41,097 nt of DNA from a virus. Position numbers and translations under genes: made by a program. Shown here in pieces: positions 1-41,097 of the stretch. Position 1 is the first letter of the stretch. Each line of letters starts with the position of its first letter. A model generated the notes under the pieces. It was not told where the DNA came from. It did no database searches and was given only the letters and a program-made list of their open reading frames with translations. The stretch is from the IMG/VR virus record IMGVR_UViG_3300002120_000004; one strand, written 5' to 3'.

Positions 1-79
1 CCTCTTATTTTTCATGGCTCGTACCATCTCAACAGCCAGATTCGTAATCCGACATGTCTCCAGAGCCGTTCTGTATAGA
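1..79. repeat. 79-bp terminal direct repeat, identical to 41019..41097 (circular-assembly overlap)
   Basis: Read directly: both window ends carry cctcttatttttcatggctcgtaccatctc...gagccgttctgtataga. Unique genome length is 41018 bp. Confidence 0.95.
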
Positions 80-333
80 ACCTGGTCGCCCACCGGTTTT
101 TGTACTGCTCTTATTCTCCGAAGTCGGATCTTGATCTCATCAAGACCCTTGTTTTTGTAGATGTAATTTGTTCTCTCAGCCAGATTAAAGCAGAAGTCGT
201 AAAGATTGCCATGATGTACGTGCCAAAACAGTCCGTACAGCGGTTGAGCGGCTAGCGCATTAGTATAGTCCTTTTTTCTTTTAGCCGCCACCCTCTTCTT
301 CGGCACTCGTCTCGCACTCTTTCGACCTGCCAT
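1..333 (-). CDS. hypothetical protein, N-terminal part of junction-spanning CDS (join 1..333 with 40803..41018; 182 aa)
   Basis: ATG 333..331 has an AAGGGAG SD 8 nt upstream. The frame stays open to base 1 and continues in phase through the 79-bp repeat into track ORF 40803..41045. Product: MAGRKSARRVPKK...LFWHVHHGNLYDF... It is absent from the ORF track because it runs off the window edge. Confidence 0.65.
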   Translation of the reverse strand, partial: MAGRKSARRVPKKRVAAKRKKDYTNALAAQPLYGLFWHVHHGNLYDFCFNLAERTNYIYKNKGLDEIKIRLRRIRAVQKPVGDQVLYRTALETCRITNLAVEMVRAMKNKR

Positions 334-497
334 CCGATCAGCTCCCTTCCGTAGTCTGAGCCCCATACAACCACTCCATCTGAGGAGAACACTGAGTAAA
401 CGCACGGCAGCCTGGGGTTATCAATAATGAGCTCAGTAGCCCCGGTGTCGATCTGATGACTCTCTGGAGCTCTCTTCTTCAATCTTGCTGGTAGCAC
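252..497 (-). CDS. hypothetical protein (81 aa)
   Basis: Track ORF with a globular-looking sequence (GVVVWGSDYGRELIGWQVERVRDE). GTG start with a weak SD, so the start is uncertain. The 3' end overlaps the junction-spanning CDS by 82 nt in another frame. Confidence 0.45.
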   Translation of the reverse strand: MLPARLKKRAPESHQIDTGATELIIDNPRLPCVYSVFSSDGVVVWGSDYGRELIGWQVERVRDECRRRGWRLKEKRTILMR

Positions 498-667
498 CTC
501 ACGTTTACCCCTTTGTGGCCCCGTTCATCCAGCCACTCTCTGTAGCCAAGAGCCTCGGCATCTTCCTTGTTTTTGGCGTTGATGTGGTATTCCTTGAGAA
601 GGGTCCCCCTGCCTGTCCCCCGGATCTGGACCACGAACGTCCTTTCAAGAATCTTCGCTGATTCCAT
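479..667 (-). CDS. hypothetical small protein (62 aa)
   Basis: Track ORF 479..697 trimmed to ATG 667, which has an AAAGGGAG SD 8 nt upstream. Confidence 0.55.
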   Translation of the reverse strand: MESAKILERTFVVQIRGTGRGTLLKEYHINAKNKEDAEALGYREWLDERGHKGVNVRCYQQD

Positions 668-1181
668 GTTGGGCTCTCCCTTTCCTGATTGTATCAAAGA
701 AATCCTCTACAAGCAGTCCTCCTGCATCCTCGACAGACATCCAGGACGGATCCTCTGTGTATGATCCGATGCTCGTTCTCTTGATATCTACATAACCGAT
801 CCCCTCAACATCTGGACTCCAGAGGATAATTACCAGAGACTCTCCGACTCCTGGATCTCCACCCTTGAGTGGAGGACAATACTCCGGAGGATCTTTTCCT
901 TCGACAGTCTTCGTCCAAACCTCTGTGAACATCATGAGAAGGTCTGGAGGACACTTAAGAACCTGATGTGCTGTTCCCTTGTAAAACATCTCCCTTGTGT
1001 TTTTTTTTAGATCCATATCTCCATGGACGATTTCATTTCCGAGTAGGACAAACATACTTCCTCTGATTTCCTGACCAGCTCGTATGGCTTCCCTAGCGTA
1101 ACCGATGAGCTTCTCGGCTACCCTACGGCTTAAATCTGGAAGCTTTTCCAGAACTGGGCTTGAAGGGATTTTCGAATTCAT
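645..1181 (-). CDS. hypothetical protein (178 aa), apparent distant paralogue of the 1123..1890 product
   Basis: Track ORF 645..1187; ATG 1181 has AGGAG 6 nt upstream. It shares ordered motifs with its neighbour (RRVAEKL/RRIYEAL, FVLLGNE/VVLLDGN, LVIILWSPDVEG/MAMIVAWSDEG). Confidence 0.7.
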   Translation of the reverse strand: MNSKIPSSPVLEKLPDLSRRVAEKLIGYAREAIRAGQEIRGSMFVLLGNEIVHGDMDLKKNTREMFYKGTAHQVLKCPPDLLMMFTEVWTKTVEGKDPPEYCPPLKGGDPGVGESLVIILWSPDVEGIGYVDIKRTSIGSYTEDPSWMSVEDAGGLLVEDFFDTIRKGRAQHGISEDS

Positions 1182-1890
1182 TGGCATCTCCTATTACATC
1201 TGGATCTTCCTCTTGGGTTACGTCGAAGTTATCCAGGATGCTTTTTATTATCTCTGGAGACAAAAGCTTGGATGACTCGACGGTCATGGATACGAGGAGC
1301 TTGTGGATTTTCTCTGAGATTGCTCTAATCTCATCTCCATCACCAATCTGGCTGAGACACTTGAGAAGCTCCATGCCCTTTGAAGCTAGTAACTTGGCTA
1401 CCACCTCTGGAACTCTCTCCCTCGCTGTAAGGTCCATGACCTTGATGAACTCTGAGGTAGTACCCTTATTGGAACTCCAGAACATCTCTCCAGTGATGAA
1501 CTCCTCGAATGGGGCTCTGCCGATGAAAGAACCTTCATCCGACCACGCCACGATCATTGCCATCTTGGAACAGTTCTGGAGTCTGTTCTCAGGATCCATG
1601 TTCCTTGCTTGCGCTTTGTTGATATATTCCTCATTAACAATGGTGCTCATGGCGACAAGCCTCATCGGAATGATTCTGTTGACGATAGCTATGGTCTTGG
1701 AGATCAAAATACTGATGGGTCCTGTACTCGGCATATTGATACAGAAGTGATTCCCATCTAAAAGGACGACTTCTGATAAGGAAGATTCCGTCTTTCTTGC
1801 TAGTCTACGTCCAGACTCTGCGTAGTGAAGCATTGAAAGAGCTTCGTAAATCCTCCGAGGCATCCCATCAGGACTGTTTTTCGTGCTCAT
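1123..1890 (-). CDS. hypothetical protein (255 aa)
   Basis: Long track ORF with an AAGGAG SD 5 nt upstream of ATG 1890. Confidence 0.8.
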   Translation of the reverse strand: MSTKNSPDGMPRRIYEALSMLHYAESGRRLARKTESSLSEVVLLDGNHFCINMPSTGPISILISKTIAIVNRIIPMRLVAMSTIVNEEYINKAQARNMDPENRLQNCSKMAMIVAWSDEGSFIGRAPFEEFITGEMFWSSNKGTTSEFIKVMDLTARERVPEVVAKLLASKGMELLKCLSQIGDGDEIRAISEKIHKLLVSMTVESSKLLSPEIIKSILDNFDVTQEEDPDVIGDANEFENPFKPSSGKASRFKP

Positions 1891-1899
1891 TGGTTCTCC

Positions 1900-2277
1900 T
1901 TATCTTCCCCTTCGGTCTAGCGGAACATCCCATGACCGCTCCGTTCCAGTAGATGGTGGCTTCCCAGGGTTGTTTTCCGTCCTCTCAAACCTATCTGGGT
2001 TGTTGTCTACAAAGTACTTTCTCTGGACAGGTTTCGTGTACCGCTCGTTCACGTGACTTCTTGACTTGATCGAGTCCCGAATATCGTGGATGTCTCTCTT
2101 GTCCTCGAAATCAAGTCCTACCGGCGCTGGTGGTTTTCCTCTTTCCTTTTGGACGATGCCGAGACATTCCCTTCCCACGAGAAGCCCTGTTTCCTTGAGT
2201 TGCTCCGATGCTTCCTCCTTTCCGCAGATGCTGCACCTTCCCCGGATCTCCTGACGTTTGATCGTTGGACCGCACAC
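1900..2277 (-). CDS. Cys-rich (zinc-ribbon-like) protein (125 aa)
   Basis: Track ORF 1900..2313 trimmed to GTG 2277, which has an AAGGAGG SD 5 nt upstream. N-terminus reads VCGPTIKRQEIRGRCSICGKE. Confidence 0.65.
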   Translation of the reverse strand: MCGPTIKRQEIRGRCSICGKEEASEQLKETGLLVGRECLGIVQKERGKPPAPVGLDFEDKRDIHDIRDSIKSRSHVNERYTKPVQRKYFVDNNPDRFERTENNPGKPPSTGTERSWDVPLDRRGR

Positions 2278-2542
2278 AGGATCCTCCTTCCTCTGGCGAG
2301 CCGCGCCCCGCAAGGGGAGGCGCGGCGAGACGGAAGTGGGACATCACATCGAACGGACTGGAGTTTGGATTCTCACAGCTATAGCTGAGAATTCCAATCA
2401 CCTGAGCTGAAAGGGATGGTCTTCTGGCATTGTCGATAATGCTCTGGAGTAACCCGTGGAAGGCACCACGGCTCATGGTCTGAAATACTCTGTGGACGTG
2501 CTTGCCTTTGGTAATTGTCTCACGGATATGGAACCCGGTCAT
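2111..2542 (-). CDS. hypothetical protein; only the first ~66 aa look genuine, the 3' end is uncertain
   Basis: ATG 2542 has an AGGAGGA SD 8 nt upstream. The N-terminal part (MTGFHIRETITKGKHVHRVFQTMSRGAFHGLLQSIIDNA...) looks real. The tail is low-complexity, crosses GC hairpin 2300..2326, and overlaps the next gene by 167 nt. Confidence 0.5.
   Translation of the reverse strand: MTGFHIRETITKGKHVHRVFQTMSRGAFHGLLQSIIDNARRPSLSAQVIGILSYSCENPNSSPFDVMSHFRLAAPPLAGRGSPEEGGSCVRSNDQTSGDPGKVQHLRKGGSIGATQGNRASRGKGMSRHRPKGKRKTTSAGRT
2300..2326 (-). repeat. GC-rich stem-loop family member 1 (no U-tract)
   Basis: GCCGCGCC-ccgcaagggga-GGCGCGGC, an 8-bp perfect stem plus inner CC/GG pairs. It lies 22 nt upstream of GTG 2277. 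Confidence 0.7.
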
Positions 2543-2562
2543 AGACCTTTCCTCCTGTGGTA

Positions 2563-2772
2563 CTACTCTGCCAATGGCTTTCCGGTTGTGATGTCGTAAC
2601 CAGACAGGAACACAACAGGTGGCTTGCCCGACTTCGCTCGGTCCCGGTTCACCCTCTTCAGCTTGTTCTCGTAGGCCCTCTTGAAGCGCTTCTCCGTTCT
2701 CATAGGGGCCCTCTTGGTCCTTCCAACCTTCCTTGCCTGGCCTTTCTTCCTATCAGACTTTTTTCCCGCCAT
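2563..2772 (-). CDS. small highly basic Lys/Arg-rich protein (69 aa), possible nucleic-acid binder
   Basis: Track ORF with an AAAGGAG SD 6 nt upstream of ATG 2772. Sequence begins MAGKKSDRKKGQARKVGRTKRAPMRTEKRFKR. Confidence 0.7.
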   Translation of the reverse strand: MAGKKSDRKKGQARKVGRTKRAPMRTEKRFKRAYENKLKRVNRDRAKSGKPPVVFLSGYDITTGKPLAE

Positions 2773-3112
2773 CGGATTCTCCTTTCATCTTTGGACCGTA
2801 TTTCTTGACCACCTTCGAAAGTACCTCAGTAAGTTCCTTCTTTTGTTTCTCATTGAGCGGCGCGATTTCTTCATCTTCCGGCATATCTTCCATAGTGCAC
2901 TGAAGACAGATTGGAGCCGCCCTTTCTTCCTTCATAAGGTCTATGCCCGATGGACTCACATAGACCTTATGACCACAGCTGATACAAAACTTTATACTGG
3001 ATCCATCAGCAATAAGATCCTGGGTTATATCGTTGACCCTCACGCACATGAGCCTCACTTCTTTCCCTTCTTGAGGCTCCTGAGTGTCCTTGTATCCTAT
3101 CTTTAACTTCAA
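2753..3112 (-). CDS. zinc-ribbon protein (119 aa)
   Basis: TTG start with a GGGAGG SD 4 nt upstream. Carries CISCGHK...CLQC cysteine pairs. Confidence 0.75.
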   Translation of the reverse strand: MKLKIGYKDTQEPQEGKEVRLMCVRVNDITQDLIADGSSIKFCISCGHKVYVSPSGIDLMKEERAAPICLQCTMEDMPEDEEIAPLNEKQKKELTEVLSKVVKKYGPKMKGESDGGKKV

Positions 3113-3205
3113 GGGACCTCCCTTCTACGTTCCTTATCTCGGTCTTCCAGACCCCGTATACGCCTCGTAGATGGCGATTTACCTACGCCTCTATACCAGC
3201 CTCTT

Positions 3206-3229
3206 CCTTACAGGCCAGGCTGGAAGCCC
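3206..3229. repeat. 24-bp intergenic repeat copy 1 (ccttacaggccaggctggaagccc)
   Basis: Identical 24-mer at 6221..6244 in the same orientation. Both copies sit in the only two sizeable non-coding regions of the early side. Confidence 0.9.
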
Positions 3230-3348
3230 ACTCTATAGTTGTCGGAGGGTATAGCAAGATCCTAGCACAGGGTCCAGAAAATAAATCTGGCCTTCAAGCT
3301 ATCCTGTTATCTGATAGACTCTTGTAGGCCAAGATTTATCTTGACAGG

Positions 3349-3588
3349 TTACGGAACTATGATTCGTTTCTCGGACTTCATCTGCTTGAGAATAGCGATG
3401 GTTATGCCGATAGCTTTTGAGAGCTCTTGAACGTCGGTATTGATCTTGTTGACAACTGCGAAGATGTCTCCGATTTCTTTCTCATGCCTCAAGAGCATGA
3501 TAGATACTTCGATTGGTGATAGTTGTTGGTTCTCAAGTTCTACGGGAATGCTTACTGCATCGGATGTTTCATTGGGTGAGGACTCCAT
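3349..3588 (-). CDS. hypothetical protein (79 aa)
   Basis: Track ORF with an AAGGAAGGAGGAG SD directly upstream of ATG 3588. Confidence 0.7.
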   Translation of the reverse strand: MESSPNETSDAVSIPVELENQQLSPIEVSIMLLRHEKEIGDIFAVVNKINTDVQELSKAIGITIAILKQMKSEKRIIVP

Positions 3589-3947
3589 CCTACTCCTCCT
3601 TCCTTCGGAACGACTACGTATGTGGGCTTATCTGCCTTGTACGAAAGGTCCATGGTGTGTTGGGTTCCCATGCTCGCTCCATCCCAGAAGACCAGGACAG
3701 CATCTGAGTAATCCACAATCAGCTTATTCCTCATGTACCCAGCTGATTTCCCGTTCTTGGACCACTCAGCCCTGAATATAGTCATCTTGAGCTCGTTGTC
3801 CTCCGCGTATCTCTCAGCCCTGAAGTCCACGCCATTTGCCCCGCCACTCACAATCTCTGTTGGTTCAAACCCTGCTATATCAAGGGCTTGCTTGATCTCG
3901 GGTGTGCTGGGGTGTAGTGTCCTAGACCCTACAATCGCCACCTTCAT
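3552..3947 (-). CDS. SLOG/DUF2493-family (LOG/DprA-like Rossmann) protein (131 aa)
   Basis: MKVAIVGSRT...IVSGGANGVDFRAERYA...WSKNGKSAGYMRNKLIVDYSDAVLVFWDGASMGTQHT matches the family signature as I recall it. Track ORF trimmed to ATG 3947 behind AAGGAAGGAAGGAG. Confidence 0.8.
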   Translation of the reverse strand: MKVAIVGSRTLHPSTPEIKQALDIAGFEPTEIVSGGANGVDFRAERYAEDNELKMTIFRAEWSKNGKSAGYMRNKLIVDYSDAVLVFWDGASMGTQHTMDLSYKADKPTYVVVPKEGGVGWSPHPMKHPMQ

Positions 3948-3986
3948 GGATCTTCTCCTTCCTTCCTTTAATTTTCCCTCCTTTTT

Positions 3987-4023
3987 GGTCACGCCCGCCC
4001 GCGAAGCGAGTGCGGGCGTGACC
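3987..4023 (-). repeat. GC-rich stem-loop family member 2 (no U-tract in transcribed sense)
   Basis: GGTCACGCCCGC-ccgcgaagcgagt-GCGGGCGTGACC, a 12-bp perfect stem. It starts 6 nt after the stop of 4030..4227. Confidence 0.75.
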
Positions 4024-4029
4024 CTCACT

Positions 4030-4227
4030 TTACGCGTCCTTCCCGGCTGCCAGCGCCAGGATGTGCTCCACGTCCAGGCCGACGATGAGCACCACCACGC
4101 TCCAGATCGTCTCCCCGCCTTGGGCGAGCGCGAGCCAGCCGACCAGCGTGGCTACCTCAACTATGGTGTGGACCTGAGCTTCGAGAATCGAGCGCGTAGA
4201 TACTTCGGTGCCGAATATCTTGAGCAT
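4030..4227 (-). CDS. small hydrophobic protein (65 aa), probably membrane-associated
   Basis: The ATG comes 1 nt after the TAG of the GA ORF, with an AGGAGGGG SD. Codons are G/C-ending (8 of 65 end in A). Hydrophobic stretches: VATLVGWLALA and IWSVVVLIVGL. Confidence 0.6.
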   Translation of the reverse strand: MLKIFGTEVSTRSILEAQVHTIVEVATLVGWLALAQGGETIWSVVVLIVGLDVEHILALAAGKDA

Positions 4228-4228
4228 G

Positions 4229-4435
4229 CTACCCCTCCTGGTTATAGGCTCCCGCTCCTGCTCCTGCTCCAGCCCCAGCTCCAGCTCCGGCTCCCGCTCC
4301 TGCTCCAGCTCCCGCTCCTGCTCCTGCTCCTGCTCCTGCTCCAGCTCCTGCTCCAGCTCCTGCTCCAGCTCCTGCTCCTGCTCCTGCTCCCGCTCCCGCT
4401 CCCGCTCCCGCTCCCGCTCCCGCTCCCGCTCCCAT
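4229..4435 (-). CDS. micro-ORF encoding M-(Gly-Ala)31-YNQEG (68 aa)
   Basis: ATG-initiated and tightly packed between two solid genes. All repeat variation falls on wobble positions of this frame. The SD is weak (CGGCGGCGATCC precedes the ATG) and GGA usage is atypical for the island, so translation is not certain. Confidence 0.45.
   Translation of the reverse strand: MGAGAGAGAGAGAGAGAGAGAGAGAGAGAGAGAGAGAGAGAGAGAGAGAGAGAGAGAGAGAGAYNQEG
4247..4432. repeat. tandem hexamer array, 31 x NGCTCC (minus strand GGAGCN)
   Basis: Counted by hand: N = T x12, C x10, A x7, G x2, with one unit agcccc. Seven identical cgctcc units lie at the 4391..4432 end. Confidence 0.95.
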
Positions 4436-4447
4436 GGATCGCCGCCG

Positions 4448-4789
4448 TCATTTTTGGTTCTTCGGCAGCGGGTGCTTCCACGGGAAGGCGTCTGTCACCG
4501 TATCGAGGTTGAGAAGGCATGCCCCGACCGGCTCGACTTCGTCCAGTGTCCCATTCTTGATCGCCTGCATGAACCGCCCACTGTCCGCGATCCAAGAAGC
4601 ATCCACCAGTACCAGGAACTTGCCGAGACGCTTCTCGACCAGGCCGAGCATGTGATAGGTCACGGTGCGGAAGAACCACTTCTGGCCGATCAATGAATCA
4701 AGCGAGTCCAGGTCCAAGGTCTCGACCTCTGCGCCGAACTGTGCTTTCAGCTTCTCGTAGGTTTCTTGGCTAACTTCGACTGTAGGCAT
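4448..4789 (-). CDS. hypothetical protein (113 aa)
   Basis: Track ORF with G/C-ending codons and a balanced sequence (WFFRTVTYHMLGLVEKRLGKFLVLVDASWIADSGRF). The ATG is 2 nt after the stop of the upstream small gene. Confidence 0.8.
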   Translation of the reverse strand: MPTVEVSQETYEKLKAQFGAEVETLDLDSLDSLIGQKWFFRTVTYHMLGLVEKRLGKFLVLVDASWIADSGRFMQAIKNGTLDEVEPVGACLLNLDTVTDAFPWKHPLPKNQK

Positions 4790-4791
4790 TG

Positions 4792-4968
4792 CTATTTCTC
4801 CTTGTTCGGTTGGGGTTGCAGGTTCAGCCTGTCGCGATAGGCACGAAGAATAGCATCATACTTTTTCCAGTCAGACCGATCTGATTCTTTCCAGCGATCG
4901 CCGTCACTTCCTACATTGTCAAGCATCCAGTCCAGCGCCTCTAGCACCTCTGCGGTCGTGGGGGTCAT
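4792..4968 (-). CDS. small acidic protein (58 aa), below the ORF-track length cut-off
   Basis: Translated by hand: ATG 4968 with AAAGGAGG 6 nt upstream, MTPTTAEVLEALDWMLDNVGSDGDRWKESDRSDWKKYDAILRAYRDRLNLQPQPNKEK, stop TAG at 4794..4792. Confidence 0.65.
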   Translation of the reverse strand: MTPTTAEVLEALDWMLDNVGSDGDRWKESDRSDWKKYDAILRAYRDRLNLQPQPNKEK

Positions 4969-5048
4969 TCGATTCCTCCTTTGTAGGCCCTTTAGCTCTC
5001 GAATCTACCACCATCAGCCAACCTTTGTACAGTCCATCCCTAGTCTCG

Positions 5049-5095
5049 CCACGCCGCCGCCGCAGGGCGAGCGCAGCGAGTGAACGGCGGCGTGG
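5049..5095 (-). repeat. GC-rich stem-loop family member 3 (no U-tract)
   Basis: CCACGCCGCCG-25 nt loop (ccgcagggcgagcgcagcgagtgaa)-CGGCGGCGTGG, an 11-bp perfect stem. It directly follows terminator T2. Confidence 0.75.
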
Positions 5096-5101
5096 GCGTA
5101 G

Positions 5102-5141
5102 CATAAAATTAGGGATGAGGACGATGTTCCATCCTCATCCC
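5102..5141 (-). terminator. canonical intrinsic terminator T2
   Basis: Minus sense: GGGATGAGGA-tggaacatcg-TCCTCATCCC followed by TAATTTTAT. It starts 8 nt after the stop of 5150..5464. Confidence 0.7.
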
Positions 5142-5149
5142 ATGGGTCG

Positions 5150-5464
5150 CTACGCAGCGGGCTTGGCCGCGAGAGAAGCGGACCGACGCTCGCGCTCGGT
5201 CTCGATCACCTTGTCGAGCGCGGCACGGTCCTTCTCGGTCATGTCGTGACGAGTGCCGATCACGGCCTCATACGCACGACCGATGTGACCCTTCCCAGCT
5301 GCGAAGCCGTTGTAGGCTTCCAGGGTCCTGAGTTCCTTCTCGTGACGCCAGAGCGTTCCGTTCACGGCGCGCTGGCCAGCCACGAGGGCCTCTCCGACCC
5401 TGAGCAGACTCCGACTCAGGATCCGAATCTGAATCTCCATCTCCTTCACCGCTTCGTCTTCCAT
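5150..5464 (-). CDS. hypothetical protein (104 aa), first gene of the minus-strand block
   Basis: Track ORF 5150..5506 trimmed to ATG 5464, which has an AAGGAG SD 6 nt upstream. Helical-looking sequence: MEDEAVKEMEIQIRILSRSLLRVGEAL... Confidence 0.7.
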   Translation of the reverse strand: MEDEAVKEMEIQIRILSRSLLRVGEALVAGQRAVNGTLWRHEKELRTLEAYNGFAAGKGHIGRAYEAVIGTRHDMTEKDRAALDKVIETERERRSASLAAKPAA

Positions 5465-5560
5465 GAGACTCTCCTTGTTTCGCCTTCGGACCATCCAAAG
5501 GCACAAACCGGGGCGAAGCAGGCCAGCCGCAGGCGATAGCGGCGAGTTTCACCCCGCCGC

Positions 5561-5588
5561 AAGATAAAAGATTCCGCGCAGCGGAATC
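5561..5588 (-). terminator. canonical intrinsic terminator T1
   Basis: Minus sense: GATTCCGC-tgc-GCGGAATC followed by TTTTATCTT. Confidence 0.7.
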
Positions 5589-5723
5589 GACCTTAGAGAC
5601 TGAGCCCGTGGCTTTGGATGAGCCGAAGGCGAAACTACTGGGAGAGTCTGAGTGGAAGCGAAGCTTGGTGAAGGAGTGGAGATCCATTAGATTCGGGTAC
5701 TAAGTCTGGAGTCTGCTCAAGGT

Positions 5724-5736
5724 CGGAGAGTCTCCG
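5724..5736. promoter_or_regulatory. perfect 13-bp palindrome CGGAGAGTCTCCG, candidate operator
   Basis: Read directly. Related half-sites GGAGAGTCT occur at 5641..5649 and, on the minus strand, over the SD of the first early gene (5475..5466). Confidence 0.35.
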
Positions 5737-6058
5737 TGGATAGTCCAGAAGTGTCCTCTGTGAACGGGACACCTCTGGACGTACACGAGAAGGGGAAGCT
5801 CAGGATATGGGAGCCTACAAAGGAGATGGCTGGGTACCGTCTCATCTCTAATACTGGCGTATCAAGTGATAGCCAGCATTAGAGATAGACGAATGTTCTT
5901 GCCAAAGTACACTTTTCAGAGCCTTATATATAGAGGGACCTGAGAAGCCGAAGCAGCTCTGCTGCTGAGGCTTGTAGGGAGCGGGAGCCACAGAGGATCC
6001 AACTACGTGTAGTTGGACTCCTCTGTGCCTCTACCACCCTGAAAAGTGTACTTCTCGT

Positions 6059-6088
6059 AGACTAGTGGGGTAAGCTCCCTAATGTCAA
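6059..6088 (-). promoter_or_regulatory. candidate sigma70-type promoter (TTGACA - 18 nt - TAGTCT)
   Basis: Minus sense: ctcaTTGACAttagggagcttaccccacTAGTCTacgag. The predicted start is within a few nt of 6053, the first base of the 15-bp helix. The -10 element is weak. Confidence 0.4.
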
Positions 6089-6220
6089 TGAGATACCCCC
6101 CTAGGGTGTATACCGTAGCAGCGCTGGTATAAGTGGACTGCCCTCTCATAGTACAAAACAAGGATCAAAAAGGGACCCAACGCCCCAAGTCATTCACAGA
6201 CATAGAGTTAACTCACTTCC

Positions 6221-6244
6221 CCTTACAGGCCAGGCTGGAAGCCC
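6221..6244. repeat. 24-bp intergenic repeat copy 2 (ccttacaggccaggctggaagccc)
   Basis: Identical to 3206..3229. It ends 44 nt upstream of ATG 6289. Confidence 0.9.
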
Positions 6245-6288
6245 GAGACTAAGGGTCGTAGAGGGGTAAGACCCAAGAAGGAGATTAA

Positions 6289-6615
6289 ATGGAACCTCTT
6301 AAGCTACTTAAGTCTAAGAGGTCTAGTAGGCGTAGGGGATACACTAGACGGGGTAAGCACAAGTTAGCAGTTGAGTTAGAGCTGTCAGACAAGGATCTGG
6401 ACCTTCTAAAGAACTACGCCAGGGCTGGGTTCCCGAGAGCCAGAAACGGCAAGTTCAGGCTTGGGGCGGCAGCTAGCAGGATCTTGGAACTTGGGATCCT
6501 ATACCTATTTGAGAGGTACACGTATGGCCAAGATGAGCAGGAAAGTCAGGAAATCTCAGAGCGGGAAGCCTTGGACGAGGGGCTCCGAATCATCGACGCC
6601 CCAAGAGAGGCCTGA
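6289..6615 (+). CDS. putative ribbon-helix-helix DNA-binding protein (108 aa)
   Basis: AAGAAGGAG SD 6 nt upstream of the ATG. A basic N-terminus is followed by HKLAVELELSDKDLDLLKNYARAG, a strand-helix pattern typical of RHH/Arc-CopG proteins (recalled, not searched). Confidence 0.6.
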   Translation: MEPLKLLKSKRSSRRRGYTRRGKHKLAVELELSDKDLDLLKNYARAGFPRARNGKFRLGAAASRILELGILYLFERYTYGQDEQESQEISEREALDEGLRIIDAPREA

Positions 6616-6925
6616 CCCTAAGAGGCTTCCCGCTCCTCCTGAGGACATGCTCAGGATCCTCGTAAGCCCTACTGGTAGGGCTCTGGCGCAGATATTCAAG
6701 CTCGGTCAGGCCGTTACCAGGCACCTGGATGGGAAAGCCCTTCTTGGGCTGAATCGGGTAGAATCCAAGAATCTCATGGCTAGTGTGATCTTGTTATCAG
6801 TAGAAGCCAGGGATGCCTATATCCTGGAACGACTTGCAATGGAGAAATCTCATGAAGCGGACGGTGAAATCCCCAAAGAGCCAGAAGAGGCTCCAGCCGA
6901 GCCCAAAATCATCCTCGCCCACTAG
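6524..6925 (+). CDS. hypothetical protein (133 aa); start uncertain
   Basis: Track ORF 6461..6925 trimmed to ATG 6524 (GAGAGG upstream). This start overlaps the previous gene by 92 nt; ATG 6647 is an alternative. Confidence 0.5.
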   Translation: MAKMSRKVRKSQSGKPWTRGSESSTPQERPDPKRLPAPPEDMLRILVSPTGRALAQIFKLGQAVTRHLDGKALLGLNRVESKNLMASVILLSVEARDAYILERLAMEKSHEADGEIPKEPEEAPAEPKIILAH

Positions 6926-7268
6926 GGTTGTAAGGGTCCAGACCCAGGAGCCCCTTGAGAAGATCAACGAGGAGATCGAGAAGGATCGCCATCTCTATAG
7001 GATTCTCCAACAGATCCTAGTAGAAGTGAGGGCGAACAGGCAATATACCCAGTTCCTACATACACTTATGAGCAGGTCGGATATCGGGAAGCAGGTCAAG
7101 CTTGAGTCTCCCGATGAAATCAAGAAGAAGATGAAGGCGCGAAGGGCTGAAATATCTAGGATCAACCAGCAGAAGCGCGAGGATGAGCGTACACCCCTAA
7201 GCCAGGAGGAGCGAGAAGCCTTCGAACGTGGGGAGGATCCTCCAGGAACCAGTTACGAGGAGGCGTAG
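6852..7268 (+). CDS. hypothetical charged/coiled-coil protein (138 aa)
   Basis: Track ORF 6813..7268 trimmed to ATG 6852, which has GGAG 7 nt upstream. Confidence 0.6.
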   Translation: MKRTVKSPKSQKRLQPSPKSSSPTRVVRVQTQEPLEKINEEIEKDRHLYRILQQILVEVRANRQYTQFLHTLMSRSDIGKQVKLESPDEIKKKMKARRAEISRINQQKREDERTPLSQEEREAFERGEDPPGTSYEEA

Positions 7269-7272
7269 TTGA

Positions 7273-7467
7273 TTGAACCTATGCATCCTTTGTGGAGAGG
7301 TTCACGCCGGTAACATCCGTACCCACAGGTACATAAACAAGAAAACTGGAAAGACCGTGGATATCCACTGGGTCTTATGCGAGATCTGCAACTACCTTTC
7401 CAGAGTCGATAAGAAGACGTTCCGGGCTTGTGAAGAGAAAGCAATCGAGAACTGGAGTCATACGTGA
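7273..7467 (+). CDS. small zinc-finger protein (64 aa)
   Basis: TTG start behind GAGGAGG. Cysteine pairs CILCGE...CEIC. Confidence 0.6.
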   Translation: MNLCILCGEVHAGNIRTHRYINKKTGKTVDIHWVLCEICNYLSRVDKKTFRACEEKAIENWSHT

Positions 7468-7513
7468 GTCTATCCCAGATCTCGATCACATCTCCGAAAG
7501 GATCTGATCCTAG

Positions 7514-8086
7514 TTGAAAGGAGCACGTGAATATTGGGATGGAATTGGTGAAGTTGATCTCGTCCGACTCCCAGAAGGAGTCTCCAAAGCCAAGAGGGAA
7601 AGTCTTACAGCGGAACGTCTCGAAGCCATCGCCTCGTTCTTTGCGCTCCCGGATTGGGAGCGGGGTACAGAAGGTGTACCTGGAACGGATTCCGAGATGG
7701 CCGCTGCCGTACGATGCTCCGTAGCATCCATCAAGAAGTGGAAACGCCATCCGATGATGGTGGATCGGGTGACGGACAAGATCTACACGGCAGCCGTGTA
7801 CGCCATGCCCAATATCCTTTTTGGCCAGATCATCGCAGCCTCTCCTATATTCAAGGAAATTGGTGACGGTAGGTACGAGGTCATTCCAGGAGACACCAAG
7901 GCTGCGAACTACGTAGGAACGATAGCGAAGCTTTTGAGATCTGGCAACATCACTCTAAATCAGAGCCAGAACTCATTCTCACCGCTCCAAGATGAGCACG
8001 AGCCTACAGATGAGGAGCTCCGCAAACAGATCCGAGAGCTCGCCAAGCGCGAGCTAAAGGGGGTGGACCTCCCACCTGAGTCCTGA
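7514..8086 (+). CDS. putative terminase small subunit (190 aa)
   Basis: Position immediately upstream of terL and an HTH-like segment SEMAAAVRCSVASIKKWKRHP. TTG start with a weak SD. Confidence 0.55.
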   Translation: MKGAREYWDGIGEVDLVRLPEGVSKAKRESLTAERLEAIASFFALPDWERGTEGVPGTDSEMAAAVRCSVASIKKWKRHPMMVDRVTDKIYTAAVYAMPNILFGQIIAASPIFKEIGDGRYEVIPGDTKAANYVGTIAKLLRSGNITLNQSQNSFSPLQDEHEPTDEELRKQIRELAKRELKGVDLPPES

Positions 8087-9599
8087 AGCAAGGACTACGG
8101 AGCTCCTCCGCCTATATGAGAAGCGGGCAAAAGAACGACCGTGGAGGTACTACACGTCGGTTCCGTCCATTCTCCCGTTCCACAGGTCCCTTTCGCACAT
8201 CAGGGTCCTAGCAGGCCCAAACCGTGGAGGGAAGACCACAGCCGGAGCCATCGAGTGCATCTCCTTCGCCACCGGATGGAACGAGTTCAGACAGCAGAAG
8301 TATAAGACCCCAGACCTCCATTGGGCTGTGGCCCTCGACAATAATCGAATGGGCTATGTCCAGCGGAAGAAACTCTTCGAGCTACTTCCACCGCAGGGTT
8401 ACAGGTACTGGAGGCAGGACCAGATCATTGAGATGAAGAAGCAGTGGGGTGGATCTGAGATCCACTTGATGTCCGCTGAGGCTGGCCCCCAGAAGTTCCA
8501 GGGAGCTAATCCCAGAAGCGTCTGGATAGACGAGGAACCGAAGGTACACGGAGAAGAGATCTGGGATGAGATCTATGCCCGTATCTCTCCAGGCCAGCCT
8601 CTGGATATCTACCTCACCTTCACCCCGCTTCTTGGATACAGCTGGAGCTTCAGGAAACTCTGGGATCCCGAGTCCATCGAGAGGGCTCCAGGAGTTGAGA
8701 CGTTCATCTTCAGTTTGTATGACTGCGCGATATCGCGTGGCGGGCACTACACGGACGAGGAGATCGAGCACTTCGTCGCTGGATACAGCGAGTACGAACG
8801 CAGGTCCCGTGTGTACGGAGCGTACTCTCTGGTTGGCGGCTCTCCGTACTTCGATCCCGATAGGGTCCATGCCTGCCGCGCACTTTGTCCAAAGGGGGTT
8901 TCAGCCACCTTCTCGGTGGATCCGACAAACCAGCCGCTCCTAAAGAAGTTTGGGGACGGAACCACCATTCTCTTCAAGGAGCGTGTGGCGAACCACCGCT
9001 ACCTGGTGGGTGTGGATATCTCTGGTGGTGGCAGGAAGGACCGGTCGGTTGCTTACGTGATCGACCGGGATGATGACGCCGCCTGTGTCGCAAGGTTCAA
9101 GTCGAACATGATCGACCCAGAGGCGTTTGCCCGCGAAGTGGTGTTTCCAATGGCGCGGTACTATTTCAATGCAACCGTGGTCCCAGAGATCAACGGGGAG
9201 TATGGCGGTGCCTTCCTCACTTCGCTGCGAATGATCTACCCTTCAAGGATCTACAACCAGACTCAGTGGGATCGTGTAAAGAATCGGTTCACTGGGCAGC
9301 TTGGTTGGAGAACCCATGAAGGGACCCGTGGAATGATTATCTCGGCCCTTGAGAGGGCGATACGGGAGAAGAAGTGGAAGCCTACGTCTTCCCTGCTTGA
9401 TGAGATGTGCATGATGGTCATCAAGGATAACGACAAAGTGGAGCATGTCGAGGGTGGGTTCGATGACGAGGCGTTCGCCGCTGGACTAGCGATGGCTGTC
9501 TACTACCTAAATCCAAAGGCCAAACGGATCCCAGAAGATCAAAGGGTCGAGATCTGGGAGAGGGCTGCGAGCGATGAATTGGAGGCTGTGATCTGTTGA
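8076..9599 (+). CDS. terL: terminase large subunit; start codon non-canonical or unresolved
   Basis: Walker A AGPNRGGKTTAG (8211..8246), Walker B VWIDEEP, nuclease-domain LVGVDISGGG. The frame is open from 8058 but has no ATG/GTG/TTG before GTG 8328. CTG 8076 lies 9 nt after AAGGGGGTGG. Confidence 0.85.
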   Translation: MSPEARTTELLRLYEKRAKERPWRYYTSVPSILPFHRSLSHIRVLAGPNRGGKTTAGAIECISFATGWNEFRQQKYKTPDLHWAVALDNNRMGYVQRKKLFELLPPQGYRYWRQDQIIEMKKQWGGSEIHLMSAEAGPQKFQGANPRSVWIDEEPKVHGEEIWDEIYARISPGQPLDIYLTFTPLLGYSWSFRKLWDPESIERAPGVETFIFSLYDCAISRGGHYTDEEIEHFVAGYSEYERRSRVYGAYSLVGGSPYFDPDRVHACRALCPKGVSATFSVDPTNQPLLKKFGDGTTILFKERVANHRYLVGVDISGGGRKDRSVAYVIDRDDDAACVARFKSNMIDPEAFAREVVFPMARYYFNATVVPEINGEYGGAFLTSLRMIYPSRIYNQTQWDRVKNRFTGQLGWRTHEGTRGMIISALERAIREKKWKPTSSLLDEMCMMVIKDNDKVEHVEGGFDDEAFAAGLAMAVYYLNPKAKRIPEDQRVEIWERAASDELEAVIC

Positions 9600-11650
9600 T
9601 TCCAGACAAGCCGGATCTACCAGAAGCTGAGCTTCCGGAACAGAAAGAGGAAGAAATTGATAGCCGGGAACTGGATGGCTGGAAGATAGGTCGCTCCCTT
9701 CTGCGATCCGCTAAATCCATTTCATCCAAGTTCCAGACTAAGTTCTATGACAACTGGAAGTTCCTCCTCGGGGAGAACCACTGGAAAGCACCTGCGAATA
9801 CAGCCGCCAGGAAAGCAACTGAGTGGCAGAACCGTGGAGTCAGGAACTGGACCTTTGCCGCAGTGGACCAGAAAGCATCCTCGATCCTCTCTGCCGAGCC
9901 ACGTATCACGGCGTATGCCTGGGGAGCCAACTCCAGCTTCATAGACCAGTACCGTGCTGCACAGGCCGTGGAGCATGAGCTGGACCGTATGAGGCGGAGG
10001 GAGTATGAAGAGGATGCCTTCTGGGATGGAGCCGCCTGTTCGATTGGTGTAACCAGAGTTGTTATTTGCCGGGATGAGCGCTCTGGAATGAAGTTCCTGA
10101 AACTTGAGTCCGTGGATCCAACAAGGTTCCATGTTGATCCCGAAGCCGACCGGCTCCATGAGTGCCGGTACATCAACTATGAGCCTGATATGGATATGGC
10201 GGACATCAGGAAGTACTTCCCGCTCACCTGGCACCGTCTTCTAAAAGAACCCGATAGGCAGTCACTTGACGTAACAACGGGGTCATTGTCCCTGGATGCT
10301 GATGTTCGTCAGTACCGCTCCAAGTCGGACTGGGAGATGGTCAGTTCTGGCGGTAGAGAGATCACGGGCGGCAAGGGACCCATGATCAGTGGTGTGCATC
10401 GGGTGTGTTACACGCTGATCAAAGACGATGAGGTCATCGAGGAAGTGGAGCGGAGGGTGCTCCAGGGAGAGCAGGAGGGCTACCAGTGCGCCCAATGCAG
10501 CTCCATCTTCTACCCCCCGGACCCAATGACCGATGTTGAGGAGATGGCGATGCCGGAGTCGGTCATGTGTCCCGACTGCGGCTCGGAGGCCGTGGCTGGC
10601 GTCACGATCCCTCCTGTGGAGGAACAGGGGGATACGGTACGGCGCTACAAGTACCCCTATGGAAGACTCATCGTCCACACGGAGACCGCACTTCTTTATG
10701 ACGGTCCCAACCAAGATGAGATTGAGGAGCTCTTCTTCCCATTCGCTGTCTACTCCTACTATAGGATTCCTCATAGGTTCCTAGGGTATGGGGATGTGGA
10801 TCTCCTTAGATCCGCCCAGAGTTCTGCGGACAGGACCATGGCCCAGCTACTGGATTACTTGAGGCTGTGTGTGAATGGTGTATTCGAGTATCCAGATGAG
10901 GCATACCAGTACGATGCCACCGGGAATGCACCTGGCCAGAAGGTTGCTCTGCCACCCAATCTGATTGGGATGGCTCGCACAGTCCCCCCAGCTCCAATCA
11001 ACCTGGGGGCCGTACAGCTAGCTGAGGATATAGCAAAGAGGGACTTCGGTGAGATGTCAGGTATCACTCCCATCTCAACTGGTACAGCGCCCTCGGCTCC
11101 AAGCTCGGGGCGTGAAGTTGAGATGCGGCAGCGTGCTGCTGCTACCAGGCTTGGGGGACACCTGTTCCGATTCAATCAGTACAGGACGGACATAGCAAAC
11201 ATCGTCTGGCAGCTGATGTGGCAGCACTATAGGGAGCCCAGAATGGTCCCCATGAAGGATAGCCAGGGCCAGAAGGAAATGGTGGAGCTTGAGGTAAGGA
11301 GCCTGCCTAGGAACCTAAAGATGGTGGTCACGGCAGATCCGGATACCATCGAGAGAAACGACCTGACTGGACAGAATCTACAGGGCTTGATCACTCAGGG
11401 AGTCCTCCCAATGTGGCCCGATATGCTCCTACCTGCGATTGGAATCCCGGCTGGGATTGCAGCTCAGATTCAGGAGCGTATGAGGCTGGCCCAGGTGGAG
11501 CAGCAAATGGCCACTGAGCAACAAATAGCTGGTCAAGAGGGGATGCCACCTGAGGGGATGCCACCTGAGGGGATTCCACCTGAGGAGGCTATGATGGAGG
11601 GGCCACCGATGGAAGGGATGCCTGAGGAGGAGATGCCAGTTGTTTCCTAA
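9596..11650 (+). CDS. portal protein (684 aa)
   Basis: Size and position directly after terL (TTGA start/stop overlap). Contains a CxxC...CxxC insertion and a C-terminal EGMPP repeat. Confidence 0.75.
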   Translation: MIPDKPDLPEAELPEQKEEEIDSRELDGWKIGRSLLRSAKSISSKFQTKFYDNWKFLLGENHWKAPANTAARKATEWQNRGVRNWTFAAVDQKASSILSAEPRITAYAWGANSSFIDQYRAAQAVEHELDRMRRREYEEDAFWDGAACSIGVTRVVICRDERSGMKFLKLESVDPTRFHVDPEADRLHECRYINYEPDMDMADIRKYFPLTWHRLLKEPDRQSLDVTTGSLSLDADVRQYRSKSDWEMVSSGGREITGGKGPMISGVHRVCYTLIKDDEVIEEVERRVLQGEQEGYQCAQCSSIFYPPDPMTDVEEMAMPESVMCPDCGSEAVAGVTIPPVEEQGDTVRRYKYPYGRLIVHTETALLYDGPNQDEIEELFFPFAVYSYYRIPHRFLGYGDVDLLRSAQSSADRTMAQLLDYLRLCVNGVFEYPDEAYQYDATGNAPGQKVALPPNLIGMARTVPPAPINLGAVQLAEDIAKRDFGEMSGITPISTGTAPSAPSSGREVEMRQRAAATRLGGHLFRFNQYRTDIANIVWQLMWQHYREPRMVPMKDSQGQKEMVELEVRSLPRNLKMVVTADPDTIERNDLTGQNLQGLITQGVLPMWPDMLLPAIGIPAGIAAQIQERMRLAQVEQQMATEQQIAGQEGMPPEGMPPEGIPPEEAMMEGPPMEGMPEEEMPVVS
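11537..11581 (+). repeat. 3 x 15-bp tandem repeat (EGMPP) in the portal C-terminus
   Basis: gaggggatgccacct x2 followed by gaggggattccacct. Confidence 0.9.
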
Positions 11651-12257
11651 GCCATTTAGCTGGAAGAAGCTAATAAAGATACCAGATCCACCCCCAAAGA
11701 GGTTTTCAGATCTTATCGAAGAGATGGATGCTACTGATGAGACCATCAATGAGTTGATTCTGGATATCAAAGAGAACAAGATTCCCCCAGAAGAGATGGA
11801 CCAAGCCATGAAATACTTGGCAGACCTCCAGTACGACAAGAAGAAATTCATGGAAGAAGTTGATGCCATGGCTAAAGTCATTAATACAGAAAACCCAGAT
11901 ATAATTACACCTGATCCTCCTAGATACTCAGGAGACCCAGAGTATGCAGAACTTCCTGGCATCCCAGTACAAAGGATAAACAGTATTTGGTATAGGGTTG
12001 CTAAGGCGCGTTTCCGTCCGGATCTAAATTCTATTATCGGTGGAGGTGGACTATACGGCTCAATGCGAGCTTCAGATGAGGCCAGAACCAGAGAGAGGCA
12101 AGAACAGGAAATGGGCAGTATGGGGAAGGGGATGGAGGCGTTTGGCTACATGGTAGATCCTGCTGGTTCAGCTATGCAGGGCGCGATCATGAGAATGATG
12201 AAAGAGCCAAGAGTCCCCGGAACCCCTGTGTTCTCAAACATCCACAGGGAGTACTAA
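11640..12257 (+). CDS. hypothetical virion-module protein (205 aa)
   Basis: Track ORF with a TTG start overlapping the portal end by 11 nt. Confidence 0.6.
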   Translation: MFPKPFSWKKLIKIPDPPPKRFSDLIEEMDATDETINELILDIKENKIPPEEMDQAMKYLADLQYDKKKFMEEVDAMAKVINTENPDIITPDPPRYSGDPEYAELPGIPVQRINSIWYRVAKARFRPDLNSIIGGGGLYGSMRASDEARTRERQEQEMGSMGKGMEAFGYMVDPAGSAMQGAIMRMMKEPRVPGTPVFSNIHREY

Positions 12258-12514
12258 TGGAAAACCAGAGTGTGATTGACCAATTTCGAGATTTGATGAA
12301 GAACACTTCCTCCTCCGCAATTACAACCGGTGGATGGGTGTGGCCTGGAAGCTGGTATCCGCACATCGGATGTCCATACTGTAACAGGTGCCCGTATTGT
12401 GGGCGTCCTTATCACACAGGTCCTTATGGACCGTACATCACTTGGTGCAGTACACCGAGCGGTAGCCAAGGATGTTCCTGTAGTACCGCTCAGGAACCCG
12501 AAAAGAAGGAGTAA
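12257..12514 (+). CDS. small Cys/Pro/aromatic-rich protein (85 aa)
   Basis: The ATG overlaps the previous stop (TAATG). Sequence: WVWPGSWYPHIGCPYCNRCPYCGRPYHTGPYGPYITWC. Confidence 0.6.
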   Translation: MENQSVIDQFRDLMKNTSSSAITTGGWVWPGSWYPHIGCPYCNRCPYCGRPYHTGPYGPYITWCSTPSGSQGCSCSTAQEPEKKE

Positions 12515-12517
12515 CAA

Positions 12518-13516
12518 ATGCCAGAGCCCCTAACTGGTGGACTGGAAGGACTGGGTGCATACCCAGAACCGGAGGTCGTGCCAGAAGAGGTAGCATCAGA
12601 TGCCCAACCGGTAGCAGTTCCGGAGGGTGCAGTACCCGTAGAGCCGACAGAGGAAGAGAAGATCCTCTGGCGGTGGCGTAACAACGAGCGTGAGATCCCA
12701 CGCAGAGTGGTGAAAGAGATGGCGACAGCTCTTGACGCCCCCAGTGAGGAAGCGCTTGTGCAGTGGACCCAGCAGGGACGTGACTACAACTACTGGAAGA
12801 GCCAGCTCGATCAAGACCGTGAGTCCTTCGAGGAAGAGCGGCGTCAACTTCGTGCGAAAGAGTCAATGGTGGATAACATCATGAGGCAAATCGCAGAAGA
12901 GCGGTCGCTCCAGGAGGAATACCCGTCTGAAGGGCCTAGGGCGCGTAACGGCGCTGCCCCGCCCAGATATGAGATGCCTTCTCAGGTAGACGTAAACGAC
13001 CCCAAGTCGGTCCTCAATGTGATCGCATCGTTACCTGCAACGCTGACCCAGCTTCGTTCGGAGATGTTGTCTGAGATCCGTAGAGATCGTATCGACCTCC
13101 GAAGACGGGAAGCGGAATACAAGATTGCAGAGAATGCGGTCGTGATCCAAAACGAGGCGGAGTCCTTCGTGAAAGAGATGAAGGATGAGGGTTGGGATGT
13201 TCCAGATCAGCTCAATCCAGAGCGATTGGTTCAGGAGTGTACCCGCCTGGGGCTGTCTCAGAATCCCGCCATTCCATGGCGAGAGGCGTTCGAGACGGCA
13301 TTCGCCAAGATGGTCTATCGACATGGCCTGAGGCTGGGAGCCAGGAACATGGCCACACAGCTCACGACGAATCGGAAGGCAGAGTTCCGTACTCCACCCT
13401 CCAAGCCAGTCCAATCACAGACTACTCTTCCCAAGGATTCTCTCTTGGCTAAGGTAGAAGCTGCGAAGAAGATTGGGGCCAATGTTAGGATGTCAGACGC
13501 AGTTAACGATATGTAG
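12518..13516 (+). CDS. putative scaffolding protein (332 aa)
   Basis: Acidic, helix/coiled-coil-rich, and located upstream of the capsid gene. Confidence 0.55.
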   Translation: MPEPLTGGLEGLGAYPEPEVVPEEVASDAQPVAVPEGAVPVEPTEEEKILWRWRNNEREIPRRVVKEMATALDAPSEEALVQWTQQGRDYNYWKSQLDQDRESFEEERRQLRAKESMVDNIMRQIAEERSLQEEYPSEGPRARNGAAPPRYEMPSQVDVNDPKSVLNVIASLPATLTQLRSEMLSEIRRDRIDLRRREAEYKIAENAVVIQNEAESFVKEMKDEGWDVPDQLNPERLVQECTRLGLSQNPAIPWREAFETAFAKMVYRHGLRLGARNMATQLTTNRKAEFRTPPSKPVQSQTTLPKDSLLAKVEAAKKIGANVRMSDAVNDM

Positions 13517-13530
13517 GAGGTGGTTCTCGG

Positions 13531-13776
13531 ATGCAGGAAATCCGAGACTCTAAGAATAAACCACATCCAGCACAGGTGATGACCACGCAGGCGGTTCATG
13601 CCTACTGCCGTGGCCATGCCACCAGAGGGTTCAGTAAGGGAATCCGGGACCGGGCTGTTAAGGCTATGGATCCGATCTCTACCGAGGTCGGGGACGACAA
13701 CTCCGCGATCCCGGCAACCCGAGATCTTCCCAATACGAAGATCAAGGACTCATTGAACCCGGCAGGTGTTCTGTGA
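13531..13776 (+). CDS. hypothetical protein (81 aa)
   Basis: Track ORF with GGAGGTGG upstream of the ATG. Confidence 0.5.
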   Translation: MQEIRDSKNKPHPAQVMTTQAVHAYCRGHATRGFSKGIRDRAVKAMDPISTEVGDDNSAIPATRDLPNTKIKDSLNPAGVL

Positions 13777-13991
13777 TGGATTTCAAGAAAGATGTAACTT
13801 CAGTTAAGCGCAGGACTCTTGAGCAGAAAATCCAGGATGTGAAGAGTCCTCCCAAAAAGCAAAGGGACAGCCTGAATCCGTCCCAGAGCATCAGTGTTGT
13901 ACGATCCTGGGACCTGAAGCCCAATCCGAAAGTACCAGAAATGCCGGACGGCCAGGGTCAGTACCAGATGAAAAGGAGCGTGAAAAACTAA
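13773..13991 (+). CDS. hypothetical basic protein (72 aa)
   Basis: Track ORF whose GTG start overlaps the previous stop. Confidence 0.45.
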   Translation: MMDFKKDVTSVKRRTLEQKIQDVKSPPKKQRDSLNPSQSISVVRSWDLKPNPKVPEMPDGQGQYQMKRSVKN

Positions 13992-14924
13992 TTGGCTACA
14001 ACTCCGTTACAGCTTAGTACCGTCAACCACTCAATAGTCATCCCGACAGTATGGGAGCCGATGTTCGAATTCACGGCAAACCAGCCTCGTGGGTTGGCTG
14101 AGCGAGTGTGGAACATTTCTGATAGGGTCCAGGGAAGTGGGAATACCTATAACCTGACGATTCTACCGGCATATGCTCCAACTGCACCGACGGGAACTGC
14201 GCCTGACCAGAGCTTTGCTTCTGGTAACGTGATGACATGGGTTGGCGATGATAGCACGAAACAGGCCAACTATGTCACAGTCGGAACACCTACCCAGAAG
14301 CAGATCAAGTTCCGTCTGAACAACATTGCCATCAAGCTGGATCCGGATATCCAGACATTTAGCGTTTCGGATCTTGCTGAGGCGTATACCCCGGTCCTTG
14401 CTGAGTCGCTCTATCAAGCGATTGAGCTTGAGCTATTCTACTTGATTGGGAATACGACTCTGTGGCCGTCGAACGCGACGTTCGAGATCGGGACGGATGC
14501 TACGCCGTTCTCTGAGGCTAACTTCCTGTCTGGTCTTGGGACACTTCTGACCAATGCTAAGGACAAGTTGGCACCTGGTGATAGTGAGATTTTCGCAGTT
14601 TATGACTTGAACCAGATCGACAACGTTCTGAACGTTGGGAACATTGTCAACGCTTCCGTCCGTGGCGAGAAGAACGGCGCTGCGATGACCGGTCGGATCA
14701 AGACCGTCTACGGTGTTGACTTCATGTTCACCGGGAACGTTCCGACTCAGGGAGCTGGAAACTCCAACTTCCTATTTGCACGTAAGGCGATGGCATACGG
14801 GCGTAAGTCTAATGCCAAGATCGAGACTGATCGTCAGGATTTGATCACCAAGATCATCGCCCACTGCATCTGGGGAGCAAATCAGGTTCACCAGGTTCTG
14901 GGATTCCGTCACCTGACGAACTAG
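13992..14924 (+). CDS. major capsid protein (310 aa)
   Basis: Size and position after the scaffold-like gene. Low use of A-ending codons. Followed by the strong hairpin 14946..14976. TTG start in the context TAATTGGCTACA. Confidence 0.7.
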   Translation: MATTPLQLSTVNHSIVIPTVWEPMFEFTANQPRGLAERVWNISDRVQGSGNTYNLTILPAYAPTAPTGTAPDQSFASGNVMTWVGDDSTKQANYVTVGTPTQKQIKFRLNNIAIKLDPDIQTFSVSDLAEAYTPVLAESLYQAIELELFYLIGNTTLWPSNATFEIGTDATPFSEANFLSGLGTLLTNAKDKLAPGDSEIFAVYDLNQIDNVLNVGNIVNASVRGEKNGAAMTGRIKTVYGVDFMFTGNVPTQGAGNSNFLFARKAMAYGRKSNAKIETDRQDLITKIIAHCIWGANQVHQVLGFRHLTN

Positions 14925-14945
14925 TAGTTTAACTTAGTTATGCCA

Positions 14946-14976
14946 GTGGTGGGGGGCTTAGAATACCCCCCACCAC
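14946..14976 (+). terminator. strong stem-loop after the capsid gene (possible terminator/attenuator, no U-tract)
   Basis: GTGGTGGGGGG-cttagaata-CCCCCCACCAC, an 11-bp perfect stem. Confidence 0.5.
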
Positions 14977-14986
14977 AGGAGGGGGA

Positions 14987-15994
14987 ATGAAAGACCAAGA
15001 GTTCATCACAGAGGTAGATCCTACTGCCATACGTAGGGAAGATGCCGACGTTAGTGATATTGATACGATCCCATGGAAGTATGCCCCAGGAGGGCATCTT
15101 CTGGTAGACCGTACCTCTCTCATCGTTGGACCGGTCGGTCACAAGAACCCGATCCGTCTTCCTCACCCATATAACAAGGTTAACCAGCCTTTTGTAGGTA
15201 GCTGTTCCAAACCAGGGCCGGGCAATGCTGGATGCTTCTCGTGGAATAGGTGCCCGTTTGCTAGGTGGGCTGAACGCATGAGGGGGGCTGCCAAAGCTCC
15301 CTGGAATGTGATTCTAAGGCTTGGGGCTCAGACTACCGTAGCACCGTGCTACCACAATTATGTAGGTGTAGATCGTAGGGGTTGGCCAGTCCATGAGGGT
15401 GGTGGAATTAGTAAGGGCTGGAGGATCGTTGATAGTAAGACCACAAATCCAACCAAGAATGCTTACTTCACAACGGATCCAATTACCGGTACTCGCACAA
15501 GGCATGTGGATATTGTGGAGCGTGAGGTTCCAGATCTTGGCCCTATGTATGCAAAGCTTACGAAAGAAGACTGGTCGCTCAAGGAAGCAGATGACCCAGT
15601 AGAGGAGATGTATGATACGGGAAAAGAGCCTTGGGAAGCTGCCACTGGCATGGGAAAACGAGAATGGGGAGATCGAATCCAAGCTGGTGGAGCAGTTCGA
15701 GGTTACAGCCACGGGGAAGGACGTACAGGAACTGAAGGGTATGCTCAGGAAATCGGCGGAGGCGAATACCCAGAGGAAGAGTATCCTGAACAGGAACCTA
15801 CCGAAAATCAAGATTACGGATCCCTCGGGGAGGATACACCACGTCCGGTGCGACCGCGAGGACGCCCTAAGGGATCAGGGATGGGGAAGATTGGCAACAA
15901 AGGTGTCCGTAAGAATGCCCATGGCGTCCGAAGAGCTCGCAAGAGCCCTGGGATGGGATCGGAAGGTCCTCCGTCCGGGCAAGAGAAGCTATAA
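14987..15994 (+). CDS. hypothetical virion-module protein (335 aa) with a low-complexity basic tail containing an AT-hook-like RPRGRPKGS
   Basis: GGAGGGGG SD. Clearly coding up to ~15600. The last 383 nt overlap gene 15612..16028 in another frame. Confidence 0.65.
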   Translation: MKDQEFITEVDPTAIRREDADVSDIDTIPWKYAPGGHLLVDRTSLIVGPVGHKNPIRLPHPYNKVNQPFVGSCSKPGPGNAGCFSWNRCPFARWAERMRGAAKAPWNVILRLGAQTTVAPCYHNYVGVDRRGWPVHEGGGISKGWRIVDSKTTNPTKNAYFTTDPITGTRTRHVDIVEREVPDLGPMYAKLTKEDWSLKEADDPVEEMYDTGKEPWEAATGMGKREWGDRIQAGGAVRGYSHGEGRTGTEGYAQEIGGGEYPEEEYPEQEPTENQDYGSLGEDTPRPVRPRGRPKGSGMGKIGNKGVRKNAHGVRRARKSPGMGSEGPPSGQEKL

Positions 15995-16028
15995 GTACTC
16001 TCAAGGAAATCTAAAGGAGGTAGTGTAA
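15612..16028 (+). CDS. hypothetical protein (138 aa), overlapped by the preceding gene
   Basis: ATG 15612 lies 4 nt after GAGGAG, and its frame is closed upstream by TAG 15600..15602. Composition and codon endings (AAG/GAG, few A3) resemble the capsid gene. Confidence 0.6.
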   Translation: MIREKSLGKLPLAWENENGEIESKLVEQFEVTATGKDVQELKGMLRKSAEANTQRKSILNRNLPKIKITDPSGRIHHVRCDREDALRDQGWGRLATKVSVRMPMASEELARALGWDRKVLRPGKRSYKYSQGNLKEVV

Positions 16029-16286
16029 TTGGCTACACAGTTTAACAGTCTTCAGTCGTTTTCTGCAGGTGGTATGACACATACTGTTTTGGAGCTTAAG
16101 CTAATCACCTCAGGAACAACGGTGACTTATACCCTAACGAATTTAGCACCAGTTGCCATCACGTTCTACAATAAAACTACGGGTGCGCTTCCATCTGGAG
16201 GGACATTTGTGGAATCTACTGGCGTTTATACGTCACCGACTATGGTCGTAAATGATGTGTGTGAGGTTGTGTTTACTACTAGGTAA
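16029..16286 (+). CDS. small beta-rich structural protein (85 aa), possible decoration/head fibre
   Basis: TTG start 8 nt after AAAGGAGG, in the same TAATTGGCTACA context as the capsid gene. Confidence 0.65.
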   Translation: MATQFNSLQSFSAGGMTHTVLELKLITSGTTVTYTLTNLAPVAITFYNKTTGALPSGGTFVESTGVYTSPTMVVNDVCEVVFTTR

Positions 16287-16375
16287 ACTGTCCATGCCCC
16301 GTAAGAATCCAGAGCGAGTAGAGCACAAGTACCTGTCATGGAGAGACGTTTTCACTAAAAAGAAAATGGTGATAG

Positions 16376-16603
16376 ATGAGTCTTTTAGCAGACCTGGACA
16401 TCGTAGCCGACAGGACAAGCAGAGCAGCAAAAATTATCAGGCTCGCAGAGAGGCCGTCCGTCGAAGTCAATCCAGATGATGATGACATAAAGTTCACACT
16501 CAGGGAGGAAGATAAAAACTCGATTCGGTCCAGGTCTGATCCCCTCCTACGGGAGGCAAACCAAGCATGGAATCGAGTCAAGTCCGTCGTTACTGGAATT
16601 TAG
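16376..16603 (+). CDS. hypothetical protein (75 aa)
   Basis: Track ORF with a weak GGTGA SD. Confidence 0.5.
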   Translation: MSLLADLDIVADRTSRAAKIIRLAERPSVEVNPDDDDIKFTLREEDKNSIRSRSDPLLREANQAWNRVKSVVTGI

Positions 16604-16659
16604 TAAACCGATGAAATATATTGAGGGTGAAGTCCTAGCACTAGGAAGGAGCAGAGTAA

Positions 16660-17139
16660 ATGGCACGTGAATATACCGTAGGAGGAAGCAACATCACAGT
16701 GGCTGGGGCAACCACCCTAATCTCTATTAGGCCCAGCACAACACTCGCGCTTGAGATTCTGAGAATGTGGGTGGCGTTTTCTGGTAACGCTACAAGCGCC
16801 CAGACTAGGATCCGCGTTGAGATGCAGAGCGGTACAGCACCGACGCTTACCGGCGCGACACCTCAGAAGCTCAAGCAAGGGGATCCAACCAGTGGGATCG
16901 TCAGCGGTACGACTGGAGCTGCTGGGACTACGGGGATCAACGCAAGCGTGGAGGCGGGGACCAAGGCAGCCATTTGGGATGACGCCTTCAACCATCTCAA
17001 CGGATGGCTGTGGGTCCCGACGCCGAGGGAGACGCTAATCCTTCCGGCTGGAGGATCGGCCTTGGGTCTGTTCTTCCCCGCAGCACCTGGTACGCTGACC
17101 GGATGGTCGTTCGGTCTCAACTTCGCAGAGCTTGGCTAA
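16660..17139 (+). CDS. hypothetical structural protein (159 aa)
   Basis: AGGAAGGAG SD. G/A/T-rich, beta-type sequence. Confidence 0.7.
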   Translation: MAREYTVGGSNITVAGATTLISIRPSTTLALEILRMWVAFSGNATSAQTRIRVEMQSGTAPTLTGATPQKLKQGDPTSGIVSGTTGAAGTTGINASVEAGTKAAIWDDAFNHLNGWLWVPTPRETLILPAGGSALGLFFPAAPGTLTGWSFGLNFAELG

Positions 17140-17147
17140 TAGACCAT

Positions 17148-17179
17148 GAGACGGTCCGAGACAAAACTCGGACCGTCTC
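17148..17179 (+). terminator. 13-bp perfect stem-loop (possible terminator, no U-tract)
   Basis: GAGACGGTCCGAG-acaaaa-CTCGGACCGTCTC. Confidence 0.5.
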
Positions 17180-17196
17180 TAGGAATCGTATAACCG

Positions 17197-17916
17197 ATGG
17201 CACTGGGCGGGTCTCTCGTAGGGGCTGCACTGCACTCCAACTCGGACGCGAGCGTCTACACCTATGCCTCCGCTACCTACTCGAACAACCAACTCTACCT
17301 TCTCTACACGTGTAGCTCGATAGCGACCGGCACGGCCCCTAGCGTAACCAGCGTGACTGGTGGGGGTCTCACTTGGGTCGAGGTCACGGCTGCTGGTGGG
17401 CTTCCCTATTCAGGAACGGTGCGCCGCATCCAGGTGTTCCGCGCTCTCGTCACGAGTGGGGCCGGGCCAGGTGCGCTGACGATCAACCTCAACGGAACCT
17501 CCACGCAGATGGACGCCATCGTCATGGAGATGACTGGAATGGACACGAGCGGGACAAACGGTTCTGGGGCCATCGTTCAAACCGCAACGGCCACGGGGGT
17601 CGCAAATGAACTAATAATCACGCTCGGCTCGTTCGGAAACTCCAACAACCGACCCGTGGCTGGAATAGGGTACAGGGCCAACACGACAGGTACGCAAGAA
17701 GCAGGTTATACGCTGATTCAGACCGCAGGTCACAACCTCCCTATTGGAGGCTCGATCGTGTTCTGGCATGTCGCCACAGCGGAGCTGACGCCGAGCGCGA
17801 GCGGCTGGGGCGCGGTCGAGAACGGCGGCATCGCCATCGAGATCAAGGCGGCAGCCGAGGAGCCGACAATGCCCTATAATCCGTGGCTCTCTAGGGGTCC
17901 GATCACGGCGCAATAA
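17197..17916 (+). CDS. structural protein (239 aa) sharing a module with the N-terminus of the 19719..22745 product
   Basis: Ordered motif matches: GGLTWVEV/GGWTQVVN, RIQVFRALVTSG/RITMFWKRATGS, MDAIVMEMTG/VNGIIAVIRG, GGSIVFWH/GGTAIWSA. Confidence 0.7.
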   Translation: MALGGSLVGAALHSNSDASVYTYASATYSNNQLYLLYTCSSIATGTAPSVTSVTGGGLTWVEVTAAGGLPYSGTVRRIQVFRALVTSGAGPGALTINLNGTSTQMDAIVMEMTGMDTSGTNGSGAIVQTATATGVANELIITLGSFGNSNNRPVAGIGYRANTTGTQEAGYTLIQTAGHNLPIGGSIVFWHVATAELTPSASGWGAVENGGIAIEIKAAAEEPTMPYNPWLSRGPITAQ

Positions 17917-19719
17917 ATGGCGATCTACTACCAACCACCGCAGCCATTCTTAGGGAGTCGGCAACCTCTAGAGGGTAGGAAGCTGACGCCGGACTCCACG
18001 GACAACCCACCGTTCGGCGGGAGGCGACTCCTCTGGACGGTCCTCGCAGCCTGGCAACTCGTCGCGCCGCCGCTCCAACTGAGGCCAGGAATCGTTCCCG
18101 AAGCCGCAGCGGTCGAAGCGCCGGTTCTCTCGTCTCGTCCATGGTTCCCTGCCGTCATCGCTTCGTGGCAGGCCGAAGTACCGGCCTCCACCCAGAGACG
18201 CATATTGCCGCCGGAGTCTGCCCCGGACGATCCGCCGTTCGGATCTCGGCCTTGGCTCGGTTCCGTTCTCTCAAGCTGGCAATTCGATCTCAAACCGGAA
18301 GCGGCTCCGAGGCGAGTCGTACCGGAGGAGGCGGGACCGCCAGCGGACGATCTGCCGTTCGGTCTCCGACCCTGGCTTAGCGCCGTCTCTAATTATTGGA
18401 ACCAACCCGGTCCGCTCCCGGCCAGACCTCGCCTCACTCCGATCCTCTGTGGCGGCATCAAGAGCGCGAGCGGCACGATCACATACCAGAACAACGAACA
18501 CGGCGACACGACCTCGGACGGCATCCCAGGCTCATACAGCTTCATCGACATCTCTAAAAAGATGCCGCTGGAGTTGGTCGAGCTTGGGGCCCTCGGCTCT
18601 CAGAAGCTCTTTGATGCGGTATCGAACATCAACAACGGCGGCACATGCCCCGGACCGACTTCGTTCATCGCAGAAGACTCAACGGTGGTCTTCCGCTCCA
18701 CGAAGACGTTCCAGGTTTCGGCGACGGGAGCCATTGGACGCTCGACACGACTTGGGCGGAAGGAGGGCACTGGCCTCAAAGCCGGGGGCAGTCACGGCGT
18801 CAAGATGTACGCCAGTCCGAACTCCTTCTCCTTCCGAGGTCTCACTGAAATCTACGACAGCCACATCATCAACGCCTCATCGGGCCTTGGGAGCATCAGT
18901 TTCTTTCCCGCAGTCGATGACACTGGGGAACTGATCGGTTCGATCTTCGAGAACCCAGTCGGACCAATCGGGTCTCTTGGTACCGCAACCTTCCGCCTGA
19001 GCAACATCTTCGATTGCACCTTTGTCCACAAGCCCAGCCTCTCCAATTCCATGTCCATCAACGTAAACCACATGGAGCAGGTGACCTTCGTGTGCGTCGC
19101 TGGTGGGACCGTGTGCCTGCCGTTCACCGGAACCCTGCAAGCGCGTGACATCTTCTTCGCGGGATCCCCTTCCAGTTGGGACCTAAGACCGCAGAACGCG
19201 GCGGCTGGCGGGACGATACGTAATCCCACATGGAGTCGCGTTGTCCCGCAGATCGGGCCTTCGGTCACCACCTCCACATACGAGACCTGGGATTATGGTG
19301 TGCTCATAGAGGATAAGACCACGGCTGCACCGCTTGCGGGCCTTGCTGTTGAGTTGTTGGACAAAGACGACGTAACGGTAGTCGATACCACGACAGACGC
19401 CACCGGCCAGATAGATTTTGACGCTCTTGGGGCGATAGAGTTCGGAACCGAGTTGTATAAGAACTGCGTGGTGGTCGTGCAGCACGCGGCTGGGGTTCCC
19501 GAGACTCCATCGTATAGGGGACCGTGGACTCTGAAGGTGAACCACAAGGGCACAATCAATCCAGCCTACGAGACCTACGAGCGGAAGATCGACTGGCCGT
19601 ATGAGGACTATGCCTACGGAAGACAGTACAAGAAAGTCAACATGGTGGTTTCACTCGGACCACCTCCAGGGCCGGTTCCAGAGCCTCCGGTAGGGTGGAT
19701 TGAGAAAGTAGGGTCATAG
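17917..19719 (+). CDS. tail fibre/spike-like protein (600 aa) with a four-fold N-terminal PPFG-RPW-W repeat
   Basis: Long GC-rich ORF with repeats DNPPFGGRRLLWTVLAAWQ / SSRPWFPAVIASWQ / DDPPFGSRPWLGSVLSSWQ / DDLPFGLRPWLSAVSNYWN. Confidence 0.7.
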   Translation: MAIYYQPPQPFLGSRQPLEGRKLTPDSTDNPPFGGRRLLWTVLAAWQLVAPPLQLRPGIVPEAAAVEAPVLSSRPWFPAVIASWQAEVPASTQRRILPPESAPDDPPFGSRPWLGSVLSSWQFDLKPEAAPRRVVPEEAGPPADDLPFGLRPWLSAVSNYWNQPGPLPARPRLTPILCGGIKSASGTITYQNNEHGDTTSDGIPGSYSFIDISKKMPLELVELGALGSQKLFDAVSNINNGGTCPGPTSFIAEDSTVVFRSTKTFQVSATGAIGRSTRLGRKEGTGLKAGGSHGVKMYASPNSFSFRGLTEIYDSHIINASSGLGSISFFPAVDDTGELIGSIFENPVGPIGSLGTATFRLSNIFDCTFVHKPSLSNSMSINVNHMEQVTFVCVAGGTVCLPFTGTLQARDIFFAGSPSSWDLRPQNAAAGGTIRNPTWSRVVPQIGPSVTTSTYETWDYGVLIEDKTTAAPLAGLAVELLDKDDVTVVDTTTDATGQIDFDALGAIEFGTELYKNCVVVVQHAAGVPETPSYRGPWTLKVNHKGTINPAYETYERKIDWPYEDYAYGRQYKKVNMVVSLGPPPGPVPEPPVGWIEKVGS

Positions 19720-22700
19720 TGGCACTACCAACCTGGGCGAATCTTGGACCAGCAAGTGGTGGTACGGGTTCGATTACCGTAAACTGGCCAAACAACTATG
19801 CCACGAATGATATTGGGCTTCTGATATGCCAGTCGTCCAACGAAACAGTTACTGAGACAAGCGGTGGGTGGACTCAGGTTGTAAACTCACCACAGGGTAC
19901 TGGGACCGCTGGTGCTCCACTGTCAACGAGGATCACGATGTTCTGGAAGCGGGCAACTGGTTCCCCTCCAGATGATCCAGAACCACCGGCCCAGCTTGCA
20001 GATGCTGGAGACCACGTAAACGGGATCATAGCAGTCATTCGTGGGTGTCCGATCACTGGGAACCCAATACACATCACATCTGGTGGTGTGGATGCTGTTT
20101 CTGATACGAGCCTGAACATTACTGGGCCGACAACCACAATTGACGAGTGCCTTGTGATTATAGCGGCCTGTCATGGTCTCGATGTTCCAGACCCACATTG
20201 GTCTGGTGAATCAGCTCCAAACCTAAGCGGTCTTATTGAGCGCTACGACAAGTCCATCACGATTGGGAATGGCGGCGGTACAGCCATATGGAGCGCGACA
20301 CTACCAAGTAAGGGACCAGTAGGTAATTTCGAGGCGACCGGTGTAGCGGCGACACTCAAGGCGTATATGGTAGTTGCCTTTATACCGAAGCCTAAGCTTC
20401 TGAATACGGACCTCATTGAGGGAAACACCGGCCCGTGGGTCCCGTGTAATTATGGTGGTGGTGGGACGTTCACTATGTGTGTCGGTGGCCCGGACGGAAC
20501 GATCATCACGGCAAGCAACTTGGCTGGTATCTATATCAGCAGAGACCGTGGAGATAGCTGGACCCCGATAGGGAACAAACATGGGTTCAACGACCAGTTC
20601 GTGGCGGCGGTGGCATTCGATCCGGTGGATGCCAAGATCATCCATGCAGCTACATCCCATGGGATCTATGGGACAGTTGATGGTGGATCCAGCTGGTCCA
20701 AGAGACCAACTGGAGTCACACCAGAGCCATGGATAGCAGATATCCTACCAGCTGCGTCGGATCCGAATATCGTCTATGCAGCCTATCACGATGACTTTGA
20801 TGACCCGGATACCGGGATTCTAAAGAGCACAGATCGTGGCCTGACGTTCCAGGATGTTGTGGATGATCTTCCCACAAATCCACCCACCGGCCTAAGGGTT
20901 CTGAGGCTGTGGGTTAATACACAGAACCCGGACATTCTCTACATCGTTTCTGGACGGCACGATTTCAACAAGACCGCAGAGGACTCGATCTGGAAGAGCA
21001 CGAATAGCGGCGTAAACTGGACGAGGATCAGTGGACCACTGGAGGCGCTGGGCGTCGTGTGGGACTGTTATATGGACCGGAACACCCCGACAACCTTGTG
21101 GGCCACGATCTACACGGGCGACCCATACACAACTCCGTTCAGTTGGGCCGGGTCCACTCACGTTTCTCTGGACTCGGGTGCTACCTGGACCCAGAAGTCT
21201 ACCCACACAGGTAGCATCATGGTCAAGTACGGAAGCTCCAACGTGATCTGGTGCTCTGATAACAAAAGAAACTTTGGGGCTGCTGAGGAAGGTTTCTGGG
21301 AGTCTACCGACACCGGAGACACGTGGATCAAGAAAAGCAACCTAGGAGACTACGACTGTGGTTGGCAGTCTAATCCTGACCGCTCATATGGATCCTCGCT
21401 GTACGGAGTTCCCCATACGTTTGGTCAGGATCTCTCGGATCCAAACAGTGTGTACCAAATCAGCGACCAGTTTGTCCATGGATCGTTTGATGGGGGAGAT
21501 GTCTTCCGAAACTTCTATACGTACCAGGTTCCTGGAGGGACATGGACAACTCGTAGGGTCGAGAATCTGACCATAGCTGATATCAGGATCAGTCCAGCCA
21601 ACAAAAGCATCATCTACAGCGGAGCCTACGACACAGGAATTTGGAGGAGCATTGATGGGGGGTATAGCTGGGAGATATGCAACTCCCCAGACTTCACAGA
21701 AGACTGGAATGGCGAGGGCGGGAACACCTGTACCATCATGCCAGACCCGGCCAGGAGCAATTTTGTGTGGGCTGCACATGGCAGAACCGAGATTACAGCC
21801 AACCTCGTTAAGAGCAACGATACCGGTGAGGCAGGAAGCTGGTTTGCCACTACTGGGATCCCGGCGAATCGGTTCGTGTATGGTCTATCTCTTGATAAGA
21901 GAAGCCTGGTTTCCTCAAGGATCCTGTTTGTAACCGCTGGGTTTAATGATGACAAGACCGGTGGCGTCTACAAGAGCACTGACGATGGGATAACGTGGAC
22001 ACTCGTTCTCTCTGGGGCAGCGGATGCTGCACCCAGAGTCACGGCTATAGACGCTGTTGATTCCAACCTAATATATGCTGGTGGTGAGGGTGGATTCTGG
22101 AGGTCCACCACTGGTGGGGGATCTGGATCGTGGACTCTACTAAGTACCCCTTCGGATTTTGTTGGGACTACTGGTACCAGCAGCCTTGGTACTCTTACTT
22201 GGACTGGAGTTGCATGGATTGAAGCAGATCCCACTGTGGCGAACAGGGTATATGTCTGTGCATATGGGACCTCTACCGACAGGGGGTTATATCGTAGCGA
22301 TGACCGGGGTGACACATGGACCAAAATCTACAGTGGTGACTTCATACGTCGATGTGCGATACACCCAACCAACTCAGACCATATCTTCGTGGCCTCTGGT
22401 GCTTCTACGACGGCTCCTTCATCCTCCTCATACCTATCCAGTGGGATTCTGAGAAGCATTGACGGTGGGACCACGTGGAGGTCCGTAAACGACAACCTAG
22501 CATGGACGCTAGCCGGTCCCATTGCAGTCGGTCCAGGGATGCCATACACAGTCTTTATAGGATCCATGGGTGGCGGATTCTTCAAGAGACAGTTTGATAC
22601 CCTCTGGTGGAATGAAAAGGTGGTTCAGATGATGTCGCCCATCGAGAAGACGGGAACCCTGATTTCCGTTACGGAGAAAACCGGGACCCTAGTATCCATG

Positions 22701-22745
22701 ACTGAGAAACCTGCAACATCCATAACCTGGACAGAGAAGGTGTGA
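19719..22745 (+). CDS. BNR/Asp-box repeat (double beta-propeller) protein, probable receptor-binding tail protein (1008 aa)
   Basis: About 12 SxDxGxTW boxes (SRDRGDSW, VDGGSSW, STDRGLTF, STNSGVNW, SLDSGATW, STDTGDTW, SIDGGYSW, STDDGITW, SDDRGDTW, SIDGGTTW...). Confidence 0.85.
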   Translation: MALPTWANLGPASGGTGSITVNWPNNYATNDIGLLICQSSNETVTETSGGWTQVVNSPQGTGTAGAPLSTRITMFWKRATGSPPDDPEPPAQLADAGDHVNGIIAVIRGCPITGNPIHITSGGVDAVSDTSLNITGPTTTIDECLVIIAACHGLDVPDPHWSGESAPNLSGLIERYDKSITIGNGGGTAIWSATLPSKGPVGNFEATGVAATLKAYMVVAFIPKPKLLNTDLIEGNTGPWVPCNYGGGGTFTMCVGGPDGTIITASNLAGIYISRDRGDSWTPIGNKHGFNDQFVAAVAFDPVDAKIIHAATSHGIYGTVDGGSSWSKRPTGVTPEPWIADILPAASDPNIVYAAYHDDFDDPDTGILKSTDRGLTFQDVVDDLPTNPPTGLRVLRLWVNTQNPDILYIVSGRHDFNKTAEDSIWKSTNSGVNWTRISGPLEALGVVWDCYMDRNTPTTLWATIYTGDPYTTPFSWAGSTHVSLDSGATWTQKSTHTGSIMVKYGSSNVIWCSDNKRNFGAAEEGFWESTDTGDTWIKKSNLGDYDCGWQSNPDRSYGSSLYGVPHTFGQDLSDPNSVYQISDQFVHGSFDGGDVFRNFYTYQVPGGTWTTRRVENLTIADIRISPANKSIIYSGAYDTGIWRSIDGGYSWEICNSPDFTEDWNGEGGNTCTIMPDPARSNFVWAAHGRTEITANLVKSNDTGEAGSWFATTGIPANRFVYGLSLDKRSLVSSRILFVTAGFNDDKTGGVYKSTDDGITWTLVLSGAADAAPRVTAIDAVDSNLIYAGGEGGFWRSTTGGGSGSWTLLSTPSDFVGTTGTSSLGTLTWTGVAWIEADPTVANRVYVCAYGTSTDRGLYRSDDRGDTWTKIYSGDFIRRCAIHPTNSDHIFVASGASTTAPSSSSYLSSGILRSIDGGTTWRSVNDNLAWTLAGPIAVGPGMPYTVFIGSMGGGFFKRQFDTLWWNEKVVQMMSPIEKTGTLISVTEKTGTLVSMTEKPATSITWTEKV
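22641..22742 (+). repeat. 3.4 x 30-bp tandem repeat (TEKTGTLISV units) at the C-terminus of the BNR protein
   Basis: IEKTGTLISV / TEKTGTLVSM / TEKPATSITW / TEKV. Confidence 0.85.
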
Positions 22746-22748
22746 TGA

Positions 22749-22925
22749 ATGGCTGAAAAGTGGATCCAGAAGATGCATTTGAAGAAAGGTGCCCTTCACA
22801 GGGATCTTGGGGTTCCCTCTGGGAATAAGATCCCTGCGGTCATGCTTGAGGCGGCGGCGCAGCGCAGTGGGACTGTCGGGCGAAGAGCTAGACTTGCACA
22901 GACCTTTAAGAGGATGAAACACTAG
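22749..22925 (+). CDS. small basic protein (58 aa), below the ORF-track cut-off
   Basis: Translated by hand: MAEKWIQKMHLKKGALHRDLGVPSGNKIPAVMLEAAAQRSGTVGRRARLAQTFKRMKH. AAGGTG upstream; the stop abuts the next ATG. Confidence 0.6.
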   Translation: MAEKWIQKMHLKKGALHRDLGVPSGNKIPAVMLEAAAQRSGTVGRRARLAQTFKRMKH

Positions 22926-23618
22926 ATGGGTGCCACCGCAGATCTGGTTCTGGCGCTGAGGCATGACATCGGTGAGGATAGTGCTGCCAATTCCCACCTT
23001 GGTACGACTTCTGTTATTCCGGTTGAGTGGCTGAATCAGGCCCAGAGGAGACTGTGTGCCTCGGGGAATCTTTTGGTAAGTGGGTGGTATGGTAACTCTG
23101 ATCCTGCTGTAGAGTTCTATATTGTACCCTCAGATTACTACAGGATTGTTGCTCTTCACGTGATTGATGGTACCACTCGATACAAGATCAACCCAAATCC
23201 TGGAGGGATCAGACACAGAAGCAAAACAACCGTGGGGCAGAATATCCCCACCTACTACGGGATGTGGGGTGCCAATGACTCCAGTGGAAACAACAAGGAC
23301 GTTATCTTCTTTGAGCCAAACTTCAACGTAGCTGGGAAAGTCATAGAGGTCTATGCAGCTCAGATGCCCAAGACAATGGTGGATGATACCCAGGGTCCTG
23401 AGCTTAATACCTACTGGCAGGATGGGATGCTTACGTACTGCCGTATGAAGTTCTACCTGAGAATGGCGAATGGCGACTCAAGCTACAGAACCATGGCTCA
23501 GGATGCAAGATCTGAGTGGGAGTCGTTCGTACAAGAGGCCAAGAGGTTCCGTTGGCCGACGGGTATGGATGTACCCTCGCTTCCCGTTGATCTCATGGAA
23601 TATACGGTGGAGAGGTAG
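22926..23618 (+). CDS. putative tail adaptor / tubular protein A-like (230 aa)
   Basis: Size and position directly before the nozzle-like gene. Inference from gene order only. Confidence 0.5.
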   Translation: MGATADLVLALRHDIGEDSAANSHLGTTSVIPVEWLNQAQRRLCASGNLLVSGWYGNSDPAVEFYIVPSDYYRIVALHVIDGTTRYKINPNPGGIRHRSKTTVGQNIPTYYGMWGANDSSGNNKDVIFFEPNFNVAGKVIEVYAAQMPKTMVDDTQGPELNTYWQDGMLTYCRMKFYLRMANGDSSYRTMAQDARSEWESFVQEAKRFRWPTGMDVPSLPVDLMEYTVER

Positions 23619-26014
23619 TGCCAGAAAAGCCATACAGCATCCATAATTTTAAGGGAGTTGACTTCCGGAATGCTGCCGGTCTGGAGCATGGGAAGCTGAC
23701 CGACCTGATCAACTTCGTACCACACCCGGATGGATACCTCCAGGTACGGGGCGGATGGAACAAGCCCACATTCATTGGTGGAGGATGGGATGCATCCTCA
23801 CCCATTGTAACAGGGAGCACCACATCCAAGATTGTTGGAGCTCAGGATCATCGAAGCACCTACCCAGTGGTCGTAACCAGGACTGCTGGTGGAACTTACT
23901 CAGAGGATCTTTCCAATCTGGCCTACATGCCTATGTTCACGGCTGCCGCAGCTACGGAGAGATTCTGCATTGGGTCACCGTCCACATTCAGTTCCTTAAC
24001 ACTGTACATAGGGAGGGCTGGGGTTAACCTTCCGATAACCTGGTATTACACTAGGCCCGGTGGTCTTACCGTTCTAAGTGGAGTTACTGAGCAGTTTACT
24101 TCCACGGGTGAGAAAACAATCAGCTTTATACCGCCAACCAGCCCAGAATGGGGCGGCGAGTTCTTCAACGGATACTTTGGGTTCTGGATCATTGCTGAGG
24201 TTGGGACTCCAGGTGGTGGCCCGATCATTCCGTATATAGCAAAGCAGAAGGTTACATACGATGGCCAGTCCAGGAATACCCTGATCATAGCAAGCTCTGA
24301 TGCCTCTGTAAGCACTACAAGCATGAAGGTATGGAGATACGGACCCGATGGGGTTAACACCAGATTTCTCGGAGTAGATACCTTAGGGCTCCTTACCCAG
24401 CTGGATGCGCCTGTCCGTTTTGCAACCAACAATGGTGTCCTGTACTTCGTGAATGGGAACACCATGAGGCGGTACCAGGGTGATCCAACTTTGAATGCCA
24501 ACATAGGGTTCACTAAGCCATCTTCTACTGGGTTCAATGTTGCTACCGGTGCAGCTGGTCTGCTCAATGGGTTCTTTAACTATGCAATATCCTATGGGTA
24601 TGGTCCAGCTGGAGAATGGGGAGAAAGTACACCACTGGTTTGGACTGGGACAATACCTAATCCCATAAATACCAAGGTAGATGTTACCTTCCCGACCGAG
24701 GTGGCAACCATTTCCCGTGGTATAGTTGACGTAATCTATATTTATAGAACTCAGGATATGACCGGCGTGGATGTGAACTCAAGGAACGCAGTCCCGCTGT
24801 TCCTAATTGCCACTCAGTTAAGGCAAGAGGCTGACGGACTGTTCCCAGCCACGTATGTAGACAATACTCCTCCACTCCCGAGTCCTACAAGGCACATGGA
24901 TCTGAACGACCGTACACCCCCGGAGAGATGCAAGTTCATCATTCTCCACAAGGACCGGATGATCCTTTCTGGATCCAGAAAGTTCCCTGGAAGGGTCTGG
25001 AGAAGCTACCCAAGAGAGTATGAGGCTTTCGACCCGCTAGACTACCAGGACTTTACTAGGGTTGCTGGTGGAGGGGTTACAGGACTGGCAGACTTCAACG
25101 ACATGGTGATTGTCTTCACAGAGAGTACAACCTATGCCCTCGCCAATGTAGACCAGGATGAATGGTCCCCACTTGTTGTCCACCCAGGGATTGGATGTAT
25201 TGCTCCGGATACGATTGCCGTTGGGTTTGGTCTTCTGTTCTGGCTCTCCAAGGAAGGATACTGGAAGTGGGATGGAGTAAACCCACCTGAGCACATATCC
25301 AAGAGCATGAGGGTGTTCGACTGCTCCCATGTTATCCATGGCCGAAGTAGGGGAGTAATCACTGAATTCGGGTACGAAACAGAGCTTATCCCATTTGATC
25401 TAGGGGTAAGGAACTGGAGCACAGCCTGGCCAGCTGGAGTCTACAACAGCCTCTTCTCCAAATTGCGTTATGATATACGGAGCGGAGAGTGGGCTAGGAT
25501 CACATCCGATATGGCAAATGGGACAACTACACAGCCGATTGCCACCGTCCACTGGCCGCACTACTCGACTTACGAGGGAAGATCCGGTGCTCTGTACGGG
25601 AGGTATATCAGTGGAGGCTCTTCAACGGATCTCATCCCGTTTATTGGTGCAGCTGGTAATCAGGATGATGGGACAGATATTACTGGCACCATCAAGGTTC
25701 CATTTGGACCCCATGATGGGAGTAGATTGAGGCCGCTTAAGTGGACCATCCATGCGAGTGGGGTCACCACACCGGTCATGGTTGTCCAGGGCCTGAGCTA
25801 TCTTGGGTACAAGCCGTCCATTGCCACCACACCGACAACAGACGCAGCCAGCTGGTACTCAGCGTATAAGGGAATGTTTGCTGATGTGGGGCGTGGGAGC
25901 GCGAACCTAGAACTGCAATTCCAGTGCGTTTCCAGCCCACCTGCAGAGCGGCAGGCATTTATCTATGCATCCATGCTGGATACCCACAGCCAAAAGAACT
26001 CAGGCGACCTATGA
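23618..26014 (+). CDS. putative podovirus nozzle / tail tubular protein B-like (798 aa)
   Basis: Similar in size to T7 gp12. The N-terminal pattern YSIHNFKGVDF...LINFVPHPDGYLQVRGGW resembles the recalled gp12-type N-terminus. Confidence 0.55.
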   Translation: MPEKPYSIHNFKGVDFRNAAGLEHGKLTDLINFVPHPDGYLQVRGGWNKPTFIGGGWDASSPIVTGSTTSKIVGAQDHRSTYPVVVTRTAGGTYSEDLSNLAYMPMFTAAAATERFCIGSPSTFSSLTLYIGRAGVNLPITWYYTRPGGLTVLSGVTEQFTSTGEKTISFIPPTSPEWGGEFFNGYFGFWIIAEVGTPGGGPIIPYIAKQKVTYDGQSRNTLIIASSDASVSTTSMKVWRYGPDGVNTRFLGVDTLGLLTQLDAPVRFATNNGVLYFVNGNTMRRYQGDPTLNANIGFTKPSSTGFNVATGAAGLLNGFFNYAISYGYGPAGEWGESTPLVWTGTIPNPINTKVDVTFPTEVATISRGIVDVIYIYRTQDMTGVDVNSRNAVPLFLIATQLRQEADGLFPATYVDNTPPLPSPTRHMDLNDRTPPERCKFIILHKDRMILSGSRKFPGRVWRSYPREYEAFDPLDYQDFTRVAGGGVTGLADFNDMVIVFTESTTYALANVDQDEWSPLVVHPGIGCIAPDTIAVGFGLLFWLSKEGYWKWDGVNPPEHISKSMRVFDCSHVIHGRSRGVITEFGYETELIPFDLGVRNWSTAWPAGVYNSLFSKLRYDIRSGEWARITSDMANGTTTQPIATVHWPHYSTYEGRSGALYGRYISGGSSTDLIPFIGAAGNQDDGTDITGTIKVPFGPHDGSRLRPLKWTIHASGVTTPVMVVQGLSYLGYKPSIATTPTTDAASWYSAYKGMFADVGRGSANLELQFQCVSSPPAERQAFIYASMLDTHSQKNSGDL

Positions 26015-26331
26015 TTAACCCTACCATTGTAACAAAGAAGGACATCGTGGACGGGTCGATCACCATGCCCAGGAGGGTGAGGTACGACCAGCCTACCACT
26101 GGTAAGTACAAGAGCACCAGAGTGTGGATAGCATTTCCAGCATCGAACACCCTGTACCCGATCCCTCACTCACTCAGGAAGGTACCGACGATCTGGACCG
26201 TGATCTCGTGCTATGCAAAGGGCGCAAGCGCCCCCATCGTTTATACAGACTTTCCACTTCCATTTTCCAACTATGTTGCTTGCTTCAAGTGTAATACGGC
26301 TGGCGCATTCGCAGAGATTGAGCTGCGCTAA
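26011..26331 (+). CDS. hypothetical tail/virion protein (106 aa)
   Basis: Track ORF 25924..26331 trimmed to ATG 26011, which overlaps the previous stop (ATGA). Confidence 0.6.
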   Translation: MINPTIVTKKDIVDGSITMPRRVRYDQPTTGKYKSTRVWIAFPASNTLYPIPHSLRKVPTIWTVISCYAKGASAPIVYTDFPLPFSNYVACFKCNTAGAFAEIELR

Positions 26332-26351
26332 CAAAGAACGGAGGGTATTCA

Positions 26352-27044
26352 ATGGCTCTACCAGAACCCTATAAACCACCAACCAAGCCACCCACAGGTG
26401 GAGTTTTGCCCGGTCTACCTCCTCCGATTCCCGGAGGTCCCAGTCGTGGCAGCCCACGTGGGATTGGCTCTTATGGGGGATCATTCGGAGCAGCTGCTTC
26501 CTCCAGATTTGGTGCTGCAAGAAGGGCAAAGCCCTATGGGGAAGATGAGGATCAGGAAGTAGAGGTACCAGGACCGATGCCACAAGTACCCGGAGTTAGA
26601 GGGCGCGGGCAACCTAAGATCCAAGCTCGTCCTCCAGCACCTTCCCAGCAATATACAGACGACCTAGCCACGACTGATTATATAAGAGAGAACCAGGGCA
26701 TGATTCACCCGTACCAGGGAATATACGGGTATGAGACCTGGGAACGACCTCAGTGGTGGAGGCGTTTTGGTGCCCCTAAGGAAGTGATGAGAGGTATGAA
26801 CCGTGGCCGGGGGATTGACCCCATGGGATACCAAATTGGCATGAGAGATATTCCCACTAGGGAGCGAATGCAGGAGATGAGCAACACCCTTAAGAACTGG
26901 TATGGTGGGCCTCCCATGACCGGTGGACTTGTCTCCAGTGAAATGATGGGTAGAGCCAGGAGAGCCCCAGGTAGGGCTTTCTCAACTGCAGCCCAAAAGA
27001 GGCGCAGGGGACTAGAAGATAAGGATCGGAGGGATCTCTACTAA
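26352..27044 (+). CDS. internal virion/ejection-type protein (230 aa), G/P/R-rich
   Basis: Track ORF with low-complexity composition, positioned after the nozzle gene. Confidence 0.65.
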   Translation: MALPEPYKPPTKPPTGGVLPGLPPPIPGGPSRGSPRGIGSYGGSFGAAASSRFGAARRAKPYGEDEDQEVEVPGPMPQVPGVRGRGQPKIQARPPAPSQQYTDDLATTDYIRENQGMIHPYQGIYGYETWERPQWWRRFGAPKEVMRGMNRGRGIDPMGYQIGMRDIPTRERMQEMSNTLKNWYGGPPMTGGLVSSEMMGRARRAPGRAFSTAAQKRRRGLEDKDRRDLY

Positions 27045-27736
27045 TGGCTGGAAGATATGACTGGACCATGATGGACGATAGTACTCTACAAAAGTACGAC
27101 CGTCTGATGAACATCATGTCTGACTTCGGATTCTCCCAGGGAGACTTCGACAAGTATATGAAGGGGTACTCCGATATGGAGGACCGGGGACTCCAGGGAG
27201 CGTACACAGCAGCCCAGGCAAGGTTACAGGAGCAAATGGAGCCTCAGATGGAAGCGGCTCGTGCCCGCGCATGGGGTCTCTATGGAGATAGTGGAATGCC
27301 CGCTAAGGCCATGCAGCGGTCTATGTCAGATGCCATGGGTAGGCTGATGACAGAGCAGATGGGAATTGGCGCAGGATCAGCTCAACGAAAGTCAGACATG
27401 TATAGAAATCTGGCCATGCAGCGGCTGGGGCTTCGTGGGAATATTGCCCAGCAGGGATATAACCGTGCCCTAAACGTTAAGAAAGTGCCTGGGCCATGGC
27501 AACAAGCAGCCAGTGCTGGACTCCAGATTGCTGGAGCTGCTACTCCTTTCGCAGCTTCTAAGTTATTTGGTTCCAAGATGCCCGGAGTCAATATCAACGC
27601 CAACGCACCCGATATGGGTCCACGAGAGCCCAAACCTCTCGCACCTGAGGGATACTGGCCTGGACCCAATGACTGGTCTGGATACAACCCGCAGCCCATG
27701 AGAGCTTATGGAACCCAGAGTTGGGGGAACCGATAA
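27044..27736 (+). CDS. internal virion/ejection-type protein (230 aa), M/Q/A-rich
   Basis: Track ORF whose ATG overlaps the previous stop. Confidence 0.65.
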   Translation: MAGRYDWTMMDDSTLQKYDRLMNIMSDFGFSQGDFDKYMKGYSDMEDRGLQGAYTAAQARLQEQMEPQMEAARARAWGLYGDSGMPAKAMQRSMSDAMGRLMTEQMGIGAGSAQRKSDMYRNLAMQRLGLRGNIAQQGYNRALNVKKVPGPWQQAASAGLQIAGAATPFAASKLFGSKMPGVNINANAPDMGPREPKPLAPEGYWPGPNDWSGYNPQPMRAYGTQSWGNR

Positions 27737-28734
27737 TGGCTACTTACGCTCCTCCAGGACAGCTTCCCTACGACACCAAGCTACAGCTGTTCCGAGAAGC
27801 AGCTGAGTCCGGAAAACCTATCATGGAGTTCCTGGATGAGTGGCGTAGGAGACGGCCATCTATTCCAGCGCCGGAGCTTCCTGAGATGCCTCCATCAAAG
27901 CCTCATGCTCAGAGGGTTCTTGAGGAGATATTCTCCGGGGTTTCTGAGCAGGGGCCTCCTCCAGGTACAGACATGTTCGGAAGTTTCTCCGCTGGAGTCC
28001 GTGGTGCTCTTCGTGGTCGGGGAAGACAGGAAGCAATAGACCGTGAGACCTCTGGTGATAGGTTCGGTAGAGAGCTACAGCTGTTCAATGCAAAGAATAC
28101 GGTAGCTCAGAGGAATGAAGCTCTCGATGATCAGGCCCTTAAGATCGTGAATATGATCATGACCGCTCCAGCAGCTCGCAGGTCTTCGATGTCCCTAAGT
28201 GATAAGGCATCTGAGGCAACTGATCTTCTCAGTGGCAGAACTGACATGACCCCAGAGCAGAAACAGCTATTAGTTGACCGATATGCCCTCGGATCCGGAG
28301 CTTCTCCACCAATATGGACGGGGTTTGAGAAACCTCTAAGCTCCAATGAACAGATTGCTGAGATCAAGCTGAAAGCTCTAAAAGAAGGAGATTGGCCGAC
28401 CCTAAACCGGTTCGGGATTCGCGATCCTTCACAGGTGACTGTGATCCTTGGAGAGGATCGTGTAACCGGGAGAAGGTACGTTGATGTTATATCTAAGGAG
28501 TCCCAACCTCCTGACGCTGGCAATTTGACTCCAATGGAAGAGGCTGCACTAAGGGCCGCACGTTCTCCATCTACTACACCTGAAGTCATCTGGAAGATGA
28601 TTCTTGGTGACGCCTCAATCCCGTTGATTACTGCCTATGGAGATCTTTCTAGGATACGTGGCGAGCTACACAAGATCCGCGCTCAGAAGCTGGCAGCGGC
28701 TCAGTCTAGTAGGAGAATAGGAGGCACCCAGTAG
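27736..28734 (+). CDS. internal virion/ejection-type protein (332 aa)
   Basis: Track ORF 27721..28734 trimmed to ATG 27736 (TAATG overlap). Confidence 0.65.
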   Translation: MATYAPPGQLPYDTKLQLFREAAESGKPIMEFLDEWRRRRPSIPAPELPEMPPSKPHAQRVLEEIFSGVSEQGPPPGTDMFGSFSAGVRGALRGRGRQEAIDRETSGDRFGRELQLFNAKNTVAQRNEALDDQALKIVNMIMTAPAARRSSMSLSDKASEATDLLSGRTDMTPEQKQLLVDRYALGSGASPPIWTGFEKPLSSNEQIAEIKLKALKEGDWPTLNRFGIRDPSQVTVILGEDRVTGRRYVDVISKESQPPDAGNLTPMEEAALRAARSPSTTPEVIWKMILGDASIPLITAYGDLSRIRGELHKIRAQKLAAAQSSRRIGGTQ

Positions 28735-28737
28735 GAC

Positions 28738-31700
28738 ATGGCGCACCAGCCCAGAGATACGTCATATGACGCCCTGAAGGAAGAGCTCCAAAGAATCGGC
28801 GCCGTTCCTCCTGACACTGGCTTCTCTACCGCTGAGGCTGAGGCTACATCTCCGCCACAGGAGGGATCCTCATGGATGAAGGATTTCCTGGGTCAAGTGG
28901 CTGGGACTCCACCAGCACAAGCTATGCTTAAGACCGGGAAGCGGGTTGTTCAGACCGAGATAAACATGGCCAAGTCTTTAATCAATGAGATCACGAAACG
29001 GGCCAATGCCGGTGAGGTAAGCCTTTGGAGGGAGTTATTTGGGACTACTCCTCCTGGAGTACCGACACAGGCATCAAGAGAGCGTAGGGCCATGGTCCCA
29101 TTCCGACAGCCACTGAGAATCCCAGCTGCGATACCGGCTGGTGTCATTGGCGTCCTCAAGGCTGAGCCTTTTACTTTCGAGAAGCAGGAGGATCCATTCG
29201 AGAAGAACTCCTACGAGATGTTAAAGAACCTTGGGTACTCGGATACCGAAGCAATGATCCTGAGTCTAGGATCTGGGTTCACAGCTGGAACCAAGGTGAT
29301 CAACTTGGCTGCGAAGCCCATCGCTACTGCTGCCCGTATCGCTGGGAGGACCACGGAGCCTCTGCGACAGATCCCAGCTATTTCCCAGGTAATGCACCAG
29401 ATAGGAAAGGTTGGCGGAGGGAAGGCTGCCTACTCTGATAGAACCCTGAGAAACTACGCCAACTACGTGATTGGGAAGGCCCCAGGAGCGAAGTTTACTG
29501 ACTGGGCCATGAGGAAGCCAGGAACCAAGTTCCCTAATGAGCGGGAACTAACCAGAACATGGATCTCCCAGGGGGCTGGTCGTGGAGAGTGGCTCTCTCA
29601 GATGGGTAAGCAAGCCCATGACGCTTGGATCAGCGATGTAAAAGCATACGCGTCCGAAACTGGTCTCTCATTAGAGGAAGCAGAAAGAAAACTCCTTGAT
29701 ATATATGAGAGTACAGGTAGAGGTGCACCATATCTAAGGGAATATTTGTCCAAAGAGCTGAAAATGGGTAAGCGACTTGGCCTAAAGGCTGAAGAAATCG
29801 AGATGGGGAGAGCTCCCGAAAGAATCCGTCGCTCGATCCTTGGTACCTACAGTCTCTTGGAAAAGGAGCGTAAGACCCTAGCCAAATACGAGGAGATCGC
29901 AAACCAGCCTGGGGCTCCTGCCGAACAGGTCCTCAAGGCGAACCATGCCTCCATTACCACTGAAGAGCAGATCCGTCTCCTTGAGGAAAAGCTAGACCGT
30001 CAGATGCACGTCTGGGAACAGAAGATGGGATACCTCCCAGATGAGGAGACCAAGATCCCGACATATGCCCTTCCTAGGGATATTGAGAGATCCAAGGCTG
30101 CTGGAAGAGAGTTCATAGGCCCAAGCGAGGAAGCGATTAAGACCGTAAAAGAGGTGCGACCACCTCCTTACGCTCCAAGATCCACAGGTGAGATAAGCGA
30201 GAAGATCCACGGGAAGGCCCCATTCCGTAAACCGTTTGGGATCAGTACCAGCCTCGGTCGAGGGAGACAGATGCCACCCTGGATGACTACGAAGCAGGCT
30301 GAGGAGGCCATACAGACCAATCTCTACCCGAAGTGGTTCCAGAATAGTGCCAAAGATGTTCACAGGGCTGGTGGCACAAGTGTCCTAGACAAAAGGTATT
30401 ACGCGCCTCTTGGGGAGGCGCTGGAGTCACATGTAAACGCCATGTCCAGGGCACATGCTGACGCCTTCATCATCAGGGCGATTGCCCATAAGTGGGGAAT
30501 TCCCAACGAACAAGCTCCAGCTGGGTTCAGAAGACTTAGCGATATGGGAATCCTGTCTGGTTTTGATGAGGCTACCGAGAGAACTCTAAGTGGGTTTTCG
30601 GTCTCTCCCGATGTTGAGAGAACCATCAAAGCCCTTGCTGCTATTTCAGATACAGAACCAAGAACTGGAATTGGTAGGGCGGTAGAATCAGCCCTCAGGC
30701 TCTGGAGACCCATTGTAACGGTAGTGAGGCCAGAGTTCCACATACGCAACTTCTTGTGGAGTAAGTACATACAGGCAGAGCTTGGCAATGTAAACCCAAT
30801 GAACGATGCTATGGGGATCTCTACGGTCCTGGGAAGGAAGTTCGGACCAGCTCCCGATGTGGCTCCACCTTTCCTTCTTAACGGTAAGACATACAATGGT
30901 TTAACATGGCCTGAGGTTAAAAGACTGTTCGTTCAGCACCGGATACTGAGTGCCGGGAGGATGGAGGAGATCGGTAAGACCTTCCTAAAGGGTCCTGGGA
31001 AAGCCTACCAGGGCCTTGAGGACTACTTAAGGGCTAGTTGGGCCTGGTACAACCTTGGGAAGGGATCGGAGCTCTCAGAGGCTGCTAGGTCGGTCGGAAC
31101 GGTCATGTTCAACTACGGCTGGGAGTCCATGACCCACCTGGAAAGCCTTCTCCGTAGGGGGATGGTACCCTTCATGGGCTGGGGGAAAAACATTCCTAGG
31201 CTGGCTGGCAGGGTTATGGGAGAGCACCCCAGCACCATGGCGAACCTGGGGAGGCTTCAAGAGACTGGGGAGCGCAGACTTGGGATGACTGAAGAGGACC
31301 GTGAGATTATGGATCCGTCCTACAGAACTAGGGGTGGAATTCCCGTATCCTATGATCCTGAAACGGGTAAGCTGCGATACCTTGGGTACCAATGGGTAGG
31401 GATTACGGACCCTGGACAGTACTCCCCGACAGGGGAGCGATCTACAAAGACTCTGGGGAAAGCTGTAGGCCCACTAGAAGGTATGGTTTCAAACGTAAAC
31501 CCTTTAGGCCAGGGGATATATGAGCTTACCACTGGTAGGAACCCGATGACCGGGATTTACGGCAAGGGAACGGTTGAGTTGCCCTCATACGCCAAGCTCT
31601 TGGTTGGAAAGGTACCAGGCATTGAGCTCATGGAAGGACGACCGATAGGTCCCAAAGCACTGGACCTGGCTCTTAGGTTGGCTGGACCTCTACCAAATGT

Positions 31701-31980
31701 ACCCTTCGATCTTAGAGATAAGGAATGGGCTAGATGGGCCAGGGGCTTCAGAACCCTAACAGGAGTCCCTATTTACGAGTCTGATACAGAACGTGGGATT
31801 ATCTCTCAGACGTTTAGAGAGCGCGGTAAGGCTCTTGGTCCCTACATAGATGAAGCAGACCGCGAGCGCCTTCGTGGTCGTCTTTCAAGGGAGACCGTGG
31901 TACCTCCTGAGAGTGGAGATGGTATGGAAGCCCTTCGGGAAGAACTGATCAATATAAGAGTCAGAGAGACAAGCCCTTAA
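28738..31980 (+). CDS. large internal virion/ejection protein (1080 aa)
   Basis: The largest ORF and last of the post-nozzle series. No enzymatic motif recognised. Confidence 0.75.
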   Translation: MAHQPRDTSYDALKEELQRIGAVPPDTGFSTAEAEATSPPQEGSSWMKDFLGQVAGTPPAQAMLKTGKRVVQTEINMAKSLINEITKRANAGEVSLWRELFGTTPPGVPTQASRERRAMVPFRQPLRIPAAIPAGVIGVLKAEPFTFEKQEDPFEKNSYEMLKNLGYSDTEAMILSLGSGFTAGTKVINLAAKPIATAARIAGRTTEPLRQIPAISQVMHQIGKVGGGKAAYSDRTLRNYANYVIGKAPGAKFTDWAMRKPGTKFPNERELTRTWISQGAGRGEWLSQMGKQAHDAWISDVKAYASETGLSLEEAERKLLDIYESTGRGAPYLREYLSKELKMGKRLGLKAEEIEMGRAPERIRRSILGTYSLLEKERKTLAKYEEIANQPGAPAEQVLKANHASITTEEQIRLLEEKLDRQMHVWEQKMGYLPDEETKIPTYALPRDIERSKAAGREFIGPSEEAIKTVKEVRPPPYAPRSTGEISEKIHGKAPFRKPFGISTSLGRGRQMPPWMTTKQAEEAIQTNLYPKWFQNSAKDVHRAGGTSVLDKRYYAPLGEALESHVNAMSRAHADAFIIRAIAHKWGIPNEQAPAGFRRLSDMGILSGFDEATERTLSGFSVSPDVERTIKALAAISDTEPRTGIGRAVESALRLWRPIVTVVRPEFHIRNFLWSKYIQAELGNVNPMNDAMGISTVLGRKFGPAPDVAPPFLLNGKTYNGLTWPEVKRLFVQHRILSAGRMEEIGKTFLKGPGKAYQGLEDYLRASWAWYNLGKGSELSEAARSVGTVMFNYGWESMTHLESLLRRGMVPFMGWGKNIPRLAGRVMGEHPSTMANLGRLQETGERRLGMTEEDREIMDPSYRTRGGIPVSYDPETGKLRYLGYQWVGITDPGQYSPTGERSTKTLGKAVGPLEGMVSNVNPLGQGIYELTTGRNPMTGIYGKGTVELPSYAKLLVGKVPGIELMEGRPIGPKALDLALRLAGPLPNVPFDLRDKEWARWARGFRTLTGVPIYESDTERGIISQTFRERGKALGPYIDEADRERLRGRLSRETVVPPESGDGMEALREELINIRVRETSP

Positions 31981-31983
31981 CGA

Positions 31984-32226
31984 TTGGAGTCTACCTTGGT
32001 CCACTTTGATCCGACAATAAGCCTTGGAAGCGTCTTGGTTGTCGTTACCATGACTTTTGGAGCTGTGTGGTGGGGTGGCGTTATCTCATCTACAATAAAG
32101 AGGATAGAGGAAAAGATGGACGATCTTGTTACGAGAAGGGAATTCGACATAAGCAGGGATGGGCAGCAGAAACAGATCAATGGGATCAATACAAGGATGG
32201 ACCTTGATCCAGATAGGTATAAGTGA
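31984..32226 (+). CDS. single-pass membrane protein (80 aa), holin- or spanin-like
   Basis: TM segment LGSVLVVVTMTFGAVWWGGVI followed by a charged helical tail. Sits immediately upstream of the lysin. TTG start with a weak SD. Confidence 0.55.
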   Translation: MESTLVHFDPTISLGSVLVVVTMTFGAVWWGGVISSTIKRIEEKMDDLVTRREFDISRDGQQKQINGINTRMDLDPDRYK

Positions 32227-32750
32227 AATCACAAGATAGGTACGATAGCCTCCTTCAGTATTACTCTATGACTGTTGAAATGCCATGGAAGCTCCTGAAG
32301 GCTCAGATGCTTCAGGAGAGTTCTGCGAACCCAGATGCCAAGTCCAGAGTTGGTGCCATGGGCCTCATGCAGTTTATGCCTAGAACAGCTAAGGATGAGT
32401 TCATTGGTAGCCAAATGGATCCACTAGACCCAGAGGAGTCGATCAAGGCTGCCTCCAGATATATGGCAAAGCTCGTAACAGCAGTTAGGCTAGCTGTCTA
32501 CAGCGGCCCAATCATAGAGCCAGACCACTGGAAGATGGCTCTCGCCAGCTACAACGGGGGGATTGGGTATGTACAGAAGGCCATCCACATGTGTGCCTAC
32601 GAGGGAATCCCATACACCTGGGAGAATGTCTTGGCTAAGCTCCCGAAAGTACTCGTGAAAGGAAAGAGGATGGACGTAAAACAGGTAGAGGACTATGTGT
32701 CCAGGATTTGGAAGAAGTACGAGGAGGATTCCCATGAAACGGATACGTAA
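32223..32750 (+). CDS. lytic transglycosylase (SLT-domain) endolysin (175 aa)
   Basis: LLKAQMLQESSANPDAKSRVGAMGLMQFMP...ASYNGGIGY carries the SLT E-S / GLMQ / YNxG motifs. Confidence 0.85.
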   Translation: MKSQDRYDSLLQYYSMTVEMPWKLLKAQMLQESSANPDAKSRVGAMGLMQFMPRTAKDEFIGSQMDPLDPEESIKAASRYMAKLVTAVRLAVYSGPIIEPDHWKMALASYNGGIGYVQKAIHMCAYEGIPYTWENVLAKLPKVLVKGKRMDVKQVEDYVSRIWKKYEEDSHETDT

Positions 32751-33318
32751 GATAACTGATCTCCGTATCGGGGACTTTGTATCCGTGGAGTGGATGGATC
32801 ATGCCAAATACGAGGGTGGGTGGGGTAGGGTGTCCGAGAAACCGCCTCCTATTTTGGTGTCCTGTGGGAGACTGGCAGACATTCCAGGACCATGGTGTAC
32901 ACTGGCCGTACACGATGAGGTAACTGGAACTGGAGAAAACTCTGAGTGGTTTACCGCTGTGACACCTGCGATACGGCAGATCGTCGTTTATAGGGCTGTG
33001 GCGGTTTGGAACTCACCCCTTTCCGATATCGTACAAACCTCACCAACTTCGTTTCCTCCCACACAGGTCCCAAAACCACGCCGGTCTTCGAAATCTTTGA
33101 GCGTTCGTAGTACATCTGTCTTAGCGGCATCTGCTTCCCACCCCAGAAAACGATTGTCCGCCAGATGTCCGGCTTCTCTTTACGGTTGCTCCAGGGAGTC
33201 TTCCCCCTTGGCACCGTACGAAGGGAGGGATCACACCTCACAGAGTGGCAGGCCTCACAAAGTCCGTTCTTCAGGATCTCAGAGGAAGCCACAAAACCGC
33301 ACTGAGTACAGGAGTTAA
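32734..33318 (+). CDS. hypothetical protein; the first ~90 aa look genuine, the 3' end is uncertain
   Basis: ATG 32734 lies 6 nt after GAGGAGG. The S/P/R-rich tail from ~33000 is the antisense shadow of 32951..33328. Confidence 0.5.
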   Translation: MKRIRKITDLRIGDFVSVEWMDHAKYEGGWGRVSEKPPPILVSCGRLADIPGPWCTLAVHDEVTGTGENSEWFTAVTPAIRQIVVYRAVAVWNSPLSDIVQTSPTSFPPTQVPKPRRSSKSLSVRSTSVLAASASHPRKRLSARCPASLYGCSRESSPLAPYEGRDHTSQSGRPHKVRSSGSQRKPQNRTEYRS

Positions 33319-33328
33319 CAGAAGCCAT
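32951..33328 (-). CDS. zinc-ribbon protein (125 aa), lone minus-strand gene inside the plus block
   Basis: MASVNSCTQCGFVASSEILKNGLCEACH. Codon endings match genome usage better than the overlapping plus frame (A-ending 18/125 versus 25/105, by hand count). Confidence 0.6.
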   Translation of the reverse strand: MASVNSCTQCGFVASSEILKNGLCEACHSVRCDPSLRTVPRGKTPWSNRKEKPDIWRTIVFWGGKQMPLRQMYYERSKISKTGVVLGPVWEETKLVRFVRYRKGVSSKPPQPYKRRSAVSQVSQR

Positions 33329-34160
33329 GATACTTCATTCTCTTACTAGCAGGCACGAATCCAGGTCCGATGAATTCTACTTTGTTGCGATAGGGGACAT
33401 TCACATTGGGTCCAAGGGTTGCGATGTGGAACGACTGCGCAAAACGGTAGAGTGGGTGAGGTCTTGTAAGAACTGTCTGTGGATCGGAATGGGCGACTAC
33501 TCCGAGAGTATTAAGGTGAGTGACCGCCGATTCGATCCAAGGAGCCTTGACCCCAGATATCGCAGCCATCTTGATGACCTCACTGGTATGTGTGTGAATG
33601 ATCTCAATTACATTCTTTCCCCGATAAAGGATAAATGCGTCGGGCTCCTTACGGGAAACCACGAGGAGAAACTGAGGCTTAGGGATTGGGAGGATGTTCA
33701 CGGTCGCTTCTGCACCCTTATGGGGGCGAAAGATCTTGGACACGATGCCCTTCTTCGATGGATCTTTTCTCGCAGGAAAGATGGGAAGTGTTCTTCTAAA
33801 AAAGTCCTCCACGTCTTCGCATCCCATTCCACTATTTCCGGACGTAACGAGGGCTCGAAGATCAACAGGATGATGAACGTCGCAGGTAACATTGAAGCAG
33901 ACCTCTATCTCTTCGGTCATGGGCACTCCCTCCTGAGAACGCAGACTGTTACCCTGTATGATCCAGCTCGTGGTCGGATGAAGCTGAAAGAACACAGGAA
34001 AGCCTTTGCCCAGACCGGGACGTTTCGGAAAACCTATGTGGAAGGGACCCACGATTATAGCGAAAAGGGGCACTTCCGTCCCGCAGATCTCGGCGCGTGT
34101 GCGGTACGTGTCCGTCCCTGGAGTGATGGGTCTGACCTCTTCGAGTTTTTTACTGTCTAG
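33327..34160 (+). CDS. calcineurin-like metallophosphoesterase (277 aa)
   Basis: Ordered motifs GDIHIG, GMGD, GNHE and GHGH. Confidence 0.9.
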   Translation: MILHSLTSRHESRSDEFYFVAIGDIHIGSKGCDVERLRKTVEWVRSCKNCLWIGMGDYSESIKVSDRRFDPRSLDPRYRSHLDDLTGMCVNDLNYILSPIKDKCVGLLTGNHEEKLRLRDWEDVHGRFCTLMGAKDLGHDALLRWIFSRRKDGKCSSKKVLHVFASHSTISGRNEGSKINRMMNVAGNIEADLYLFGHGHSLLRTQTVTLYDPARGRMKLKEHRKAFAQTGTFRKTYVEGTHDYSEKGHFRPADLGACAVRVRPWSDGSDLFEFFTV

Positions 34161-34188
34161 CCTGTTACCACTACCATCTGGAGTAATC

Positions 34189-34452
34189 ATGGATTTAACT
34201 CCTTGTTGTCAGGTTCCTTGGTTGTACGACGGGGTGGGCCGCTTCTGCCCCTCCTGCCAAATCCCTCCTGGAATAGGAGGATTTCTAGATCTTCCACTGA
34301 ATACTGGAGCCACCGTAAATGGGACCGTACGTCGTTTAGAGAACGGAAAATACGTTCTCTCGATTGATGGTCAGTCGGTAGCTGTTGGGGAGCAGCGCCC
34401 GGCGAATCAACCAACCCTCCCTGATGAGGAGATTGTCTCTTATGAACAGTAA
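34189..34452 (+). CDS. small Cys-containing protein (87 aa)
   Basis: Internal ATG of track ORF 34006..34452, with GGAG 6 nt upstream. Sequence: MDLTPCCQVPWLYDGVGRFCPSCQ... Confidence 0.55.
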   Translation: MDLTPCCQVPWLYDGVGRFCPSCQIPPGIGGFLDLPLNTGATVNGTVRRLENGKYVLSIDGQSVAVGEQRPANQPTLPDEEIVSYEQ

Positions 34453-34612
34453 GACCACGTTGTTTGGTGTACTCACGATTCTTGGGGGCTTGATTGGGTA
34501 TGCGCTTGCCTTCCTCAAGGGGATGGCTTCTGAGCCCGCTGCTCTCGGAGCATTGGTGGCTGCCCTCACCTCTGGCATCGGCCTTGTCCTTGCCAAGGAC
34601 GCTACCCCCTAG
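34442..34612 (+). CDS. two-TM small membrane protein (56 aa), holin-like
   Basis: Internal ATG of track ORF 34385..34612. Sequence: MNSKTTLFGVLTILGGLIGYALAFLKGMASEPAALGALVAALTSGIGLVLAKDATP. Confidence 0.55.
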   Translation: MNSKTTLFGVLTILGGLIGYALAFLKGMASEPAALGALVAALTSGIGLVLAKDATP

Positions 34613-34693
34613 CGATGAATCTGCGCCGGATCCTCCGTCTAGTGGGTTCTGTGGGTCCATTTGCACTCCGGGTGTTCGGGGTTAAGAGGGGTA

Positions 34694-35068
34694 CTATTGC
34701 TTCAAAGGTTGGGGAAGTGGTAGAGAAGATTGATCAGACTCTACCTCTAGAGGGTCAGGTAACACCACCTGGCCCGAAGCAATCGAAATAGCCTTTAGGT
34801 GTCCTTCTTCTGCATGTTCTTTTGACTGGTACCTTTCTTGGTAATAGTTGTGAGGACCACCAAAGATCATTGTTTCCCAAAGGACTGGTGGATCACTACC
34901 ATTACCGTGGTCTAGCCCAAGGAAGACGGTGCTCACCTTTACCTCGTTGGACAGATTGTTGAGTCCTATCCTACCACCATTTGGGTTCTCTTTTTTCCAC
35001 TCAATGAACTCCCGAGGGTCCTTGCATTGTACTGGCTCACCATCAAGACCGATCTTGTACCATCTCAT
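34694..35068 (-). CDS. conserved-looking hypothetical phage protein (124 aa)
   Basis: Track ORF. The motif VSTVFLGLDHG...LWETMIFGGP...RYQSKEHAEEGH resembles a widespread phage family of unknown function (recalled). Confidence 0.75.
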   Translation of the reverse strand: MRWYKIGLDGEPVQCKDPREFIEWKKENPNGGRIGLNNLSNEVKVSTVFLGLDHGNGSDPPVLWETMIFGGPHNYYQERYQSKEHAEEGHLKAISIASGQVVLPDPLEVESDQSSLPLPQPLKQ

Positions 35069-35076
35069 TAGGCCTC

Positions 35077-35364
35077 CTACAGCTTGGATATGGGTACAGA
35101 GATTTCCTTGATCCTTCTATCCAGCCAGTCTAGATTACTCTCGGCCTTTTTCTGGATGAGTAAATCTCTCTTCATATTACCCTCCATGATAATGTTTTGA
35201 TAATTCTGTAAAACTGGCAAGATCCCTTGCGGTTGGGAGTATGAATACAGGTCGTAGGTGTAGGCCTGTGCCAGACTCGTGAGGCCCGAAGTTGAGCTAG
35301 AGGAAGAGTAGGTGTTACTTGCTACAGTCTTCGCGATTAGTGAGGAGCTATTAGGACGGAACAT
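35077..35364 (-). CDS. hypothetical Ser-rich protein (95 aa)
   Basis: Track ORF that fits tightly between its neighbours. Confidence 0.55.
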   Translation of the reverse strand: MFRPNSSSLIAKTVASNTYSSSSSTSGLTSLAQAYTYDLYSYSQPQGILPVLQNYQNIIMEGNMKRDLLIQKKAESNLDWLDRRIKEISVPISKL

Positions 35365-35367
35365 AGC

Positions 35368-35838
35368 TTATCTCCTCTTTGAGACTGAGATGTCAGCTAT
35401 AATCTCAGCACTGGGTAGCCTTTGCATTAGCTGACCAACCAAGTCCCTTAGAGACTGGATCTCACCCTCTAAATGCTTGCGCTGAAACTCCATCTCTGCT
35501 TTGAACCGTTCTTTATCCGCCTTGAGATTTTCCTCACGAATGGATACCTCGGTAGTTCTCTTGGTCTGATTGATCTCAAACTCCTGACGCTTCCTTTCCA
35601 GACCAACTTTGTGTTCTACCTCACGCTCCCTACGAGCAAATTCTTCTTCCCGTCCGCTCTTTTCAATCTCCAGCTGGTTAACCTTTTTCTGGAGATCGGT
35701 AATATTTGTTATTGAGGTTATGGTATCCGCCATACTTGACATGGTATTGGATACCACTGACTCAATGGTCTCTCTCACGATGTTTCTCACATATCTGTTC
35801 CACGTAAACTTCTCTATAATCTTTGTAAGCCATCCCAT
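35368..35838 (-). CDS. coiled-coil protein (156 aa)
   Basis: Track ORF with a long E/K/R heptad-like region. Confidence 0.7.
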   Translation of the reverse strand: MGWLTKIIEKFTWNRYVRNIVRETIESVVSNTMSSMADTITSITNITDLQKKVNQLEIEKSGREEEFARREREVEHKVGLERKRQEFEINQTKRTTEVSIREENLKADKERFKAEMEFQRKHLEGEIQSLRDLVGQLMQRLPSAEIIADISVSKRR

Positions 35839-36024
35839 TTACTTCTCCTCTCTGATTGTAAGATCATGAACATCTGTTGGTGCTCGGTAGGTCATCGCCT
35901 TACGCCACTCGATGATAGACTGTGGAATCAGCAAGCCGAGTACCATAGTCAGGACTACAACAATTAGTCCCTTGATGATCCATGGTAGCAGTCTATCCAA
36001 TGCATCCATGGGGTCTTGGTTCAC
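35839..36024 (-). CDS. single-TM membrane protein (61 aa)
   Basis: TM segment LLPWIIKGLIVVVLTMVLGLLIP. Confidence 0.6.
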   Translation of the reverse strand: MNQDPMDALDRLLPWIIKGLIVVVLTMVLGLLIPQSIIEWRKAMTYRAPTDVHDLTIREEK

Positions 36025-36356
36025 TGTGAGATCCTCCCACGGAATCTAATTCCGATACGAGGTCCATCCACATAGGACTGGCCCCTATGATACCACGTTG
36101 AGCTCTGTCCTAAAGCCTGCCACCGGAAGGATGCTCTGAACCAGAATCCCTTCTTCTCAAGAAAGCTGGGAGTCCACTCGAAGCCAGGTTCAATGTCCCA
36201 CCTGGGAGACTCAAGGTGCGGGAACCCAAGACCACTGTGGTTTGATCCCCACTTAAACGATGTAAATCCTGAGTCTATGGTAAGGTAAACAGGAGATGCA
36301 GATGCCATAGCGAAGAAGAACATCATCATTGCTGCAAGTAACAAGGCTCGTACCAT
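36021..36356 (-). CDS. secreted beta-rich protein with a signal peptide (111 aa)
   Basis: MVRALLLAAMMMFFFAMASA|SP cleavage-type signal, followed by an aromatic-rich beta pattern. Confidence 0.65.
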   Translation of the reverse strand: MVRALLLAAMMMFFFAMASASPVYLTIDSGFTSFKWGSNHSGLGFPHLESPRWDIEPGFEWTPSFLEKKGFWFRASFRWQALGQSSTWYHRGQSYVDGPRIGIRFRGRISQ

Positions 36357-36357
36357 G

Positions 36358-36579
36358 TCAACTACCCCTCCCTTCTGATTCCTCGTCGGGCTCGATTTCC
36401 CACTCAGATAACTCTAATAGAGAGCATGGCTCAGTCTCAAAACGAACCACGCTCTCTTTCCCACCACTAACAGCAACTCTCCTACAAGAGCAGAAGGTTA
36501 CCTTACTGGGGCTCGTTGATTCCACAGTATCCCCACAGTGGACGCACTGAGCTGCGTTCTTCTTGATCACCCTGGCCAC
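36358..36579 (-). CDS. zinc-ribbon protein (73 aa)
   Basis: GTG start 5 nt after AGGAGG. Motif CVHCGD...FCSCRRVAVSGG. Confidence 0.7.
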   Translation of the reverse strand: MARVIKKNAAQCVHCGDTVESTSPSKVTFCSCRRVAVSGGKESVVRFETEPCSLLELSEWEIEPDEESEGRGS

Positions 36580-36598
36580 AGTTACCTCCTACAAAATT

Positions 36599-36697
36599 GG
36601 GATGCTGGCACCAGATAGCTCAAGTCTTGGATAGGCTACCAAGATCATGTCGCTGCCGGAGTTGTAATCTCTGCCTTAGAGATCTAGCCAGCACCCC
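36599..36697 (-). other. structured intercistronic RNA element (~99 nt)
   Basis: An 11-bp long-range helix (minus sense GGGGTGCTGGC / GCCAGCATCCC, with one G.U that is A.C on plus) encloses hairpins ATCTCT-aaggc-AGAGAT and CTTGG-tagcctat-CCAAG, followed by AATTTTGT. Confidence 0.45.
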
Positions 36698-36706
36698 AAA
36701 CCTTAA

Positions 36707-38206
36707 TTACTCTGATGGCTCCCATGTCGATGAGTAACCATTCATTGCAGCCTTTACTCCATCTCCAATCCTGGAGCCAAGACGATCCACAACCTCGTGC
36801 AGGCGCCTCATCTGCTTGGCGTCCCTGGTTTCCTTAGTGGAGATGAAGAGCTTCTGCTCCAGCATCAGAGTATCTGCTGCATTGTTGAGGTCCACAGCCG
36901 TGATAGAAGATGAGAGGCCATGCGTCCTGCCTATTGCCTCAAGTTTCGACCTCTCCACAACTTCTCTGATCACAGCAGGGATCTGCCCTGAGATCTTCTC
37001 GGAGACCAAACTGAGATCCTCACTATCCCCGATCTCGCTGTCTCCATAGAGCCTGATCAGCCTCTCTGATGCCTCTCTGTCCGGAGCCTCTACATGGATT
37101 ACCGTGTCGATCCTTCCAGGCCTTCGCATGGCAGGGTTGATATCATCCGGATGATTCGACGTGAGAACCGTCATGATCTCGATGGACTTGGATCCAATCC
37201 CATCCAGCGTGTTCAGGAGCTCATTCACCGAATCATTTCTCTCTGTCCCAGCTGCCCGCTCCACGTCTTCTGCGAACACGATTGCTGGCTGGAACCTCTT
37301 AGCGAACTGGAGAGCCTCTGAGAGCTCGTCTACATCACTTACGTAAACGAACGTCCAGTTGCTTTTCACTGCCTCCCTTGCAAGGATCCCAGCTGCCAGA
37401 GTCTTTCCGGTGCCATACTTCCCGGCTAACAGGACACCACGCTTCATCGGAACTCCAGCCTTACGTGACCTCTCACTGTACCGTACTGGCACGAGAACAT
37501 TTGACTCGATGGCGTGCTCGATGTGATTGCTAAAGATGACGCTCAGAGGCTTGTCTGTGTCGATAAAGCTGATGTTCGGTAGATCCATCAGTTTATCCTC
37601 TTCATTCCGGAACTTGATCTTGATGGCCTTGTTCCGGTAGATGCTCTCATGAGCTGCGATCTCCCTGGTTCTCTCGATCAGATGGTTGATCTTCTTCTTT
37701 TCCTTGTTCTTCACCTGAGCCATGAGAACAAAGACTAGATGGCCATCATTGTTCTTGGAAATCCCAGTCTGGATCCATCCATCAACACCAGGGAGAGTAA
37801 ATCTTCCCCATGGAACCTTGACTGTCTCCGTGGTAGAGATATCCACAGAGATCAGTGCCGGTGGTGACTTCCCAAAGAACCCAGGAGTGGGCTCCTGCAT
37901 TGGGAATCCGAAGAGCTCCTTCATTGCCTTTGCCATGGCAATAGCTCCATCCCATGGAAATGCGTTGATGGTCTCATTGATGACAACCACTTCCTCATCG
38001 TAAATCATCCTACGCTGAAGAACCTCGATTGCCTCGGGGATCCCCATCTTAACAGGAAGCATGATGGGTCCATCGTGGTAGTTTACTTCTGCGACTGTTG
38101 CTTTCTTTGGTGCCATTGGTCTCTCCTTTTCTACCTCGATGAGGGCTCCCTTAAAGATCTTAAAGAACATCTCATTGAGTGATAGTTGTTCCGTTGGGTC
38201 TCCCAT
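36707..38206 (-). CDS. classical-clade AAA+ ATPase (499 aa)
   Basis: Walker A GKYGTGKT, Walker B IVFAEDVE, second region of homology TSNHPDDINPAMRRPGRID. The N-terminal ~250 aa are unrecognised. Confidence 0.9.
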   Translation of the reverse strand: MGDPTEQLSLNEMFFKIFKGALIEVEKERPMAPKKATVAEVNYHDGPIMLPVKMGIPEAIEVLQRRMIYDEEVVVINETINAFPWDGAIAMAKAMKELFGFPMQEPTPGFFGKSPPALISVDISTTETVKVPWGRFTLPGVDGWIQTGISKNNDGHLVFVLMAQVKNKEKKKINHLIERTREIAAHESIYRNKAIKIKFRNEEDKLMDLPNISFIDTDKPLSVIFSNHIEHAIESNVLVPVRYSERSRKAGVPMKRGVLLAGKYGTGKTLAAGILAREAVKSNWTFVYVSDVDELSEALQFAKRFQPAIVFAEDVERAAGTERNDSVNELLNTLDGIGSKSIEIMTVLTSNHPDDINPAMRRPGRIDTVIHVEAPDREASERLIRLYGDSEIGDSEDLSLVSEKISGQIPAVIREVVERSKLEAIGRTHGLSSSITAVDLNNAADTLMLEQKLFISTKETRDAKQMRRLHEVVDRLGSRIGDGVKAAMNGYSSTWEPSE

Positions 38207-38211
38207 TTCCT

Positions 38212-38688
38212 TTACCTCTTGGTAATCTTCTTGACCTCCTTAAACCTTGCATCCGGGACAGCCCGGATACCATACTCCCACTGGTCGATGGTGGCATTGC
38301 TCACACCCATCTTCGTTGCGAGCTCAGACTTTCCCAAGCCTGCATTGAGCCTTGCATTCTTGAAGAACCTGGCCCTGACCAGGTGTCTCTTTAGCTCAGA
38401 GCCCCTAAGATCCTTGGACAGGTTTTTGTAGGTACGGTAGGGGGGCCTCAGTGACTTCCGCTTTCCTAGCAGATTCCGCTTCTTTGGCTTGGCTGGGGCG
38501 TCATTGGGATCACCATTCTTCCAGTTTGCTGTGACTTCCCACTCCCCACTCGGTGTCTCTGGGGTACCTGATACTGGATCATGATCCTCAATAAACATTC
38601 TGAGGAGACCCGCCCTAGCCGTGTCTGAATTCAGTGATCCCAGGATAACTCCCAACGCTGCTACTTCTGTTCTGGTTAGGTGTTCCAT
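38212..38688 (-). CDS. XRE-family helix-turn-helix protein (158 aa)
   Basis: Track ORF 38212..38742 trimmed to ATG 38688 behind AGAAGGAGAAAG. C-terminal HTH: LGKSELATKMGVSNATIDQWEYG. Confidence 0.8.
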   Translation of the reverse strand: MEHLTRTEVAALGVILGSLNSDTARAGLLRMFIEDHDPVSGTPETPSGEWEVTANWKNGDPNDAPAKPKKRNLLGKRKSLRPPYRTYKNLSKDLRGSELKRHLVRARFFKNARLNAGLGKSELATKMGVSNATIDQWEYGIRAVPDARFKEVKKITKR

Positions 38689-38812
38689 GCTCTTTCTCCT
38701 TCTGGTTGATGAGATGGTTTTAGTGGATCTCCGGGCAGCCATGACCGGGGACAGTCTGCCCTGGAGTCAGGAGTAACGAGGCCCAATATCCCCGCCCGGC
38801 CCTCCACTCCCC

Positions 38813-39139
38813 TCACTTGGTGCTGGAGTTACTTCGGGCGCACCTTGCGAGAAGGAGTCGGAACGCACGCTCATCTAGTATAACCAGAGCGTGCGTGTTC
38901 CTTCCCTTACCGGCCCGTCTCTTGACGACAACGATCCCGATCCTGGATCCGGCGTTCTCCTGAGCGTCATGAGCGAGTGACTCCATCTCGGTAAGAGACA
39001 ACCTCTGAACGTGCTTGCATTGTCCTAAGAAGAGCTCTGATTCGATGTCATACTTCTCGCCAGAGTTTGACCAATATCGTTTCCCTCCAATGAGTTTGGC
39101 TGCCTCTCGCTCGAAAGCCTTCCAAGGCTTATCGGGCAA
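38813..39139 (-). CDS. putative PD-(D/E)xK-type nuclease / Holliday-junction-resolvase-like (108 aa)
   Basis: TTG start 4 nt after GGGGGAG. The pattern FEREAA...YDIESELFLGQCKH...VVVKRR resembles E / D / (E/Q)xK nucleases. Sits next to erf. Confidence 0.5.
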   Translation of the reverse strand: MPDKPWKAFEREAAKLIGGKRYWSNSGEKYDIESELFLGQCKHVQRLSLTEMESLAHDAQENAGSRIGIVVVKRRAGKGRNTHALVILDERAFRLLLARCARSNSSTK

Positions 39140-39213
39140 CGGACTCCCCCTGGAACCGGCTTACCATTTCCCCGAAGTAATCCTTCACCACATTCCTTTT
39201 CATTTGGTTTAGG

Positions 39214-40035
39214 CTACCCAGTCTGCGAGGCAACTGGGACTTCACGGCTCGTCGGTCCAGGGGGTTCCTTCTCTGAAACCCACTTCCAACTGTGGCCCTC
39301 TGTTCTCTTTCTGGCGATCTCTCTCTCAATCCCAGCTCCCACCAAATCCTTGTAAGCGGCCTGAGCTGAGGAGCACGACCGGTACCACTTCCCCTCTCGT
39401 GACTTGTAGAGTCCAATCGGGGATCCACACTTCTTGCACTTCTCACCATTCAGTAAGCCAGCTGGTTGCTCGTGATCCTCATCACGGCCCCCATCTTCAT
39501 GTGGGTCGGAGTACTTACCACTTGTGACTGTACTAGGTGTAACCAGGATCCTATTCTTTCCTTGAGTTTTTTCTCTCTGCTTTCTGATCGTGGTCCCAGC
39601 AGCCTGAGCATCTATCTTCGCGTCTCCCTCTGGATCATCTCCAGTAGAGATGTTTAAGAGGTTGATCCAGGCGTACTTGAGAGCAGCAGTCTGGGCCTTC
39701 ATAACCGCTTTGTCCGTTGGATCCACTCCGCATCCGTAGGCGACTGTTTCTATCCTACCGTTTCCCTCCACATCAAGGACCTCTAGCCGGAGAGCCACAG
39801 TAACCATGTGTTCCTTGGTCCCCTTTGGGGTGACTCGTTCAATATCACTGACGATAGATACAGTCGGGATGGATACCAAGCCGTGATCCCACAGAGCCTG
39901 GTTTACCTTCTCGTACACCAGAGCAGCACTTGCATAGGAGTACCTATGAAACTGGTTCTCGCTATCCTTCTGGATGTATGAGCAGGCTTTCGAGACGGAA
40001 CTCAGCTTAGCCAGAATGCCTTTAGCTTCCGTCAT
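39214..40035 (-). CDS. erf: ERF-family single-strand annealing recombinase (273 aa) with a C-terminal Cys cluster
   Basis: The pattern SYIQKDSENQFHRYSYASAALVYEKVNQALWDHGL...KAVMKAQTAALKYAWINLL is the ERF signature as recalled. C-terminal CKKCGS...CSS. Confidence 0.8.
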   Translation of the reverse strand: MTEAKGILAKLSSVSKACSYIQKDSENQFHRYSYASAALVYEKVNQALWDHGLVSIPTVSIVSDIERVTPKGTKEHMVTVALRLEVLDVEGNGRIETVAYGCGVDPTDKAVMKAQTAALKYAWINLLNISTGDDPEGDAKIDAQAAGTTIRKQREKTQGKNRILVTPSTVTSGKYSDPHEDGGRDEDHEQPAGLLNGEKCKKCGSPIGLYKSREGKWYRSCSSAQAAYKDLVGAGIEREIARKRTEGHSWKWVSEKEPPGPTSREVPVASQTG

Positions 40036-40262
40036 ACCTCATCTCCCGATAGGGGTCCTGATAGTTCATCCATGGTGAGAAGTCTAGGACCACGCTTCCC
40101 CTCTGTCAAGGGAGATTTTACCTCCTCAAAAGCACCTTCCACTGTATCCTTGAGAGCGTCCCACTCTGTTCTTGTCATTGAGATCTCTCCTGGGCCAACC
40201 TCAAGAAAGACAACAGGTTCGTCCATGTGATCCCACCACCGCACCTTCATCTGTATGGCCAT
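40032..40262 (-). CDS. hypothetical protein (76 aa)
   Basis: Track ORF 40032..40412 trimmed to ATG 40262 behind AAGAAGGAGGAAG. Its stop overlaps the erf start (ATGA). Confidence 0.65.
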   Translation of the reverse strand: MAIQMKVRWWDHMDEPVVFLEVGPGEISMTRTEWDALKDTVEGAFEEVKSPLTEGKRGPRLLTMDELSGPLSGDEV

Positions 40263-40290
40263 GTCTTCCTCCTTCTTATAGATACGGACA

Positions 40291-40500
40291 TCAGCTCTTG
40301 GTTTTCTCATCAGGCTTCCTCGCTTTCCCATTCTCGTTGCCCTTAACTCTTGCTCCGCCGTTTGATTCGAGCTTGTGTTGTTCTTTACAGTTCTCGTCCT
40401 CACAGTACCCAACCCTCAGCTCTTGATCGTATGTGATCTGATCAGAGATCACAACCTTTCTACAGTAGTCACATACACTGATGTTTCTGGCTACGGTCAC
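40291..40500 (-). CDS. small zinc-finger protein (69 aa)
   Basis: GTG start 9 nt after AAGGAG. Motif CDYC...CEDENC. Confidence 0.6.
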   Translation of the reverse strand: MTVARNISVCDYCRKVVISDQITYDQELRVGYCEDENCKEQHKLESNGGARVKGNENGKARKPDEKTKS

Positions 40501-40505
40501 AGAGT

Positions 40506-40748
40506 CTACTCCTTGCTTGGTAGGACCAAATCCATGATCCTACTCAGGACACTTCTCTTTTCAGCGATTGCCTCTGGCACCCTTCTGCTTTCTCTCAAGG
40601 CCTGGCATAGTTCTGCCCGATCTTGCTTTAACCATTCAAAGCAGTACGTACAGAGAGTACACTGTGGATCTGCAACCCCCAGGAGCTCCATTCCTTCCTC
40701 ATCACTTGGTGTAGCCTTGCAAACATCACACCGCTCTTTCTTTTCCAC
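40506..40748 (-). CDS. small zinc-finger protein (80 aa)
   Basis: GTG start 6 nt after AAGGAG. Motif CDVC...CTLCTYC. Confidence 0.65.
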   Translation of the reverse strand: MEKKERCDVCKATPSDEEGMELLGVADPQCTLCTYCFEWLKQDRAELCQALRESRRVPEAIAEKRSVLSRIMDLVLPSKE

Positions 40749-40763
40749 ATGGGTCTCCTTGGA

Positions 40764-40793
40764 CTCGCGCCCGCGAGGAACGAAGGGCGCGAG
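40764..40793 (-). repeat. GC-rich stem-loop family member 4 (no U-tract)
   Basis: CTCGCGCCC-gcgaggaacgaa-GGGCGCGAG, a 9-bp perfect stem. It starts 9 nt after the stop of the junction-spanning CDS. Confidence 0.75.
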
Positions 40794-40802
40794 GCCCGTC
40801 TC

Positions 40803-41097
40803 TCAGAGTTTATGTCTGTACTTGTTCCTGAGTTCCTTGGACTTTGCATTGTGAAACAGGTTGCCGTTTTCCCACGGGCACTTCTTACACTCCTTAGAGT
40901 GGAGTCGTTTCATATCGAAGTATGAGCGGACAGAATCCATGTAATCGTCAACCGAATTCACCCTGAGCCTGATGAGGTATTTGCAAATTTCCTTTGCTGA
41001 GATATAGGAGGCTATCAGCCTCTTATTTTTCATGGCTCGTACCATCTCAACAGCCAGATTCGTAATCCGACATGTCTCCAGAGCCGTTCTGTATAGA
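40803..41097 (-). CDS. C-terminal part of the junction-spanning CDS (see 1..333)
   Basis: Track ORF 40803..41045 stays open upstream to the window end and is in phase with 1..333 through the 79-bp repeat. Confidence 0.65.
   Translation of the reverse strand, partial: LYRTALETCRITNLAVEMVRAMKNKRLIASYISAKEICKYLIRLRVNSVDDYMDSVRSYFDMKRLHSKECKKCPWENGNLFHNAKSKELRNKYRHKL
41019..41097. repeat. 79-bp terminal direct repeat, identical to 1..79
   Basis: Read directly. Confidence 0.95.

What the first reader, a model, noticed from the sequence alone, without database searches (positions are those of the whole stretch)
5561..6088. Promoter-to-terminator unit of ~490 nt built from long helices in the divergent control region (candidate novel structured RNA)
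No convincing ORF lies between the first minus-strand gene (ATG 5464) and the first plus-strand gene (ATG 6289). Instead there is a chain of helices. H1 is 5743..5780 (14-bp stem) and H2 is 5845..5885 (14-bp stem). A closed domain at 5905..6053 has a perfect 15-bp helix (aagtacacttttcag / ctgaaaagtgtactt) enclosing hairpin 5945..5973 (5+6 bp with a symmetric 2x2 internal loop), the 16-bp hairpin 5989..6027, and an AT-rich TTATATATAG joiner. In H1 and H2 the single non-Watson-Crick position is A.C on the plus strand but G.U on the minus strand, which points to selection on a minus-sense RNA. A minus-strand sigma70-type promoter (TTGACA 6088..6083, 18-nt spacer, TAGTCT 6064..6059) would start transcription within a few nt of 6053, the first base of the 15-bp helix. 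A canonical intrinsic terminator (5588..5561) ends the unit ~100 nt before the first early gene. Candidate roles: a put/nut-like antitermination RNA, a processed sRNA, an anti-defence RNA decoy, or, at the DNA level, the replication origin. Caveat: the 2x2 loop of 5945..5973 is tandem G.A in plus sense and U.C in minus sense, so the strand of the central domain is not settled.
Basis: partly seen in the sequence, partly recalled or inferred. Interest (0 to 1): 0.75.

Follow-up and report, generated by a model that had tools for sequence, protein, structure and literature searches.

The report
Hairpin-rich phage leader, antisense tail
The 824-base gene-poor control region of an uncultured 41-kb phage is packed with hairpins far beyond chance, and it probably makes a ~490-base leftward RNA whose unfolded tail is the mirror image of the start of the next gene and would silence it; no relatives exist to compare, so this function is a prediction.

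Summary
Folding is far beyond chance: z = -11.2 (minus sense) and -8.8 (plus sense) for 5740-6090. The minus-strand intrinsic terminator 5588->5561 is canonical.

Positions 5608-5735, the 3' third of the proposed RNA, are an imperfect inverted copy (105 of 118 aligned positions complementary) of 5385-5504. That segment holds the Shine-Dalgarno sequence, the ATG at 5464 and the first 26 codons of the first early gene. Alone, this tail is unstructured. Paired with the gene's 5' end it gains about -106 kcal/mol.

Best model: a minus-sense leader or sRNA with a hairpin scaffold, a ~130-nt tail complementary to the gene's translation initiation region (TIR; "anti-TIR") and a terminator. It would block translation of the first early gene in cis after read-through, or in trans when terminated.

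Rfam has no match. The flanking proteins are ORFans, the closest phages share only 48% TerL identity, and seven near-identical contigs carry no SNP here. Covariation is therefore untestable, and DNA-level or small-ORF readings remain open. I rate this a new variant of a known kind, of moderate interest.

The parts
6059..6088 (-). Candidate early promoter P(-): TTGACA (6088-6083), 18-nt spacer, TAGTCT (6064-6059). The predicted start is about 6052-6053.
   Evidence: It is the only lenient sigma70-type hit on the minus strand in 5400-6320. It is one of 4 genomic matches to TTGASA-N16-19-TAGNNT against 0.55 expected. The sister sites 40109-40081 and 36440-36411 lie 46 and ~55 nt upstream of minus-strand genes. 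The strict scan did not call it.
5905..6053 (-). Closed three-way domain. A perfect 15-bp helix (5905-5919/6039-6053) encloses hairpin 5945-5973, hairpin 5976-6040 (17-bp core 5989-6027) and the AT-rich joiner 5924-5933.
   Evidence: MFE is -77 kcal/mol on either strand.
5836..5893 (-). H2 extended hairpin: about 25 pairs, with core 5844-5858/5872-5886.
   Evidence: MFE is -35.0 (minus) and -30.2 (plus) kcal/mol.
5743..5780 (-). H1 hairpin: 14-nt arms and a 10-nt loop. The single mismatch is A.C on plus, which is G.U on minus.
5608..5735 (-). Anti-TIR tail, the right arm of the giant inverted repeat. In minus sense it is complementary to the SD, ATG and first 26 codons of the 104-aa gene. It is unstructured on its own.
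   Evidence: 105 of 118 aligned positions complementary; z = -1.6 alone; pairing gain -106.5 against -17 +/- 4.5 kcal/mol for shuffles.
5561..5588 (-). Intrinsic terminator: GATTCCGC-TGC-GCGGAATC followed by TTTTATCTT. It lies in the loop of the giant inverted repeat.
5505..5560 (-). Rest of the giant-hairpin loop, including hairpin 5539-5545/5554-5560. It could hold an inner promoter for the 104-aa gene, but none was recognisable.
5385..5504 (-). Target arm, the left arm of the giant inverted repeat: 5' UTR, SD (5476-5470), ATG (5464-5462) and codons 1-26 of the first early gene.
5150..5464 (-). First early gene: 104 aa, an ORFan predicted to be helical.
   Evidence: Strong SD. Codon score is 0.318. 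AF2 pLDDT is 78, with a long N-terminal helix. No homolog was found.
5112..5141 (-). Second intrinsic terminator, directly after the 104-aa gene: 13-bp stem, then TAATTTTATG.
6162..6186 (-). Weak terminator-like hairpin upstream of P(-). It could insulate the unit from antisense read-in.
   Evidence: 5-bp stems only.
6125..6133 (+). Candidate extended -10 (TGgTATAAG) of a rightward promoter lying back-to-back with P(-).
   Evidence: Read directly from the sequence. No scan called it, so this is inference only.

Best explanation
The region encodes a minus-sense, non-coding leader or sRNA of about 490 nt. It runs from the early-type promoter at 6088-6059 (start near 6052) to the intrinsic terminator at 5588-5561.

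Its 5' two-thirds (6053-5743) fold into very stable hairpins: a closed three-way domain, H2 and H1. These would give a paired 5' end and a nuclease-resistant scaffold. The next ~130 nt (5735-5608) stay single-stranded. They are the complement of the SD, start codon and first 26 codons of the first early gene (104 aa, ATG at 5464).

When RNA polymerase reads through the terminator, the tail and the gene's initiation region lie on one transcript. They would zip into a ~120-bp duplex that hides the ribosome-binding site and is long enough to be an RNase III substrate. When transcription stops at the terminator, the released RNA can pair with the same site in trans, on any mRNA made from an inner or read-through start. 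Either way the element is a negative, RNA-level gate on the first early gene, and two terminators (5561 and 5112) throttle the rest of the leftward operon.

Shown: the helices, the terminator, the complementarity and its uniqueness among 65 gene starts, and the unstructured state of the tail.
Inferred: the transcription start, the strand, that the RNA accumulates, and the regulatory outcome.
For: - Helices and statistics.
- Terminator.
- Promoter family TTGASA-N16-19-TAGNNT: 4 sites against 0.55 expected, 3 of them on the early strand upstream of minus-strand units.
- No other promoter-like site lies between 6059 and 5464 on the minus strand.
- Strand: 7 of 12 isolated 1x1 mismatches are G.U in minus sense and 0 are G.U in plus sense. 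H1, H2, H5 and the 5539 hairpin are 3-5 kcal/mol more stable in minus sense.
- Anti-TIR: the arms are complementary at 105 of 118 aligned positions.
- The duplex of the RNA with the 40-nt TIR of the 104-aa gene is -57 kcal/mol. The median is -28.7 and the next best is -41.5 over 65 gene starts.
- Cofolding gains -106.5 kcal/mol, against -17 +/- 4.5 for shuffles.
- The tail alone has z = -1.6, so it is accessible.
- The sequence is identical in independent assemblies from several samples, so it is not an assembly artefact.
- Precedents for the logic: IsrK of Gifsy-1 and P4 CI RNA (PMC4825925).
Against: - There is no comparative support at all: no homologous region, no SNPs and no covariation.
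- The -10 element matches TATAAT at 3 of 6 positions, and lenient promoter hits occur about once per kb per strand. The TAGnnT pattern was defined after seeing the data.
- Strand evidence is thin. Over all aligned mismatches the count is 8 against 3, which is not significant. The giant repeat is equally stable on both strands. Hairpin 5945-5973 favours plus sense by 4.5 kcal/mol through tandem G.A pairs. Even late-operon hairpins, which must be plus sense, score slightly better in minus sense.
- The right arm looks like a frame-shifted, decayed inverted copy of the gene's 5' end. It could be a neutral duplication remnant.
- If the gene has no promoter of its own, the model predicts it is almost never translated, which is odd for a retained gene.
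- The distant relatives L008, L009 and L011 have no comparable inverted repeat at their junctions.
- ORF 6149-6003 has gene-like codon usage.
Confidence: 0.4

Rival explanations
1. DNA-level element or evolutionary debris. The palindromes act as double- or single-stranded DNA (replication origin, packaging or recombination site, protein-binding operators). Alternatively they are decaying inverted duplications made by template switching, with no RNA function.
For: - Inverted repeats fold equally well on both strands (z = -26.1 and -25.7).
- The cumulative GC skew has its minimum at 5550-5600, the centre of the giant repeat.
- The right arm is a frame-shifted pseudo-copy of the gene start.
- Several assemblies break inside the region, at window 5537, 5945 and 5971.
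- The 15-bp arms each contain a near-palindrome, AAGTnnACTT. One arm sits at the predicted +1 of P(-). The other lies between a -35-like TTGCCA (5899-5904) and the TATATA run, as operators would (read).
Against: - There is no DnaA box within one mismatch in the region and no iterons or tandem repeats.
- The lowest GC over 60 nt is only 0.38.
- No recombinase, integrase or protelomerase was found in Pfam scans of the ORFs of 100 aa or more and the small flanking ORFs.
- The five hairpins have unrelated sequences, so several different binding proteins would be needed.
- The 7:0 G.U asymmetry and the oriented terminator point to RNA.
- An 824-nt stretch of junk is unusual in a 41-kb phage whose genes are otherwise closely packed.
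Confidence: 0.2
2. Processive antitermination RNA of the put, EAR or canT type. The hairpin domain 6053-5743, made just after the early promoter, binds the elongating RNA polymerase. This lets it read through the terminators at 5561 and 5112 and through the ~6-kb leftward operon.
For: - Position: the domain starts at the predicted +1 and precedes two intrinsic terminators on the same strand.
- No other promoter-like site lies before 5464. The next promoter of the same type downstream on that strand, among those found, is at 40109. The intervening genes would therefore need read-through.
- RNA-only antiterminators of ~70 nt (put; PMC9378689) and 452 nt (Tn916 canT; PMC11658703) occupy this same position.
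- This rival is compatible with the best explanation for the tail.
Against: - There is no sequence or Rfam similarity to any known element.
- The helices are long and nearly perfect, unlike the bulged two-hairpin put fold.
- There is no second copy on the rightward operon.
- The relative L009 has a ~365-nt leader with no terminator to overcome.
- The evidence is purely positional.
Confidence: 0.15
3. An ordinary arrangement of two small convergent protein genes: ORF A (5736-5882, +, 48 aa) and ORF B (6149-6003, -, 48 aa). Their ends coincide with H2 and with the 5989-6027 hairpin. The hairpins are U-less terminators or mRNA stabilisers like those in the late operon.
For: - Both ORFs are called by some pipelines.
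- Codon-usage scores are 0.206 and 0.384, against a mean of 0.235 for true 48-codon chunks. No spurious ORF inside genes reaches 0.2.
- Region-wise simulation gives p of about 0.025 and 0.0007.
- ORF A has GGAGAG 5 nt before its GTG.
- The late operon has perfect 13-14-bp hairpins without a U tract right after genes, at 14943-14979 and 17148-17179.
Against: - ORF B has a pyrimidine-rich upstream region and no SD, whereas 31 of 41 phage genes have one.
- Its AF2 pLDDT is 52.6.
- It contains the P(-) promoter.
- ORF A's score comes from the purine-rich linker between H1 and H2, while its hairpin-encoded parts score about 0.
- Neither ORF matches PHROGs.
- Other pipelines do not call them (L002 and L007).
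- No plus-strand promoter was found for ORF A.
Confidence: 0.1
4. A plus-sense reading. The hairpins form a long structured 5' UTR of the rightward structural operon, transcribed from a promoter left of 5740.
For: - Hairpin 5945-5973 is 4.5 kcal/mol more stable in plus sense through tandem G.A pairs.
- The plus strand of 5600-6000 is purine-rich, like the coding strands.
- There is a -35-like TTGCCA at 5899-5904, followed 19-20 nt later by the TATATA run.
Against: - No plus-strand promoter or terminator was called in 5000-6700.
- The isolated-mismatch asymmetry is 7:0 in favour of minus sense.
- A better rightward promoter candidate (TGgTATAAG, 6125-6133) lies downstream of all the hairpins.
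Confidence: 0.1

Closest known systems
IsrK sRNA/mRNA of the Salmonella Gifsy-1 prophage (PMC4825925)
   Same: One promoter makes two RNAs. A short RNA ends at an intrinsic terminator. A read-through transcript has the leader sequestering the downstream ribosome-binding site, which makes it translationally inactive. The short form can also pair in trans.
   Different: IsrK is small, and in trans it activates translation by opening the inactive fold. Here the terminated RNA is complementary to the TIR itself, so it should repress. The complementarity is ~130 nt rather than short helices. There is no Rfam match at E <= 10.
Same-strand antisense immunity RNAs: P1/P7 c4 RNA and P4 CI RNA (P4 as summarised in PMC4825925; P1 from established literature)
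   Same: The regulator is encoded upstream on the same strand and the same transcription unit as its target. It pairs with downstream sequences, including a ribosome-binding site in P1 (icd). It controls the first genes of an operon.
   Different: Those RNAs are ~70-80 nt, are processed from the leader and use short (6-10 nt) complementary boxes. P4 CI causes transcription termination. This element is ~490 nt, is defined by a terminator and has a 130-nt complement. There is no Rfam match at E <= 10.
Processive antitermination RNAs: HK022 putL/putR (PMC9378689) and Tn916 canT (PMC11658703)
   Same: A structured RNA sits directly after an early promoter of a mobile element and ahead of intrinsic terminators. 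canT is similar in size (452 nt).
   Different: put is ~70 nt with two bulged stem-loops and occurs once on each early operon. No sequence similarity, second copy or functional evidence exists here.
RNase III-controlled phage leaders and retroregulation (lambda N leader, lambda sib/int, T7 early processing sites; established literature)
   Same: A long duplex forms only in a particular read-through transcript and decides the fate of an adjacent gene's mRNA.
   Different: Those sites are ~20-30-bp hairpins with internal loops. Here the duplex is ~120 bp and includes the SD and start codon themselves. RNase III cleavage was not tested.

Membership tests
Any Rfam 15 family (4227 models) | Match to a covariance model at the gathering score | tested here: not met
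   There were 0 hits at gathering score in the whole window. At E <= 10 in 5300-6400 there were only chance-level hairpin matches to miRNA-precursor, leader and lncRNA models, at 15-18 bits against gathering scores of 33-93.
Intrinsic (Rho-independent) terminator | G+C-rich hairpin immediately followed by a U tract on the transcribed strand | tested here: met
   5588->5561, minus strand: 8-bp stem (5 G-C pairs), 3-nt loop, TTTTATCTT. There is no T run after it on the plus strand.
HK022 put RNA | About 70 nt, two stem-loops with essential bulges, forming a V-shaped fold (PMC9378689) | tested here: not met
   The first domain after the predicted start is a 149-nt closed three-way junction with a perfect 15-bp helix and a 17-bp hairpin.
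HK022 put RNA | Two similar copies, one downstream of each early promoter (putL, putR) | tested here: not met
   Self-BLAST of 5380-6290 against the genome finds no second copy of any hairpin.
HK022 put RNA / canT-type antiterminator | Lies between an early promoter and downstream terminators on the same strand | tested here: met
   P(-) lies at 6088-6059, and the terminators at 5588-5561 and 5141-5112. The promoter itself is inferred.
HK022 put RNA / canT-type antiterminator | Causes terminator read-through in cis | not testable with these tools
   This needs reporter or in vitro transcription assays.
Lambda-type nut site | boxA (CGCTCTTTA-like) plus a boxB hairpin, and an N-like protein | tested here: not met
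   No boxA within one mismatch lies in 5465-6288. No N-like family was hit among the phage proteins, although N proteins are hard to detect.
P1 c4 / P4 CI same-strand antisense RNAs | Regulator encoded upstream on the same strand and complementary to the downstream target, including an RBS | tested here: met
   5735-5608 is complementary to 5504-5385 (SD, ATG, 26 codons) on the same strand.
P1 c4 / P4 CI same-strand antisense RNAs | Small (~70-80 nt) processed RNA with short complementary boxes, and sequence or structure homology | tested here: not met
   The unit is ~490 nt with a 130-nt complement. There is no Rfam match at E <= 10.
IsrK-type dual sRNA/mRNA leader | Promoter, then a terminator that yields a short RNA, with a read-through transcript whose TIR is sequestered by the leader | tested here: inconclusive
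   The architecture fits in silico. Transcript isoforms were not observable. There is no Rfam match at E <= 10.
Theta-type replication origin | Iterons and/or DnaA boxes next to an AT-rich unwinding element | tested here: not met
   There is no DnaA box within one mismatch in the region, no tandem or iterated direct repeats, and the minimum GC is 0.38.
Invertible DNA switch (inverton) | Near-identical inverted repeats flanking a promoter or terminator, plus a site-specific recombinase | tested here: not met
   The arms are only 89% complementary and carry 6 indels. No recombinase appears in the Pfam scans. No assembly has the inverted orientation among the 7 examined.
tRNA/tmRNA-like element | ARAGORN-detectable cloverleaf or tmRNA | tested here: not met
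   0 genes found in the window.

The most novel reading that the evidence does not exclude
A new type of phage riboregulator. It would be a ~490-nt promoter-to-terminator RNA in which a large hairpin scaffold carries a 130-nt single-stranded antisense tail directed at the initiation region of the very next gene on the same strand. It would work in two modes from one promoter: cis occlusion and RNase III targeting after read-through, and trans silencing after termination. The scaffold might also double as an RNA-only antiterminator for the two downstream terminators.
Probability: 0.25. Interest if true: 0.65.

Novelty: new variant of a known kind. Interest (0 to 1): 0.5.

Why it matters
If the model holds, this phage times or limits its first early gene with an unusually large same-strand antisense leader rather than a repressor protein. 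That would extend the small set of cis/trans dual-mode RNAs (IsrK, P1 c4, P4 CI) to an uncultured groundwater podovirus lineage and to a much larger scale of complementarity.

It would also give a compact, portable module: promoter, stable scaffold, programmable 130-nt tail and terminator. If the hairpin scaffold proved to be an RNA-only antiterminator, it would add a new family to a very short list (put, EAR, canT, conAn2).

The practical limits are that the host is unknown and no relatives exist, so the claim can only be tested by heterologous or in vitro experiments.

Tried and rejected
1. Comparative analysis failed at every level.
- blastn of 5300-6700 against 50,697 phage records found nothing.
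- The flanking proteins have no relatives in IMG/VR, in the 5.8-billion protein set or in the exhaustive 1.84-billion representative search.
- A metagenome scan with a small alignment found nothing.
- The nearest TerL is 48% identical.
- The four distant relatives with context (L008, L009, L011, L013) have no alignable region and no comparable inverted repeats.

2. Population variation gave nothing. Seven near-identical contigs have no SNP in 5465-6288. Cluster look-ups of the small ORFs gave no variants.

3. The 199-aa and 291-aa 'relatives' of the 104-aa protein were a false lead. The 199-aa protein belongs to a Mu-like phage that shares only a 23-nt exact stretch with this window. The 291-aa entry appears to be a chimera of the two.

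4. Origin reading: DnaA-box, iteron and AT-richness checks were negative.

5. boxA/nut search was negative. ARAGORN found nothing.

6. The 24-nt repeat (6221-6244 = 3206-3229) was tested as a shared structured or nut-like element. It has no significant fold. Its 18-nt core occurs only in two unrelated viral contigs.

7. AF2 of ORF B gave pLDDT 52.6, which is uninformative.

8. I did not build a covariance model. With one sequence and no relative closer than 48% TerL identity, a negative search would say nothing.
Full report
CONTEXT
The window is a complete, circularly assembled phage genome. It has a 79-nt terminal overlap, so the unique length is 41,018 bp.
- The plus-strand block from 6289 to about 33,300 carries the morphogenesis and lysis genes: TerL 8328-9599, P22/SU10-type portal 9596-11650, capsid-like 13992-14924, SU10 adaptor 22926-23618 and an SLT lysozyme 32223-32750.
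- The minus-strand block runs from 5464 through position 1 and on to 33,315. It carries a SLOG/DprA-like protein, an ERF recombinase, an HTH protein and an AAA ATPase.
- Pfam scans of the ORFs of 100 aa or more and the small flanking ORFs found no RNA polymerase, DNA polymerase, integrase, recombinase, reverse transcriptase or protelomerase.
- The finding therefore lies in the single 824-nt divergent junction (5465-6288) between the leftward 'early' genes and the rightward structural genes.

OBSERVATION
- H1: 5743-5756/5767-5780.
- H2: 5844-5858/5872-5886, extendable to about 25 pairs.
- The perfect 15-bp helix: 5905-5919/6039-6053.
- The 5+6-bp hairpin 5945-5973 with a tandem G.A loop.
- The hairpin 5989-6027: 17 bp with one bulge.

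Folding statistics:
- 5740-6090 folds with z = -11.2 (minus sense) and -8.8 (plus sense) against dinucleotide shuffles.
- In a sliding-window scan of the genome, 5000-6120 is the most structured stretch on both strands.
- The terminator at 5588->5561 is canonical and oriented for the minus strand.
- A second terminator (5141->5112) follows the first early gene directly.

The structure does not stop at H1. Positions 5608-5735 are an imperfect inverted copy of 5385-5504. Of 118 aligned positions, 105 are complementary, and there are six small indels.
- The left arm is the 5' UTR, the Shine-Dalgarno sequence (5476-5470), the ATG (5464) and the first 26 codons of the first early gene.
- The terminator lies in the ~100-nt loop between the arms.
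- The 361-nt hairpin has an MFE of -231 kcal/mol and z = -17.6.
- The right arm carries frameshifts and a stop, so it is not a second coding copy.

STRAND AND TRANSCRIPTION SIGNALS
Several lines point to minus sense.
- The only canonical terminator in the junction is on the minus strand.
- Among 1x1 mismatches flanked by Watson-Crick pairs, seven are A.C on plus (G.U on minus), none is G.T on plus and five are transversion types. Under equal expectation, 7:0 has a two-sided binomial p of about 0.016.
- H1, H2, the 5989-6027 hairpin and the 5539 hairpin are 3-5 kcal/mol more stable in minus sense.

Counter-evidence on strand:
- Counting every aligned mismatch gives 8 against 3.
- The giant repeat is strand-neutral.
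- Hairpin 5945-5973 prefers plus sense.
- Two late-operon hairpins that must be plus sense also score slightly better in minus sense.

Lenient hits occur about once per kb per strand. It is nevertheless the only lenient minus-strand hit in 5400-6320, and it has two sisters on the same strand:
- 40109-40081: TTGACA, 17 nt, TAGACT, lying 46 nt before the ERF gene.
- 36440-36411: TTGAGA, 18 nt, TAGAGT, lying about 55 nt before a 111-aa gene.

The pattern TTGASA-N16-19-TAGNNT occurs 4 times against 0.55 expected. I defined that pattern after seeing the data, so this is moderate support only. In the distant relative L009 a strong leftward promoter (11 of 12 matches, with TG) lies about 365 nt before its first leftward gene. 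A long early leader may therefore be a lineage trait, although L009 has no terminator, no dense hairpins (z = -3.4) and no anti-TIR.

ANATOMY OF THE PREDICTED RNA
Folded alone, the 493-nt RNA (6053->5561) has these parts:
- The 15-bp helix closes its very 5' end.
- H2 and H1 follow.
- A ~130-nt segment is not significantly structured (z = -1.6).
- The terminator hairpin ends the RNA.

That unstructured segment is the anti-TIR. Its duplex with the 40-nt initiation region of the 104-aa gene is -57 kcal/mol. Over 65 gene starts the median is -28.7 and the next best is -41.5. Cofolding the tail with the mRNA 5' end gains -106.5 kcal/mol, against -17 +/- 4.5 for shuffled tails.

The target gene looks real. 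It has a strong SD, a codon score of 0.318 and AF2 pLDDT of 78 with a long N-terminal helix. It has no homolog anywhere.

MECHANISM PROPOSED (INFERENCE)
Transcription from P(-) makes the hairpin scaffold and then the single-stranded anti-TIR, and two outcomes follow.
- At the terminator, most polymerases release a stable ~490-nt RNA that can pair in trans with the TIR of the 104-aa gene.
- Polymerases that read through make a transcript in which the TIR is captured in cis in a ~120-bp duplex. That duplex is inaccessible to ribosomes and long enough for RNase III.

Both routes keep the first early gene off. The logic is closest to IsrK of Gifsy-1 and to the same-strand antisense RNAs c4 (P1) and CI (P4) (PMC4825925). 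The scale is much larger, there is no sequence relationship and there is no Rfam match at E <= 10.

The role of the 5' hairpin domain is not determined. Stabilisation is the minimal reading. Its position between an early promoter and two terminators also fits RNA-only processive antiterminators: put, ~70 nt (PMC9378689), and canT, 452 nt (PMC11658703). Nothing beyond position supports that reading, and the put shape and two-copy criteria are not met.

RIVALS
1. DNA-level function or decaying inverted duplications. Folding is strand-symmetric, the right arm looks like a pseudo-copy, and several assemblies break at 5537, 5945 and 5971. However, origin hallmarks are absent, no recombinase was found in the scans, the hairpins share no motif, and the terminator and G.U bias are oriented.
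2. Two small convergent genes with hairpins at their ends. ORF B (6149-6003) has strikingly gene-like codon usage (0.384; region-wise p of about 0.0007) and ORF A (5736-5882) has an SD. However, ORF B has no SD, folds poorly (pLDDT 52.6) and contains P(-). ORF A's signal comes from a purine-rich linker. Neither ORF has any family match.
3. A plus-sense 5' UTR. It is supported only by the tandem G.A hairpin.

COMPARATIVE EVIDENCE IS UNAVAILABLE
No database held a homologous region. The closest phages share 40-48% TerL identity. Independent assemblies of this phage from several samples are identical across the region. That rules out an assembly artefact but leaves covariation untestable.

VERDICT
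A minus-sense promoter-to-terminator RNA is the best reading, at a confidence of about 0.4.
- It is best filed as a new variant of a known kind (leader-derived cis/trans riboregulator), not as a member of any described family.
- Interest is moderate (0.5). The structure is striking and the hypothesis is testable, but there is no conservation or expression evidence.

Noticed in passing
window 6221-6244 and 3206-3229 (plus-strand orientation): A 24-nt exact direct repeat, CCTTACAGGCCAGGCTGGAAGCCC, with weaker similarity over about 60 nt. One copy lies 45 nt before the first rightward gene. The other lies in the ~245-nt gap before the minus-strand gene that starts at 3112. It has no significant RNA fold, and its 18-nt core is absent from related phages. 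It may be a regulator-binding site or a promoter element.
   Followed up: partly
window 4248-4432: A hexamer tandem repeat (GCTCCT x ~31) in the early operon that could encode a (Gly-Ala)n ORF on the minus strand (4435-4229). Its copy number varies between assemblies: L001 lacks one unit. It coincides with contig breaks.
   Followed up: partly
window 5436-5458; loci L016-L023: A 23-nt exact identity between codons 3-10 of the 104-aa gene and the 3' end of a 199-aa gene of a Mu-like transposable phage from groundwater metagenomes. The Mu-like phage carries MuA, MuB, Gam, GemA and Mor neighbours. A 291-aa database protein (P0023) appears to be a chimera of the two, from either assembly or recombination.
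   Followed up: partly
window 14943-14979 and 17148-17179: Perfect 13-14-bp hairpins without a U tract lie directly after late genes (the capsid-like gene and a 159-aa gene) and just before the next SD. This phage seems to use U-less hairpins as intergenic punctuation.
   Followed up: no
window 5537, 5945, 5971 (starts of contigs L003/L004, L005, L006): Independent assemblies end inside the region: near the centre of the giant inverted repeat, and at both edges of hairpin 5945-5973. The cause is unknown. It could be hairpin-induced coverage or graph breaks, or strain branch points.
   Followed up: partly
window 5813-5825 versus 4976-4988: A 13-nt exact inverted match. The minus-sense RNA would also carry a complement of the SD region of the second early gene (58 aa, ATG at 4968). 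About 0.1 such matches are expected by chance, so this is weak.
   Followed up: partly
window 40081-40109 and 36411-36440 (minus strand): Two more promoter-like sites with the unusual -10 TAGnnT lie just upstream of the ERF gene and of a 111-aa gene. They suggest a phage-specific early promoter flavour.
   Followed up: partly
window 36357-36706: A 350-nt intergenic gap in the early block with strong minus-sense folding: the 36401-36560 window ranks among the most structured in the genome. It contains one of the TAGnnT promoter-like sites. It may be a second structured leader.
   Followed up: no
L009 4660-4700: The distant relative has a 689-nt divergent junction with two tandem copies of CTATTTTGAAACACTTC (plus a third, degenerate copy) near its promoters. 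This is a protein-operator-style control region rather than a hairpin-rich one.
   Followed up: no
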